A stretch of DNA of 64,000 nt from NCBI GenBank assembly GCA_045837725.1, contig JBEWZL010000078.1, positions 1 through 64,000 of the forward strand, written 5' to 3'. The translations under genes were made by a program, and so were the position numbers. The stretch's first letter is position 1, and each line of letters starts with the position of its first letter. The notes below the pieces were generated by a model. The model saw only the letters and a list, made by a program, of their open reading frames with translations. It was not told the origin of the DNA and did not search any database. This stretch comes from Vermamoeba vermiformis (taxonomy: Eukaryota). Below, piece after piece: positions 1 to 64,000 of the stretch.

Positions 1-63
1 GAGAGCTCTGACCAGATCTCGATCCCGCTTTTCTGGCCGCAGGGATATTGTGCGTAAATCCTA

Positions 64-230
64 ACTCTTCAGCAATTGCTTCGCGCATAGCTCGTAATTC
101 TTCACCAAGTGCTTCGCCCCGAGCTCGTAATTCTTCATCATATGCTTTGCGTTGAGCTCGTAATTCTTCATTATGTGCTTTGCGCTGAGCTCGTAATTCT
201 TCGTCATGTGCTTTGCGCAACTCTTCGACA
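64..230 (-). repeat. 33-bp coding tandem repeat (about 5 units, EELRAQRKAHD)
   Basis: GCTCGTAATTCTTC recurs at 90, 123, 156 and 189. Confidence 0.9.
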
Positions 231-438
231 AGTGGGGCCATAATTTCCTTCACACGATCTGTAAACGATGAAGTAATTTTCTTCGAAATTATGCATGATA
301 AGCTGGACATACCTTCGAATGGAACATATTCAACGGTGCTTACTTGAAGCTTGCGAAGGCTCTCGTTGCTGAAACATGCGTGTTTGAAAGTTTCAGCCGA
401 GAGCAGAAGAGGTAATTCATTGTCTTCGGGCAAGAAGC

Positions 439-626
439 TGTAATAAAAGTCTTACTTTGTTTATAATGACGTGTGTTGGTTTATTTACTACAAGTGTGTC
501 ATTAATACAAGATTTCGGAACGCTATTTATGGCGGATCCGATTCACATGAATTTTACCAAAATAGGAAAGAATTTCTGGGACGGAGATAACGGCGAAAGG
601 AGCGTAGATCTCACCGTTATATTACA
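439..626 (-). repeat. 3' LTR (188 bp)
   Basis: TGTAATA...TATTACA inverted termini; identical to 6189-6376. Confidence 0.98.
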
Positions 627-638
627 TTTCCCCCCTCT
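627..638 (-). other. Polypurine tract
   Basis: AGAGGGGGGAAA on the minus strand abutting the 3' LTR. Confidence 0.9.
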
Positions 639-647
639 GAGAGAAAG

Positions 648-3600
648 CTACTTGCCGTTTATCTCTACCGCGAACTCCGTGTTGAAATTCGTGGTGATCT
701 GCTGTAAAAGCGAAAGAGCTTTTACACGCGTGTCGAGCTGAGAGATGCGCGTGTTGAAACTACGGTTAAGAGTACTGGAGCGTAGAAAGACAGATCCAGG
801 ACCAAGGAGATCACGTAGTTGATTCTTGAGCGCAGGAAGTGGGTAAGTAGGCAATTCTTCAAAGCGGCGGCGCAGATCAATAAGAGTCTCTGCTAACACT
901 TGTAGAATTGACTTTGAGCGATCCGTTCGTCGAGATGTAGATGGAGCGGATGCTGGAACTGAAGGAGCGGGAATTGAAGGGATAGGCGTGAGGTCATGCG
1001 AGAGGTCTTGAGATGACGATTCAACAGGCTCAGGACTAGGACTTGGAGCGGGTTGTTCCAATTCTGTTGAATTTTCTTCGGGAATTTCATCGGAATATTC
1101 GTGACGTGAAACAAAGGGCTTGATTTGATTGACGTTGACAGTTCGCTTCTTGCGCGAGTTGAGCTCGCGAATGACGTAGCTAAGATCACTGTTTTTACGA
1201 ATTATAATAAACGGACCTTTCCACTTTGGTGCGAACTTGTGTCTTCGTTTTTGAACTTGCATCCAGACCATATCACCAACTCCGTAGCTAAAGTCTCTAC
1301 GTTGTAAGTTGTAATTATGGGCCATGGATTCTTGGGAGTCCTTGATATGTCGTCGAACAATGTCGTACGCGGTCAGAAATTGCTTCGAGATCTCATGAGC
1401 ATAAGAGTTTGGGTCAATGTTGAGATCGTTGGGTTGTAGAATTCCATTCAATAGCGGGGATCGCGCAATTCTTCCGAAGAGGATTTCAAAAGGTGACGCG
1501 TGAGTTGACGTTTGACGTGTAATTCGGTAAGCAAAACAAGCAAACGGAATAAAAGAATTCCAAGTCGTTGCTTTTTCGTTGGTGAAGTGAGAGAGCGTAT
1601 TGACCAGTGTCTTGTTGAATCTCTCTACTTGTCCGTCGGTCTGAGGTCGATAAGGTGCAGTGAAGATCTTGACGGATCCAACGATGTCACAGATCGCGGA
1701 GAGAAGTTCGTTGAGAAACTCTTTTCCGTTGTCTGAGAGAATCTGTCGAGGTGAACCAAAACGGCAGATTATTTCGCTTACTAAGACGTCAGCGACTTCT
1801 TTTGCAGTTTTCGTGCGGATCGGAAAGGCTTCTACCCACTTCGAGAACAGGTCTTGTACGACGAGAATATACTGGTATCCTTCGCGGGTCTTAGGAAGAG
1901 GACCTACGAGATCAACACCAATAATGTCGAACGGTTCGTGAGACTGAAGCGGCTGTAGATCTCCGATTTGTTTGTCGAGTGAGAGCTTTCGCGCATTGCA
2001 AGATTCACACGTCTGGACGTACTGACGTATGTCATCTGCCATGCTGGGCCAATAGAAGTCTTGTCGTACTCGATAGAACATCTTGTTAAAGCCGTAGTGA
2101 CCACCTAGTAGACCATCGTGCGAGTGCTCAAGTACGAGCTTGCGTAGCGGCTCAGGGACTACTAGCTGTCGAATTGTCGATTGGGTCACGGGGTTGTCGA
2201 AGAGGCGATACAAGATATCGTCGTCAACTAGCCATTCACGCTTATACATAAGCGTATAGAATCGTTGAAGATGGTCTCTCGGAAAGGTCTTATGTACGAT
2301 GAAGTCCTTGATATAGTTGATCGAAGGGTCTTCATCTTGAGCCTTTATGAGTTGTTCACATGTCCAAGGCCATGGTGTAGTCGTTGTAGACGCGAGTGCT
2401 GCAACTGGATAACGCGAGAGAGCGTCAGCGTTGGTGTGCTTAGATCCAGCTCGAAACACGACGTCATAATCATAGTCCATCAGCGCGGCTTGCCAGCGGG
2501 CTAAACGACCAGTCGGCTGTCTATTCGTGTGCAAATAAACAAGCGCTTGATGATCAGTGACCACAGTGAACTTTCGACCGAAAAGGTACGGGCGATAGTG
2601 CTCTATGGCTTTGACCATTGCCAATGCCTCTAACTCGGTGATTGAGTAGTTGCGTTCAGCGGGAGAGAGGGACCTTGAATAATAGCTAATAACTCGTTCG
2701 GGAGGACCGGAGATGTTGGCTTGCAATAGTACAGCGCCTATTCCTGTACCAGAAGCATCGGTTGCGAGAATGAAGGGTTGGTTGTAGTCAGGTAAACCAA
2801 GAACGGGTTTAGACGTGAGGATATGCTTGATTGTGTCGAACGCTGACTGAGTTGTAGCATTCCACGTCCAAGACGTGTTTGTCTTGAGTAGATCCGTTAA
2901 CGGTTTTTGAATTTTTGCAATATTCCGCAAGAAGGGACGGTAGAAGTTGACCAAGCCAAGGAAGACTCGTATGTCGTCGGGCTTCGTTGGAGTGGGAAAA
3001 TCCATGACGGCCTTTACTTTCTCGTGCGTGATCGTGACGCCATCGGAGGAGACCTGATGACCCAAAAATGTAATGGATTTTCGCGCGAATTGACACTTTG
3101 TGGGTTTAAGGTATATTCCTGCCGACTTGATACGCTCGAGGACAGTTCGTAAATTCTTCAAATGCTCTTCCCAGGTACGGGAGAAAACGATGATATCGTC
3201 GAGATAACAAAGGCAGATCTCGTACTTAAGTCCTGACAAGATCATGTCCATTGCGCGTTGGAATGTCATCGGAGCATTTACGAGGCCAAAGGGCATCACC
3301 TTGAATTGATAAAGACCGCGGTGTGTGACGAAGGCAGTCTTTTCTACGTCGTCTGGGTGCATCATGATTTGCCAGTATCCAGAGACGCAGTCCATGGTCG
3401 AAAACCAGACCATGCCAGAGAGAGAATCGAGAGTATGGTCCAAACGAGGCAACGGGTACATGTCGTGCACTGTTGTCTTGTTGAGACGCCAATAGTCAAT
3501 GCAAAAACGGATAGAGCTGTCTTTCTTTCGCACTAAGACCACGGGTGAGGACCAAGGTGAAGCTGAGGGTTCAATGACGCCTGACGCAAGCATCTCGTCA

Positions 3601-4691
3601 ATAGCGTCACTCTCGATCTTGCGCTCAGTAGGACCAAAAACATAAGGCTGAGACTGGACACGATGAGCGTGAGGTTCGGTGATGATGCGATGTTTGACGT
3701 TAGTTTGAATTACGTCAGTCGAATGGATCTTGTTCAAAAATCTATCGCGATAATCCAGAAGGACCTTCTTGATCTGGATCAATTGCTCGGGACTGAGACT
3801 ATTGTCGAAGGAGAATTGAGAGAGAAATTGCTCCTCGGTGTCGGGTGACGGATTGACAGGTGTCAATGTTGAAATGAGATTCACGGAATTATAGAGTACG
3901 GGATTGAGCTCGCCAATAACGGTTCCTTTCTTGAGAGTGATAGGAAACATCGTGCTATTGACCAAATTCAGCATAATAAGACCATCAGAAGAGACACTGT
4001 CGATAGTACACGCGCTTCGTATCGAAGTTTCGTGTTGTAGATCAGGTGATGGGACCATAATAGCTACAGTATCGGGTCGTAGCGAGACAGCGATGGGATT
4101 GATATAGGCCGTGAATGGTTTAAACTCCAAGTCACGATCTAACACAACTCGTTGTCGGTTGAAGAAAATGTCTCTCTTGTCATATGTGATTCGGACCTTG
4201 CCGTGACTGGTCTTCACATAACTGCCGCCGAGGCTAACATTAGCATTAACCTTGCCCATGAGATCATTCCCGATGAGAAGATCAACTGCGGAGTTATGTA
4301 CAATGCCGAAAGGCCAAGTAATGCGAACACCAGCGAAACAGACCTCGATGTACGCGACGGTCTTGATGTTCAGTGGGAAGCGATTTAATCCAGAGAGTGA
4401 ATCACCATGAAATGAAGTAACGCGGACTTTGCCTAATTTGTCGAGGAAGTCGCGAGATACACAGGACCGACCAGCGCCAGTGTCGAACATGGCCATGACC
4501 TCATGTGAGTTAGCGGTCACGGGACCAAAAACAGGCGTTTTAGAGTCGTCCTGACCTTCATTCGGGTCTGGAGTAACAGTGGTTGGTGGGTTTGGAGCGG
4601 GAGGTAGAACAACCACATTGTCCACGTGTGGTTGAGCGTTAACTGACTCTGAGGGCTTAGGTCGCGGAGGCGAGTCAACTCGGACCTGCAT
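648..4691 (-). CDS. pol: Pol polyprotein (aspartic protease, RT, RNase H, integrase)
   Basis: FDTGA protease motif; YLDD RT motif; TDAS RNase H; H..GH..CESC zinc finger; DLVGP/SDNG/GQVER DDE triad; WKGPF motif. Confidence 0.97.
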   Translation of the reverse strand: MQVRVDSPPRPKPSESVNAQPHVDNVVVLPPAPNPPTTVTPDPNEGQDDSKTPVFGPVTANSHEVMAMFDTGAGRSCVSRDFLDKLGKVRVTSFHGDSLSGLNRFPLNIKTVAYIEVCFAGVRITWPFGIVHNSAVDLLIGNDLMGKVNANVSLGGSYVKTSHGKVRITYDKRDIFFNRQRVVLDRDLEFKPFTAYINPIAVSLRPDTVAIMVPSPDLQHETSIRSACTIDSVSSDGLIMLNLVNSTMFPITLKKGTVIGELNPVLYNSVNLISTLTPVNPSPDTEEQFLSQFSFDNSLSPEQLIQIKKVLLDYRDRFLNKIHSTDVIQTNVKHRIITEPHAHRVQSQPYVFGPTERKIESDAIDEMLASGVIEPSASPWSSPVVLVRKKDSSIRFCIDYWRLNKTTVHDMYPLPRLDHTLDSLSGMVWFSTMDCVSGYWQIMMHPDDVEKTAFVTHRGLYQFKVMPFGLVNAPMTFQRAMDMILSGLKYEICLCYLDDIIVFSRTWEEHLKNLRTVLERIKSAGIYLKPTKCQFARKSITFLGHQVSSDGVTITHEKVKAVMDFPTPTKPDDIRVFLGLVNFYRPFLRNIAKIQKPLTDLLKTNTSWTWNATTQSAFDTIKHILTSKPVLGLPDYNQPFILATDASGTGIGAVLLQANISGPPERVISYYSRSLSPAERNYSITELEALAMVKAIEHYRPYLFGRKFTVVTDHQALVYLHTNRQPTGRLARWQAALMDYDYDVVFRAGSKHTNADALSRYPVAALASTTTTPWPWTCEQLIKAQDEDPSINYIKDFIVHKTFPRDHLQRFYTLMYKREWLVDDDILYRLFDNPVTQSTIRQLVVPEPLRKLVLEHSHDGLLGGHYGFNKMFYRVRQDFYWPSMADDIRQYVQTCESCNARKLSLDKQIGDLQPLQSHEPFDIIGVDLVGPLPKTREGYQYILVVQDLFSKWVEAFPIRTKTAKEVADVLVSEIICRFGSPRQILSDNGKEFLNELLSAICDIVGSVKIFTAPYRPQTDGQVERFNKTLVNTLSHFTNEKATTWNSFIPFACFAYRITRQTSTHASPFEILFGRIARSPLLNGILQPNDLNIDPNSYAHEISKQFLTAYDIVRRHIKDSQESMAHNYNLQRRDFSYGVGDMVWMQVQKRRHKFAPKWKGPFIIIRKNSDLSYVIRELNSRKKRTVNVNQIKPFVSRHEYSDEIPEENSTELEQPAPSPSPEPVESSSQDLSHDLTPIPSIPAPSVPASAPSTSRRTDRSKSILQVLAETLIDLRRRFEELPTYPLPALKNQLRDLLGPGSVFLRSSTLNRSFNTRISQLDTRVKALSLLQQITTNFNTEFAVEINGK

Positions 4692-6152
4692 TATTTTTTT
4701 GCATGGTATTTATGAGTGGCCTCTTGCGCTTGACCTTGCCTCTTGCCAGAGAGCTGTTGCTTTTGGGCCTTGCATTCGCTGTCGTTGTGCGAACTGACTT
4801 TGTGGAACGTGCACCATTTCGCGGGAGCGGAGCCCTGCGAGACTCGGGCCAAATTGTTCATGTTAGCTTCGAGTGATGCAAGGCGATCAAGCACCTCATT
4901 AAAGCGATTGTAGCGTTGCTCAAAGAGTGCGTTGATTGAAGAAACTGGGAGTGACGGTTCAGACACTTCAGCTGCAATTGTCACGGGAGCTGGTGCTGGA
5001 CGACGAGTCTTGTCATAATCCATCAGGGTAATCAAAGCTTTCTCAAAGTCTTTGATATCCTTGCGTCGCAGTTCTTCGTTGTACTCGTCACGGAGACTGA
5101 AGCGTAAGAGCAAGAATCGGTCTGATGCGTTGAGAGTACGGAAATTTGCCATCTGACGGTTGAGATATTGACGGAAATTCTCTTCAGGGAGCTGAGGGTG
5201 ACGAATGATGTTCTGATGTTGAGCAAGAACATCTGTCTGAGTTTTCCCGTAGAGTGATGTCAGACGATCGACAAGTTTCTCTTGAGTGTCGGTCTCTTTA
5301 GGCGGGAACAAGCCTATAAAGTCCGCTGCTGGAGGCCTGAGGCGATTCTTCATCACGTAATAGATGTAGTCCGTGCCCCAATTTGCGGCTTGAGCTGCGC
5401 TGTAGATCTGGTCGAACCACGCTTCGAGAGTGATAGAGCCATCACCCTTAAAGTCATCTACGGAGCTTGGGAGACTGAGTCGAATCATTGGCTTCGAAGC
5501 GTCGTGCTCGTGGCTTTGGAAATATCGTTGAAAATTCGAACCCCCGTCGGGGTTATTTCCGACATCGTCATCGCCGGAGGAAGGATCACCATCTCCTGGC
5601 TGATCACCACGTTTAGGAGGGCTTGGCGCCCTGCGCGTTCTAAAGCGTCTACCACCGGTCTTGTTGCCCCCCGGAGCCTGACCACCAGCTGCAGACTGGC
5701 TGCCTGACTCGGGTTGCTTACCGGGTGGAGGTACATCGCCAGACTTCTCCTTGGGCTGTTCCGGAGTTGTAGTCTGTTCCTTCTTCTCAGAAGAGTCAGA
5801 AGGCTGCTTCTGTTCAGAAGAACTCGCGGCTTGTGAAGCGTCGCCGGTCTCGTCGAAGAGGAGCGAGAGTTTTGGCCTCTTCTCCGTTTTCTCCTTCTCA
5901 GACTTGGGAGAATTGTTGTTATTAGGTCCAAGCACAGGCGCGGGGCTTGGTGCTGGACTGGAAGGGACAGAATCACTCGGCATGGGTACATCCGGTGATT
6001 CGCTGACTAGATCTCGGTCAGAAATTTCCACGACAACAAATATAACGGAGGAACTCACTTGTAGTCACGTCAAAAGTAGACTCTCTTCTAGGGTCTAGCC
6101 CATTCTTTTTACGCGCTGACTCGTTGACAGATTTGCCGAATTCTTCAGCCAT
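4691..6152 (-). CDS. gag: Gag, predicted join(6152-6059, 6006-4691), 469 aa
   Basis: Capsid-like segment FKGDGSITLEAWF; CX2HX4HX4C knuckle WCTFHKVSSHNDSEC; upstream ATG exon joins in frame through a 52-nt GTGAGT..CTGAC..TAG intron. Confidence 0.85.
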
Positions 6153-6175
6153 GTCTGCGAGCGGTACGTTAAACA

Positions 6176-6186
6176 CGGTGTCGCCA
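6176..6186 (-). other. Primer binding site
   Basis: TGGCGACACCG 2 nt inside the 5' LTR, complementary to a tRNA ending GGUGUCG-CCA (G discriminator, so Ser or Arg type). Confidence 0.8.
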
Positions 6187-6188
6187 AA

Positions 6189-6376
6189 TGTAATAAAAGT
6201 CTTACTTTGTTTATAATGACGTGTGTTGGTTTATTTACTACAAGTGTGTCATTAATACAAGATTTCGGAACGCTATTTATGGCGGATCCGATTCACATGA
6301 ATTTTACCAAAATAGGAAAGAATTTCTGGGACGGAGATAACGGCGAAAGGAGCGTAGATCTCACCGTTATATTACA
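6189..6376 (-). repeat. 5' LTR (188 bp)
   Basis: Identical to 439-626. Confidence 0.98.
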
Positions 6377-6879
6377 AAGCCAATGGTGTAAGTGTCTTTT
6401 ACTTTTAAATAACTCATTTGTGGTTAATTGGTTGTAAACTAGTTGAAATTGCCGCCTGTTTTGTCTTTTTTTTCTTTTAAACGTAGCGCTCTTCACTGAT
6501 TGGTCTAATGCATTGTTTTCCGGATTTTAGGATACACAACTAGCCGTTACACTCATATTCAGCTGCAGCCTTATCAAAGCTTTGATGACGCTGTGACTAG
6601 ACTCGGATCTGAAGATCCTGTCGAACGTTACCTGCTTGGCGTACTTTGTTTTTTGGTAGAATTTAGCTTAGATGCACTACGTAATTGCATGACATTATTT
6701 CTCAAGGTAGAGTTTGAGATTGGTAGAGTCGGCACTTCAACTTTGCATCTTGCGGCAGATCGAGAATTATATTTTACTCAAACAAAAATTAGCCTTTCAA
6801 TTTAAATATTAACGATTAAAATATGCCCTACTACTAAGTAATAATGATATTTATTCAATTTAACGATCATTATGCTTAA

Positions 6880-7440
6880 TCAGAAATTTGTACCGGCTTC
6901 ACCTGTGCTTAATAACAACGCCGCTAAGAATCTAAATAGAGTTGGTAGACCTGATATTTCAGACCCCATTTTGAACGCCTCGGGCAACATAGTCTTCACT
7001 ATAACAACCAACATGGCTCCTCCAGCCAAGCCCTAATAACAATAAAATGAAAGAGCTCTATCAGTGCTTAATTTAGTACTAATACTAGTCTAAGACCCAA
7101 GACTGATCTCTTTGAATATTAAACGTTCTACTTGCTTCAATTCCTTTCATGACTAGGAACACTGCATACATTAATTCACCGCGGAATATTAACGAGCCAA
7201 CCGCTGCACCAACGCCCGTGGCAGCAGTGATAGTAGCCCACATCAACAATATACGAGCCTTGCTTAGTCATGCTAGCATCAGGATCGAGGATGACAGCGC
7301 CTCGGGGAAATTCGCGAGAAATGCTCCGGCGATGAAAGTGACGCTAATGCCCGAGGTCGAGGTCACTAACGAACCAATCACCAAGCTCTCAGGCACTGCA
7401 TCGATGAGTAGTCCGACACCCCGTTGTATTTCTTGCGGAA
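6880..7440 (-). pseudogene. ZIP-family (ZupT/GufA-like) metal transporter, C-terminal fragment
   Basis: LIDAVPESLVIG, ANFPEA and GLAGGAML..TMLPEAF motifs; in-frame TGA at 7268-7270; no N-terminal half found; GC-AG intron 7135-7033. Confidence 0.7.
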
Positions 7441-7653
7441 AGGTGCAGTTGAGTTGACCGAATTTGACCAAAAGTAAGCATTCGTATACAATTATTTTAT
7501 TGACGCGTGACATCCTAGTCAGTTAGAGCTTGATAAACGAGTCATAAACGTCCGAGAACTCGATTGCGCATAATTGCGGAGGTGTGAAATTTCAGCCTTT
7601 TAAGTGACATCTGCATAACACTCACCTTTTTTAACAAGAGTAATTGAGTTCAT

Positions 7654-10600
7654 TTAGTAGTAGTATTGGTTCTTAATGAAATTCGAATCAAATGTGCACT
7701 TCAAGGCAGTTCTGGCCTTGACTGCAGCTTTCAAGAGCTCCAGTTGTTCGTCAGTGACGGTCAAAGCCTGACGCGACCAAGGCGTTGCAAAGGTACCCAC
7801 ACTAGTCAGCGTCGTATTATTGGCAAGAAGGTCCATGAGGCACTGGTACTCTCCAAAGGCAGCTATCTTCATTGACGCCTTAAAGCTGGTCATGATTTTG
7901 TTGTCGCACAGTGCCATGAGAATTCTTTGCACGTGAGTGTGTTCAAAAATTCGATCATAAAAGCTAGCTTGGACCAAACTACAGTCCTCACGTTCAATCC
8001 ACTGCGTCAGCAATTCACGCAATTCTTCATCAACTTTTTGATGCGTTCGGATACTGTCCAGGTTGATCGTTCGTAGTGATTTGTTGTTTAAGAGGCCACG
8101 TGCAATTCTTCACTCTCGCAAGTACTCCGCATGTTCTGCAGTACAATCGGTCAAGATGACTTTGATTTTTTCAAGCTGTCTTGTCACGGTTAAGAACGAC
8201 AAGTCTTTTGTTCAAAATGTGTCAATCTCTCGTAATGTTGGAATTCTCAGAACTCGTGCTATTTGTTCTTCTTTGAATAACGCGCGAAGGTTGCTAATTA
8301 CCTTCAGCGAAGGGTTTTGCTGCAAACTGGTAACGATGAACTCCATCAATTCGTCATCTAGCGCATGAATAAAGTGCTTCTTATTGTCTTGAATCACCTC
8401 TCGTTGTCCGATATCAAAGAAATTAATTTCTTCGATCGTTTTCGACGTGATAATTCCACGCAATAAAATTACCCCGGGCACATTGAAGGATGACCCAGCG
8501 TACTTCGAACCCAATTTGAACTTCTTCAGGCCATTAGCCTTGGTGCACAAATGGCTGATTGAGTTGGCTAATCGAACATCCGAGAATGGGATCATGAAGA
8601 GCGTTTCTAACGGAGCTTTTGTCTGCAATAACGCCTCTGCAAAGTTGACGAGATTGGGTGTTGGACCGTGAAATACTTCGCCGTCGTCACCGCCAATCTT
8701 GAGCGTCTTCAATCTGCACTCAGGGTGCAATAGCAGCTGTGCCAAAAAATCGTAAAGCTGTGTGGTGACGCAAGCCAGACTGAGCTCTTCGAGTGCTGAA
8801 TAGCCAATCAATGACTTGACTATCGCTTCTTCAAGCGGTACTGGTGCCTCTCTCCCATTGCATAATTTGACACTTTTGACATGTCGATCGAGTGCCAAGT
8901 ACTCGCAGATCTTATTCGCTAGTGATTCGACAGCGGGTTTGTTTAGGTCTTTGTAGGCTCTATAAGAACTTAATGCTTGGCCACAATTTCCTTTCGTTAA
9001 ATCGATGCTTGGTAGACTTTGTCCAGTCTTCAAGTACTGTTCTTTCCACGCATCAATCTGCACTCCAACAAGCTGGTAACGGAATGACAGCTCTTTGTCG
9101 CCTTTCACGAACTCCATTGGATTGTCTTTCAACAGTTCGTAGAATGATGTCATGAGAGAGCGGTCTCCTCCGTCTAAAGTTTCGATGTACGTTTTGAAAT
9201 GTTCGGGGGACATCTTGCCTGAGCCGTCAGTCTCGACGATCACGTGACTGAATGATGGTTCAAGCCACGGATACTTCGTGTCAAGTTCATTTGTGCCACT
9301 AACAATTCTGCTCGAGACAAGACCACATTTGAGCTCAAAGTGCCGTTCTGTTTCGATGTTTTTCCACTTGACAGTTGAGATGTGAGCTTTGTAGTTGTAA
9401 AAATCATTGCCCGAGTACGTTGTGTGCCCATCCTTTCTAACAGCCTCGTGCTCTACGTAAAACATCGCAATCCACCCAGTGACCACAGCCATGTGACCGC
9501 TCTGACAGTCGTCAATGTAAAACATGTCTTTCCAGAACGATGGGTCTCTTGTCGTGTAAATCTTGCGTACTTGTGACTCGATCTTCGAGAGATACGTGCT
9601 CAACTTCTTGGTCGTGGTGGTGTCTTGACTGAACACTTCAGTACGCATGCGATGAACTTTTTGTTCGATCATTTGCCAGTCTTCTTTCGTGCCAAGGACC
9701 TTGATGCGCGGAATGCCACAGCGTCCAGAAACGTAGTAATAGTACACGGACATTGCTTCACAGAAAGCAGACTGAATGGCGAGTTGCGAGTCTGCTGTGC
9801 TGCTGGTGAAGTTCGCAGTGAAAATACTCGTGTCGATTGGCACGTTCTTCGCGATACCTATTATGTATTCTTAGAGGCTGCTACAGACTACAGTTACTAA
9901 GTAAAACTATGGCTTACCGTGTATTAACTGAGTAACATCGATGTGCTCAACACCGTGAGTCAGCGACATAATCTCTCTCTGTTCAGTCGAGTCAGTGAAC
10001 AAGTGTCGATACGAGTCTGGATCACCCAAGATCACATCTGCAATCTCGCACAAGATCGTGAAGAAAATAATGTCCGGTGACAACACCACTGAGAAGTGAT
10101 TTGACCATGCGAGAGTGAGGTAGTGAAGGAAGTTCTTGTGAATGCGCACTGTGTCTGATGGCTCGGGGACGGTGTTGGACACAATGGTCTTGGGGTCGAT
10201 GAGCGGGAATAATGACTTGAAGTCTGCAGGGATTTCTTTGTAGCTTTGAATATCGTCCAACTTGACAGCTTCAAGCTTGGTGTCCACGAGGATTGGCTCG
10301 GCGCTGAACTCATCAACGGCTGTATTAGGGTGCTATAACGTGTTAATTAAGCCCTATATTATTAATAATGCTTGACTTACCTTGATAGCGGCCAGCAGCA
10401 CTTTGGCCCGTTCGATGATGCCGGTCATGATCTGTTGACTTCGTGCGGTCTTAATGCCCGTAATGTCAATGACGCACACCTTTCCATTGCTCATGCAACA
10501 GTAGATCTTGTCGCCCAGCAAGGTTGCCACACGAATGAAGAGGCCTTTAGTGGCGTCATCTTCGTTGATGGCATGCTCTTTCCAAGCAAAGGTTCGCAAG

Positions 10601-11485
10601 TCCAAAGTCCAAATGGATCTGTAGTTCGATAGGAACAAGAGTAGGTGCTCGATCCGACCAATATATGACACATATTTTTCCATTCGTTTCAGCTTCTTGG
10701 AAGTGTCAGCACGAGCCCACTTGCCTTGCTTCATGTCGTAGAAGAACATTTCGCCGTTCTTCTTGGCTCTTTCGTCCTCGTAACTTGCATAAGGTGCGTA
10801 TAGGAACATAATGTCCTCATTGAGTGCTATCATAAGTGGTTCGCGGCGATCATACGGGAGATTGCCATATTCTTCCGGATGTGAGTGCAAGATCTTGGCA
10901 TTGGTATCGAGAATGACCACGTGCATATCTTCGAAGCCATGTGCATTGTCGTAGTATACAATATTATCCTTTACAAGTGCAATTGCGTAATGTTCGGCTG
11001 CGTGCTGGTCGAGTTGAATTGAAGTGTCGCCCCATCTGCTTTGGATCGTGTCAAAAACATGCCAGTTATCTCCTTCCAACACCCAAATATCTGTGCCTAC
11101 TGCCACACCCTGTAATTTAGTGCTTTTGCACTTTGGCCTGGGCGCCGTTGTCTCGATCTGAGCCCAAGTGCCGGATGTCGTGTCAAATACTCTGATCGTG
11201 CCACAAGACACGTCGGTTGTTACTTCGTCCCATGGAATAGAACCGCCAAAATAATAGATTTTATCCTTGAGGGCAACGCTCAGGCTCTGGACGCGAGCGA
11301 GGGGTCCAACAATGTCGTTGGGAGATCGCAACGTAAAAATCTAAATTAAATATAATTAACTACTAGACGATAAATCATGAATTAATAAGACGCCCCTAAA
11401 TTATTATTATTCTCGATGCTAATTAATAATTTAATTTAAAATTTCCAAAAGAACCAAAACTGCGTACCAGTGATTTGTTGTTCAT
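7654..11485 (-). CDS. Kelch-repeat + DUF4419 + LRR-like fusion protein; 3' part has two in-frame TGA codons
   Basis: Kelch (KIYYFGG) spliced in frame at 10380-10334 to DUF4419 motifs (HFSVVLSPDII, CGIPRIKVLGTKEDW, VTGWI), then RNI-like repeats; TGA at 8212 and 8110. Confidence 0.7.
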
Positions 11486-11778
11486 TGTTGAGCTCAATTA
11501 ATTGTTATTGTAACAACTGGAGCGATTTTGCTTCCGACTGTTTCCGGGGTGAATCTGGATGCAGAGGGGTTTTGAACCTCGGGGGTGTTTCAACTGAAAA
11601 TCCGTCTAAAATTGTTAACAATGTCGGCATCGGCGACATTATTCTGGTTTATTTCTGACACGTTGTGACCGGTTAGAAGTCCTGATTTAATTTACTAAGT
11701 TTTTGCACGTGCAGCCAAAGCCCTAATTTTGCAGTACTACACCACAGCCATTCTAACGTGCTCGGATTTGAAAAATGT

Positions 11779-13417
11779 CTAATAACGCTCGTTCTCATTA
11801 TAACCCCTATCCAGGCAAATGTAGTACCACACGAGTTTAATGAGGTGGTTTGGCAGCTTAGTGATCGGTTTTAAACACTTCAAACTGTGAATATTGACGC
11901 GAGTAATTCTTTTGCGCTCGAACCAACGCATCATAACGTCATATGCATGCGGAGATGTGTCCTCGTAGTTAATCTTCTTTTCTACTTGGCGGAACAACTT
12001 CACGACTGTTTCTGTCGGAACTCTTCCGTAAAGATGTAGCGTGTATTTGGGCCCATGGCGGACGGTCAGGTCAATAGCCACAATTGACGGCAAATCTTTG
12101 TCCACGGGCAATGTGTAGCTCGGCATTCGAACTAACTGGTGCCTGTTATGCATATATATCAATAAACAATAATGTCAATGTTGATGTTCGTACCCAGGGA
12201 ATTCGGGTGGAGCGGATGTTATGTCTTCTCCGCTTAAAAAAGTTGCGCCAGCTTTGCAAATGAATAACGGCTCCAAGAGCTTTATAATCTTCTTAATAGA
12301 ACCCGTTTTGTAGCCGTTATTCTTCACTACGGTTGGACCGCTTCTCGGTGTGTTGGTGAACTCTTGCACGAAGAATTCTGAAGAAAAAAAAACGTTATTA
12401 ATTTGCTTCTCGAATACACTTCAGCGCTCAAAATTAAGTCGCGTTGTAAAAAGATCGTTACTTTTGCCGTTGAAGTTGTACTTGAGGTCAAACACAGAAT
12501 CGAAATTTTCAGCCAGCTCTGTGTTCATTAACTCTTCGAGCTGTTGCTTGTGCTTGCTATATACGATGATTTCTTCGAGCTGTTTGAATAGTGCAGGCGA
12601 AGTGCGCGTCTGAAATTCAATAGGCAGGCTATTTCTCGTCTTAATTGTGGCATTGATGTCGCCTTCAGAGTTGATAAAAAGATCGCTGAATATGCAGTGT
12701 TGCAGCCAATGATGAACTTTCAGTGAAATTCCGTCAAAATTATCGTGTTCCTCTTCTCCTATTTTGGGCATTACGAACTTCGCTGCGGCAATCAATTTCT
12801 GCAGCCGATCAACAGTATCGCGATCAATAATGGTAATACTGTCGTGTAGCTCCGATCTACTCAAGGTTGAGTAGACTATAGCAGGTGCGTCTGTTGGCTG
12901 GATCTTCACTGAAAAAATAGCCTGATCTCTGAAATAATTTGATTGTTTGGTATTTTCGTTCAAAATACTGTTGAACTCCAATAAAAATGCCTGAAGGTCC
13001 GGCAAACTATTGAACAAGCCACGCTTAAGGTGCACTCGACAGGGTGTTGCATATTGCTGTTTGTAGCTTAACAACACGAAGCGAGCTAGAAATGAATTTT
13101 GTTAACTTAAAAATTAGGTTAATGTATGTACTGCTTACCCATTCCACCGTTGAGAGAGAATACGCTACGTTCTTCATTGTAGTTGTACGCTGTTGAAGTG
13201 TGCTCGATGATGAGAATTTTCGGATGCGCGATCAGATGTCGTAATTTTTTGTGCCAAAAGCGATTTGCCAAACAAAATGACCACACTGCTTGCAATGAAG
13301 TATCGCGAATAATTATTTGCACGAGCTCTTCTGGTAATAAACCAACAGAACCTGAGAAACTATTAAATTTGTGTATAAAAAAGAAGGGATGCGGCTGGAT
13401 TTACCTTGCCAGTCCAT
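11779..13417 (-). CDS. F-box-like protein, 5 exons
   Basis: LLPEELVQIIIRD..CLANRFW near the N-terminus; four GT-AG introns link the ORF-track pieces in frame; C-terminal KLPNHLIKLVWYY. Confidence 0.65.
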
Positions 13418-14602
13418 TTTCACCAAATCCTTTGCTGTTTTACACGTGCAATCTTGTAAAAGATGATCGCGTTGTGCAGGCAGGGCGCGAAATTTGGTCC
13501 GAACTTGGAAAATGATAAGAATTACCTATCCCAAGCTGCGAAGTTCACAAACGGTCTGATCGCTGAACACGAAAAATTAAACTATGCTAAAAGGCTTAGG
13601 ACTCAATTAGTAGCCTCCCAAGCGTTGGTGTTCGTGCAATGAATTTTTCTGGTTCGTCGTGGAAGCAGCCAGACCGAAATTGGAAACGCACAGCTGGTGA
13701 ATCGAAATGCTTAACAAATATAATATTATTACGATAGTGAGTAAGCTAGTTACAACAAACAAGGAAATCAGGCTGAAATTGCTTTGGTGTAACTTGCTTC
13801 AGCTCGGCGCCTTATTTCTGATCGAGAGTCACCCCTAAAGCTGAAATTCTGTAAAAAAATTATTTAAAAATAAATAATAAATAATTGAGGCAAAAGGGCT
13901 GGAAGTCGATTAGTCAAGATTTGATCCGAATTGAAAATAATTTTAAAATTTAGTTGAACACCAAAAGTAGTGCCACGCTTACAATTACGTCTTCTTCCAT
14001 TTTTATTCAATATTTTAATTGTATAAAAAAATCTGCAGCTCACCTCGGCACATTTACAGAAGATCGAACAAGTCAGTACGTCAACCGCATTAGAACACGT
14101 GCAATGTATCTTGCTCTGTATTCAGAATACTTACGAGCTCGATATTACACGACCAGAGCCTTGCATTGTTCATCAATACGCAGAACCATTAAACATATGA
14201 TCGCCATGCCAAAAATGGAAGTAAACCATAAGAATAGCAAGCAACCTTCAAATTACCTTGTACAGCAACTTGAGTATGATAAAAAGAAACTTTCGCTAAT
14301 TCATTTTAATTTTACTAAATAATTATCTGGCTGTTGTAAAAGTGCGAAGTACTTGAATGGGAAACGCTTTCCGCTCTACGAATAGGAGGAAGGACGAATT
14401 ATTTAACTGACCAGTCACGTACCTACCCAAGTGACGAAACAAAAGCTTTTCAGACTCACTGTGTGCTTTATTTAACAATTTCTGAATGTTCGTGCCTTTT
14501 TTACTGTTTGCATCTTTCGATTTTACGTGCCTTTTAACGTTTCTTTCGTCTACGTTGTTGTTTGATACCACAAGAAGTATTTCGGCAATTTCTTATTTAA
14601 TT

Positions 14603-15430
14603 ATGGAAGAAAAAAACGATGCAATATTTCATTTTGAAGAGCTACCGCTGGAACTTCAAGAACACATCCTCATCCGCTGCGACGCTAAAACACTTACAGC
14701 CTCGATGCCACCGTTATCGAAATTTATTAATGCATTAGTATACGAAGGAAGTGTTTGGCGCGCTAAATGCAGAGATTATTTTCCAGAGTCAGATTGGGTT
14801 TTAAAAAAATTAGACGAGACTTGGAGGCAATTTTATTTGCGTAGTAAGTTTCTATATAATAACGGTTTACTATCCAATATCTTCTACGACGATTAAAAGA
14901 CTTGCCCGAAAAATTCGGAATCTTCGTTTTTGTCTCAATTAAATACCCGCTTGTCGCAAATAATTATGTTAATAAACATATTTTTAAATTAAAATCGCAG
15001 ATACGTCTTTTGATTGGACTCTCCCTGTTGAAAAGTGGTCTGAAGAGCAATTGGCGGAATGGGCACGTGTCAATATAACTAAAGACACCACACCGCAGCT
15101 TGATTGGCACCAGAGACGAGTTGCGATTTGGGTGCGAAAAGTCTTGAACTTTTCCGTCGAAGCCCTTATTACGTACCAAAGATTCGAAGATCTTTTAGAT
15201 GATTTCAAAGAATATACAGAGCAGAAGAGGATTTCAAAGCTGTTATTGCGGAAGTTGTGGGCTGAGATCGAAATAATGAAGAAGTCTGTAACAAGTAGAA
15301 TTGGACACCAAGGCACTTCTTGTTTATTCAAAAGTTGAAGACCTTCTTCAAGATTACAAAAACACTATTGCGCAGGAGAAGATTCAGCCCAGTTCATTGC
15401 GGAAGTTGTGGGATGAGCCAAAAAACTGAA
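14603..15430 (+). CDS. F-box protein with SAM-like repeats; 3' end frameshifted, possibly decaying
   Basis: FEELPLELQEHILIRCD F-box; VEKWSEEQLAEW SAM-like; EDLL..LRKLW repeat occurs twice in different frames. Confidence 0.6.
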
Positions 15431-15938
15431 GCCAAAGAAGCATTATATCGTTCAGCACAAATAACCACACTAAAGCCCTATTTCAACTGATCCTCACGGG
15501 AGTTTCAACGACATTTTTACCACTCGATCTTGGAAAGAGCGCAAAACAGCCAAGCACTGGTGGCTGGTACGTGGCTACCCTGCGACTGTTCCCCCACGAG
15601 CGTAATCAAGGGGAAAAGTGGGCACCAATGACGGTCCTTACGAAGAAATATTGTCTAGAAGTTCCCGTTGGTGTGATGGGTGAGTGGAACGAGCCGGAAG
15701 AAGGGTTGGTGGGTGTTTAAACCATTGCGAAATCATCATTGTCTGACCTCAGTTAATAATAGCCACATGGTGCTGTGTTGAGAATAAAACAAGAAGAATT
15801 ATTTTCTGTTACAACTATTACCTACATTATTGTAAACCACCAAAAACGACTTGAAAATGTAAAATCGATAAATACTATTCTACGAAATAAAAACACTTCT
15901 ATTAACTCTAATATGTACAAAAAAGGACCGAAAATAAA

Positions 15939-18595
15939 TTAAACAATTTGCATGCGATTCCAAGGCTTAGCTGAAAACACGCCGAACACGCTAGTGAAGC
16001 CCTGCACTGTCGCTTGCACTGTCTGCGTGTTCACTTTCAACGATTTTGAACTGCGATTGATAATGCCGCCACCAATGGCCACTGGTCCAATTTCACCCGC
16101 GGCGAAAAATCCAGCGATTGAAAGCTGCGGGAACGTGCGCTACAATAATTAAATGGTTAGATAGGTATAATTAGTGTTTATATGAAGCTAGGACGTACCT
16201 TAAATAGCGTTGAATCGACGTTTGGTTTGTTGTAAAAATCTTTGCCACGTGCTGTACATTGGAACAATAGGCCACCGAGAATAGCGTCACTTGAACTGTT
16301 CTTCATTTGATTGCGTGCAAAGGCTTGTAAGCCATGTGACACATCTATACAAAGCAGTGTTAGTATTGTTCGGTCCATCCAGATCCAGGTCTATTTTACC
16401 ATGTTCGGATGCCTGTGGATCCAACACAAATAACTGTACATAATGGTTCTCGATCTTAGGATACGAAACGACCATGTGCTGATCGAGTGTGATCTTGAGT
16501 ATCGCGTGTAATGTGAATTCATCTACGGGTGAGTCATCGGGATTGAGCGGATCTGGCTTTGAGGGCGGACGAGGGCTAATTCCAATGAATATTTGTCGAT
16601 TCTAAAATAGTGTAACATTAATTTCCATCGATATACTTTCACGTGGTAAGATTTATAATTTTTGTCATTGTCCAAATGAATCACAGAAGGGACCAGTATC
16701 AAGGAACATGTCAAAAATGTCACCATCAAAGTGTCACTTTGTGCACCGATACGTACCTGCATGCTTTCATCGTGTTCGTACACGTCGAGCAGTAAATTGG
16801 CCGGGACTAGCTTGCTCGGGTTCTCAGGGTCATGCTTCTCGAGCTCCATGATCGTGCTTTTCTCGCCGTGCGTCACTTTGTAGACAGGCGTCAAAGGCTT
16901 GCAGCCACGTGCAGACATGCCGTTCAAATCTATTGCCCCACCAATCGCCAGGCCCACTATGCCACTACGATGAACGAACTTGAGCTCGCGATTATCGTTC
17001 AACAAGAACAACACAATGTCGTCTGTCTCGTAGCCCGATGCAAAGCCACCAACGATGACACTCCGTTGACGCGCTTCTTGCAGCTTTGTGACGTAGGTGT
17101 GCGCCCCTCGCGAGGGTACAGCTATCGAATGACACGTGTCAACAAGCAATGTCACTACGAAGTCCGGTCCAAATACGTACCTAATACGACAAACGAGGTC
17201 CAATCAATTTCATTGGCAGAATCGATCTCCATCGACACTTTCATTGAGTGCAGCATCGCTCGTTGTTTGCTGTTTCGTTTCGGTTTGTTTCGTTCAGCGC
17301 TGCTATTCAGTTTGAACTCTTCATCGCCGGCAAGGTCTTCGTGATCGCTGTCCTTGGCTGGCGGATAAATCTGGATTTGATTGTTGTACGCAGCTTTTGA
17401 AATAATTTTCTCGGCCACGGAATAGGCTTGAATTTCAACATCGGGTAATTTTGCCTAAGGAAGATTTGTTAGTCTATTCAACCAAGTATAAATGCTCACA
17501 ATTAATTTAATATGATTGTATTTGTTTTGTTGGGAAAAGGCCCATAGAACGAAGGCTCAAAAAAATCAAATTTGAAATTGAAACGTAAAAACAAAGGTAA
17601 TCTTTCTAAATTTGGCAAAAAAAATGGTCTTGATAGTATTAAGTAACGTACCAAAGTTATTGAAACAGCTGGCTGACCATCTTCAATTTCATGCGGCAGA
17701 TGTGTTTCATGGTGCGTACCAATAACACCAACAGCGGAACATCCAATGAGTTGAAATCCACTGCTAGGCACTCGCGCGGTAATTAGGTCCTTAAGGGAAT
17801 TGAATTCTTCGTAATAGAACGACGAAACAAATAAAAATCCGACATTCGGCCTAAAGACAGAAAGGAATAATTATTGATGCGGTTTTCGAAATTCTCGTTC
17901 TTTATATGTGAATAAATAATATGTCCTTATTAAGGATGAAGGATATAATGACTTTTTAAGCTTTGATGAGCATCTTTAAATCGGATGTGTTCCGAAAATT
18001 TAGTTACAATCCGCCGCATTACGCAGAAAATCGATCATTGCATTAAATCGATATTATGACCCATAATGAATGATAAGATTGTCAAATTAACTAATTATTT
18101 AACGAAATTAATGCAATGTGACAACTTTTTTTGAATTGCAAAGTCCCATTGAAGTTACATTATCGATCTATCAAGCTTGAAATATAGTATAATATATCTT
18201 ACCTCGAGTGCAATCGCCTATCTAGGTTATCGAAACATTCTTTGACTGCTGTAGCAAGATCTTGATTTTGCGATAGCGTTGAAACCCACGCAGAGCGCTC
18301 AAGTAAACGTTTGACGATAAAACTCCATCGCCTATTAACCTACGAATACTATAGTATAAATACGAGTTATGACGATCGAATTTAAATAGAGGACGATGTG
18401 TCCGGTCCCAGTGTGAACTAGTTTTGAAAGATCTGAGTACTGTAAGAAAAAGAAGGCCACGCGACCTTCTAATATTATGGAAATTATACATACCGTTGCT
18501 ACCATGCTTAACTCACGCCAGTTGAGCCACTCCATAATATTGATAATAATTTCTGGAGGGATTTGATCCATTAAAAGGACTTGAGTTTGCTCCAT
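15939..18595 (-). CDS. F-box + FIST domain protein (FBXO22-like)
   Basis: IPPEIIINIMEWL..VNRRW F-box; LIGCSAVGVIG, IVGGFASG, RGCKPL (FIST-N); FQCTARG, GFFAAGEIGP (FIST-C). Confidence 0.85.
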
Positions 18596-19335
18596 GTTAT
18601 GATGCGCTCTAACGCACGTTGTTAGTACCTTAATAAATATAATCATGATATTTCGAATTACGCGCACGCAATTTGAAATCAACTTCGGTACGACGGATCT
18701 CGATAATAAATTAATTTTGAGCTTACTTGAATTTCTTGCGCGGAGGTTCGGCCATAGAATACCACTGTGTTACTCTATAAACGCGTTGATAACATTAGCG
18801 GCAGAAAATAGTCAGAAGCAACTGGAACCTCGAAAAATTGCTTAATTTGGAATTTCTCGTGCGTGCTGATTTAATTTTCAGCTTTACTTGTTAGCAACAC
18901 GATAGCATCATGCATGAAAATCATTTTGGTACTATCAAAGTCAAAAATATGACATGGCAATACCGCGGATCACCGCGGAAAAGACAAATCCAACTGTGGT
19001 TCGGTTGAATATGAAGATATCGTTCTGTCCATTCATGCTCAAACATGATCGTATTGTATCAATCTTTTAGCGGGCCAATTTACAAATTATCTCTTGGTAA
19101 CGCACTTTATTCTCCGATCTCGATCTGAATTCTAGCATTAAATGTGAATGCGCTCCTAAGGTTCTATTTCATGTACTCATTAATATTACACAATAGTCGT
19201 ATTATCTCCTATCTCAATTCGTCAACTCCAATGCTGCTGCTTTGTCCTAATTTTTTCGCGGTTTGAATACGCTGCCGAATTTTCGTTCTCAAAAACAAAT
19301 TGTTATTACTTTATAGTGTTAAACACAACGCCAAT

Positions 19336-22233
19336 ATGGAGGATCACGAACCTAATATTGATAATTCAAACGAATCATCAGAAATCAGTGCTGAAAATAT
19401 TGCGCAAGATCGCAAAGTGGAAATTGCACCAATTGAAACAGAAATTACAGACGATAATATAGAAAATAATAATGAGGAGGATGACGTACGTAATAACGAT
19501 ACATTTAATTCCCAAAATTGACAGTGTCGATCTAACATTTTTATTTATTTTCAGAAGCGTCTAGAGTCAATAATTATAATCCAAGCGCGTATTAGGACTA
19601 AAATAGCGCAAAATAAACTATCAGAACTATTTGGTAAGTTAATGAACCATTCTAAAAATGATTCTTAATTCAGATCCCGCTAGAAAATAATTGAAATATC
19701 ATTCAACTCAGCTATCTTATTTACCTCGTACTAACAATAATATTTATAATATTAAGCACGATACATCCGATTCAGAAATAAAGTTGCAGATGAGATCCTT
19801 CAAACCGAAGAAAGTTACGTCCACGGACTTCGTACATTATTAGGCGTAAGTAATTATAATGAACTACTACATAAGCGACTTTATTAAGGCATAGTAATCA
19901 ATTTGTATGCGTCATTTGTGACACTTTATTGACAAGTCGCATTCTTAACTGAACTTCAATTAAATAATTATAAAATTCAGTAATAATTTAAAAAATTACT
20001 TTTGTACTACCTTATTTCGCTTTAATTAAGCATGGAACATTTCGTTTAATTAAATATTTTCTATTTTTAGGTCTACGTGCAGCCACTACGATCAATGGCC
20101 GCGACGCCAACGCCCGTTTTGACCCAACAAGAAGTGGACCAGTTGTTTTCTAATTTAGAAATAATTTTAAACTTAAATATGGAGCTGCTCAAAGAAATCA
20201 AATTGCGCATGGCCGTGTGGACCAATTCGCAGAAGATTGGCGACGTATTCTTGAAGATGGTATGACTAATTCATATATATTATGATAGTACCCGTCGGGC
20301 TAAGTATAAATTTATAGGCATCGTTCTTTAAAATGTACTCGGTGTATTGCCACGATTATGAAAAGTCAGTGGTGCTCATCAAACAAAAAACCAAAGAAAA
20401 TCCTCAATTCGTTCAGTTTTTAGAAGTAAGTCCTTGGCACTCTTATTATTATCACTTAATTAATATTATTATCGTCGTTTAAAGCCATTCTGCTGCGCTT
20501 TAATAATTGATTCAATTTTTTAAGTATTCTTTGTTTGACATAATTAATGTTGTTTATCATTACAGACAGCGTCGAGTGTGTTAGATGATCCTATGACCAT
20601 GACAAAAGACCGCGCTGACTTCTCATTATCAAGTTTTCTAATTATGCCTATTCAACGGTACGTGCCCCTATAATCTAAATCTATCATACCTATAATTTAT
20701 TAACTGTTTTTATTCAGAGTGCCAAGATATATTTTGTTATTAAAGGTAAATACAGGAATGTGACACGTTTGACACGCTGTTGACACTCTGACATGTAGGA
20801 ATTGTTGAAGTACACGTGGCCGACACACCCCGATTACAACAACATTAAACAAGCACTGGATCAGTTGCAAGAAGTCGCTAATCACGTCAATGACAGCATC
20901 AAACAGGCCACGCGCATGGATCAACTTTTGCGCATTGAACAGGCATTTGGGTGGCAACTGGTACGCTCAAAAACAATATTATATCGATTATATCAACATT
21001 ATCTAATTATATTATAAATAGAATTTGATGGATCCTGCTCGTAAATTTGTGCGCGAAGGTCGATTGATGAAAGTGACGAGCAGATTTGTCGTCGAAACTT
21101 ATTACTTCTTATTTAACGATATGCTCATATACGCATATAAAAAGAATCTAGGTGCCAACTTCACGCCTAAAGGTAGGTTAGACCACTCTATATTTATAAC
21201 CTTACTAAACGGCTGATAGGCAAAGTACCTATGGGAACCACTTGGATCCGAGACTTGCCGGACTCAGATGGTAAGATCAATAGTCAATATGAAGTATATC
21301 TAATAGTATATCTATAGATTTACAAAACGCATGGCAAATTGTTGGTGTGAAAAAGACGTACACGGTGTTTGCTGCCTCGCCAAAAGAGAAACAAGAATGG
21401 ATGAAAGACATGAACCAAGTCATTGAACAATTAGTCGCACTAGACCCGAACCTCGTTAACAAGCGAAGCACTCAAATTCAGACCACAAAACGTATTACTA
21501 GGTAAGCCTTAGGCCCTTCGACCACACGTAAGACGTACCTTCTGACCAACTTATTTTCAGTTTCTTTTGGAAGATGTTCACAGTCGCACCTGAAAAATTA
21601 CAAGCCGAGGTGAGCACTTGATATTGCGTAAACATGAACGGGATAGAGCAATTACTAATGTTTGTGCAGCCGAACCAAGTTGAGAACGAAGAGCGGTTGA
21701 CACGTGACCGACCAAGTAAAATCGACAAACAGCACTTAAAGTCAGTGCGATCATTAGAAGATGATTCAATTAGTGCTTCAGAGTCATCACTGAGCCGAAC
21801 AGTTAGTCCTCGTTCTTCGCTCCAGCCAGGCACTACACTCAGTGCAACAAGTCCAACAGGCTCAGTAGTGCATGATCCCCTCAGTACTAACACTGCATTA
21901 GATACCGCGGAGAACAAACAAACCAATCAGGATGCACCCCTCAACAGCAACACAGACACAGACTCAATCAAAGTTGTCACGGCATACAACGCGCCGTTCA
22001 GCTACACGTCCAACACAGCGTCCTCAAGCGCACTGCCGCAGCCCACTCAGACCTCTCCGTCGTCACGGCCTGGATCGACGCGTGTTGTGCCGCAAGACTC
22101 GCTGCGAGCACCGTTGTTAGCGGACTCCGAGGACATGCGCTACAACGCCATGGAGCGCGGTCAAGGCTATACTGTAGGCATGCAACACAAGCCGATAGAG
22201 CCTGGTTGTTGTGCTTCGTGTAATATAATGTAA
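19336..22233 (+). CDS. Dbl-family RhoGEF (IQ-DH-PH) with C-terminal CaaX
   Basis: IIIQARIR; EILQTEESYV, LFSNLE, FLIMPIQRVPRYILLLKELLKYT; PH YYFLFNDMLIYA..EKQEW; ends CCASCNIM. Confidence 0.9.
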
Positions 22234-22438
22234 TTTTTTTTGAACGTAGCTTTGGCTGCAAGATCTGACCGCTTTTGTTGTTTGTGACCGTTGTGGTAAG
22301 ATTTTTGTTACGCATCTGCATCTGGCTTCGTATTGTGTTTGTTGAAATTTTGAAATGAGAAATTTATTACAAGAGGTATGTGGATATTAAGTTAATAATA
22401 GTGACTGTTCGTGGTTTGATCAAGATGAGCTGAATCTA

Positions 22439-22921
22439 CTATTGTTTCTTCTCTTTTGCTAGTTGTTTTTGTTCTTTACGAATAGCATTATCACGTGCAT
22501 ATAACATTCGTCCTACACCATCGTGGCAGTGGTGGCGTTTCTGCAGATCGAGGTTAAAAATAATTATTTGAGAAATATCAAATCCACTTCAGATATCCTA
22601 ATAACACGCAATTTTGATTGTAATAATAGTACGTAATATTGAATAATATTTATGCACGATTATTTAGCGTGTGGTAATTATTTTAAAGAATATTTATTAT
22701 TTAGGCCAGTTTTTTTATCTGCAGTAGCACGGTGACCATTAGTATTATTATTATTATTTATATTATTATGAACGTAATTATGCGATATTTGATCAATAAT
22801 ACAATTATAACAACGGATGTTGCATGTGACTTACTCGTCCAGTAACCAAGCTGGCAGCGCTGTACAAAAGAGTTGGGACGCACAATAAAGTAACAATAGT
22901 AGCACCAGAAATGATGGTCAT
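22439..22921 (-). CDS. Small two-exon membrane protein, possibly complex I subunit NDUFA1/MWFE-like (62 aa)
   Basis: join(22921-22835, 22540-22439): MTIISGATIVTLLCVPTLLYSAASLVTGRKRHHCHDGVGRMLYARDNAIRKEQKQLAKEKKQ. Confidence 0.5.
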
Positions 22922-23055
22922 TGTTGTATTGCTGTAAAATGAAGATCTGAATAGAAATAAAATCAAAATTCCGGATTTGACTCGCACACGGGTGATTAAG
23001 TTTTGAACTGAGTTTTACATTCGAGTAATACATATGTTAAGTGCACATGTCGATA

Positions 23056-24775
23056 TTATTCTTTCTTAGCATCCTCAGGCTTCTCGCTTTCGTCGTAAGC
23101 CAACAGATTCGCACTGTCACTGAGTTTCATGGACAACAAGAACGAGGCACCAAGACAAGCGGGAACCAAGTACAACAATGCAGGCTATATAATATAGTTA
23201 TTACAACACATTCGTATCGTTGAGGCTATTATTTTGTAGTGGCGTACCTGCGCAGCCTTGAACGTGTGCATGACGAACATGGTGGTAAAGAGACCGAGCA
23301 CGTAGGCAATGAAAGTGGTCTGGAAGTATGGCTTGGCGAAGTTGATCTTGCGGCCGGCACGGTGAGCGTCGTAGCGCAACAAGAATGCAATCAAAACACC
23401 TACGAAAGTAACCGTAAGTCTCTCGATCTGCTACCTTGCAACACGATCTGATCTCACAACCACCTTCTCTCACTTCAATTTATCTCTACGATGGTCGTAT
23501 ATGATAGAAACAAATATGGACTTACCAGGCAATACGATATCACCCAAGCCAAGCATGGAAAGTCCTTTGCCCGGCTCACGAAGGGGATCGAACAAGTTCT
23601 TGGGGAACAAGAGCTTAATGGGCGCATCAAATGACTTGGCAACAGTGACCATGACTTCAGTGCCGAACACCCAAAAGATGTCGTAGAAGAACAGACCGCC
23701 CTAGTCAGTCATAATTAATATTTGAAAGTAGCGGATGCGCAGATCCGTTATTTCGCCTTTCTTCAACTTGAATGATGTAAGCGTAGTGATTCAGGTATAT
23801 TATTATGGTAGTATAGTTTTAATTCGGAATATCGATGCTGTTACGTACCAACAAAATGCACGCGATCTTGTATTGACCCAAAGACATGAGCGAGATACCT
23901 TGAATGCAGAAAGCAAGACCAATGATGTTATTAGCGATCCAATGCTTAGTAGCAAGGTACCAAATTCCAACCACTGCTGCGAGACTGAAGCTAAGCACAT
24001 CCACGTTGGTGAACTTGAATTTCAAGTTTTCTACGAACTACGATCAGCCTCGATTGAAAATTCATAACATATCGATATTATGCACGAGTGTATATAATAA
24101 TATACTAAGCCATGCAAAATAGAAGCTTACCAGCCTTAAAAGGAATTTTGCGATCGATGGAGTAGCCACCGCGCAAGGACTTGAGAACGTTCTTAGGCAA
24201 TACGGTGTACATAAGTGGCTTGAAGGTCTCTCCCATAGCAGCAATACCAAATAACATAAAGTAGAGGGTAAGCAGCATGTTGATCAGATCGGGATTGAGA
24301 GTTTTGAACAGGAGGTAGAGACCAAATAAGAAGCAGCTAGCAATGACAGGGAACATAAAGGCGTCTTTAGATTTCATTGATTCAGTCTGCTAAGGTAATA
24401 TTAGATATGACCGTTGAAAGAATGGATGACGAGGCACTTTGCAAAACTTCATTGAGCTGTTTACTTCGCATTATTTGGTATTAATTTAACAATATTATTC
24501 TAGATATTTAAAGGTAATTTTACAGCCCTTAAAACTGTTAAGGACAAACAAAGAATTTATTTTTTTATTATTTTTAAAATCACGGTAATTTAACCGTTAA
24601 AGAATCGAGCATTCCGATCTTAGTGCCATAATAATACAAAAATATTACTTACGCCCTTTTTCTGTTTCAATGAAAGAAAAGATCCAATATAAATAGGGAT
24701 GGCAGCCATAGTCATAATCGCTGCGTAAGCGAGACCCAATTCAGGGCTCGGCAGCTCAAAATTGAGTTCTGACAT
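23056..24775 (-). CDS. SPP: Signal peptide peptidase (A22B)
   Basis: FFYDIFWVFG, MLGLGDIVLPG and AAQPALLYLVP motifs; apparent 1-nt slip near 23100. Confidence 0.95.
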
Positions 24776-25467
24776 TGATCTAGTGCTTCTTATTGATAAG
24801 ACGATAGACAAATGCCTGACAACGTGTTTCAGGACTTGACGGTCAAATTTATTCAAACGCTAAATATCTGATGCCAGGCATTCTGCATTATTGATTTTAT
24901 TTAATACAACAAAAAAAATGACTATGGTGCCCAGAGAAAGGCCATTTATGACTTCCTGCTCAACCTAGCAAGCTGATCTGATTGATTCCTCGTGGATGTT
25001 AGCGCTTAAATCGCTAAATCAAGCAATTCGTACGTACAAAATATTACTCGAATATTATGTATTATTGTTTAAATTACTACTCGGTTGTATTGTGTCATTG
25101 TTTTGGTCCGTCGCTGCTGGCTTGCGCTGTTGGCCTTGCTCAAGAAACGTGCGTCTGGCCACATTTGTATTCGCTACGAATGTACGTAATATTATTATAT
25201 GCAAGCAGTGGTGATGCTGAGCAAAGGAGTCATGACTTGAGCAGACGCCAAATTAAACTTGAAATGAGCTCGGAAATACTTGATAGTAGCGTCAAGTTAT
25301 TGAAGAATCATTATCAATATCATGTACGTACTGAACTCACGTGACATTTGACGCGTTGGAATATCATTGAACGAAATGTTCGATATTTTTCTGAACGGGA
25401 TTTTGCTGTCGCAAAAAATAGGTTTATCATTGTTTAACCAACTCCAAAAGCATTAGACCACACCTCA

Positions 25468-26460
25468 ATGACTACTAAATCATTAGGTTCGTGATTACAA
25501 TCGGTCTGTTTAAATGTTAATGCTACATCCGACTGATACGTTTCAGCCAAATTAGTTGCTGTAGTGGCAGGAGGCAGTAAAGGCATCGGTCGTGGCATAG
25601 CGCTAGAACTAGGCCAGGCTGGTGCTACAGTCTACGTCACTGGTCGCAGTGTGCTCGGCAAACTCAGTTCAGATCAGACCAAGGGCACGATCGACGAGAC
25701 CGCAGCGGATGTGACGCGACTTGGTGGCCACGGCATTCCAGTGCAATGTGATCACACGCAAGAAGAGCAAGTCGCTAAGTTGTTCGAGCGCGTCAAACAA
25801 GAGCAACAAGGTCGGTTAGATCTGCTTGTCAATGTGGTCTGGGGAGGCTACGAGAACTACAAGCCAGACCTCTTTCAAGCACCGTTCTGGCAGACCCCGG
25901 CCTCGATGTTCGACAGCATGTTTCGCTCGGGTCTGTTCGCGCAGTTCCTCACCAGCAAGCACGCAGCACCGCTCATGACACCTGCGCGCAAAGGACTCAT
26001 CGTGCACGTCTCGTTCGGAGATTATGAAGGCAAAGAAGTGCAGTACTTTGACCCGAATAAGGACGCTGCTGATGACAAGTATCAATCGCCGTATGCAGTG
26101 CCTGGTGGGAAATATGTTGGCATGGCAATGTATGATGTCGCGAAGCTGTCGTTGGATCGATTGGCGATTGCACAAGCGTATGATTTGAAAGAATACGGTG
26201 TCGCTTCATTGTGCTTGCATCCAGGATTCGTGTTCACTGAACGCGTGGCCAAGTTCCATGAAGAAGGTCTGCCAGATCCATCGCAATTTGCCGAATCTCC
26301 CCACTACATAGGCCGAGCAGTAGTAGCTATGGCGTCTGACGAGAATATCATGCAAAAGAGCGGCAAGGCGTTTGCGGTGGGAAACTTGGCCAAGGAATAC
26401 AAGTTCACTGACATTGATGGCAAGTATTGGCCTCCGTTCCGTATGCCCGAGAAACATTAA
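25468..26460 (+). CDS. Short-chain dehydrogenase/reductase, DHRS1-like
   Basis: GGSKGIGRGIA, ATVYVTGR, YDVAK (YxxxK), AESPHYIGRAV. Confidence 0.9.
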
Positions 26461-26690
26461 TTTGGTGTGACATGACCGGAATAAAGATTTAGAAGCAAAG
26501 TTCGCGCTTTTATCCCTACAGCGAGCCGCTTTCTACCAACATAGGTACATGCCACGTGGTTTGCTTTCAGGGCAGGTCCCAGAAACGTGCTGTTTATCTC
26601 TTCTCGCCGAGAGGACCATTCTACGCTGTTTTTCGTACTTTGGGCACACAGTTACCACACATCATTAAGCCCATCATCTCTGTAGACTCG

Positions 26691-27403
26691 TTAATAAATG
26701 CAACATGTAGCTGCACTAGACCTCTTGGTATAATTAGACTTACTTCGGCCACAACACTCCGGACAGCACTCCGCACTACAACCTTCGCAAAAATCGAAGC
26801 CGTATCGCGTCGTTAATCGCTTGCACGCGCATCTCTTTGTATCTTCGTTGCTTCCGTTATCTTGCCATTCAATGACCTCGCCGTATTTGGCATTGCACTC
26901 GGGACAGGAAAACTTACAATCCGATATGTCTTCAAACTCAATTTTTTGCTCTTTGGTGCAGATCGGACAACGAAAATGTTTTTTGGTATAATCCACTAGG
27001 AGAAGTGGCAATTTTCGATCAAAGACGGCCTCTTTGAGTCTAGTAAACGGTTAAATAAATAAAAAAATTACATAATACTTTATCTGTACCTGTGTAAAAT
27101 CCCAACTAGGCCAATTTTGTTCCTTTCTACTTGTAGTAATTTCGTAACAAATTTTGGCCCTTTTTCGCGGCTTTCTTCAGCCAATATTTCTCCGATCAAC
27201 TTATAAAACTCTTTTGACACCCCTGCCAACGACTGAAAGAGAACGATTTCATCGAATATTTGAAGACTGTCATTAGTACTTTTTGTTGTAAACTGAATGA
27301 TACATTTCCATAGCTCTGGCGGAAGAGTTTGACTCGGATCTGTCAACGCATCAATATAAATTATGATTATTTTCGCTAATTTTGACTTACTGCTGTGCTC
27401 CAT
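26691..27403 (-). CDS. F-box-like protein with zinc ribbon and Cys-rich tail
   Basis: TLPPELWKCIIQF..LAGVSKEF; CPIC..CPEC; CEGCSAECCPECC; one intron. Confidence 0.55.
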
Positions 27404-27529
27404 CTTGGCAGCCGTCTGTTATACCCTGTGAGTGTTAAGTACTAGTACGAAGCCTCCCGCACAACTATTTATTCCGTTTAAGTCACGCAACTACTTCGCC
27501 ACGTGTTGGACTTTTGATGATTAACCAAC

Positions 27530-28675
27530 ATGAATTCATCACATAAACATGCTGTAGAATATTTATACGATGTTTCGTATTCAAGTTTAATTCATTCAGA
27601 ACGATTGAAGTTAGATCTGTTCCAGCCTGCACACGAAACAGGAAATTTACCGTTAATTGTTTATATTCACGGAGGTGGTTGGGTCGACAGAGACAAGAGT
27701 TGTAAGTAGTATTTGATTTTTTTCAGATTTTTTGGCCGGATTATGATTTTTGTTATTGACTCTGCGTTACAATCGAGAAAGTTAGTGGCGAATTAAATGA
27801 TAATGTTAAAATATTAAATATTTCTAATAAGTTTATAGCACATAGATTCATAGGAGAGAATTTTGCCGCTACTGGGCAATGCTGTGTGGCTGTTATAAAT
27901 TACAGATTGACTCAAACACCAAAACCTAAGTTTAGATATCCAGACCAACTATATGGTATGATACCTTGACTATTGAATTAGGAAATGACGAAATATTGCA
28001 GATGTAATAAGAGCCATCGAATTTTTGACAAGCTGTGGAGCCACAGTGGCGAACAACAATGCTCAATTAGTGCGAAGATTCGATACAAGCAATATAGTGC
28101 TCATGGGTCACTCGGCAGGCGCTCATATGTCTATCGGAGCGGTCATTATAAACCTGAGACACATCCGCAATCATGTGCGAGCAGTGATTGGTCTGCAAGG
28201 CTTGTATGACATGATTACATATTACAAAGACTTCCCTAGCTTTGTTGAAATGTTCGAGCCTGTATTTGGCAAGGATAGAGTGCTCCAATTTGCAAGCTCG
28301 AAACAAATATCAATAATGCTTGATGGCTCACCAACACGATTAATTCTCGACCAAAACGCATTAGAAGATGCTATTAGTATCCACGAAAACCAATATGACG
28401 TACTATATCCTCTACAGTATAACGAGACAGCCACCACGGGTGAATCCGACAAGCCAGTACAAAAGATTCGATTTTTAATCGTACACTCGCCACAAGATAC
28501 GTGGGTGAACCCAAAACAAAGCGAAGAGTTGTGCGATGCATTGAAGCTTATGTATCCAGGTGTACACGTCGAATACGATCACAAGCCTTACGGAGATCAC
28601 TGGGATGTGGTCCAAAGCTTGAACAAACAGGAAATTGTTGATATGTACGTGCAATTCATTACCCACAAGGAGTAG
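27530..28675 (+). CDS. Alpha/beta hydrolase (HSL / kynurenine formamidase-like)
   Basis: YIHGGGW oxyanion motif, INYRL, MGHSAGAH nucleophile, D and H triad candidates. Confidence 0.9.
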
Positions 28676-28946
28676 AATTGGATTCTAATTATGCTTTTTT
28701 GGGCAACGTACAAAATAAATTTTATCGTATCTAAAAACAACATCTCGTCCAAATCAGGAAAAATCACGTGGATGAAGCCAAACGCACGAGATTAATTCCC
28801 GCCTGCACCTTTTCACGAGTTGGACATTCATAATAACCACATATAGCTCATTTTGATGATTCAAAATTAATTGAAATTGTCAGTTCGAATTTTGTTGACG
28901 ATTGACAACGGCTACATCCGAAACGGCTACTGCTCAATTAATTAAT

Positions 28947-31329
28947 ATGGACGAACCAGGTGATAGTGCGTCTAAATTCCATCAGGTACATGTTAGACGA
29001 GCAATACAGCGAATATAATTATCGGCGGTGACGATTGAATACAAATCTGTACACAAAATATTAATTTTGAATTTTAGATCCTAATTTCATCAGCGATGCC
29101 CATTGTCGCTTCACTGTCACGAGCACTAAAAACAACAGAAGAAATTCCAACGTTATCTAAGGCTCTTGTGGTTTATTTAGAGGACAACCAGAAGATCTTG
29201 CCGGTTTTGCGGTGGTGTATTCGAAATGACATTAAAGGAGCAGGTAAATAATTACTCTGATATAATATTGCAAGTAGATAATTTTAAATTTAATTTGCAA
29301 TAATTAACGTTCGATCAACCACCAGATGCCTGGCAAGAAGTATTCAGAGGAAAATCACTCTCAGTTCAAATTCTATCGGATTATTTTATACACTCTGGTC
29401 GACTATATGTCAAGAATGTTCTCCTCAACAAACTGAAAAAGCAGACAAAGAACCTAGAGGTAAATTTACGATCGGATCGCGAGCATCCCAAAACTAAAGA
29501 TTGGATTAGATTGACTCACGGTTCGAGAAAGACCCTCAAGTAATTGCAGAAAATGTAGAAAAATTAACGAAACTGGCGCGAGAGACCTTGGATGGAATTA
29601 TCGAATCCGCTGGACAATTCCCTGTGTAAGTGAACCCGACTCTTATTCACGAATTATATGTTGACTGTCGTGTAGAAATTTAAGTAGAGTATTGAAGTAC
29701 ATGGTCAAGCAAGTCAACAAGAAGTTCCCTGACAAAGGGATGGTCGTTGCAGGCATGATCTTGTTTTCAAAGCTTTACATTCCCCCAATTTTGACTCCTC
29801 AGCTCTTGGACAGCCCTAAAGGTACCTAATTTCACCTTTCGATTGCTGGATGAGGCAAAGGCTAACAAATCTGTAGAAAACACGTCGGATGTGAGCAGAA
29901 CGGCAATTTTGTTATCAAAATTAATGCAAAGTGTTGCTGCTGGAACACCGCTAGACAGTTCAAATATCTTATTTAAATTCAACGACTTCATTGTCTATTA
30001 TGCCGAAAAGCTGAGGCAATTTACTTATGGCTTAGCGGTAAGGATTATTTTTAACTGTTAAATATTTCCTTATTTAGTAATTATGGTTGGAGTCACGCAA
30101 CCGTTGCCGCTAAGAGATTAAATTAATTCGTTCGTTATTTTTAGAGCGTTTCGGACACTCCGACGATCTCCGAGATGTCGGTTAAGATCGAGCCAGATGT
30201 TGCAAAGAAATCATTCCAAACAATTCACAATTTTATCCACCAATATAGACACACCATGCTAGAGTACCGCGTTACAAAGAAGAACGCCTCGGAAATTAAA
30301 ATCTTCCAAGATCTGGTTGCCATTTCAGAGCAGATGCTGTCCGACTTGGTTGACGGCAAGCCACTCTTCGATGAACTACCGTATGTACAGGACTCCAGCC
30401 CCCTATCGAGGTCAAGGTCGCCTACTGTTACCGAGTAAGTCTAATGATTCAGTTATGACTATAATGGCAGCCACTGACGACATCCGCTTGTACAGACGAG
30501 GTCGAAAAGACGGACCTTCTAGTCAGCCGTTGAGTCCTCGAAGTCCTGAAAAGAAAATTAAACAGCCAACAAGTCCTCGGTTTGCAGCCCTTGAAGACAG
30601 TAGTAGCGGCAACGGTAAGCCTTTAAAATGATATTCGAAAGTGGTTCGAACTAAGCAATGTTTTGCCTCACAGAAAAAGAAATATCTCAAGCACGCGCGA
30701 TTAAAGCAAAATTAGACGACGAGAATACACGATTGAGAAAAGAGATTAAAATCATGCAACAAAAGATTGAAGAAAAAGAGAAATTACTGCGGCAGTTCAA
30801 GCTTAAATTAGCGAAGAGTTTGGCGTACAGACAACGCAAAACACGACACGTGCGACAAGTGCAGAAGAAATTAGTCAACGAGAGGTTTAATATACGAAAC
30901 ATTGACGACTTGGACAAGCCGCTGGGTATTCCTTTTGATCCGAGGAATAGATCTTCCACGCTGGAAACACCGCGAGCTAGCAGTGACGCAGGATATGATG
31001 CATCAACATCGCCCCTGAGCTCACCGAGAAATAATGCTAGTATGAAGGACGAATACAGCTTTGACGCGTCTACTTGGAGCGTGGAAGAAGAGTCCTCGAG
31101 ATCAGATTCGCAACGAAGTCGACCTTCGGAGAGCTCCGAGTCATTGCCCTCTTCAAGGAAAGATATCTCGCCACAACGAACTTCTGATAGAAAGGGATCA
31201 AGCACTAAGACGGCCTCGCCAAGCTCCAAGTTGTTAGATCGAGTACGAACTACACCTGCCCCGGCGGCTGGAAGCACCCCAAAGACTCCCGGTAGCGAAC
31301 GTAAGTCAACTACTACTGTCGAAAAGTAG
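28947..31329 (+). CDS. RasGAP-domain protein with coiled coil and Ser-rich tail
   Basis: VFRGKSLS, LEIDSR, FQSFTFPQILTPQ (divergent from FLR..P), LLSKLMQSVA. Confidence 0.75.
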
Positions 31330-31457
31330 AACTCAACGTTCGACGAATGAATTTTGACCTAAGATCTGGAAAATCGCTGGATCTGCCCATGTAATATGTA
31401 AAGTGTTTAACTCAATATGGCCTTGTATAAAATAAAACCGATTTATTGCGATATCAA

Positions 31458-31973
31458 CTGGGTATCACTGCCCCCGGCGACAGCCGGGGTCTCCAGATAG
31501 ATTGTTGCCACTGGTACTATTTTTGTGCAGTACCAATCATGTGTATTAGTGTGCTTAGATTCAACAGAGCTGTGTTTAAGGTGGTGCGGGTGGAGGGGCA
31601 TATAAGGGTGATTCGTTGGTGAATTGCGTTGTTTGATGTGGTTTTTTGAGCTCAGAGTTTTGTGAAGTGATAGTTCGCAGTTATTTGTGTAAGGCGATTT
31701 TTTGAGTTTGAGTATCAGAGGTGTTTGTAAGTAGTCTTGCGTTTGTAAAGTGGCGTGTGTGTGAGGGTTGGCCATTATTTCGGTGTGTTGGTGGGGGTAG
31801 TGTTGAGGGATTAGCTGAGCTGAGGGTGTCGTGGGTGTTAGTGTAGAGTAACGGGTAGGGAGAAGGGTGTAGCGGAGAGGAGGGAGGGAGGAGGGGGGGG
31901 GGTGGGGGACGCAGAAGACGGGAAGGGGAACCGACGGAGTCGCCTCCCCGTGCGATCTTTAACATAAGCCAGA
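31458..31973 (-). mobile_element. Candidate non-autonomous Helitron (516 bp)
   Basis: A|TC start; subterminal hairpin CCCCGGC-4nt-GCCGGGG (31472-31489); end CCAG|T; no TSD; composition differs from flanks. Confidence 0.5.
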
Positions 31974-32012
31974 TCCAAAAATGGCGCCATTTTCATTTTA
32001 ATCAATTTGAAA

Positions 32013-34855
32013 ATGACCACGCAACAAGTGACTGCGTTGGTCGAGAAACTTGTAGACCAGTTTATTCCTCAGCAAGATGCAAAGAGGCCACATCTCTTGC
32101 AGTATTTAATACGCATTCTCAGCTCGCGGTTGCAATCCGCTAAAAGTTTGGATGATTTTTCGACGATAGAAATTTTGAAAAAAAAGGGTATGCCATTATA
32201 TCATTATTTTGAATATTGTCTATCATAATTTATTGATTTCAAATGATTTAAACAATTAACAAAATTATTTCAGTTGCGTCAAATAAAGATCGCGAAGTCG
32301 GTCAAGTAACTCGGCTAGAAAATCTGTGCCGCAAATTAGTAGCTAAGAAACCATCGAATGTTGCAGTATTGCACGTGTTATCTCAACTCTCGCGTGGACA
32401 ATCAAAAGATTTTATTCCGTTTCATGCAGTACCTTTGGAAGCACCTCGATCTGCTCAGTCAGCCAAACCAGTCGAAGAAACATCGCAGCAGACTAATGAA
32501 ATAACATCGAGGAGTGTCTCAAGTGCGTTACAATCGAATATAAGCCCTTAGCTTAGTTCTAATAGAATTTTTAAGGCAACGTGGATCTGATGGAAAAGCA
32601 ATTGCTTCGAGACCTGTTATACGTATTTCAAGGAATCGATGGTCACTTCATCAAGTTCGACACAGCTTCATCTCAATTCACACTGAATGCCAAGGTAACT
32701 CAATGTACCAACGTAAACCAGACGTGTCTGACACGCACTCTAACAATAGGCACCAGTCAACAGAAGTCAACGCGTGTTAATTCAGCGGCTCTGTGAGTTA
32801 GGCTGGCTCATCAAAAAGCTTCAAACTTATGTAAATACACCCGGCAAAGGCGGTCTTATTGAACAGGTGAGTTGATCCATCTTCTTTTCTTAGTCGTCCT
32901 CTCGGCTCACAAAGGCTTCGTAGAATTTTAAAGAAGGAGTTTCAACAGAACTTCGACAATATTACAGGCTACTAGCTGTGCTCGAGACGCAATTGACTAC
33001 ATCAGAAAGCTCGTTGACACTTCGTAGACTGATGGTGTGGTGCCACGAGCCCTTGCATCGCATGACTTGGCTCACAGCTCTCGTTGATCTCGTTGACTCG
33101 CGACCACGTGCTGTATTGACCGTGTTGTCGCAGTACTCGCACCACGGCTCCGCCAATCAAACAGCCCTCACGCAAGCACTGCACAGCAAAGCAGTCACGC
33201 CGTTGATTCAAATGATTTGGCATTGGATCAGCTACGGTCAATTGAAAGACCCGCACGACGAGTTCTTTATTTCTGACACACGAACTGGTTCAAAAGAGCG
33301 GGCTAACCTGTCATTGGCTGGCATGTGGACCGATTACTTCCGCTTGAAATCTGAAATGGTGCCACCGTTCATTCACACTCGACTAGCCGAACAGATCTTA
33401 TTGATTGGCAAGTCAATCAATTTGATGCGCCAGTGCTCGAAGGACACAAAGTGGCTCAAAGAAGTGACCGACATGATTGAAAAAGAATTGACCAGTGCCT
33501 CCCAAGACAAAGATCACGAGGCACCAATTCTCGCTGATCAAGATTTGATCAACAATGCTGCACCACAACAATCTAAAAATAACATCAGCGAGGTCGGTGC
33601 TGACCTGGAGAATGTCATCAAGCGTGTCAATCGCATTTCAAATCGTCACGTGATGGAGCTATTGAACTCCAATCAGATATTAGAGCACTGCAGACACGTC
33701 AAGAAATACGTGTTATTGCAGCAAGGTGACTTTGCACGTGTGTTAGTCGAGTTGCTTGAGTAAGTACTATGCTCGCATTGTTGAAAATTGACGTACTAAC
33801 CACGTGCCACTTGCAGCAAGGACCTCACACAGCCAGCACGTCAAGTGTACCGTCACAACTTGCTCGCTATTCTCGAATCAGCTGTGCGCGCCACAACCGT
33901 TCAAAATGATCACGCGCTGTTCCGTGACCGTGTCGATGTGTTGATTGGTCAAGCGACAGCACCCGAGCACACTGGCTGGGACATCGTGTCGCTCAAGTAC
34001 AACGTGCTGCCGAACGAACTGCTCAATGTCGTGTTGACACCTCAAGCCATGACACAGTACGAACAACTCTCTCGCGGTATTTTGCAGCTGCACCGTGCTA
34101 TTTTCCATGTGACCAATTTGGACAACACTGTCGCTGCCCTCACTAGACGCAAGGACAAGTTAAAATTGATTCCCGAAGTCGCGACGTTGTTGCACCGATG
34201 CGATCTGTTGCATCGCGAAATTCATCAATGGCTGCACCACGTCCACTATCACGTGATGATTGAAGTATTCGAGACAGCTTGGCACTCGTTCAAAAATCAC
34301 GTGACTGACTGCCACGACATTGACCAATGGCGATCAGCACACACGAGCTATTTGAACGAAATCATTGCCGGTGCGTTGTGCTGTCACGTGAACACGCTTC
34401 AAACGAGCAGTCAAGACAAGTCACTGCAACAAAACACGAACACATTGATCACCACTGCCATTCAATGGACACGACTCTTGGGCCCGTTGCATTTGCGAGC
34501 CCTCGAGACACTCAATCGACGCAGTCATGCACGTCAAATGCGTCGCTTACAAGGCCTCGCAACAACGCCACGAGGAAGCACATCTGATGGTGGCTCGAAT
34601 GACATTGATTCAGCACTGGACGTGCAGTTCAACGAAGAGATTGCAGACTTCACGCGTCAAGTGATTGACACCGAGACCACGTGGCGCGATCACATGATCA
34701 AGTTCATCAATCAGCTGTCGCATCAACAGAGCACGCGACCTCTGCAGCTGCGCGTTGATTTCAATGGTTGGTATCAACAGCGTGGTGCTGCCAGTGCTTC
34801 GTCACCGTTCCGTGTCAGCATCCCAGCAAGCATCTTGAATAAGAATACCAACTAA
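32013..34855 (+). CDS. TUBGCP3: Gamma-tubulin complex component, GCP3-like
   Basis: LLRDLLYVFQGIDG, LCELGWL, LTLRRLMVW, DPHDEFFI, ILLIGKSIN, KKYVLLQQGDF, LRVDFNGWY. Confidence 0.85.
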
Positions 34856-34933
34856 TCGAACGTAGAATAAATTTCCTGTTTAGCTACTCGGTTGAGGAAT
34901 AATTACAATACTTTACAATTTTATGTACATTAG

Positions 34934-37900
34934 TTAAGGGTACTCAATCGAGCTCCGATTAGGTTTCTTTTGAGGTCGGTCACTGTCGTCTGGCTGCTCC
35001 TGCTTTCGCTTTTTGTTTGGTGAACTTGTTGGAGACACTGACTTGACAGGCAACAAGCGAAGCATCAAGACCAATAAGGGCGACAGCCAGTCATCTCCAT
35101 TTGATAGTATGACTTTGCCTGTGCCCCCAATGTCCTTCATCTCTTGAACAACGGCATCATCATTTGGATTGAAGTTGGGTGAAATCAACATAAATATAGC
35201 GTCAATTTCTGGTAGCTTGTACTTTCTCACTTCATTGGCTAATGAAGTTGGCTTAAGCTGACAGAGTTTGTTAGCCCCTGAACGTAAATCAGTTAAGTAC
35301 TTACTCCGCTGTAACTTTGAATGCAAAGCAGCTTGTCAAAACAGTATTCTTCAGTGGTAGGATCAGGCTTTGTGAACAAGGGCACCATTACATCAGGACC
35401 AGCTGCCTTATTCCTGTTGATAATTACAGCATGCAGATGTGCTAGGTGCTTGATTTGTTCACCCAAACACTGTGTTCCCACTTCATTGGCCAGTTTGATG
35501 ACACCTAACAGTGACACCTAGCACAAGGATTAATTGATACCTAGATCATTAGTTGTTGTGCTTACATAGTGGTCCTTGTAAGGATAGCTGGGCACAAGTT
35601 CAGACAGACTGATGTAGGTGCCAGGTTGTGACTTGAGTCTGTAGCGAGCCCACAAACTCATTGCAATTGCAAGTTCTAATGTGTCACCTTTGTCAGGCAT
35701 GTTGTCCTGAATGTTTGCACTGCCAATAATCATCGATATAGTTGGCTCTAGAGGTGAATACTTCAAGCTTGATTCACCCATGAGTTCAATACTGGGAGCC
35801 AATATTCCCAGCTGAAATTCCTACCAGCATGTTAGATGGACACAACACCAATGTGATATAATTGCTTACCTCAGTTTCACTGTAAAAATAGAAGGGCATT
35901 GTGTACTGGCGAGGAGCAGGATCATAATCTTTGGCTGATGTTTGCACAGACATAAACTTGAAGGGACACAACACACCATCAGCCTCAAGCATGGCGTAGG
36001 TTGCTGGTGGCACAGTGGGGTCCAACCATTCATCTGCAGTGCTGAAACAGATGAGTCATTACTGGCTGACTACAACACAACTTACCATATAGGTGCCATT
36101 GGCTCCTTTGCAATGCACAAGCTAGCTTCAAGACAGATTCTTTCCCAAGCGTGTTGCTTGACATTGTGCAATGCACCTTGCATCAATGTGTTGCCAAAGG
36201 CAGAGAAGTATCGTTGTACATCAGTGCAGAGGGTGCTCATTATAGAATAGCCTTGTGCTTGTGTCATTGTGGTTTGTGTTAACTCTTTTTTGTGCTTTGA
36301 AATTGCTGCAAACAGAAATTCAATTGCTCGTGGAATTCCTAAAGTCTTGAGCCACATAGTATAAACAACTGATTGCACTGTTGTGTTCAACTGATGCAAA
36401 CTGTGCTGTAGTGTCATTGAACAAAGTTGTGCCAAATAATGCTCATCATGCAGTGGATCCAATGGCAAATTGAAGTCAAGAAGGAAAACTGTAGTGTCTT
36501 TCAACACCTTCAATGGGCCAGTCCTCAAGCCAACCTTGATCATCAGGCATTAGGGTATAACTTCATTAACGAAGTACAACAGTGTGCCCTTACCATCATC
36601 ACAAAAGTAGGCTTGTTCTTGTCAGTCAGGCTGATCAGCTCCTTCAGCAACATGTGTGTCATGTTTCTCCCAGGGCTTACTTCAATGCATGTCAAGTCCT
36701 AGTCTTGATTAGCACTGCTGCAAACAAAACCAGATAAGGCCTTACCTGAATTTCATCAACATTGACCAAAGTTATCGGTTTGCCAGTCAATTCAACGTCC
36801 TTGAACACAGGCGTGTAGTGCACAGAGTCCACCGCTAGTTGGTACACTGCGTACAACGACTCCAAATCACTCTGTTTGTGCGTTGGAAGGACTCGCATCC
36901 ACTCTGAAGGCGGTGTCGTGTTCACATCAATAACTAGTTCGCCATCGTTGGCTTCGAGTGTCGTAAACCTCCGCTGAATTTCATTGATCAACACGTGCTT
37001 GCATATCTCTGCAGCTGTTTTAGTGCTCCTGTAACCAGAGGCCACAAAAGATATGATGCGCTGTTGTTTCAGACACTTGTGCAGCTGTGCCAAGAACTGT
37101 AGTCGTCGTTCAAACTCTGGCACCTGATCCTCGCTGAGTGCGAAACACTTTTGTCGTGCTTGTCGAGTTCGATCGACCACGTCAGAGAGCTTGAAGCCAG
37201 GCCTTGCCTCCGTCACTGCAGTGCTGTGTGGATCGAACAGAAATGTGCTGACGATTGCTGGATCGTGGAAGACTCTAATGGCCCATTCAACCATCAAACG
37301 CGTCTTGCCGTACCCAGGTGAAGTTGCGAGATACACCGCCATTGGTTTGCTTCGCTTTGCCTCGTAGTTGTTGTAAGAGTGCATCAACAACTTGAACACG
37401 GCTTGTTGTCGATGGAAGAATGGCGCACTATTGTTTGACTCGCGCCATCCTCCGAGAGTGATGCTACCGTGGGGCACATCAAATATGAACCTGTTGTCCT
37501 CATGCGTAACGTAAAGTGTGTCGAACAAGAGCTGCTGTCCCAACTGTATTATTTCTCGCAACGCATCCGGTTCATTGATTCGCCGAAGCTGCACCTTCCA
37601 CTCCTCCATTGTTAGTCGCTTAAAAACTTTGTGTGCTTGGGATCCTAAAAAAATAGCGATTAGTAAGATGTTACTCGCAAATATATGTGCATACTTACGT
37701 TTAATTCGCGCAACATCTTTCCAAAATTGCTTCGCGAATATTCTCTCTTCAGCCCGAATCTCGTAAAAACTCTCAAATTCTTCGTAAGAGTTGCAATCCA
37801 GCACGTGCCTCCCGATCATGCCACGTGCCGCTATTATTTCAGTGCCTTTGGTGTATCCGCAGCGGCCAAGCCAATCTATAATTTGAGTGGCACTCCATTT

Positions 37901-37981
37901 TGCGAATTCAGCGGCTAAAAATAAGTTTAGCACCTTATTCGACGCGGCAGATTGATTCTTACATTCCGGTACGCTTGCCAT
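34934..37981 (-). CDS. Crinkler-like effector: SAM-like header, P-loop NTPase, REase-like domain
   Basis: KWSATQIIDWL; Walker A TSPGYGKT; Walker B LVNVDEIQ; INRNKAAGPDV..LCIQ; several in-frame introns; basic C-terminus. Confidence 0.65.
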
Positions 37982-38696
37982 GAAGTGATTAAAAGACCTT
38001 CTTTAAGCTTGAGCTGATTACAATAAATTAGCTCTGAGTGTAATTTGGGTTTCTCATAATTAATTAAGAAAAATTAACTATAAATGCAAACGAGTACCTT
38101 ACTCGTAAAATTATACTGCAATGAACGAATAGCGACCTTCATTTGAACAGGGACGCAATGTAAATTTCGAAATTTGCACCAATAATAATGCTTGCCTGTG
38201 GCAAAGCTGTAGTGGCGCCCGAATGGCTTGCAATTGTTACCAAAATTAACCGAAGGCTTTCTTGCTTGACTCGTCAATATTTGCCTAGTGCTGACGTGCT
38301 GTACTCGTCTACAGTAGGCGTAAAAATAATTAACCAGTGCACAATTTGCGTGTCTCACCTGCTACGACACCAAGCCCTTCATGTACACTTCAGACCAGAC
38401 TGTTACAGTATTTTGGGACCGCGTGTGTACACGACAGATCTCGTTCTTGGTTTTTTCGTTGCACAAGCCGTCAAACATGTGGTAGTTTCGCGAAGACTAT
38501 TATCAACCTATTACAGCAGCAGTTTCACTACATAGAGTTCAATAGCAGAACAGAATTACATGGACGATCAGCAAATTTTGTAAGTCAACGAATAATTTAT
38601 TGGTTTTAAAAACGACAGAAGTTAATTGTTTTTTACAAGTCTGCTATAACAACACACGTAGGCAAAACACTTACGATAGGCCGTTATTTCTATGAC

Positions 38697-40232
38697 GTGG
38701 ATGGGCTTCAATACGAAATCAACAGTGTAGACCAAATTGATCTAGCAAATAACAGTGCTGCGGTATTGAAAGCTTTAGCAAAGTTATTGAAAGATAATAG
38801 ATCCGTAAAGATTATACGGGTGGAAGAGACATTTCTAAGTTTTACCGAAGATGCAGCCTGCTCCATGCGAGAAATTTTATCAATTCCGCGGATAAAATTC
38901 CATGTATCAACAGAAGATCAAAGAACGTATTTGAAGCTTTTCAATGGCCGTAGTTGCGTTAAATATATTACGCATCTGGTTGTCGAAATGAAAACCAAAC
39001 CACTGGACAGACTGCTCGATCAATTAAGCAAAGGAACGAACATAGAAAAATTATGCATCAGAAATAGGCTTAATTTGAAGAATTTGCCTAAACTTGGAAG
39101 CTTTCAGCATCTCAAATGTTTAGCGATCCAAGTCTTCGATAGTGGCTGCGAGGACTTATGTAAAGCCTTACGGAATATCAAAACACTACGTACGTTGAAT
39201 TTGTCAAAGAGTTTCATTCAGGAGAAATCAGCTGTGCTCAGTCTGGCGGATCTATTGGCTCAAAATACCGGCATAGACTTGCTGATTCTCAACGAGTGTA
39301 AAATGGATAACAATTCCCTAAGCAACATTTTTAAAGCTCTGTTAAACAACCTTACGATAGTAGGCCTTGATATTACAGCAATCAAACCATTTAAACAAAT
39401 CGATCTGTCGATCATCGGCGAGATCACCAACAAGAAGAAGCTGAAAACTCTTTCACTGGACTCATATGACATTAATATGGCAAAGGTCTTTAGCGTGGAT
39501 AACTTGGTTATTACAACAGATAAATTCGAAGACTTAAAAGGTCAAGGAGGAGGCAATTGCTGCCCCGAAATTTCCCGTATCTTCGTCCACGCTGACAGCC
39601 GAAAAGTCAAGACATTATTCGAAGTAATAAATAGCAACAAAAACATTAAGGAATTCTCAATACGTCAACTTTTTGATCCCGAAAAGGCAGATGGGGTATT
39701 ACGCTCCTTGAAATCGAACACGACATTATCAAAATTTGCAGTATATGATATGAAAATCAGCGATTTCAATATACTACGCGAGATGATAGAAAAAAACAGC
39801 ACCTTAGAAGAGCTGACTTTAAGAGGCTTTATAGCTAGCCGTCGCAACGCCACTATTTTGTTGAAAGCGTTGGAAAACAATAAGTCATTGACAAGAATCA
39901 ATCTGCACTCGTTGGTTTGTCATATCAAGCATTTCAGAGAGTTATTGACAGCGAATCCATACATTTCATTCATCGACGATTCAAATTGGCCACCGGATCA
40001 CAAAATGTCACCTGAAGAGGCGAAGATTAAAGAAGAAGTCATCGCTTTGAACGAAATAAACAAACAAAACGCAAGAAAACGATTGTTGGCGAGGAGAATG
40101 AACGTCATTATTTTGGCCCGAAGTTACCTATCGCGAGTAGTGCCGATGGAAGTTTGGCAAGAAATATTCATGTACTTGGACGCGCAGTTGGAATACTTTG
40201 CTTTGTTCCAACGCTCATTGGCTCCAGAATAA
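38697..40232 (+). CDS. RNI-like leucine-rich repeat protein; 5' end uncertain
   Basis: Repeats such as LRNIKTLRTLNL, NSTLEELTL, LENNKSLTRINL; C-terminal VPMEVWQEIFMYL. Confidence 0.75.
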   Translation: MDGLQYEINSVDQIDLANNSAAVLKALAKLLKDNRSVKIIRVEETFLSFTEDAACSMREILSIPRIKFHVSTEDQRTYLKLFNGRSCVKYITHLVVEMKTKPLDRLLDQLSKGTNIEKLCIRNRLNLKNLPKLGSFQHLKCLAIQVFDSGCEDLCKALRNIKTLRTLNLSKSFIQEKSAVLSLADLLAQNTGIDLLILNECKMDNNSLSNIFKALLNNLTIVGLDITAIKPFKQIDLSIIGEITNKKKLKTLSLDSYDINMAKVFSVDNLVITTDKFEDLKGQGGGNCCPEISRIFVHADSRKVKTLFEVINSNKNIKEFSIRQLFDPEKADGVLRSLKSNTTLSKFAVYDMKISDFNILREMIEKNSTLEELTLRGFIASRRNATILLKALENNKSLTRINLHSLVCHIKHFRELLTANPYISFIDDSNWPPDHKMSPEEAKIKEEVIALNEINKQNARKRLLARRMNVIILARSYLSRVVPMEVWQEIFMYLDAQLEYFALFQRSLAPE

Positions 40233-40433
40233 TGACCAAGGAAAAACAAGAGGATAAAATTTAAACCAGGCACCGCGTTGATTGGCAACATTGCTGCTCG
40301 CGTCCTTATACGCATGTTTTATGCTTATTACTTTGGTACATAAGTCTTTTTTATGTCTAATAAACTGAGCTTGATTGGATCCCGATTCAATTTTTCTCAA
40401 ATTTGTTGATGTTTTATCTAAAAAAAGTGATAT

Positions 40434-40670
40434 TTATGGCATGAGCACAGCAGAAGGAGTGCTCGGTGTGGCAGGTGATGCAGAAGGGTTGTTTCCAGTC
40501 ATTGGTGCACTGGTGCTCGGTGTCAGGAGCGTGCAACCATCAGCACCGAAGCCAGGACCCTCGTAGCCTCATTGCACGTGCAAGTAGCAGCGATCACGAG
40601 ACTCGGCGCGCAGGTGGGGTGTTGATTGCAAGGGTTGAAGATCGAATCGCAACTCAACTGCTTGGCGAAC
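40434..40670 (-). pseudogene. EGF-like domain plus Ser/Pro/Thr stalk remnant
   Basis: C..PCNQHPTC..CTCNE/GYEGPGFGADGC with a 1-nt frameshift; no upstream exons found. Confidence 0.45.
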
Positions 40671-40752
40671 ACTAGGCCAGTCTTGTCACCAAGCACCCAC
40701 AACGTGCCCATTGAAGTGGTACTTACACGAATTTACAGGCTCAAAAGCACAT

Positions 40753-43667
40753 TTATGACTTCATATTCATGCGAACTTTACAAAATTGTGGCGCGAGTTC
40801 AATCAGCCACTCTGGTTCGACAACAATGACGTCTCGCATATAGTACTTGCTCGTAAACACCTGATATACACGTCATTAAACTTGTGGTTGCACTTGTTGA
40901 TTCAATTTAGAATGATACTCACCAACTCACTGAAGATGACACACTTCGGCTTTGTGCCTGCCAATATCGATGTCGGATGAATAAACGCAGTCTATAACAA
41001 CAACATTAGCACTACACGACAGGACTAGCTACATCAAGCTTACCTGTTGCTGCATTAACAACTGATACGAAGCACGAGCGTTACCACCGGATGTGACGAG
41101 TGTTGCAGCGTGCAAGAAGAAACCTGCAGCAAAACACTTCCTAATTTGGGCATCATTTCCATCGCACGACGAGATTGTTTCGGGATAATTCTTTTGCGCC
41201 TCGTCGGAGTTATTGGCCTTTTTGCGCATGACGGCACACATGGTCAGCCAGTAATTGCTCAACTGCTCGCGAATTTGCTGAAATAATATTATGCTTAATA
41301 TACTGCGCTATAAGATCTGTAATATTACGTACCACTGCCTTCTTCATGGCCTTGCCGTTGATATTGAACTTTTTGCACCAATGATTGCTTTGACCGCTCT
41401 CCTGATAGGCCTTGTAAACATTCAACAAGACCAACAGATCTCCGTCGGGGTGTGCGAATGGTCGTTTGACACCTGTCAAATCGACGTCTTCACCACTCGG
41501 TCGGCCAATGTGTTGGGGGAAAATGAAGATATTTTCTGAGCTGAGCATTGCCAAGATTGTTATTACCTAAAAAGGAAATTAGGGCCAGGTAGCACGTGCC
41601 ACTATTTTCTATACCTCATCGGTGCACTTGAACTGCTGTGACGCAATGAGAACACGCGAATAAAGTGGCTCTAACGGGAACAGCGCCATTTGTTTGCCTA
41701 AATCAGACAGACTTCCATCTTTGGACAGTGCGCCGAGGATCCACAACATTTCCAGGGCTTTTTTAACTGAATGCAATGTCAATAAGTAAGATCTCTATGT
41801 AATTTCATCTGATACGTACGTGCTTGAGGCGAGGGCTGTTGCAAATAAGGGAAGTTCAATACGTCTCGATGACCCAAGTTCAGCAGTGTCAGCACGAGTG
41901 TCTCGAGACTGACGCGCTTAATTTCAGCGGGGAATGAGATGGGCAGATTTAAGAACGTCTCTTCAGTATATAATCGGTAGACTTTGCCACCAGCTACACG
42001 ACCGCAACGACCTAAGCCTGTGTCAATAACCGACTCGTGTGAAAGGCTACGCTGAATCTTACCTGCGCGCTGCCAAGCTTGTGACCGAGAGACAGACACG
42101 ACTACGAGTGCTGAAGATGTCATTGGAGTGACCTGATCACGTGACCCACCAGTGCCACCACTGACAGTTATACTTGCCCCTGCCAGTCGTGCTTTAACGA
42201 CACCGGGGTCTATGACATAACGAATATTCGGCACAGTGATGGAAGTCTCTGCAATGTTGGTGCTGACAACGACTTTGCGGGTCTTGGGTGGGGTAGGCTC
42301 GAACACTTTGCTTTGAAGTTCAGGCGTCAGTGCACCATAGAGGGGCACTAATAATAGTGTGTCTGACTCGGGTGATAAAAATTGAATTCGCTCTGATAAC
42401 AATTTGCATAACGTCTCAATTTCCTCGCGACCTGTTAGTGTTGTTAATAAGGATTCTTAATACTGGTTATGTAATACGCACCAGTCATAAACACCAATAT
42501 ATCGCCCTTTTCTTGCTCTTCGTGTATTTGCATCACTGTCAACATCGCTGCATCGACGTAATTTTTTTCAGGTCTGGATGTGTAAAACACTTCAATGGGG
42601 AACATACGACCTTGTACGTAGAATACAGTAGTGCTATAAAAAGATTGTTAACATCAGTCAGTTCTTGCTTTGGCAGGGAGGGACATACTTGAAATATTCC
42701 GCGAAAAGATCTGCTTCTAAAGTAGCACTCATCACTACAATTTTGAGTTGTGGTCGCTTTGAACTTTGCAATAATTTTAAAAGCCCGAATAATAAGTCCG
42801 TATTCAACGTTCTTTCGTGTGCTTCGTCCAATATAATTGCTTCGTAGCTGCTCAACATTGGATCCAACTGCAACTCTCGCAGCAACATACCTGTCATAAA
42901 TATTAACTTCTACAATCATTAATCTAGCGCTGCCGTACCATCAGTTAAGAATTTAATGCGAGTCTTATCATTGTACACGTGTTCAAATCGCACTGAATAA
43001 CCGACATAGGTGCCGAGTGGTCCTTTGCCGGTCTCTTGAGCCACGCGCTGTGCTACTGATCGTGCAGCCACTCGTCGGGGCTGAGTCACGGCCACAGCTG
43101 CTTTATCGCTGACCAATCCTGACTCGACCAGGTACTGGCATACCTCTGTAATATGGAGTGCAATCGTCAGTTCAACTCTGATCCGTAAATCCATAGAACC
43201 ATTGGTCAAGACATTCAAAACGTTTGAAGTTTCCCAATTTAATATCTTATTGATGTACTATGGAAAATAAATACTTACGTGTTGTTTTACCAGATCCTGT
43301 CTCACCAATAATGACGAGGTTGTTGTGCGTTTTTAAATGGTCAATAATTTTTTGACGAGCTGTGCATGATTAAATGTTAATATGGTGCGGGTAAAACGCA
43401 TTAATTATAATGAAATAAAACGATCTGGATCGTCCAAAATATTAAATGAGCGTTACCTTCGAAAATAGGAAGCCTCTTCCTGTGTTCGTCCATTTTTTTT
43501 CGCTCATCAGAAATATTTGTATTATTTTGTTGTGCAAATGGAGGTGATTTTGTTTGGATCCAATCCGCTTTGCTGTCATTCATTCCTGTCTCCGAAAATC
43601 GTCGTTTCTTGTTATTATTCGCCCCGTTTGCATGAACGCCATTAGGGGAGTGCGACGTGCCGTTCAT
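40753..43667 (-). CDS. DEAH-box RNA helicase (DHX33/DHX8 family)
   Basis: [48 protein letters not shown]2 and OB regions. Confidence 0.93.
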
Positions 43668-43802
43668 TTCTGTTCTCTGTTTGCTCGATCCGCGTGGAAA
43701 CCAACCAGAAATTTGTCGCTTAGAAATTGCGCGAAACAATAAAAAATATCGTGTTCGAGCGCATTAAACGGTATACCACCTTATCAACCGTTTTTAGACA
43801 CA

Positions 43803-44923
43803 ATGGTAACGTTTATTAGAATTATTTCCAGATCATGCCAGATGTGACTGATATTTTTAATAGAACCGGTTAAACAGCACCCAAAAAGAACAATGCAAAA
43901 ATTTTATGAGCTTCACTGGTGAAACCAGGTAAAATTAAATGAATATAAAGGGATTATTTTTCGTTATTATCGAGTCTTTATTTGATAATTTCACTAACCA
44001 TGCAAAATTAAACGCTAATATTATTATTTTAGGGACCAGATTGCTATTGACTTCTTAACAAAATTTAAATGGAACGTTGAAGTCGCTTGCGACGAATATT
44101 TCACAAATCCACCTCCTCCTTCAAAAGAGAAGGCTGCAGATGAGAACAAAATTGCTACTTTATTCTCTAAATACGCAGGTAATATTATCGTTACTAAAAA
44201 ATGGTTGAAAACATGCTGACAAGGCTGTTCAGACCAAGAAGGCGCTGCCATCTACGGTGATAACATGGACAAGTTCTTGCAGGAGCTTGGCGTCGATCCT
44301 GAAGACATCACCTCACTTATCTTGCCGTGGTTATTAGAAGCTGAGACTATTGGTGAATTCCACAAGGAGGAATTTGTTGAAGGCATGAAGAAGATCAAAT
44401 GCGAGACTTTGCAAGCATTGAAAGACAAAATTACAAGCTCCAAAGCTCAACTTAAGGACGACAAAGTATTCAAAAACTTCTACATGTACATTTTCGATTA
44501 TGCAAAGGGTGGAGACAAAGTTAAAGTGCTCGATCTGGATTTCGCTATCGTGTTATGGTCTATGACAATCAAGGACAAATTCAAGTACTTGGACATTTGG
44601 ATTCAATTTTTGAAGGTACGTTAATGCACTATTCGATTTGTTTTCAGGCACTCTGTTAACGTGGATCTGCCTTAAAAATAATACTCTAATATACGGCAAA
44701 CAAACACTCCACCTCTAATAATTATGCTCACTTATTTATAATGTCATAGGATACGCGCAATAAGGCTATTCCTCGTGATACCTGGGCCTTGTTGTTGGAT
44801 TTCGCTAAGAACATTAACGACGAGATCAACAACTATGATCCTGAAGGTGCCTGGCCCGTGCTTATTGACGAATTCGTAGAATATATGAAGATTAACCAGC
44901 CCAGCGCTTTCAAGTCTAAATAA
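43803..44923 (+). CDS. DCN1: DCN1-like neddylation E3
   Basis: UBA-like [49 protein letters not shown]; first coding exon is ATG only. Confidence 0.95.
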
Positions 44924-45485
44924 GCGCGATGGTTATGGATGTGGGTTTAAATTTTAATTGGGGTTGTGGTGTACGTATTTTTGATTGGCTGTATTGATTA
45001 TAAGAAGACGTAATGGTCTCTATTATAGTTAATACTGTCATATTGACTGCTTTTCAGTTTATGTCGAGTTTGACTGCGGATTTGCAATCAACTCGATGTT
45101 GAATTGAAGGGCATTTGTATCGTTGAATAAACCTATTTAACACTAGTTCTTGTTTAACAATGATTCGGGCAATCAGAGACGCTTAAAAATAGATAACAGC
45201 AAAAAGGATCAACGATCGTTGTTGCTTTATTTTGTACATAGATCACCACATATCCATCTTGTTGTAAATAATATATTCCACCAAATCAAGGTAAGATAAC
45301 GTCCTGCTGGCGGATGTCTCTCCATAGGGCACTGTGTTGGGTTCGAGATCCGACTTTAATTTAATGAAGATGGATATTAATTAATTAAAAATTGTCTATA
45401 TATTATTTAATGAAATTACTGGTCATTGCAAAAATAATTACAGCATATGAAGCTAAACAGAATTTTAATTGCATTTTCTTAGCAG

Positions 45486-46993
45486 ATGTCAAAGAGTAGC
45501 ACCGCAAATACACAAACAGACAATATGAACACAGATGATCGTCGTGGTGTAAAGCGACGACGTGAAGACGAAACAGAGGAACAGAACACGATCGATCTGA
45601 CAAAGAGTGAATCCAAGCCACAACTCTCGCGTGCTGAGAGTGCGCTCGCGTTCAGAAATGGCGCGGGTCCAGTGCTCGCTGGCTGCAGATCAATCAACGA
45701 ATTCGAAAAAATAGCTGAGATTGGTGACGGTAAGTAGGGCCATGTACTTTGCAAAATTTTTTCTCGGTGACCTCAACGACCGATATCGGGTATTTTCCAA
45801 CCCGTTGCCGAATCCAGTCCAACTGGACTTTCCTTTTATGGAAGTTTTATACTAGCCCTCACCTCCTCATGCCTCATTACTAACACACCAATATCAGGCA
45901 CATACGGTGTCGTATTCAAAGCACGCGACATGGCCAGCGGCAACATTTACGCGCTGAAGAAAGTGAAGATGGAACAAGAGCGCGAAGGCTTTCCAATGAC
46001 ATCACTGCGCGAGGTCAAGCTACTGATGCAGTGCAAACACCCGCACATAGTCAATGTACAGGAGATCGTTGTTGGCCGCAGCATTGACGACATATTCATC
46101 GTCATGGAGTACTGCGAGAACGATCTCAAAGCACTGATGCACGAGAACAAATCACCGCTGTTCACTTTGAGCGAGACCAAGTGTCTCATGCAACAACTGC
46201 TCGGGGTAAGTACGATCTTTCATTTACTGGTATGGGCCCTACTGACACGTGTACTCTGTCACAGGCCATGGAATACTTGCACGAGAATTGGATCATTCAC
46301 AGAGACATCAAGACGAGCAACTTGTTGTTGAACAATCAAGGCATGCTCAAGCTCGCTGACTTTGGTCTGGCACGTGAATACACTCAGCCCTCCAAGCCCA
46401 TGACACCTGTCGTCGTCACGCTGTGGTATCGTGCTCCTGAACTGCTGCTCGGTGAGAAGAAGTACGGGCCTCCCATCGACATGTGGGCGGTTGGCTGCGT
46501 TATGGCCGAATTATTGACTAACGAGCCACTGTTCCCTGGCACAACTGAATTCAAACAACTCGACCTCATGTTCCAAACACTCGGCACAGCCAATGAACGT
46601 ATCTGGCCTGGCATGCTCGAGCTCGAGCACGCGCGCAAGTGGAACTTCGTTAACCAGCCGTACAACCGCTTAAAACAGAAGTTTCCGCGCTTGTCAGACC
46701 ACGGCTTTGACTTGTTGAACAGATTGTTGACCTACGACCCTTCAAAACGAATCACAGCGAGTGAGGCATTGAAGCACAAGTGGTTCGAAGAGTCACCGCT
46801 GCCCAAGGACATGGATCTGATGCCAACATTCCCTCCACGCAGTGACCGCAAGAAGACTGGCGCTGTGGCCAAGTCACCGCGCTCACTGAAAGAGTCGCAC
46901 TTGTTGCTGAATCAAGACCACAACTACGACATTCAAGACCGCAATTATGACAAGGAGAATGCACCTGTGTTGGGTCCTGTTCTGCCGCAATAA
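45486..46993 (+). CDS. CDK10/CDK11 (PITSLRE-family) kinase
   Basis: [47 protein letters not shown]. Confidence 0.93.
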
Positions 46994-47398
46994 ACTGCGT
47001 TGTATTAATAATAATAACCCGATGACTAGTGATAAAGAAAACAATTTATTATTGGTACAGGAAAAAATACGCAAAGAGAGTTGGATATGGTGCGGTTGTC
47101 GATTATGACTAGTTGGAATGACATACAAAAATGTTATTTGGGAGTGTAGGTTTGGTGATCGTTATTGGGTATTGATATTATTTATTAAAACGTCAATAAC
47201 ACGCCTCGAGTTCTGCGACGAGACTTTGAAAGGTTTAATGAATAATTTTCAATGTCTTTTCATTCGCAGCATGAGAGCAGTGTTATTATTATTTACAATG
47301 TATTATTGTATAATATTATAGAAAATTAAACGCGTTTCACTCCAAAATAGTCAAAACTGACGCGCACACCAGCCAATTAACCGCAGCGAGTGATGTGC

Positions 47399-50124
47399 TT
47401 ATTGCATCTTGATCTGTTCGACCACGCCCGAGAGTTCCTCGGCGATGCTGTCCTTCTCCTGCACCTCTGTTAGTCACACATGTCTCACCAGTGCGCAACA
47501 CCACTACGTACCTTGTCCATGGTCTCAGCGTGATCATCGTCCGCATCGTCGTCACGGTCCATGTCCGCGTCGTCATCGTCCTTGGCCTCGCCACCGAACT
47601 CGTCAGAGAAGGTCAAATCAACGTCATCATCGCTGTCATCTGTGCACATCGAGCGTTAGTCACTGCATTACTAAATATGGAAATAAGCTCTGTTGCGCGT
47701 ACCATCGTCGTCGTAATCGTCGTCGCCATCACCGTCGTCATCGTCATTGCCGCCAAGTGAACCAAAGTTCAGTTCACCGCCAGACATGAGACCGAATGAC
47801 AATCCGCCAAAACCGCTCAAAGGATGGCCCAACATTCCTAATTAGGCAAGTCAGTCACGTGCACACGAACACTTGGCGCGCAAGATACGTACTCGGCTTT
47901 TGACCGCCCAAAGGCTTGGCCTCGTTCTGTCGCTCTTCTTCGACGACCTTGTTCAAGTACTCGGAGAATTCTTTGTGCTCGTTGATCAACTTCTTCAGCT
48001 CTTCATTGGTGCCGCTCAATTGCTCGTTCAGAGCCAACACAATGCGGATCAGGTGGCCCATGTTGCCGCGGCGAATACCCTTAGGCTTCAATCTGTAGAA
48101 TATAATTAAGATTGACCCTATATAATGAGTATAATTAGGCACTTACAAGTCTTCAGTGTTTGCGCGATCAGCTTCTAGAAGTTTGTCCAAAAGCTTGGAT
48201 TTGGTGATGAGCGACAACTTCAGACTCTCATTGTCGTGAATAAGAATGTGCTTGATAAGAGTCTCAATGTGAGCGTGTAAGAAGTTGTTCCAGACGAATT
48301 TGTTGAACAAGTCGAGGCAGATGGTGATCACATCCAACTCCAAAAGCTTGTCCTCGACGCACTTGTAGTTAGTTTGCAGCAAGGCCAATACAAACTCCAA
48401 GATCTTCAGTCTGTTGGTACCGAAGGGCTCGATTTCACCCACAGTGCTGGGGATAGTGCCGTTGCTCTGTTAGAATTGAACGGTCAATAAAGCACATGCC
48501 GATGCTATATTAAATGACTCTATGCCACGCTTAATGACTAGTGTGCAATAAGAAATTTTTTTGTGTTTAAAAATTAAAATTAAATTTTGTGCGGGGAGGA
48601 GATCTACTTCTAAGGTCAAAAAAAGATTCGCGTACCTTAGTGAGCAGCGATGAGAAGTGCGGCAAGTGTGACAAGCTGACGCGCAGGACAGGACTGAGCG
48701 AGTCCAAGGTCGACATGGTCTCGTGCACGGGCTTGGCATTGCGACGCAAGAGCTCGACAACAACTGTCAGACCGTGGACTAGCGAGGTTGTGGCTCTCTG
48801 CAAATAATAATATTAGCGTGATATTATACATGACTTGTATAGTATTTTCAATATTGTGCGTCAATAGTTCTGATCAGGGAGTTTCAAAAATTACCTCATC
48901 CAGAATGTATTTGAACAAATGGTTTAAGGTCTCTTCACTCTCTAATTCTTCCATCAATAACGAAGGCTTGTTGTTGCTAATATTCACAATGTCGGTCAAT
49001 GCTGCTGCGGCGTGCTCATGAACGTCGGCATCCAATGTTGGCTCAAATTTATCGAGCACTGAACGAATTAAATTGCCTTCTTTGAGCCACTATAATATAT
49101 AGTGTTAGTAAAACGAATATATCACGCCAAGACATGAGTTTGAGAGTCAGATCGGTTCGTGTACGTACTTGCAAAATGCCGCTTTCAGAATCGTCCATAG
49201 AAATCAATTTAAGCAATAAATCCATAATTGAGGCGCTGCCCATGTGTGTCAAGAATTTGTGGATCATATCGGGGTGTTTCTTCATAAAAGCAAGGACCTA
49301 CAAAGAAAATAAATACCTGCATCTGCAACCTTCAAATAGAAATTGAACGTACGTCTTTAGGGTTCTTTTCGAGGAGGAAAGCGATCAAACGACCAACATA
49401 GTTGGACAAAAGCGGATCCAAGGGTGCTTTGTTGTCCAAAAATAAGAATAATTTATCGATCAGTTCTGGATTTCTGAAGATAGCGTCCACTACTGGTGAA
49501 ATATCGGATACTAAAATCTCGCACGCAATGAAGGGATATCTAAGCGAAAGAAAGTCAGCATTAGATCCCAACGGTAGATTTACTTGTAACGATCGAGCGT
49601 TTTTTTGTTGCTTACTTGTATCGTCGCTTCGGGTCATCATTATCAGTAGGTTCTTGAGTAATATATTCGATTAGTTTTGAGAGCTGAGGCAAGTCAGTCA
49701 AGCTGCACAAGGTTCGGTTAAGGAAACAAATTGAATAATTAAAAACGCGGGCAAAGAGATGCAACTAATTTAATGGCGTAATCAAAATAATATAATTAAT
49801 CAATTATATCTGCAAGTAACAATATCAAGAGCTAATCAATTATTGCCAGAGAACTAAATTGAAGTGCAAGTGGAATTAAAATAATAAAAAATGATTTTGC
49901 TTGCAGTTAAATTGAATTAAACACCATCAAGCAAAAATAGATAAATGCGTTATAATAAATAGAGGTGGATACTATTCCATCAATTTCTTGTTCAGTGCTT
50001 TGGACTCTTGCAAAATCTCCTCTTCTTCAAGAAACTCTTCCAAAGTGTAATCACCACGATCGAATATGGTATCGATCGCTGACACTGTGTGAAATCCGAA
50101 TGTTCGCCAGAACGACATTGACAT
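47399..50124 (-). CDS. SAPS / PP6 regulatory subunit
   Basis: MSFWR..TLEEFLEEEEILQE, YPFIACEIL, PFGTNRLKI, FVWNNFLH, GNMGHL; acidic tail. Confidence 0.92.
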
Positions 50125-50539
50125 ATATTTCTTATATTACGCTGTTTATTGTATTTTTTGATCAGTCTGATTTGATTCGTCGGCTGGTGGTTGTCAACTG
50201 GAAACTGAGTGCTGAACTACCAAACCATAAAAAATCAAATATAACTGTTGCACGTTGATAAGGTGCTAATGTCCTGGGTACCTTGTTGTTTACTGCCGCC
50301 AAAATCACGACACAACGGAAAGAAAATAATTTCCTCCCTTCGAAAATCAGGGAGGAAAATGGGAATCAGTTGTCGATCGCCCTTTTTGGTTCGCGGTTAC
50401 GCAATTCGCTGCGTAGACATACCATAACTCGTGTTTGCGTGAATTTCGGCTGCTGGCGTTGCGAAAGGCTCACCGTAAATGATCCGGGGCTCGTGGTAAC
50501 GTGGAGTTTAAATTGAATAAAAGTGATATTAAATTACAA

Positions 50540-53500
50540 TTACAACTTGACGACCATCACACTAATGTTGTCGTCACTGCCAAGTAGGAAAGAGTAATCA
50601 CGCAGTCTCGTACTGGCTTTGAACGGATCGCTCTCGAGGCTGGCGACCTTCACTGCTGGCTCGTCTTCAACTTCGTCCCAAACACCGTCGCAGGCGATGA
50701 TGATGAATTTGTCGTCCTGCAATTGAGGGCATTAGAATGTGCAATTGTTACGAACACTACGAGACGTTTCATTGCGTGCTTACCGATGCAAGCTTTCGTT
50801 CGACAAAGTGAGGTGTGCACACGACAAATGGATGCAGGTAGAAGTCACCCAAGCTTCTGCTGACGGCCAGCTGTCCGTTTGTGCGGCCCCAGCCATCTCC
50901 ACTAACGAAGCCACCAGCGGCACGGATACGTTCTTCTTCTGCACGAGGCTTGTCATCGACAGTGAGACGCACTGCTCCTTTGGCACTCGCCAACACAGCT
51001 CGTGAGTCACCAACGTTAGCAACCAGCAATCTGAGCCATAGTTAGTGGCAAATTATACACGCGGGGATAAAATCGTACCTGTTCTCGATTATCAGCACAA
51101 CAACGGCTGTAGTGCCGCAGTGCTTGGAAGACATGCCTTTGCGTGACTTGAGGTGATTGCTGAACTCGTCATTCAATTCCGCGAAGATCTAAGTGATAGA
51201 TTAGCTCGAGTCCTCACGACAATCCTTCAAGCTTACCTTCACAAACAGCTCTTGTGCTGTCTTTTCATTAGACTTGACGAGTTCTGAGAGGTACTTGGCG
51301 ACTGTTGCTTTGACGTGCAGTGCCGAGTGATGAGCAGCCTCGCGTCCAGCGTGACCGTCGAAGAGTGCAAATAGTTCAGCCACTTTAGAAGAGCCGTCAA
51401 TTGGCAGACTGCCTTCGATGCACAACGCGTCTTCCATAGAGGGTCGTTGACCAATCATTTCAGCCCAACCAACCTTGAATCGTTTGCCTGTTTCGCGCAC
51501 TTCCAGCACGTGCTTCTTATCGTCGTCAACGAGTGGGTTATGGTCCACGATAATTTCTGCTTCTCGGTCACGCAAGCCAATCAAGCCTATTCGCGAATTA
51601 GTCTTGATACAACTTGTTTAATGATTGACATACCGTTTGGCAAGCGGGTGAGTTGATTGAATGAAATGTCAATTTCTTGAGGCGGAGCTTCGAGGTCGTA
51701 CCACCATCCAACGCAATCCCAAGGACCATCTGTGTAATTGTTAGTCCGTGCTCTGGATAGCTTGTTATAATTACCGTCATCTGTGGTCGTTTTGCCTTCA
51801 CTGCCGTCTTTAGTGTTGACGAGCTTGTTGTGGCTCACGTTCAATGAACGCAAACTGATCAACTTCCTCAGTTCAATAGGGAGGCTAGTCAGTTCGTTGT
51901 GGCTCAAGTCTAATTGTTCGAGTTGCATCAAGTTGCCTAACATCGTATTAGAGGCGTATTGATATAATGTGCAGGTGACTTACCAAGCTCTTTGGGGATG
52001 TTAGTGGCACCGATAGCAACGGCATGCAAGTTCTTCAAGTTGGGGCAGTGGTCAGCAATATCAGCAGGGATGGACTTCAGAGGGTTGAATGATACAAAGA
52101 GATCCTCCAGGGCCATCAGACCTTGCAAGGGAACACTGGACAACTGATTGTAACTCAAGTACAAGAACTGCAAGTACGAGAGCTGACTGAGATCGGGAAT
52201 AGACTTGATCTTGTTGCCGAACAAGTTGAGGTGTTGCAATGACGAGCAGTTGCTGAGTTCATTAGCCACCGAGTCAATCTCATTGTAACCGAGGTCGAGT
52301 GTGCTCAAGTTGGCAAGAGTTTCAACCTGGGCTGGAATACTGCGCAGTTTGTTGGCACGTACTTGCAGGCTAGTCAGAGTCGCCAGGGTCCAAAGGGACT
52401 TGGGCAAGTCAGTGAGGTTGTTATTGGACAAGGTGACTTCTTCAATCGCGGGCAACACATCGGGAGTAAACACTTTCTCATCGAGTTTGTCAAGCTTGTT
52501 GTTGGCGAGGTCTAATTGACGGAGATTCTCCAGCTTCAATTTGCCATTGCCGCTGTGAGCCGAAGTTAGCAACAGGCATCGTTGTCCTACCGAGTTAAAT
52601 TAAACATACCTCAAGAATGACTTGAGAGCGTTGTCGTTTAAGAACAGGGCTTGAATTGACGCTAGTTCAACAATAGACTGCGGCACTTCAGTCAATTGAT
52701 TGGTGCTGACGTCGAGGGTCTTCAACTTGCTCAATGATTTGAGCTCACTCGGCAACGTTTTGATGGCATTGTGCGTCAAATTGAGGCTCGTCAATGTGCC
52801 TAACTTGCCAATATCTCCGGGAATCTTTGCTAACCTAAAATAGAAATGTTAAGATTCAGGCAAGAAATTTAATTTTGTGCACAGATACGCACTTGTTGTA
52901 CGCGAGATTGAGAGTTTGAACTTTAGGCAAGGCTGCGATTTCAACGGGAAATTCGACGATCTGATTGGCAGACAAATCGAGCTTGGTCAATGCAGCGAGT
53001 TTGTCCAGGCCTGTAATGCAGTTAGACGAGTGATAGGTGTGTAATGTGCAATTAATTGTCATGTTTTGTACCTGAAGGGAATTTTGTGATAGAGTTACCA
53101 GCCAATGCAAACTCGGTCAGCGCAGTCAATTCAACAATCTCATTAGGCAGGGCCTTAAGCTGATTGTAATTGATGTCAAAAATTGCCAAGTCCTTCAAAT
53201 CCTTGATCTCTGTTCGATCCATTGTTAGTTTCGCGGGATTGTACGAATATTAATAACGTACTTGACGGCAGCTCGGTAATGACGTTGCGGAATAAATAGA
53301 GCTTCTTCAAATAGGGCTTTTCAAAGATCTCATCGGGTATTTCTTTCAAGCCGCGTGATGAACGGTCCATGACTGGATGAGCGTCAGTACTGGTGTCGTT
53401 GCATGAAAAAGAATTACTCACGTGGGATCTGGAATGGCGCGAGAGGATTGTTGGCAGGGGTGGCTTGACCAGGAAGTGGTGGAGGGGCCTTCTTGTTCAT

Positions 53501-54809
53501 GGAGCGCGGTGTAATGGCCGGAGCTTGTTTCTGTTCAGTGTATTCCTCGGTGTACTCCTCCTCGCCGTACTCTTCTTCAGCGTACTCCTCGGCATATTCT
53601 TCGCCGTATTCTTCGTCGTAGCCGTACTCCTCACCGTATTCTTCGTCATAACCTAACAATACGTTGTTAGTCCGCTGTACATGCACGCATCAATTAAAGC
53701 CGTTAGCGTACCGTATTCTTCACCAGCAGCTTCAGTGGCGGTGTTGGTCTCGTCAGTCTTGTTGGAGTCCGAGCTTTGACTCGCGGGGCCTGAAGAGTCT
53801 TTTTTCTTCTTGTCTTTCTTGTCCTTCTTCTCCTCTTTGTTCTCTTTGTCTTTTCTCTCGCCACGAGGAGTTTTGATTTTCTTATCTTTCTTGTCTTTGT
53901 CGCCCGTCTTGTCTTTCTTGTCTTTCTTCTCCACTGTAATCAAGTCAGTTAGTAACAATTGTGTACCGGTCCTGTAATGTGAATGCATACGTTTAAGCTT
54001 GGTTGCCTTGTCAGGCACAGCAGGACTGGCCGTGGCCTTATTTTCATCGCTCTTGCGCTTTTCTTTCTTCTCTTTGTCGTCTTTGTTTTTATCGTCCGGT
54101 TTGCCACCGCTCTTGCGATCTTCTTTCTTGTCTTCAGAAGTCTTCTTCACGTGGCCAGATTTACGTTCTTTCTCTGGCTTGTCCTCTTTTTTCTTGAGTT
54201 CTTTCTGATCGGATTTGACATCCTTCTTCTCGTCGGGCTTCTTCTCGCCAGATTTCTTCTCTAATTTTTTCAATTCGGGTTTTTTCTCCTCAGATTTAGG
54301 CTCTGGTTCAACAGCTTTCTCTGGCTCAGGCTTGATCGGCTGGTTCTTCTCTTCCTCTTTCTTTTTTTCTTCCTCGGCAAGTTGACGAGTAAGTTCAATT
54401 GGTCCAACAGTAGCATGGCCCTTGCGGACGCCAGGAGTGGGTTTGTTATCTTTAACGGGCGGTGTCGATCCTAGACTCGCTTTCTTCTTGTCCTCCTCGA
54501 ACTTTTTCTTCTCCTCTTCAAGCTTACGTTTTTCCTCTTCGAGTTTCTTTTTTTCTTCAAAAATTTCCTTCTCCATCGCTAATTTCTGCTTCTAAAACCA
54601 TTGTAATTAATTAAAAAATCTTTTTGAATTACATAAAAAATCTAAAATTGGAAATTTAATCGGGAGTGGTTGTAATCAACGATTTAAGCATCTGATCGAT
54701 CATATAAACATGAAATATTTACTTCAGCTTCCAGCTGCTGTCTTTCTAGAGCAAGTTTCTCCATCTCCAGCTTGAGCTTATCTTCGGAAGCGCTCGTATT
54801 GGTCGACAT
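50540..54809 (-). CDS. LRR + PP2C phosphatase (PHLPP-like architecture) with Lys/Glu-rich N-terminus
   Basis: Many LxxLxLxxNxL repeats; RPSMED, LFDGHAG, ANVGDSR, LAVSRSLGD, ACDGVWD, GSDDNIS. Confidence 0.92.
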
Positions 54810-55251
54810 TATTAGATGGGTTCGCTCTAATAATGTCTGCTGTTATTTACCGAGATATAGTGCAATTAACAACACATAAACGGAAAATCTCAATCCAACG
54901 CTAGGCACGTGGTTCGCTAATCACAAAAGAGGCCAAAATTAGCCTGCTCGTTACATCAACTTCCGAGGTTGGTACTATTGAGCTTCGGAAGTAGAGGGGA
55001 AAGGAAATTTGAGGAAGAACAAGGCTGTGCATCCGCGTTTCCTCAAGGTGCGAAAGAAAGTCAACACCGATTAAATATTCGATAGTTTATTTTCTTTCTC
55101 TTACTCATTTCGTATTTTGAACATCGACTCGGGTTGAACATTATACACTTTCTGGGTTTAAAATATAAATGAGGAGTGAGAGCCCGCGCGACCAAAAATT
55201 GACATTTTCAGTTTTTCTCTCATTCTGTAGTCAATCCACTAATGGTGTTCA

Positions 55252-58200
55252 ATGAGTGATCATCATAGTAATCATATAGGACTCGCAGTGCGGCATAACG
55301 GTGTCGATACCATTGATAACCAACTCGCGGATAATCAACTTTATTCTCACAAGAGAAAAAGGGAGGATCTAGATTCTGATAGTGATATAGAAGAACAACC
55401 TCGAAGAAAAACAGCAAAAATGGCCACGAAGAACGGATTGAAGGCATCTGGAGGTGTAGCCAAACAACAACCAAAAAAATTAATTATCAAAAGCTTCAAA
55501 GGTAAATATCGCATTAATATATTGAAATACATAAGCAAGACGTAATTATGGTAATTATAATTTAATAAAAAAATTCAGGCATTACTGAGATCGAAAGAAA
55601 AATTTTCATAGCGATCTCGTCATTTTAATTTTGTTAAATATTTTATTAACAAATTATACATAGTCAAGCCTACATTACCCGATAATTTTGAAGAAGAAAC
55701 GTGGGTCAAGTTGAGACAAGCCATCCATGCAATTTACGAGAAACAAGCAATTGCTTCCAGCTTGGAAGAGTTGTATAAGGTAAAAATATTACAATATTAT
55801 ATTAAATAATTTGCACTTGAAGTATCAATTTACTGAATTTAATACTAATTTCCGATCGCGATCTCTAATTCAAAAATGATGCATAGGGAGTAGAGAACTT
55901 ATGTGACCATAAAATGGCAGAGTCTTTATATAAGAAATTCGAGACCGAAGTTGACGAGCACACCAAGTTCTTGTTCAAACACTTGCACGATCTGCAACAT
56001 ACAGACACCACTTCATTTTTGTACAGTCTTAATAATTTGTGGAAAGATTATTGCGATCAGATGGTACGTACCATTTATATGCTATCCTCGTTATAATACA
56101 CTAACTGATTTGTCAGCTATTAATTCGATCGATATTTTTGTATTTGGACCGAAAATACGCGCTATCAGCCTCATTGAACGCGAGCATGACTGGCGTGCGG
56201 TCAATATGGTACGAATAGGACTAGTATACATCGTCTAGTGCTCTTATTAATCTTGCGTATAGGGACTTGGCGTTGCATTTGTTCAGAGAAAATGTCATTT
56301 CACCCCCTGAGACAGACAAGCGTGTCCTGTCAGGTCTGTTAGCGCTCATTGAACAAGACAGACTCGGCGAGACAGTGGACCGAACACTCGTCAGCAGTCT
56401 GGTGCGCATGTACTCGGCACTCAATCTCTACACTGATCACTTTGAGAAGCACTTCTTGGAGACCACGCACTCGTTCTACGTCGCTGAGAGTGAGAGCAAG
56501 ATGCAAGACATTGATGTGAGTCGAACATACAGAGCAATGACTAGCAGGACTAATTCTGATGTGACAGGTCGCGCAGTATTTGACGCACATTGAAAAGCGA
56601 TTAGAACAAGAAAACACACGCGTGGTCAATTATTTGGAGTCCAAGACACGCAAGCCCTTGATTCAAACACTCGAACAGACCATGCTAGCGGCACACCTCG
56701 AGGGCATGATCAACAAGGGATTCGATGCATTGATAGATGAGAATAAGAAGGACGATTTGAAGAAAATGTACACTCTATTTGGACGCGTCAATGGCGCTCA
56801 GCATCTGAAGAAAGCATGGAACTCGTATATTAAGGTACGCTTAATCCTAGCATTTTGTTACCGATCAAGACTAACACTCATCTCAGCGCCGCGGCACAGC
56901 ACTCGTGACCGACCAACAGAAGGACAAAACAATGATTGAAGAGTTGTTGGCGTTCAAACAAAAGACCGACTCTATTCTCGAAGAGTCCTTTGAGAAGCAC
57001 GATGACTTTGCGTACACCACCAAAGAGGCCTTTGAATATTTCATTAATGCACGTCAAAATGCCCCCGCAGAGCTATTGGCCAAGTTTGTGCACGGAAAAC
57101 TCCGATCAGGCGTGTCAAAAGCAACATCGGACGAGGAGTTAGACGTGTTGATGGACCGCATCATGCAAATATTCAGATTTATCAATGGCAAAGACGTCTT
57201 CGAAGCGTTTTACAAGAAAGATTTGGGCAAACGTCTGTTGTTAGGCAAGAGCCGATCAGTTGATGCCGAGAAAGCGATGATTTCCAAGCTCAAATCTGAG
57301 TGCGGTGCTGGCTTCACGAACAAGATGGAAGGCATGTTCAAGGACATTGAGCTGTCACGTGATATGATGGGCACATTCAAAGAGCACGTCAAAAGCAGTT
57401 CCTTGCAACTGAAGCCAATTGACATGAACGTCTATATTTTGACCACTGGCTACTGGCCTACTTACACCCCTGTCGCTGTCACTTTGCCTGCCGAGGTATG
57501 TTTTTGTATCACCACATTGGCGCATAGATTGTTAACATCTTTTGATTACAGCTTCTTGAGTTGCAAGAGACATTCACCAAGTTCTACTACAGCAAGTACA
57601 ACAGTCGTCGTTTGGTGTGGCAGAACGCGCTCGGTCAATGCGTGTTAAAGGCGTGGTTCCCTAAGGGTCGCAAAGAACTCTCCGTGTCACTGTTCCAAAG
57701 TGTCGTGCTGATGTTGTTCAACGACAACGAGACATTGACTTTTGACCAATTGAAAGCTCAGTCTGGACTCGAAGAAGGCGAGCTCAAGCGCACATTGCAG
57801 TCCCTCGCTCTGGGCAAGGTACGCGTCTTGTCCAAAGAACCGAAGACCAAAGACGTAGAGACCGAAGACACATTCACGTACAGAAGAGATTTCACGGCTA
57901 AGTTAGTGCGTCTTAAGATCAATGCGGTGCAAATGAAAGAAACGGTAAGTCAGCCCGCTCGTGTTACTGAAACCCATTTCTAACCTTTCAATGACGACAG
58001 AAAGAAGAGCAAACTAAGACGCAAGAAGGTGTGTTCCAAGACAGACAATATCAAGTTGATGCTGCCATTGTCCGCATCATGAAAGCACGCAAGACTTTGC
58101 CACACAACGTGCTCATGAGTGAATTGTATCAACAGCTCAAGTTCCCAGTCAAGGCAAGTATTTCTTCAGGTTATCAGCGCATATTTTCTAACACATTCCA

Positions 58201-58299
58201 CAGCCTGCAGACTTGAAGAAGCGTATTGAGAGCTTGATTGAACGCGACTACCTCGAGCGAACACCAGACGACGCCAATGTGTACAACTATTTAGCTTAG
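55252..58299 (+). CDS. CUL4: Cullin-4
   Basis: [60 protein letters not shown]. Confidence 0.95.
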
Positions 58300-58438
58300 T
58301 GTCCTGGTGATGTAAAAATTTGTTTTTTAGTGCCCAAGTCATTTTGCGAATCTTAGCAGAACAGCGACAGCAATCCCACAATAGTTTTCCTCCATATTAC
58401 ACGTGCAATATTCAATCCAAGGGCTCGACGACCACCGC

Positions 58439-58588
58439 GCAGGGATGCACCGGCACCGTACTTCCTCGATTTGCTTATAGCTAAGTTGGTATAGCGAAAC
58501 GCTGATAACGTTTAGGTCACGAGTTCGACTCTCGTTAAGCATCCTTTGTCTTCTTAGTACGTGCTGCTATCATCCTGCTTTTTTTTTT
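58439..58588 (+). ncRNA. Hairpin-enclosed tRNA-like cassette 1
   Basis: 5' flank GCAGGGATGCACCGGCACCGTAC pairs with 3' flank GTACGTGCTGCTATCATCCTGC; followed by T10. Confidence 0.7.
58471..58543 (+). tRNA. tRNA-Ile(GAU)-like cloverleaf, bacterial/organellar type, non-standard acceptor end
   Basis: TGCTTA/TAAGCA acceptor with 1:72 T-T mismatch and C73; D stem GCTA/TAGC; AAACG-CTGATAA-CGTTT; ACGAG-TTCGACT-CTCGT. Confidence 0.8.
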
Positions 58589-58787
58589 GCACAACATGAG
58601 CCTGGATAATGACAGCACCATCAGCATATTCAGTGACTAAAGCGCTGGAGGCATCGTTGTTGATGATGACAACAGAGAGTCCAGTGTTGCATCTGCGAAA
58701 TTTGACGGAAAGGAGGTTGGCATCCCATAACTCTTCTGTAGTATTATAACAACACGCAAATAAGATTTTGCCGGCCTACCAGTAGTT

Positions 58788-58929
58788 AGGGATGCACCGG
58801 TACTGTACTTCATCGCTTGCTTTTAGTTTAATGGTTAAACGAAATCCTTCCAAGATTTAGTTATGAGTTCGATTCTCGTAAAGCAAAATTACTTTCTTCT
58901 GTACATGCTGCTATCATCCTCTTTTTTTT
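58788..58929 (+). ncRNA. Hairpin-enclosed tRNA-like cassette 2
   Basis: 5' flank AGGGATGCACCGGTACTGTAC pairs with 3' flank GTACATGCTGCTATCATCCT; followed by T8. Confidence 0.7.
58817..58887 (+). tRNA. tRNA-Gly(UCC)-like cloverleaf, non-standard acceptor end
   Basis: TTGCTTT/AAAGCAA acceptor; D stem GTTT/AAAC; AAATC-CTTCCAA-GATTT; 4-nt variable loop; ATGAG-TTCGATT-CTCGT. Confidence 0.8.
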
Positions 58930-59035
58930 GCTCGGCTGGCGAGCGATGGAGGTCCGTTCCCGCTTGCAAAAATTTAAAAACTATTTGCCTGCAAAAAAAG
59001 TCATTTAAAACAAATTCTCTGTCAGAGTAACACAT

Positions 59036-59660
59036 ATGAAAAGAGCTAACAGCGATCGTGTTAGTGTTGCTTCTGTTCAACAGCGCTCTGAAGCAATAGA
59101 GCTTTGTACCGCTTCAAGCGAGGTAGAACCATCACCGGCGCCTCTGACCCTCAAAGAAAAAGTCCTGACGAGCTTTATCACCGCTGGGATTAACGAGCGA
59201 GTGGCAGACGACTTTTTGTCGCAATGTGAAGCAGCTTTGCCGATGGATTCTGACAAGAATTGGATATTGCGATTCATTCGAGAACAACACGAGCTAATTA
59301 GTGAAACAAAGCCAGACCTCTTGACCGACACTGCAGGATACTTTGAAGCACTTGGATTTGATCACACACCCTCGGTCGATCCCGAGATTTGGAAATATGA
59401 AACTCTCATCAATGTTGCCATACTTCTCATTCACGATTCTCTGGCGGTCATCACTTGCCAGCTAGGTGACAACGTGCCTCTTGACACATGGACTCTCGTG
59501 CCAGCCAATTCAGTGTCCGCCACGAATGGTTCGAAAAAAGTGGGTGTGGGTTGAGCGTTAGAGCTCAGGTGAGCAGAAGCACTTGGACTGATAGCGCCTT
59601 GGTGGCCGTGTATCAAGACTGCACTACACTAGTAGCTTTCTACTTGGGTTTAATAAATAA
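59036..59660 (+). CDS. Hypothetical protein
   Basis: 172-codon ATG-initiated ORF with protein-like composition; possible last intron; no motif recognised. Confidence 0.4.
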
Positions 59661-59686
59661 GAGTTCGTATAATACAAGTGTCAGTC

Positions 59687-61191
59687 CTAGTACTGATTGA
59701 ATTGCCGCAGCTGATTGGCGAGTTGATGCAATGTGGTCTTGCGCTGCAGATTGTAATGCTGCTGCACTTGTTGCTCATCAGTGACCACTTCACCCTCGTG
59801 GTGCTCGTCGTCCATGTGCGGAGTGGTGCTCACACCAAAGCCATTCTGCGGGGGCGGTGTTTGATACACTGGCTGGACATTGACGGGCTGTGCTTGAGGA
59901 TAGGGCTGCTGCACATATTGGAACTGTTGTGGGGGCATGGCACCGATGACATGGGCGTACATGAAGCCGTTGATGCCGGGATGTGCGCCTTTGAAGGGTT
60001 TGAGGGTGACTGTGCGCTGCTGGTAGGTGAGTCTGTTGCGCACGAGCAACTCGAGTGTGCCCTGTGCCTCGAGCGTGTTCTGCGTCAGTTGTGTGTAGAG
60101 CCGCTCGGCTTCTTTGAAATCAGGGGCCTGACAGCCGTGTTAGCGAGCGGTGTTTGACATGTTGACACGTGTCATGTGAGTACTTACAATGGGCTGTCCG
60201 TTGACGCTGAGAATCAGGTCCTCGTGCATGTGCAGTCCAGCGAATGCGGCGGGTGAGTTGTCGAACACTTTGACGACCAACAGCCCTGCTTGACCGACTG
60301 GCACTGTGACAGCAGTGGCCATCACGAGACTGGCGACATTGAGCATGTTCTCTTGCGGCTTGGTCTGATCGAGCAGTTGCACATTGTAGAGCTGTTTGAT
60401 CTCGTGATCGTCCATGCCAACCTCTTGCATTGCTCGCTTGAAGCGATCGGCGATCTGCAGCAGTGACCTCATTTAGTACCGGCCACAGTAAATTGTTGCA
60501 AAGTTACTTACGACAGTGCGACCCTCGTTAGATGTCGCTAGCTCAGCGATCTTCGCTTTGAGTGCATCGACCCACATGTTTCTATCGGTGTAGACTGTTA
60601 GAATTGAAGGCCTCTAGGGTACTCGCGTGATTTGGATCTTACCGCTGTTGATCACTCTCAGCCATCAAGTACCACGTGCGGGAGTGTATTGACCCGACCT
60701 TCCCGGGGGACTCGATCTTAAAGCAGTGCTGCTTCTTGATGACTGGGTAGATGTACACGCCACCACTCTAGCCGCGCGTTAGCAAAGAAGATTTTGTGAT
60801 TCTATGGGCAGTATATATGACCGTTACTATACTACTTACGCGCACACTCCAGCCCACTGCATTGTATGCACGGCGCTCAATGCCGGTGTGAACGATGCTT
60901 GCTTCGCTGAAAGGTGCAATTGGAATTATATGGTACTTCTTGTCGGCATCGGCCTCCTGTAGTGAGGATTAGCGTCATGTATGTAAAGCACGTCCCCGAG
61001 TTATAATACCTTTTTTTTCTTCCAGTAGTGAATCTCGTTGCCGACAAGGCGAAAATATCTATAAATTGGGTCAGTATTATTCTTAATATTATTTTATTCT
61101 TATAATACCTCTTCTGCCACTTCTCAGGGAACGAATAGCCCAGCTTGACAAGTTTGCCTTCGATTACTTGATATGCGAGTTTAGCGTCCAT
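59687..61191 (-). CDS. PH + PDZ domain protein with Gln/Pro-rich tail
   Basis: IEGKLVKLG..WQKRYF and DRNMWVDAL (PH); VKVFDNSPAAFAGL..DLILSVNG (PDZ). Confidence 0.8.
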
Positions 61192-61659
61192 TCTAATGAT
61201 TCGATGCGATTGGAGCGCAGTATATGTAGAGTGTGCTGTGTTGTAAGTAAGTATCGACCTATCTGAATGACTGGTCAACGGTTTTATTTGTTTTCCTTTC
61301 ACAAAGCACGTGACGGATCAGATAATGATTCAAAAATTGATTTTCTTTGATTTTAATCTGCGAAACTAAGTGCATTCATCAATGAATTGCAAGGTTTGTT
61401 CACCATTAGACTCATTTTAGGAGTTTTGTTTTTTTTTTTTTTGTTTTTTTTTTTTTTGTGTAAATACGCTTAAAATTTTAGCAAATGCTCTGGCTTGGGG
61501 AATAAGAATCAAATTTCAGCTGAGAAGTCCCCAAAAGGAAAATGTCGCCGCAAGATTTTTGTTAACAAGCTAAGCCTTATTGAAGCGTCACTTTGTTATT
61601 ATTGTCTCAATTGTGCAGCATACCAGCCTCGTCACGCAGAGAAAACTAAATCCTTCAAC

Positions 61660-62584
61660 ATGGGTCTATTCGGTTCTAAGCATCAAGCAGACCTCTTCCA
61701 AGGTCAGTACCATATTCACAGAGTCATCAGCAATGTACTTGAGGTTGCAATCGTGCGTGCCACCGAGTTTGCTGATGCCGATCAACCCCAACTCAACTTG
61801 AAGAACAGTAAGGGTCAAACTGTAGCAACCAATTACAGTGATCTTTGCTTAATTACATTCATCACGTCTGGATTATTTTGGAAGAGCACCACTGGCACGA
61901 AGAGAATCTCATCTTCAACGTTGTCAAAGAGAAAGCACCAGCGACCGCAGCAGCAATCGAGGTAATTTAGAATAAGATTCTGTTTAAACTTAATTAGAGC
62001 TAATGCACCCGTTTTTACTTTTCCGTTTTTTTAATGAGTTCAATTAGGGATTTGAAAAGGACCACGTACAGCTCATGGACTTACTCCACCGACTAGATAC
62101 GCGCGTTCACGAGAAGGATATTAAGTCAGTTGGACCTCACGCCAAAGAAGTGGCTTCGTTGCTGACGCAGATCAAAGAGCTGGTTCTGCCACACTTCCAA
62201 GGCGAAGAGCAAGCACTGTCGCGCGAACAACTGCAAAAAGTACTCACTGCTGAGGATCAGAACGATATTGAGAGCAAAATATTGAAGCACGTGCAGGCCA
62301 GTGCGCAGTCCAACGTTAGATTAGCCATCATGTACTACACCCAATCGGATGCTGACCGCAACAGCATGTTTGCTGCAGTTCCTCGCTTCGTTACCAAGTA
62401 AGTTGTGGTAGTATAGTTTATAACATTGCAAATTTATGCGCGGGATAATTGCGAGGTATTTTTTGCCTGTTTAGGTGCATCCGTGGAGCACGACACATTT
62501 TAACGTTACAAACCTAGGTTACTGTTGCCCTATGCGTTCTACATGAGCTATCGACACCTCACCGTCTTCTTCACCAACTACTAG
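61660..62584 (+). CDS. Hemerythrin (HHE) domain protein; unresolved frame break near 61810-61845
   Basis: YHIHRVI, EEHHWHEENLIF, LKKDH/HVQL, PHFQGEEQ. Confidence 0.7.
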
Positions 62585-62737
62585 ATGCAAGGCTTGGTAG
62601 CTAAAAGTACAAGTTTATTTTACAGATTTCGCTTGATTCGCAAGTTATAATAGTTTTCGTAGCGGCGAGGTTTGCAGAGCCTCGACACTATGTTGTAGTA
62701 TATAATACAATTCATTATCCAATCCTTGTGTATCGCA

Positions 62738-63263
62738 TTACGTGAGCAGGAACTTGCCCTCGTTGATGGCCTTGCAAAAGACGTAGAACTTGGTGCGCAA
62801 CAAGCACTCGATGTCATTGCGCGCGTCATCGAATATTGCTTTGTGCGGCTGACCCTGCTGCATCACAATCTCTTCTGTTAAATATTCGGGAACGTAGACG
62901 TAGTATTCCGAATCTGGATTGAAATACTTGTCCAATAACTCCGAGACCCGTTCTTTCAAGTCCTCTTTGTCTTCGTAACTTTCATTCGCGAATTCGGTCA
63001 TTTCTTTGTAGAAATACAGTGCTTCGGTGCACAGTTCTGAGGCTAGATACGACTCGAAGTGTCGGTACAACTCGTTGTTTTTCAGAATTTGATCAAACGA
63101 TTCTTCTTTAATTATCATGGCTCTGCTATTTGAGCGACTAAAATATAATTTTAACGTTAGTCCATTACTTTTCGGGAACTTAATCCGGTACAATGACCTA
63201 CCTGCTCGCACGACGGAAGCACAGTCCTCGGGAACTCCGCCCTCGTGGTGCCACTGGTTCCAT
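62738..63263 (-). CDS. RGS domain protein
   Basis: SFDQILKN..FESYLASELCTEALYFY..LLDKYF..IFDDA. Confidence 0.85.
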
Positions 63264-63691
63264 ATAATACGTTTATGTTTAGTGTTCGTAGGCAGAAAAT
63301 ACAATGGAAATGAAACTTTTGTGCTGAAAGTTTTGTTTAACACAACCGTTATTTTTTTATCAATTTTATTTCATAAACTTCTTGCGGAATTCGCTCCCGC
63401 GGACAATTACTTAATTAATTATTGCGAATTGACGGCACAGGCAATTTTAATTGCCTCTGGATGACCGGCGCTAATATTGGTGCGTAGCGGGGTTTGTGAT
63501 ACCCAGTACCAGAGCTATATTATTAGCTGCAAGTTCATTGGCGGCGGTGGTTAAATTCGGAAATTATGCTATGAGCACATCAGTTTATTATTACAAGTTA
63601 AATGGTGTTCGATGCTGTACATAACATTCAATGTGTATCCGGAAGTACCAACCACTGCCGCAATACTACTACTTAAATAACAAGCGAATAT

Positions 63692-64000
<309 letters not shown>

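Follow-up and report, generated by a model that had tools for sequence, protein, structure and literature searches.

Two bacterial- or organelle-style tRNAs within one conserved paired helix: candidate genes for helix-clamped tRNA precursors in a eukaryotic intergenic region

Y RNAs and vault RNAs are Pol III panhandles whose ends pair in a bulged helix and which finish in an oligo-U tail, and bacterial Y RNAs such as YrlA also carry a tRNA-like module. Vault RNA genes typically show a hybrid promoter layout, in which an upstream element is combined with internal A/B elements. Stem-loop tags have been engineered that import tRNA precursors into mitochondria, and in some mitochondrial genomes palindromic elements flank the genes, a layout like that of A/T-rich cores between G+C-richer arms. 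The resupply of organelles that lose tRNA genes and the choice of RNAs for import are old open questions. In Selaginella kraussiana, nuclear "plastid-like" and "bacterial-like" tRNA genes have been duplicated, point mutations have given them other anticodons, and their tRNAs are expressed and imported into the organelle (PMC11573648); according to the passages of that report drawn on here, these were the first expressed nuclear organelle-type tRNA genes to be shown. In alloacceptor anticodon shifts, or tRNA remoulding, one tRNA body is kept and its identity is changed through the anticodon (PMC3923123, PMC4783518). Class I RNAs are about 42-65 nt long, carry an 11-nt motif by the 5' stem and, in the parts of the sources cited, have no internal tRNA and are restricted to Dictyostelia (PMC7919456, PMC3188802). 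The upstream element DUSE precedes ncRNA start sites by about 60-63 nt, in Pol II and Pol III genes alike (PMC3188802, PMC7919456), and the same parts describe it only in Dictyostelia. In the MALAT1 mascRNA region, the sequences before and after the mature RNA pair with each other and affect end maturation (PMC8457004).

The window analysed here is a stretch of 64,000 bases. ARAGORN detected two tRNA genes in the whole of it, Ile(gat) at 58471-58544 and Gly(tcc) at 58817-58887, and the same two were the only Rfam matches in the window at the gathering threshold, scoring 63.2 bits (Ile-GAU) and 62.0 bits (Gly-UCC) where the RF00005 gathering score is 29 bits. They lie in intergenic DNA of eukaryotic character that follows a cullin-4 gene with introns; a cullin-4 relative, P0121, was found at 95% identity. 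Each tRNA, complete and of bacterial or organelle style, lies between the two strands of a common conserved helix, forming unit A (58441-58588) and unit B (58788-58929), spaced 347 bp apart. A sequence-only reading of this DNA had described two paralogous units with Ile-GAU and Gly-UCC cloverleaves, and ARAGORN and Rfam agree with it. The parts of the units are as follows.

58441..58461, + strand, 5' carrier strand of unit A (19/21 identical to unit B; pairs with 58557-58576)
58462..58470, + strand, 5' linker of unit A, an unpaired leader (6/9 identical to unit B)
58471..58543, + strand, tRNA-Ile core of unit A (anticodon GAT at 58504-58506; ARAGORN and RF00005)
58544..58556, + strand, 3' linker of unit A, a pyrimidine-rich trailer (5/13 identical to unit B)
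58557..58576, + strand, 3' carrier strand of unit A (19/20 identical to unit B; pairs with 58441-58461)
58788..58808, + strand, 5' carrier strand of unit B (MFE fold, duplex energy, RNAalifold, identity)
58809..58816, + strand, 5' linker of unit B (comparison with unit A)
58817..58887, + strand, tRNA-Gly core of unit B (anticodon TCC at 58849-58851; ARAGORN and Rfam)
58888..58900, + strand, 3' linker of unit B (comparison with unit A)
58901..58920, + strand, 3' carrier strand of unit B (duplex energy, RNAalifold, identity)

The flanks of each unit pair as a 16-bp bipartite helix, followed by T10 in unit A or T8 in unit B. From the outside inwards, the helix is made up of 6 bp (GGGATG/CATCCT), a 3x4 internal loop, and 10 bp with one bulged pyrimidine. 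This is the pairing that the sequence-only reading had drawn, and duplex energies, MFE folds and RNAalifold bear it out. The duplex energies are -22.7 and -17.7 kcal/mol, values that were equalled in 6 of 2000 shuffles for each unit, and the carrier helix is present in the single-sequence MFE folds of both units as well as in the RNAalifold consensus. Across the window, the 5' motif has two exact sites and one chance-level site with 2 mismatches (3 matches against 1.89 expected), and the 3' motif has two exact sites against 0.42 expected, a count of two being reached in 6 of 100 shuffles. Bulge-helix-bulge geometry (a 4-bp helix with a 3-nt bulge at each end, one on either strand) was not found in the carrier, which has instead the 3x4 internal loop and a single 1-nt bulge. 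The acceptor ends of the tRNAs are open and are joined to the carrier helix via unpaired, fast-evolving linkers. Our tentative reading, held at somewhat less than even confidence, is that the units are genes of Pol III type, each encoding an organelle-type tRNA as a helix-clamped precursor.

The anatomy of the units, their conservation pattern and their compensated pairs can be read directly from a comparison of the two copies. Identity between units A and B is 19/21 and 19/20 in the carrier, against 51/73 in the tRNA cores and 6/9 and 5/13 in the linkers. The homology ends at the helix base and the T-run, ungapped identity outside the units being 22/60 upstream and 17/60 downstream. The carrier thus appears to be under stronger constraint than the tRNA core, which we count in favour of the precursor reading. 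The same end helix, conserved in sequence beyond pairing, with its constant 3x4 internal loop, its bulged pyrimidine and the oligo-T directly after it, would also suit a stable tRNA mimic: an unprocessed panhandle RNP RNA of about 140 nt, Y- or vault-like, in which end helix and oligo-U bind protein and the tRNA module recruits or decoys tRNA-binding factors. We judge this unlikely, because open acceptor ends on unpaired, fast-evolving linkers are the layout expected for access by RNase P and RNase Z, and because no Y RNA, vault RNA or other non-tRNA Rfam family scored beyond chance in 58300-59000 at E values up to 10. This permissive Rfam list contained tRNA twice, snoR113 (14.5 bits) and Xist_exon1 (12 bits), the last two at chance level.

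Because the A/B homology is bounded exactly by the outer ends of an inverted repeat and the T-run, a selfish or structural DNA repeat has also to be weighed. Such a repeat would be a foldback, MITE-like or palindrome-prone element with a tRNA-derived core, with the carrier strands as its terminal inverted repeats, whose likeness would be maintained by recognition by a transposase or by template switching between the arms. We hold this to be rather unlikely. Decaying copies would not be expected to show what the cores show: 22 of their 73 columns differ, and still standard pairs occupy 72 of 72 pair cells, with no pair broken and a covarying tertiary pair (15:48, which is G:C in A but A:U in B). 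Pairing survives each of the 14 substitutions at paired positions: six pairs are compensated, having changed on both sides, and two changed on one side to G-U. When the 3' partners were slid by 1-3 columns as a control, just 31.9-42.0% of the cells paired. Pairing is likewise kept in all three carrier changes, and the C-G to T-A and C-G to T-G differences listed for the carrier in the sequence-only reading are correct. No direct repeat of at least 5 nt, as a target-site duplication would give, abuts either unit, the sole one being TTTTGC, 22 nt from the start of unit B. The outer carrier bases resemble the termini of a plant DNA transposon family, a likeness that was dropped as there is no 8-bp target duplication. 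A retroelement primer role was dropped, since no window site other than the tRNAs themselves is complementary to the 3' end of either tRNA, with or without CCA.

The scores and compensated pairs indicate that the cores are genuine tRNA folds, which also counts in favour of the precursor reading. According to the cmscan alignments, U8, A14, G18-G19, 15:48, U33, a purine at 37, T54-T55-C56 and A58, the positions of the L-shape, are all present in both cores. The anticodon arms of both units are fully canonical, with 7-nt loops, U33 and A37, two compensated pairs between units and different sense anticodons; a scaffold of the tRNA-mimic kind needs none of these. Unit A has a U1-U72 mismatch, its sole non-standard pair in the Rfam alignment, and discriminator C, and unit B has seven standard acceptor-stem pairs from U1-A72 and discriminator A. 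The acceptor stem (U1, U2, G3...) is common to both tRNAs, and together with the mismatch and the C discriminator of unit A we take it to be a poor fit to the usual Ile and Gly identity sets; a common acceptor stem and odd identity elements would matter less to a mimic.

The cores have G+C contents of 0.42 and 0.31, against 0.67 and 0.50 for the carrier strands, and their positions 7-64 show 75-85% identity to phage and bacterial tRNAs, annotated tRNA-Ile and tRNA-Gly among them. G34 for Ile is not known to be used in the eukaryotic cytosol. On composition, on identity to phage and bacterial tRNAs and on this rule, the cores appear to be organelle- or bacterial-type in character, which we count in favour of precursors of organelle-type tRNAs. 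A/T-rich bacterial-type cores between G+C-richer hairpin arms could equally be dead organelle DNA (NUMT or NUPT), in which organelle tRNA genes and organelle hairpin repeats have been copied together. We regard this as highly improbable, as the 200-bp spacer and the outer flanks hold no organelle-like coding and have the composition of the nuclear window, and as both copies have kept perfect folds, oligo-T directly past the helix and an upstream 8-mer.

For the reading as Pol III-type precursor genes, the sequences around the units are relevant, and the following features were noted.

58374..58381, + strand, promoter-like 8-mer TCCCACAA, 67-60 nt upstream of the unit A helix start (DUSE 7/8)
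58395-58401, + strand, second A/T-rich stretch of unit A, TATTACA, 46 nt upstream of the helix start (putative element)
58407..58416, + strand, A/T-rich stretch of unit A, about 30 nt upstream of the helix start (possibly TATA-like)
58579..58588, + strand, T10 run of unit A, 2 bases past the helix (Pol III terminator-like)
58723..58730, + strand, promoter-like 8-mer TCCCATAA, 65-58 nt upstream of the unit B helix start (DUSE 8/8)
58742-58749, + strand, second A/T-rich stretch of unit B, TATTATAA, 46 nt upstream as in unit A (putative element)
58758..58764, + strand, A/T-rich stretch of unit B, about 30 nt upstream of the helix start (putative element)
58922..58929, + strand, T8 run of unit B, 1 base past the helix (Pol III terminator-like)

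The T-runs are those already marked as oligo-T ends in the sequence-only reading. The DUSE counts refer to the motif [AT]CCCA[AT]AA as printed in PMC3188802, a Dictyostelium element that may not be this organism's, and distances are counted to the helix start, the presumed RNA start. Both strands of the 64 kb (128,000 strand positions) contain 14 matches to the 8-mer, and the unit A 8-mer falls in the longest conserved upstream block between the units. Overall upstream similarity between A and B is not significant, with 37-38/100 at the best ungapped offsets, and strong upstream block conservation was dropped as a general claim for this reason. The distance from helix start to the A-box region is about 38 nt, and usual tRNA genes have a shorter one. 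Given the T8 and T10 runs, the A/B-box-like arms and the 8-mer about 60 nt upstream, Pol III transcription of the units is plausible. T-runs and an upstream 8-mer at fixed distances speak against a mere DNA repeat, and the promoter-like 8-mer combined with internal A/B-like arms is a point for the tRNA mimic, this hybrid layout being typical of vault RNA genes.

Three RNA runs, which are ordinary cDNA libraries tied to the window only by species label, yielded no read of at least 95% likeness on unit A, the spacer or unit B itself; the neighbouring cullin-4 3' end also had a depth of 0 in them. They did yield 203, 154 and 31 reads, respectively, all confined to 58763-58924, that differ from unit B at fixed sites: in run X21, 22/22 reads at 58803, 41/41 at 58836 and 110/110 at 58864, and 33/33 at each of the anticodon sites 58850 and 58851, where TCC is changed to TTT. 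A third family member exists and is transcribed, about 95% like unit B, with anticodon UUU and both carrier strands. It differs from unit B at about 7 of 130 positions, the two bearing Lys and Gly anticodons. The reads run on into flanking sequence that the window does not match (22 nt of it find no site there at up to 3 mismatches), passing both helix ends by 30-50 nt or more and crossing a T6 stretch, so that transcription of at least this copy does not simply begin at the helix and stop at the first run of T. A loose end at 58854 had hinted at a fourth member; this was rejected, because the loose end reads as the third member's own anticodon loop in reverse complement and so comes from strand-switch chimeras, in agreement with the joints between opposite strands.

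The flanks of the third member form a perfect inverted repeat that extends the carrier repeat by at least 30 nt. Perfectly complementary lengthening of this kind is expected from template-switching arm expansion (PMC13100816), and the existence of a 95%-similar member with another anticodon is also in line with a DNA repeat. Palindromic flanks imply palindrome dynamics at the DNA level, which could give "compensated" carrier changes without selection on the RNA, and the near-identity of unit B and the third member despite Gly and Lys anticodons means that the anticodon could be free of selection. In the DNA run, three of the four gaps between contig pieces coincide with unit borders, a weak sign of words common to other copies. 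However, only two copies are seen as DNA in the 64 kb, with no degenerate ones found in the window by covariance model or motif scans, and no DNA-run contig over the units is far deeper than its neighbours (407 against 283-384). In DNA depth the unit B contig resembles its neighbours, which also argues against dead organelle DNA; on the organelle reading the transcribed third member would be the organelle original, and it is indeed well represented in RNA-seq where nuclear neighbours are not.

The D and anticodon arms alone set the tRNAs of units A and B apart, the acceptor stem and T arm being near-constant (26/31). The members therefore have the look of paralogues whose anticodons were changed by remoulding, rather than of unrelated tRNAs that were captured. 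The earlier proposal of a constant carrier stem with a variable tRNA module is strengthened by the carrier conservation, the compensated cloverleaf and the third anticodon, but the module that varies is narrower than proposed, excluding the acceptor stem and T arm.

We infer the polymerase, start site, processing, charging and compartment of the family RNAs along the following lines. The units would belong to a small-RNA gene family that is itself small and lineage-specific and resides in the nuclear genome of a eukaryote, and a Pol III transcript of each probably runs from about the first carrier base (AGGGATG...) to the oligo-T past the carrier. In this RNA of about 140 nt, a leader of 30 nt and a trailer of 33 nt would enclose a complete tRNA of bacterial or organellar type that is able to take up the L-shape, and the outer 20 nt of each flank would pair as the sequence-conserved bipartite helix. 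As a precursor, it may use the constant helix and the oligo-U tail as a common handle for protection, sorting or delayed maturation. RNase P and RNase Z could then cut the single-stranded linkers, releasing tRNAs Ile-GAU, Gly-UCC and, from the third member, a Lys-UUU-like species, and these would serve organelle-type decoding and not ordinary cytosolic translation. Duplication would have enlarged the family, the copies keeping a constant acceptor/T-arm body while their D and anticodon arms were remoulded. Several findings count against precursor genes: units A and B have no reads, the third member is read through, identity elements are poor and upstream similarity is weak, and, in addition, the DUSE is known from Dictyostelia alone, the A-box distance is long and two DNA copies are seen. 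A further reading is distinctly improbable in our judgement, namely that the nucleus encodes an organelle-type tRNA set derived from one remoulded ancestor, whose Pol III precursors share a helix-plus-oligo-U sorting tag that bars them from cytosolic translation and directs them to the organelle for maturation.

Of the further copies that the sequence-only reading had advised searching for, the third member came from the RNA reads; the metagenome, viral and prokaryote scans gave none, and neither did Rfam. In the metagenome scan, the 20-nt 5' motif matched seven loci, none of the seven with a tRNA or the 3' motif, and they are therefore taken as chance matches. Viral contigs held no match to the 5' motif and none to the gapped two-motif pattern. 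The sole match to the gapped pattern in prokaryote contigs (L008) was rejected, as it lies in G+C-rich bacterial coding sequence, lacks a tRNA between its motifs and reached 11.2 bits (E 0.75) against covariance model R1, which is chance level. Literature searches on MITE, hairpin and tRNA-like elements, mitochondrial-like tRNAs, transfer of mitochondrial tRNA genes and leader-trailer pairing returned no such architecture, and the carrier motif strings, searched as text, returned unrelated primer matches only. The helix-clamped arrangement could thus not be matched to any described RNA family in Rfam and the literature searched.

A family that places different tRNAs inside one constant helix would offer a testable candidate for a cis-acting handle in sorting, protection or delayed maturation; it would, besides, show anticodon remoulding at work in the building of a tRNA set. 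If the stable tRNA mimic were true, it would represent a new eukaryotic class of panhandle RNP RNA. Under either reading, the unit can be searched for directly in the genome with a covariance model.

Among known systems, the locus resembles Selaginella kraussiana in having organelle-type tRNA genes in a nuclear genome, multiplied and changed in anticodon (PMC11573648), with organelle origin and import being here what we infer. However, the Selaginella genes have ordinary A/B boxes and a CAA upstream motif, and no leader-trailer helix is described in the passages of that account drawn on (PMC11573648). Unit B and the third member, about 95% identical but with anticodons UCC and UUU respectively, are like the remoulding cases, although these, as presented in the parts of the sources cited, are ordinary nuclear or mitochondrial tRNA genes without a common carrier (PMC3923123, PMC4783518). 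The DUSE-like 8-mer about 60 nt upstream of the presumed RNA start, the paired ends, the variable interior, the downstream T-run and the multigene family are shared with dictyostelid Class I/DUSE ncRNAs, as far as the cited portions describe them (PMC7919456, PMC3188802); in contrast, the present units are about 140 nt long with a full tRNA as interior, and they fall outside Class I. The tRNA-like parts of Y, vault and YrlA RNAs are incomplete or closed, whereas in the units the cloverleaf is complete, its acceptor end is open and its anticodon is a sense one. Flanks that pair and sway end maturation are also found in the leader-trailer helices of bacterial and archaeal rRNA and tRNA operons and in MALAT1 mascRNA (PMC8457004, in the part cited), but those precursor helices are not a constant cassette reused on different tRNAs in separate eukaryotic genes. 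If the sorting-tag reading were true, the carrier helix would be the natural counterpart of engineered stem-loop import tags.

The sequence at the locus agrees with the sequence-only reading, which had described two tRNAs, each enclosed in a common flanking helix and followed by a T-run. The two units, whose starts lie 347 bp apart, are as follows:

58441-58588, unit A, holding an Ile tRNA and ending in T10
58788-58929, unit B, holding a Gly tRNA and ending in T8

Across the 64-kb window, ARAGORN predicted exactly two tRNA genes, Ile(gat) at 58471-58544 and Gly(tcc) at 58817-58887, and Rfam at gathering thresholds returned the same two tRNAs only (63.2 and 62.0 bits against a cut-off of 29); each unit is a predicted tRNA by every test applicable here. 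A permissive Rfam scan of 58300-59000 (E up to 10) gave no Y RNA or vault match and added two chance-level rows. In both units, a 21-nt strand of the carrier (the conserved flanks that pair around the tRNA core) leads through an 8-9 nt linker into the tRNA, which is followed by a 13-nt linker, a 20-nt carrier strand, one or two bases, and the T-run. Both tRNAs begin with U1, and CCA is not encoded at the tRNA 3′ end in either unit. The tRNA of unit A has a U1-U72 mismatch and discriminator C, and that of unit B has discriminator A.

The window is eukaryotic nuclear DNA with a G+C content of 39-46%. Directly upstream of the units lies a cullin gene of several exons, two exon ORFs of which matched Pfam Cullin (E 5.7e-76 and 9.3e-39). 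Its best named matches were cullin-4 proteins, with 60-64% identity in both animals and plants; a metagenome or transcriptome protein reached 95%. The cullin-4 stop is located at about 58299, and the next ORF begins at 59036. Elsewhere, the window encodes LRR and RGS proteins, a CDK11/CDKG-like kinase, and a Ty3/gypsy-type gag-pol pair. The latter comprises two long adjoining minus-strand ORFs (648-6058) resembling an intact Ty3/gypsy-type LTR retrotransposon, one gag-like with a zinc-knuckle region (455 aa) and the other with protease, reverse transcriptase, RNase H, and integrase-like stretches (1347 aa). A plus-strand single-exon ORF of 298 aa (25564-26460) shows, by eye, a short-chain dehydrogenase-like N-terminus with a glycine-rich nucleotide-binding stretch. 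Across the inter-unit spacer runs a 73-codon stop-free frame on the minus strand (58554-58775), which may be due to chance. Two spacer stretches, 58604-58618 (GATAATGACAGCA) and 58662-58674 (GATGATGACAACA), show 77-80% complementarity to the 3′ carrier strand of each unit and could be either remnants of carrier copies in inverted orientation or chance matches; 17 such inverted pairs were listed across 751 nt.

Comparison of the two units on their alignment showed marked differences in identity among segments.

Positions identical between unit A and unit B, by segment
5′ carrier strand: 19/21
3′ carrier strand: 19/20
tRNA core: 51/73
5′ linker: 6/9
3′ linker: 5/13
60 nt upstream (ungapped): 22/60
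60 nt after the T-run: 17/60

These values indicate that the carrier rather than the tRNA has stayed constant, and that homology stops at the helix base and the T-run. Within the core, the acceptor and T arm are near-constant (6/7, 15/17, and 5/7 identical), whereas differences are concentrated in the D arm (9/16) and the anticodon arm (10/17). Judged from this alignment, the members therefore resemble paralogues that share one body and have had these two arms remoulded, rather than unrelated captured tRNAs. The sharp homology borders could be accounted for by a foldback or MITE-like repeat, but target-site duplications are absent at both units, the copy number seen is low, and the folds are intact, which makes this alternative quite unlikely.

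The leader and trailer pair over 6 bp at the outer end and, beyond a 3x4 internal loop, over a further 10 bp interrupted by a single bulged pyrimidine. The carrier duplex energies (-22.7 and -17.7 kcal/mol) were matched by 6 of 2000 shuffles in each unit, and the carrier helix is present in the MFE fold of both single sequences. The RNAalifold consensus consists of the carrier plus the cloverleaf, with 36 pairs in total, and standard pairs fill all 72 cells. Six pairs are changed on both sides (one in the carrier, one in the acceptor, two in the D stem, and two in the anticodon stem), two show one-sided changes to G-U, and none is broken. When the 3′ partners were slid by 1-3 columns as a control, only 31.9-42.0% of cells paired, and the observed pairing values were reached by 8 of 500 column shuffles. 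The 15:48 pair, a tertiary contact, covaries as well, from G:C to A:U. Covariation strongly supports the cloverleaf; for the carrier alone, with two sequences and three changes, all pair-keeping, its support is thin. Such a pattern is not expected of decaying pseudogenes or repeat copies, although homogenization of repeat arms at the DNA level could also produce the one compensated pair in the carrier. The sequence-conserved bulged helix with its oligo-U tail would be better explained by a stable tRNA-mimic panhandle RNA; this reading leaves the anticodon arms unexplained, and we consider it unlikely.

The T-runs that immediately follow the helix are consistent with Pol III termination. Upstream likeness of the units is weak overall (37-38 of 100 positions at the best ungapped offsets), and the longest common block is ATCCCA followed by AA, 67 (A) and 65 (B) nt before the helix start. 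[quoted passage not shown] The block matches this motif, described only in dictyostelids and possibly not the host's, at 8/8 positions in unit B and 7/8 in unit A. A widened motif found 14 sites in the window on both strands (10.9 expected), giving a chance of about 0.002 of a match in the 15-nt stretch before a given unit; the window holds no snRNA gene to calibrate it. The 8-mer is a candidate promoter element, a lead and not a result; if it acts as a promoter, the RNA would begin at about the first carrier base and include the whole helix. A/T-rich stretches at about -46 and about -30 in both units were given no weight.

Three RNA-seq runs (X21, X22, and X23) with the same species label as the DNA run, each read to about 13 million records, were compared with 58250-59050. 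They placed 203, 154, and 31 reads, with depth limited to 6 of 30 bins (58763-58924), and no reads, at a likeness of at least 95%, fell on unit A, the spacer, the 3′ end of cullin-4, or the beginning of the following gene. Fixed differences indicate that the reads at unit B do not derive from it.

Differences of placed reads from unit B (X21; X22; X23)
58803, bulged base, C>T: 22/22; 17/17; 6/6
58836, T>C: 41/41; 29/29; 10/10
58841, G>A: 29/29; 27/29; 12/12
58850 and 58851, anticodon TCC to TTT, C>T: 33/33; 24/24; 9/9
58864, restoring the C-G pair of unit A, T>C: 110/110; 97/97; 11/11

Most placed reads (84-88%) extend into sequence unlike the window. Beyond the helix on the 3′ side, 134, 121, and 22 reads run on into a single consensus flank with a T6 run about 11 nt after the helix, and on the 5′ side 16 and 8 reads run into its exact reverse complement. 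The fixed differences and common flanks show that the family has a third member, with about 95% likeness to unit B, a Lys-type anticodon (UUU), and the same carrier. Its RNA includes both carrier strands and, on each side, at least 30 nt of extra perfect inverted repeat, a feature that a foldback or MITE-like repeat would also explain. At 58872 (tRNA position 58), A reads as T in 68/142, 55/115, and 10/19 reads. Reverse transcription misreads methylated A58, and the signal could reflect either this or a roughly 1:1 mixture of two variants. The libraries are ordinary unstranded cDNA, with transposase adaptors in loose read ends, a type that captures small Pol III RNAs poorly. Zero reads were found at 58250-58330 and 59033-59050, against hundreds on the unit B paralogue; the zero depth on cullin-4 suggests low expression or an RNA strain that diverges from the assembly by more than 5%. 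The unit B contig of the DNA run had a depth (407) near that of its neighbours (283-384), which indicates that these exact copies are not high-copy.

Functional small-RNA genes are the best fit to these data, since structure is kept by compensated change, sequence constraint is stronger on the carrier than on its cargo, both a terminator and a promoter-like element lie at fixed distances, the sequence between is randomized, and at least one relative is transcribed. The core G+C (0.42 and 0.31) compares with 0.67 and 0.50 in the carrier strands, and over positions 7-64 the cores share 75-85% identity with tRNAs from phage records, among them annotated tRNA-Ile and tRNA-Gly. Decoding Ile with G34 is a bacterial or organellar trait, and organelles usually read Gly with UCC and Lys with UUU; the anticodons fit an organelle-type set without proving it. 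An origin as a NUMT is very improbable. Tentatively, and at somewhat less than even confidence, we propose that the units yield helix-clamped tRNA precursors. Real tRNAs would be released from them, as favoured by the open acceptor end with unpaired, fast-evolving linkers, by canonical anticodon loops with different sense anticodons, and by the precedent in Selaginella (accessible text of PMC11573648). The released tRNAs may be in organelle-type use, which the A/T-rich bacterial-type cores and the GAU anticodon would favour.

Scans of metagenome, viral, and prokaryote contigs gave only negative or chance results for relatives beyond the window, and a covariance model of carrier plus tRNA found only the two units within it (165 and 151.9 bits, the rest at noise). 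The window lacks a primer-binding-like site complementary to the tRNAs, and the units lack a bulge-helix-bulge motif. Covariance models of Y RNA and vault do not match the units, which also differ from Class I RNAs in length and motif and from SINEs and MITEs in missing their insertion marks. No description of a helix cassette around tRNAs was found in the literature searched, which covered main texts and few subscription papers. The unit pair is a real, non-chance, and unusual feature among tRNA genes and precursors; the nearest described are the nuclear plastid-like tRNA genes of Selaginella, as far as the accessible text of PMC11573648 goes, and anticodon-shift paralogues, both without the shared helix cassette.
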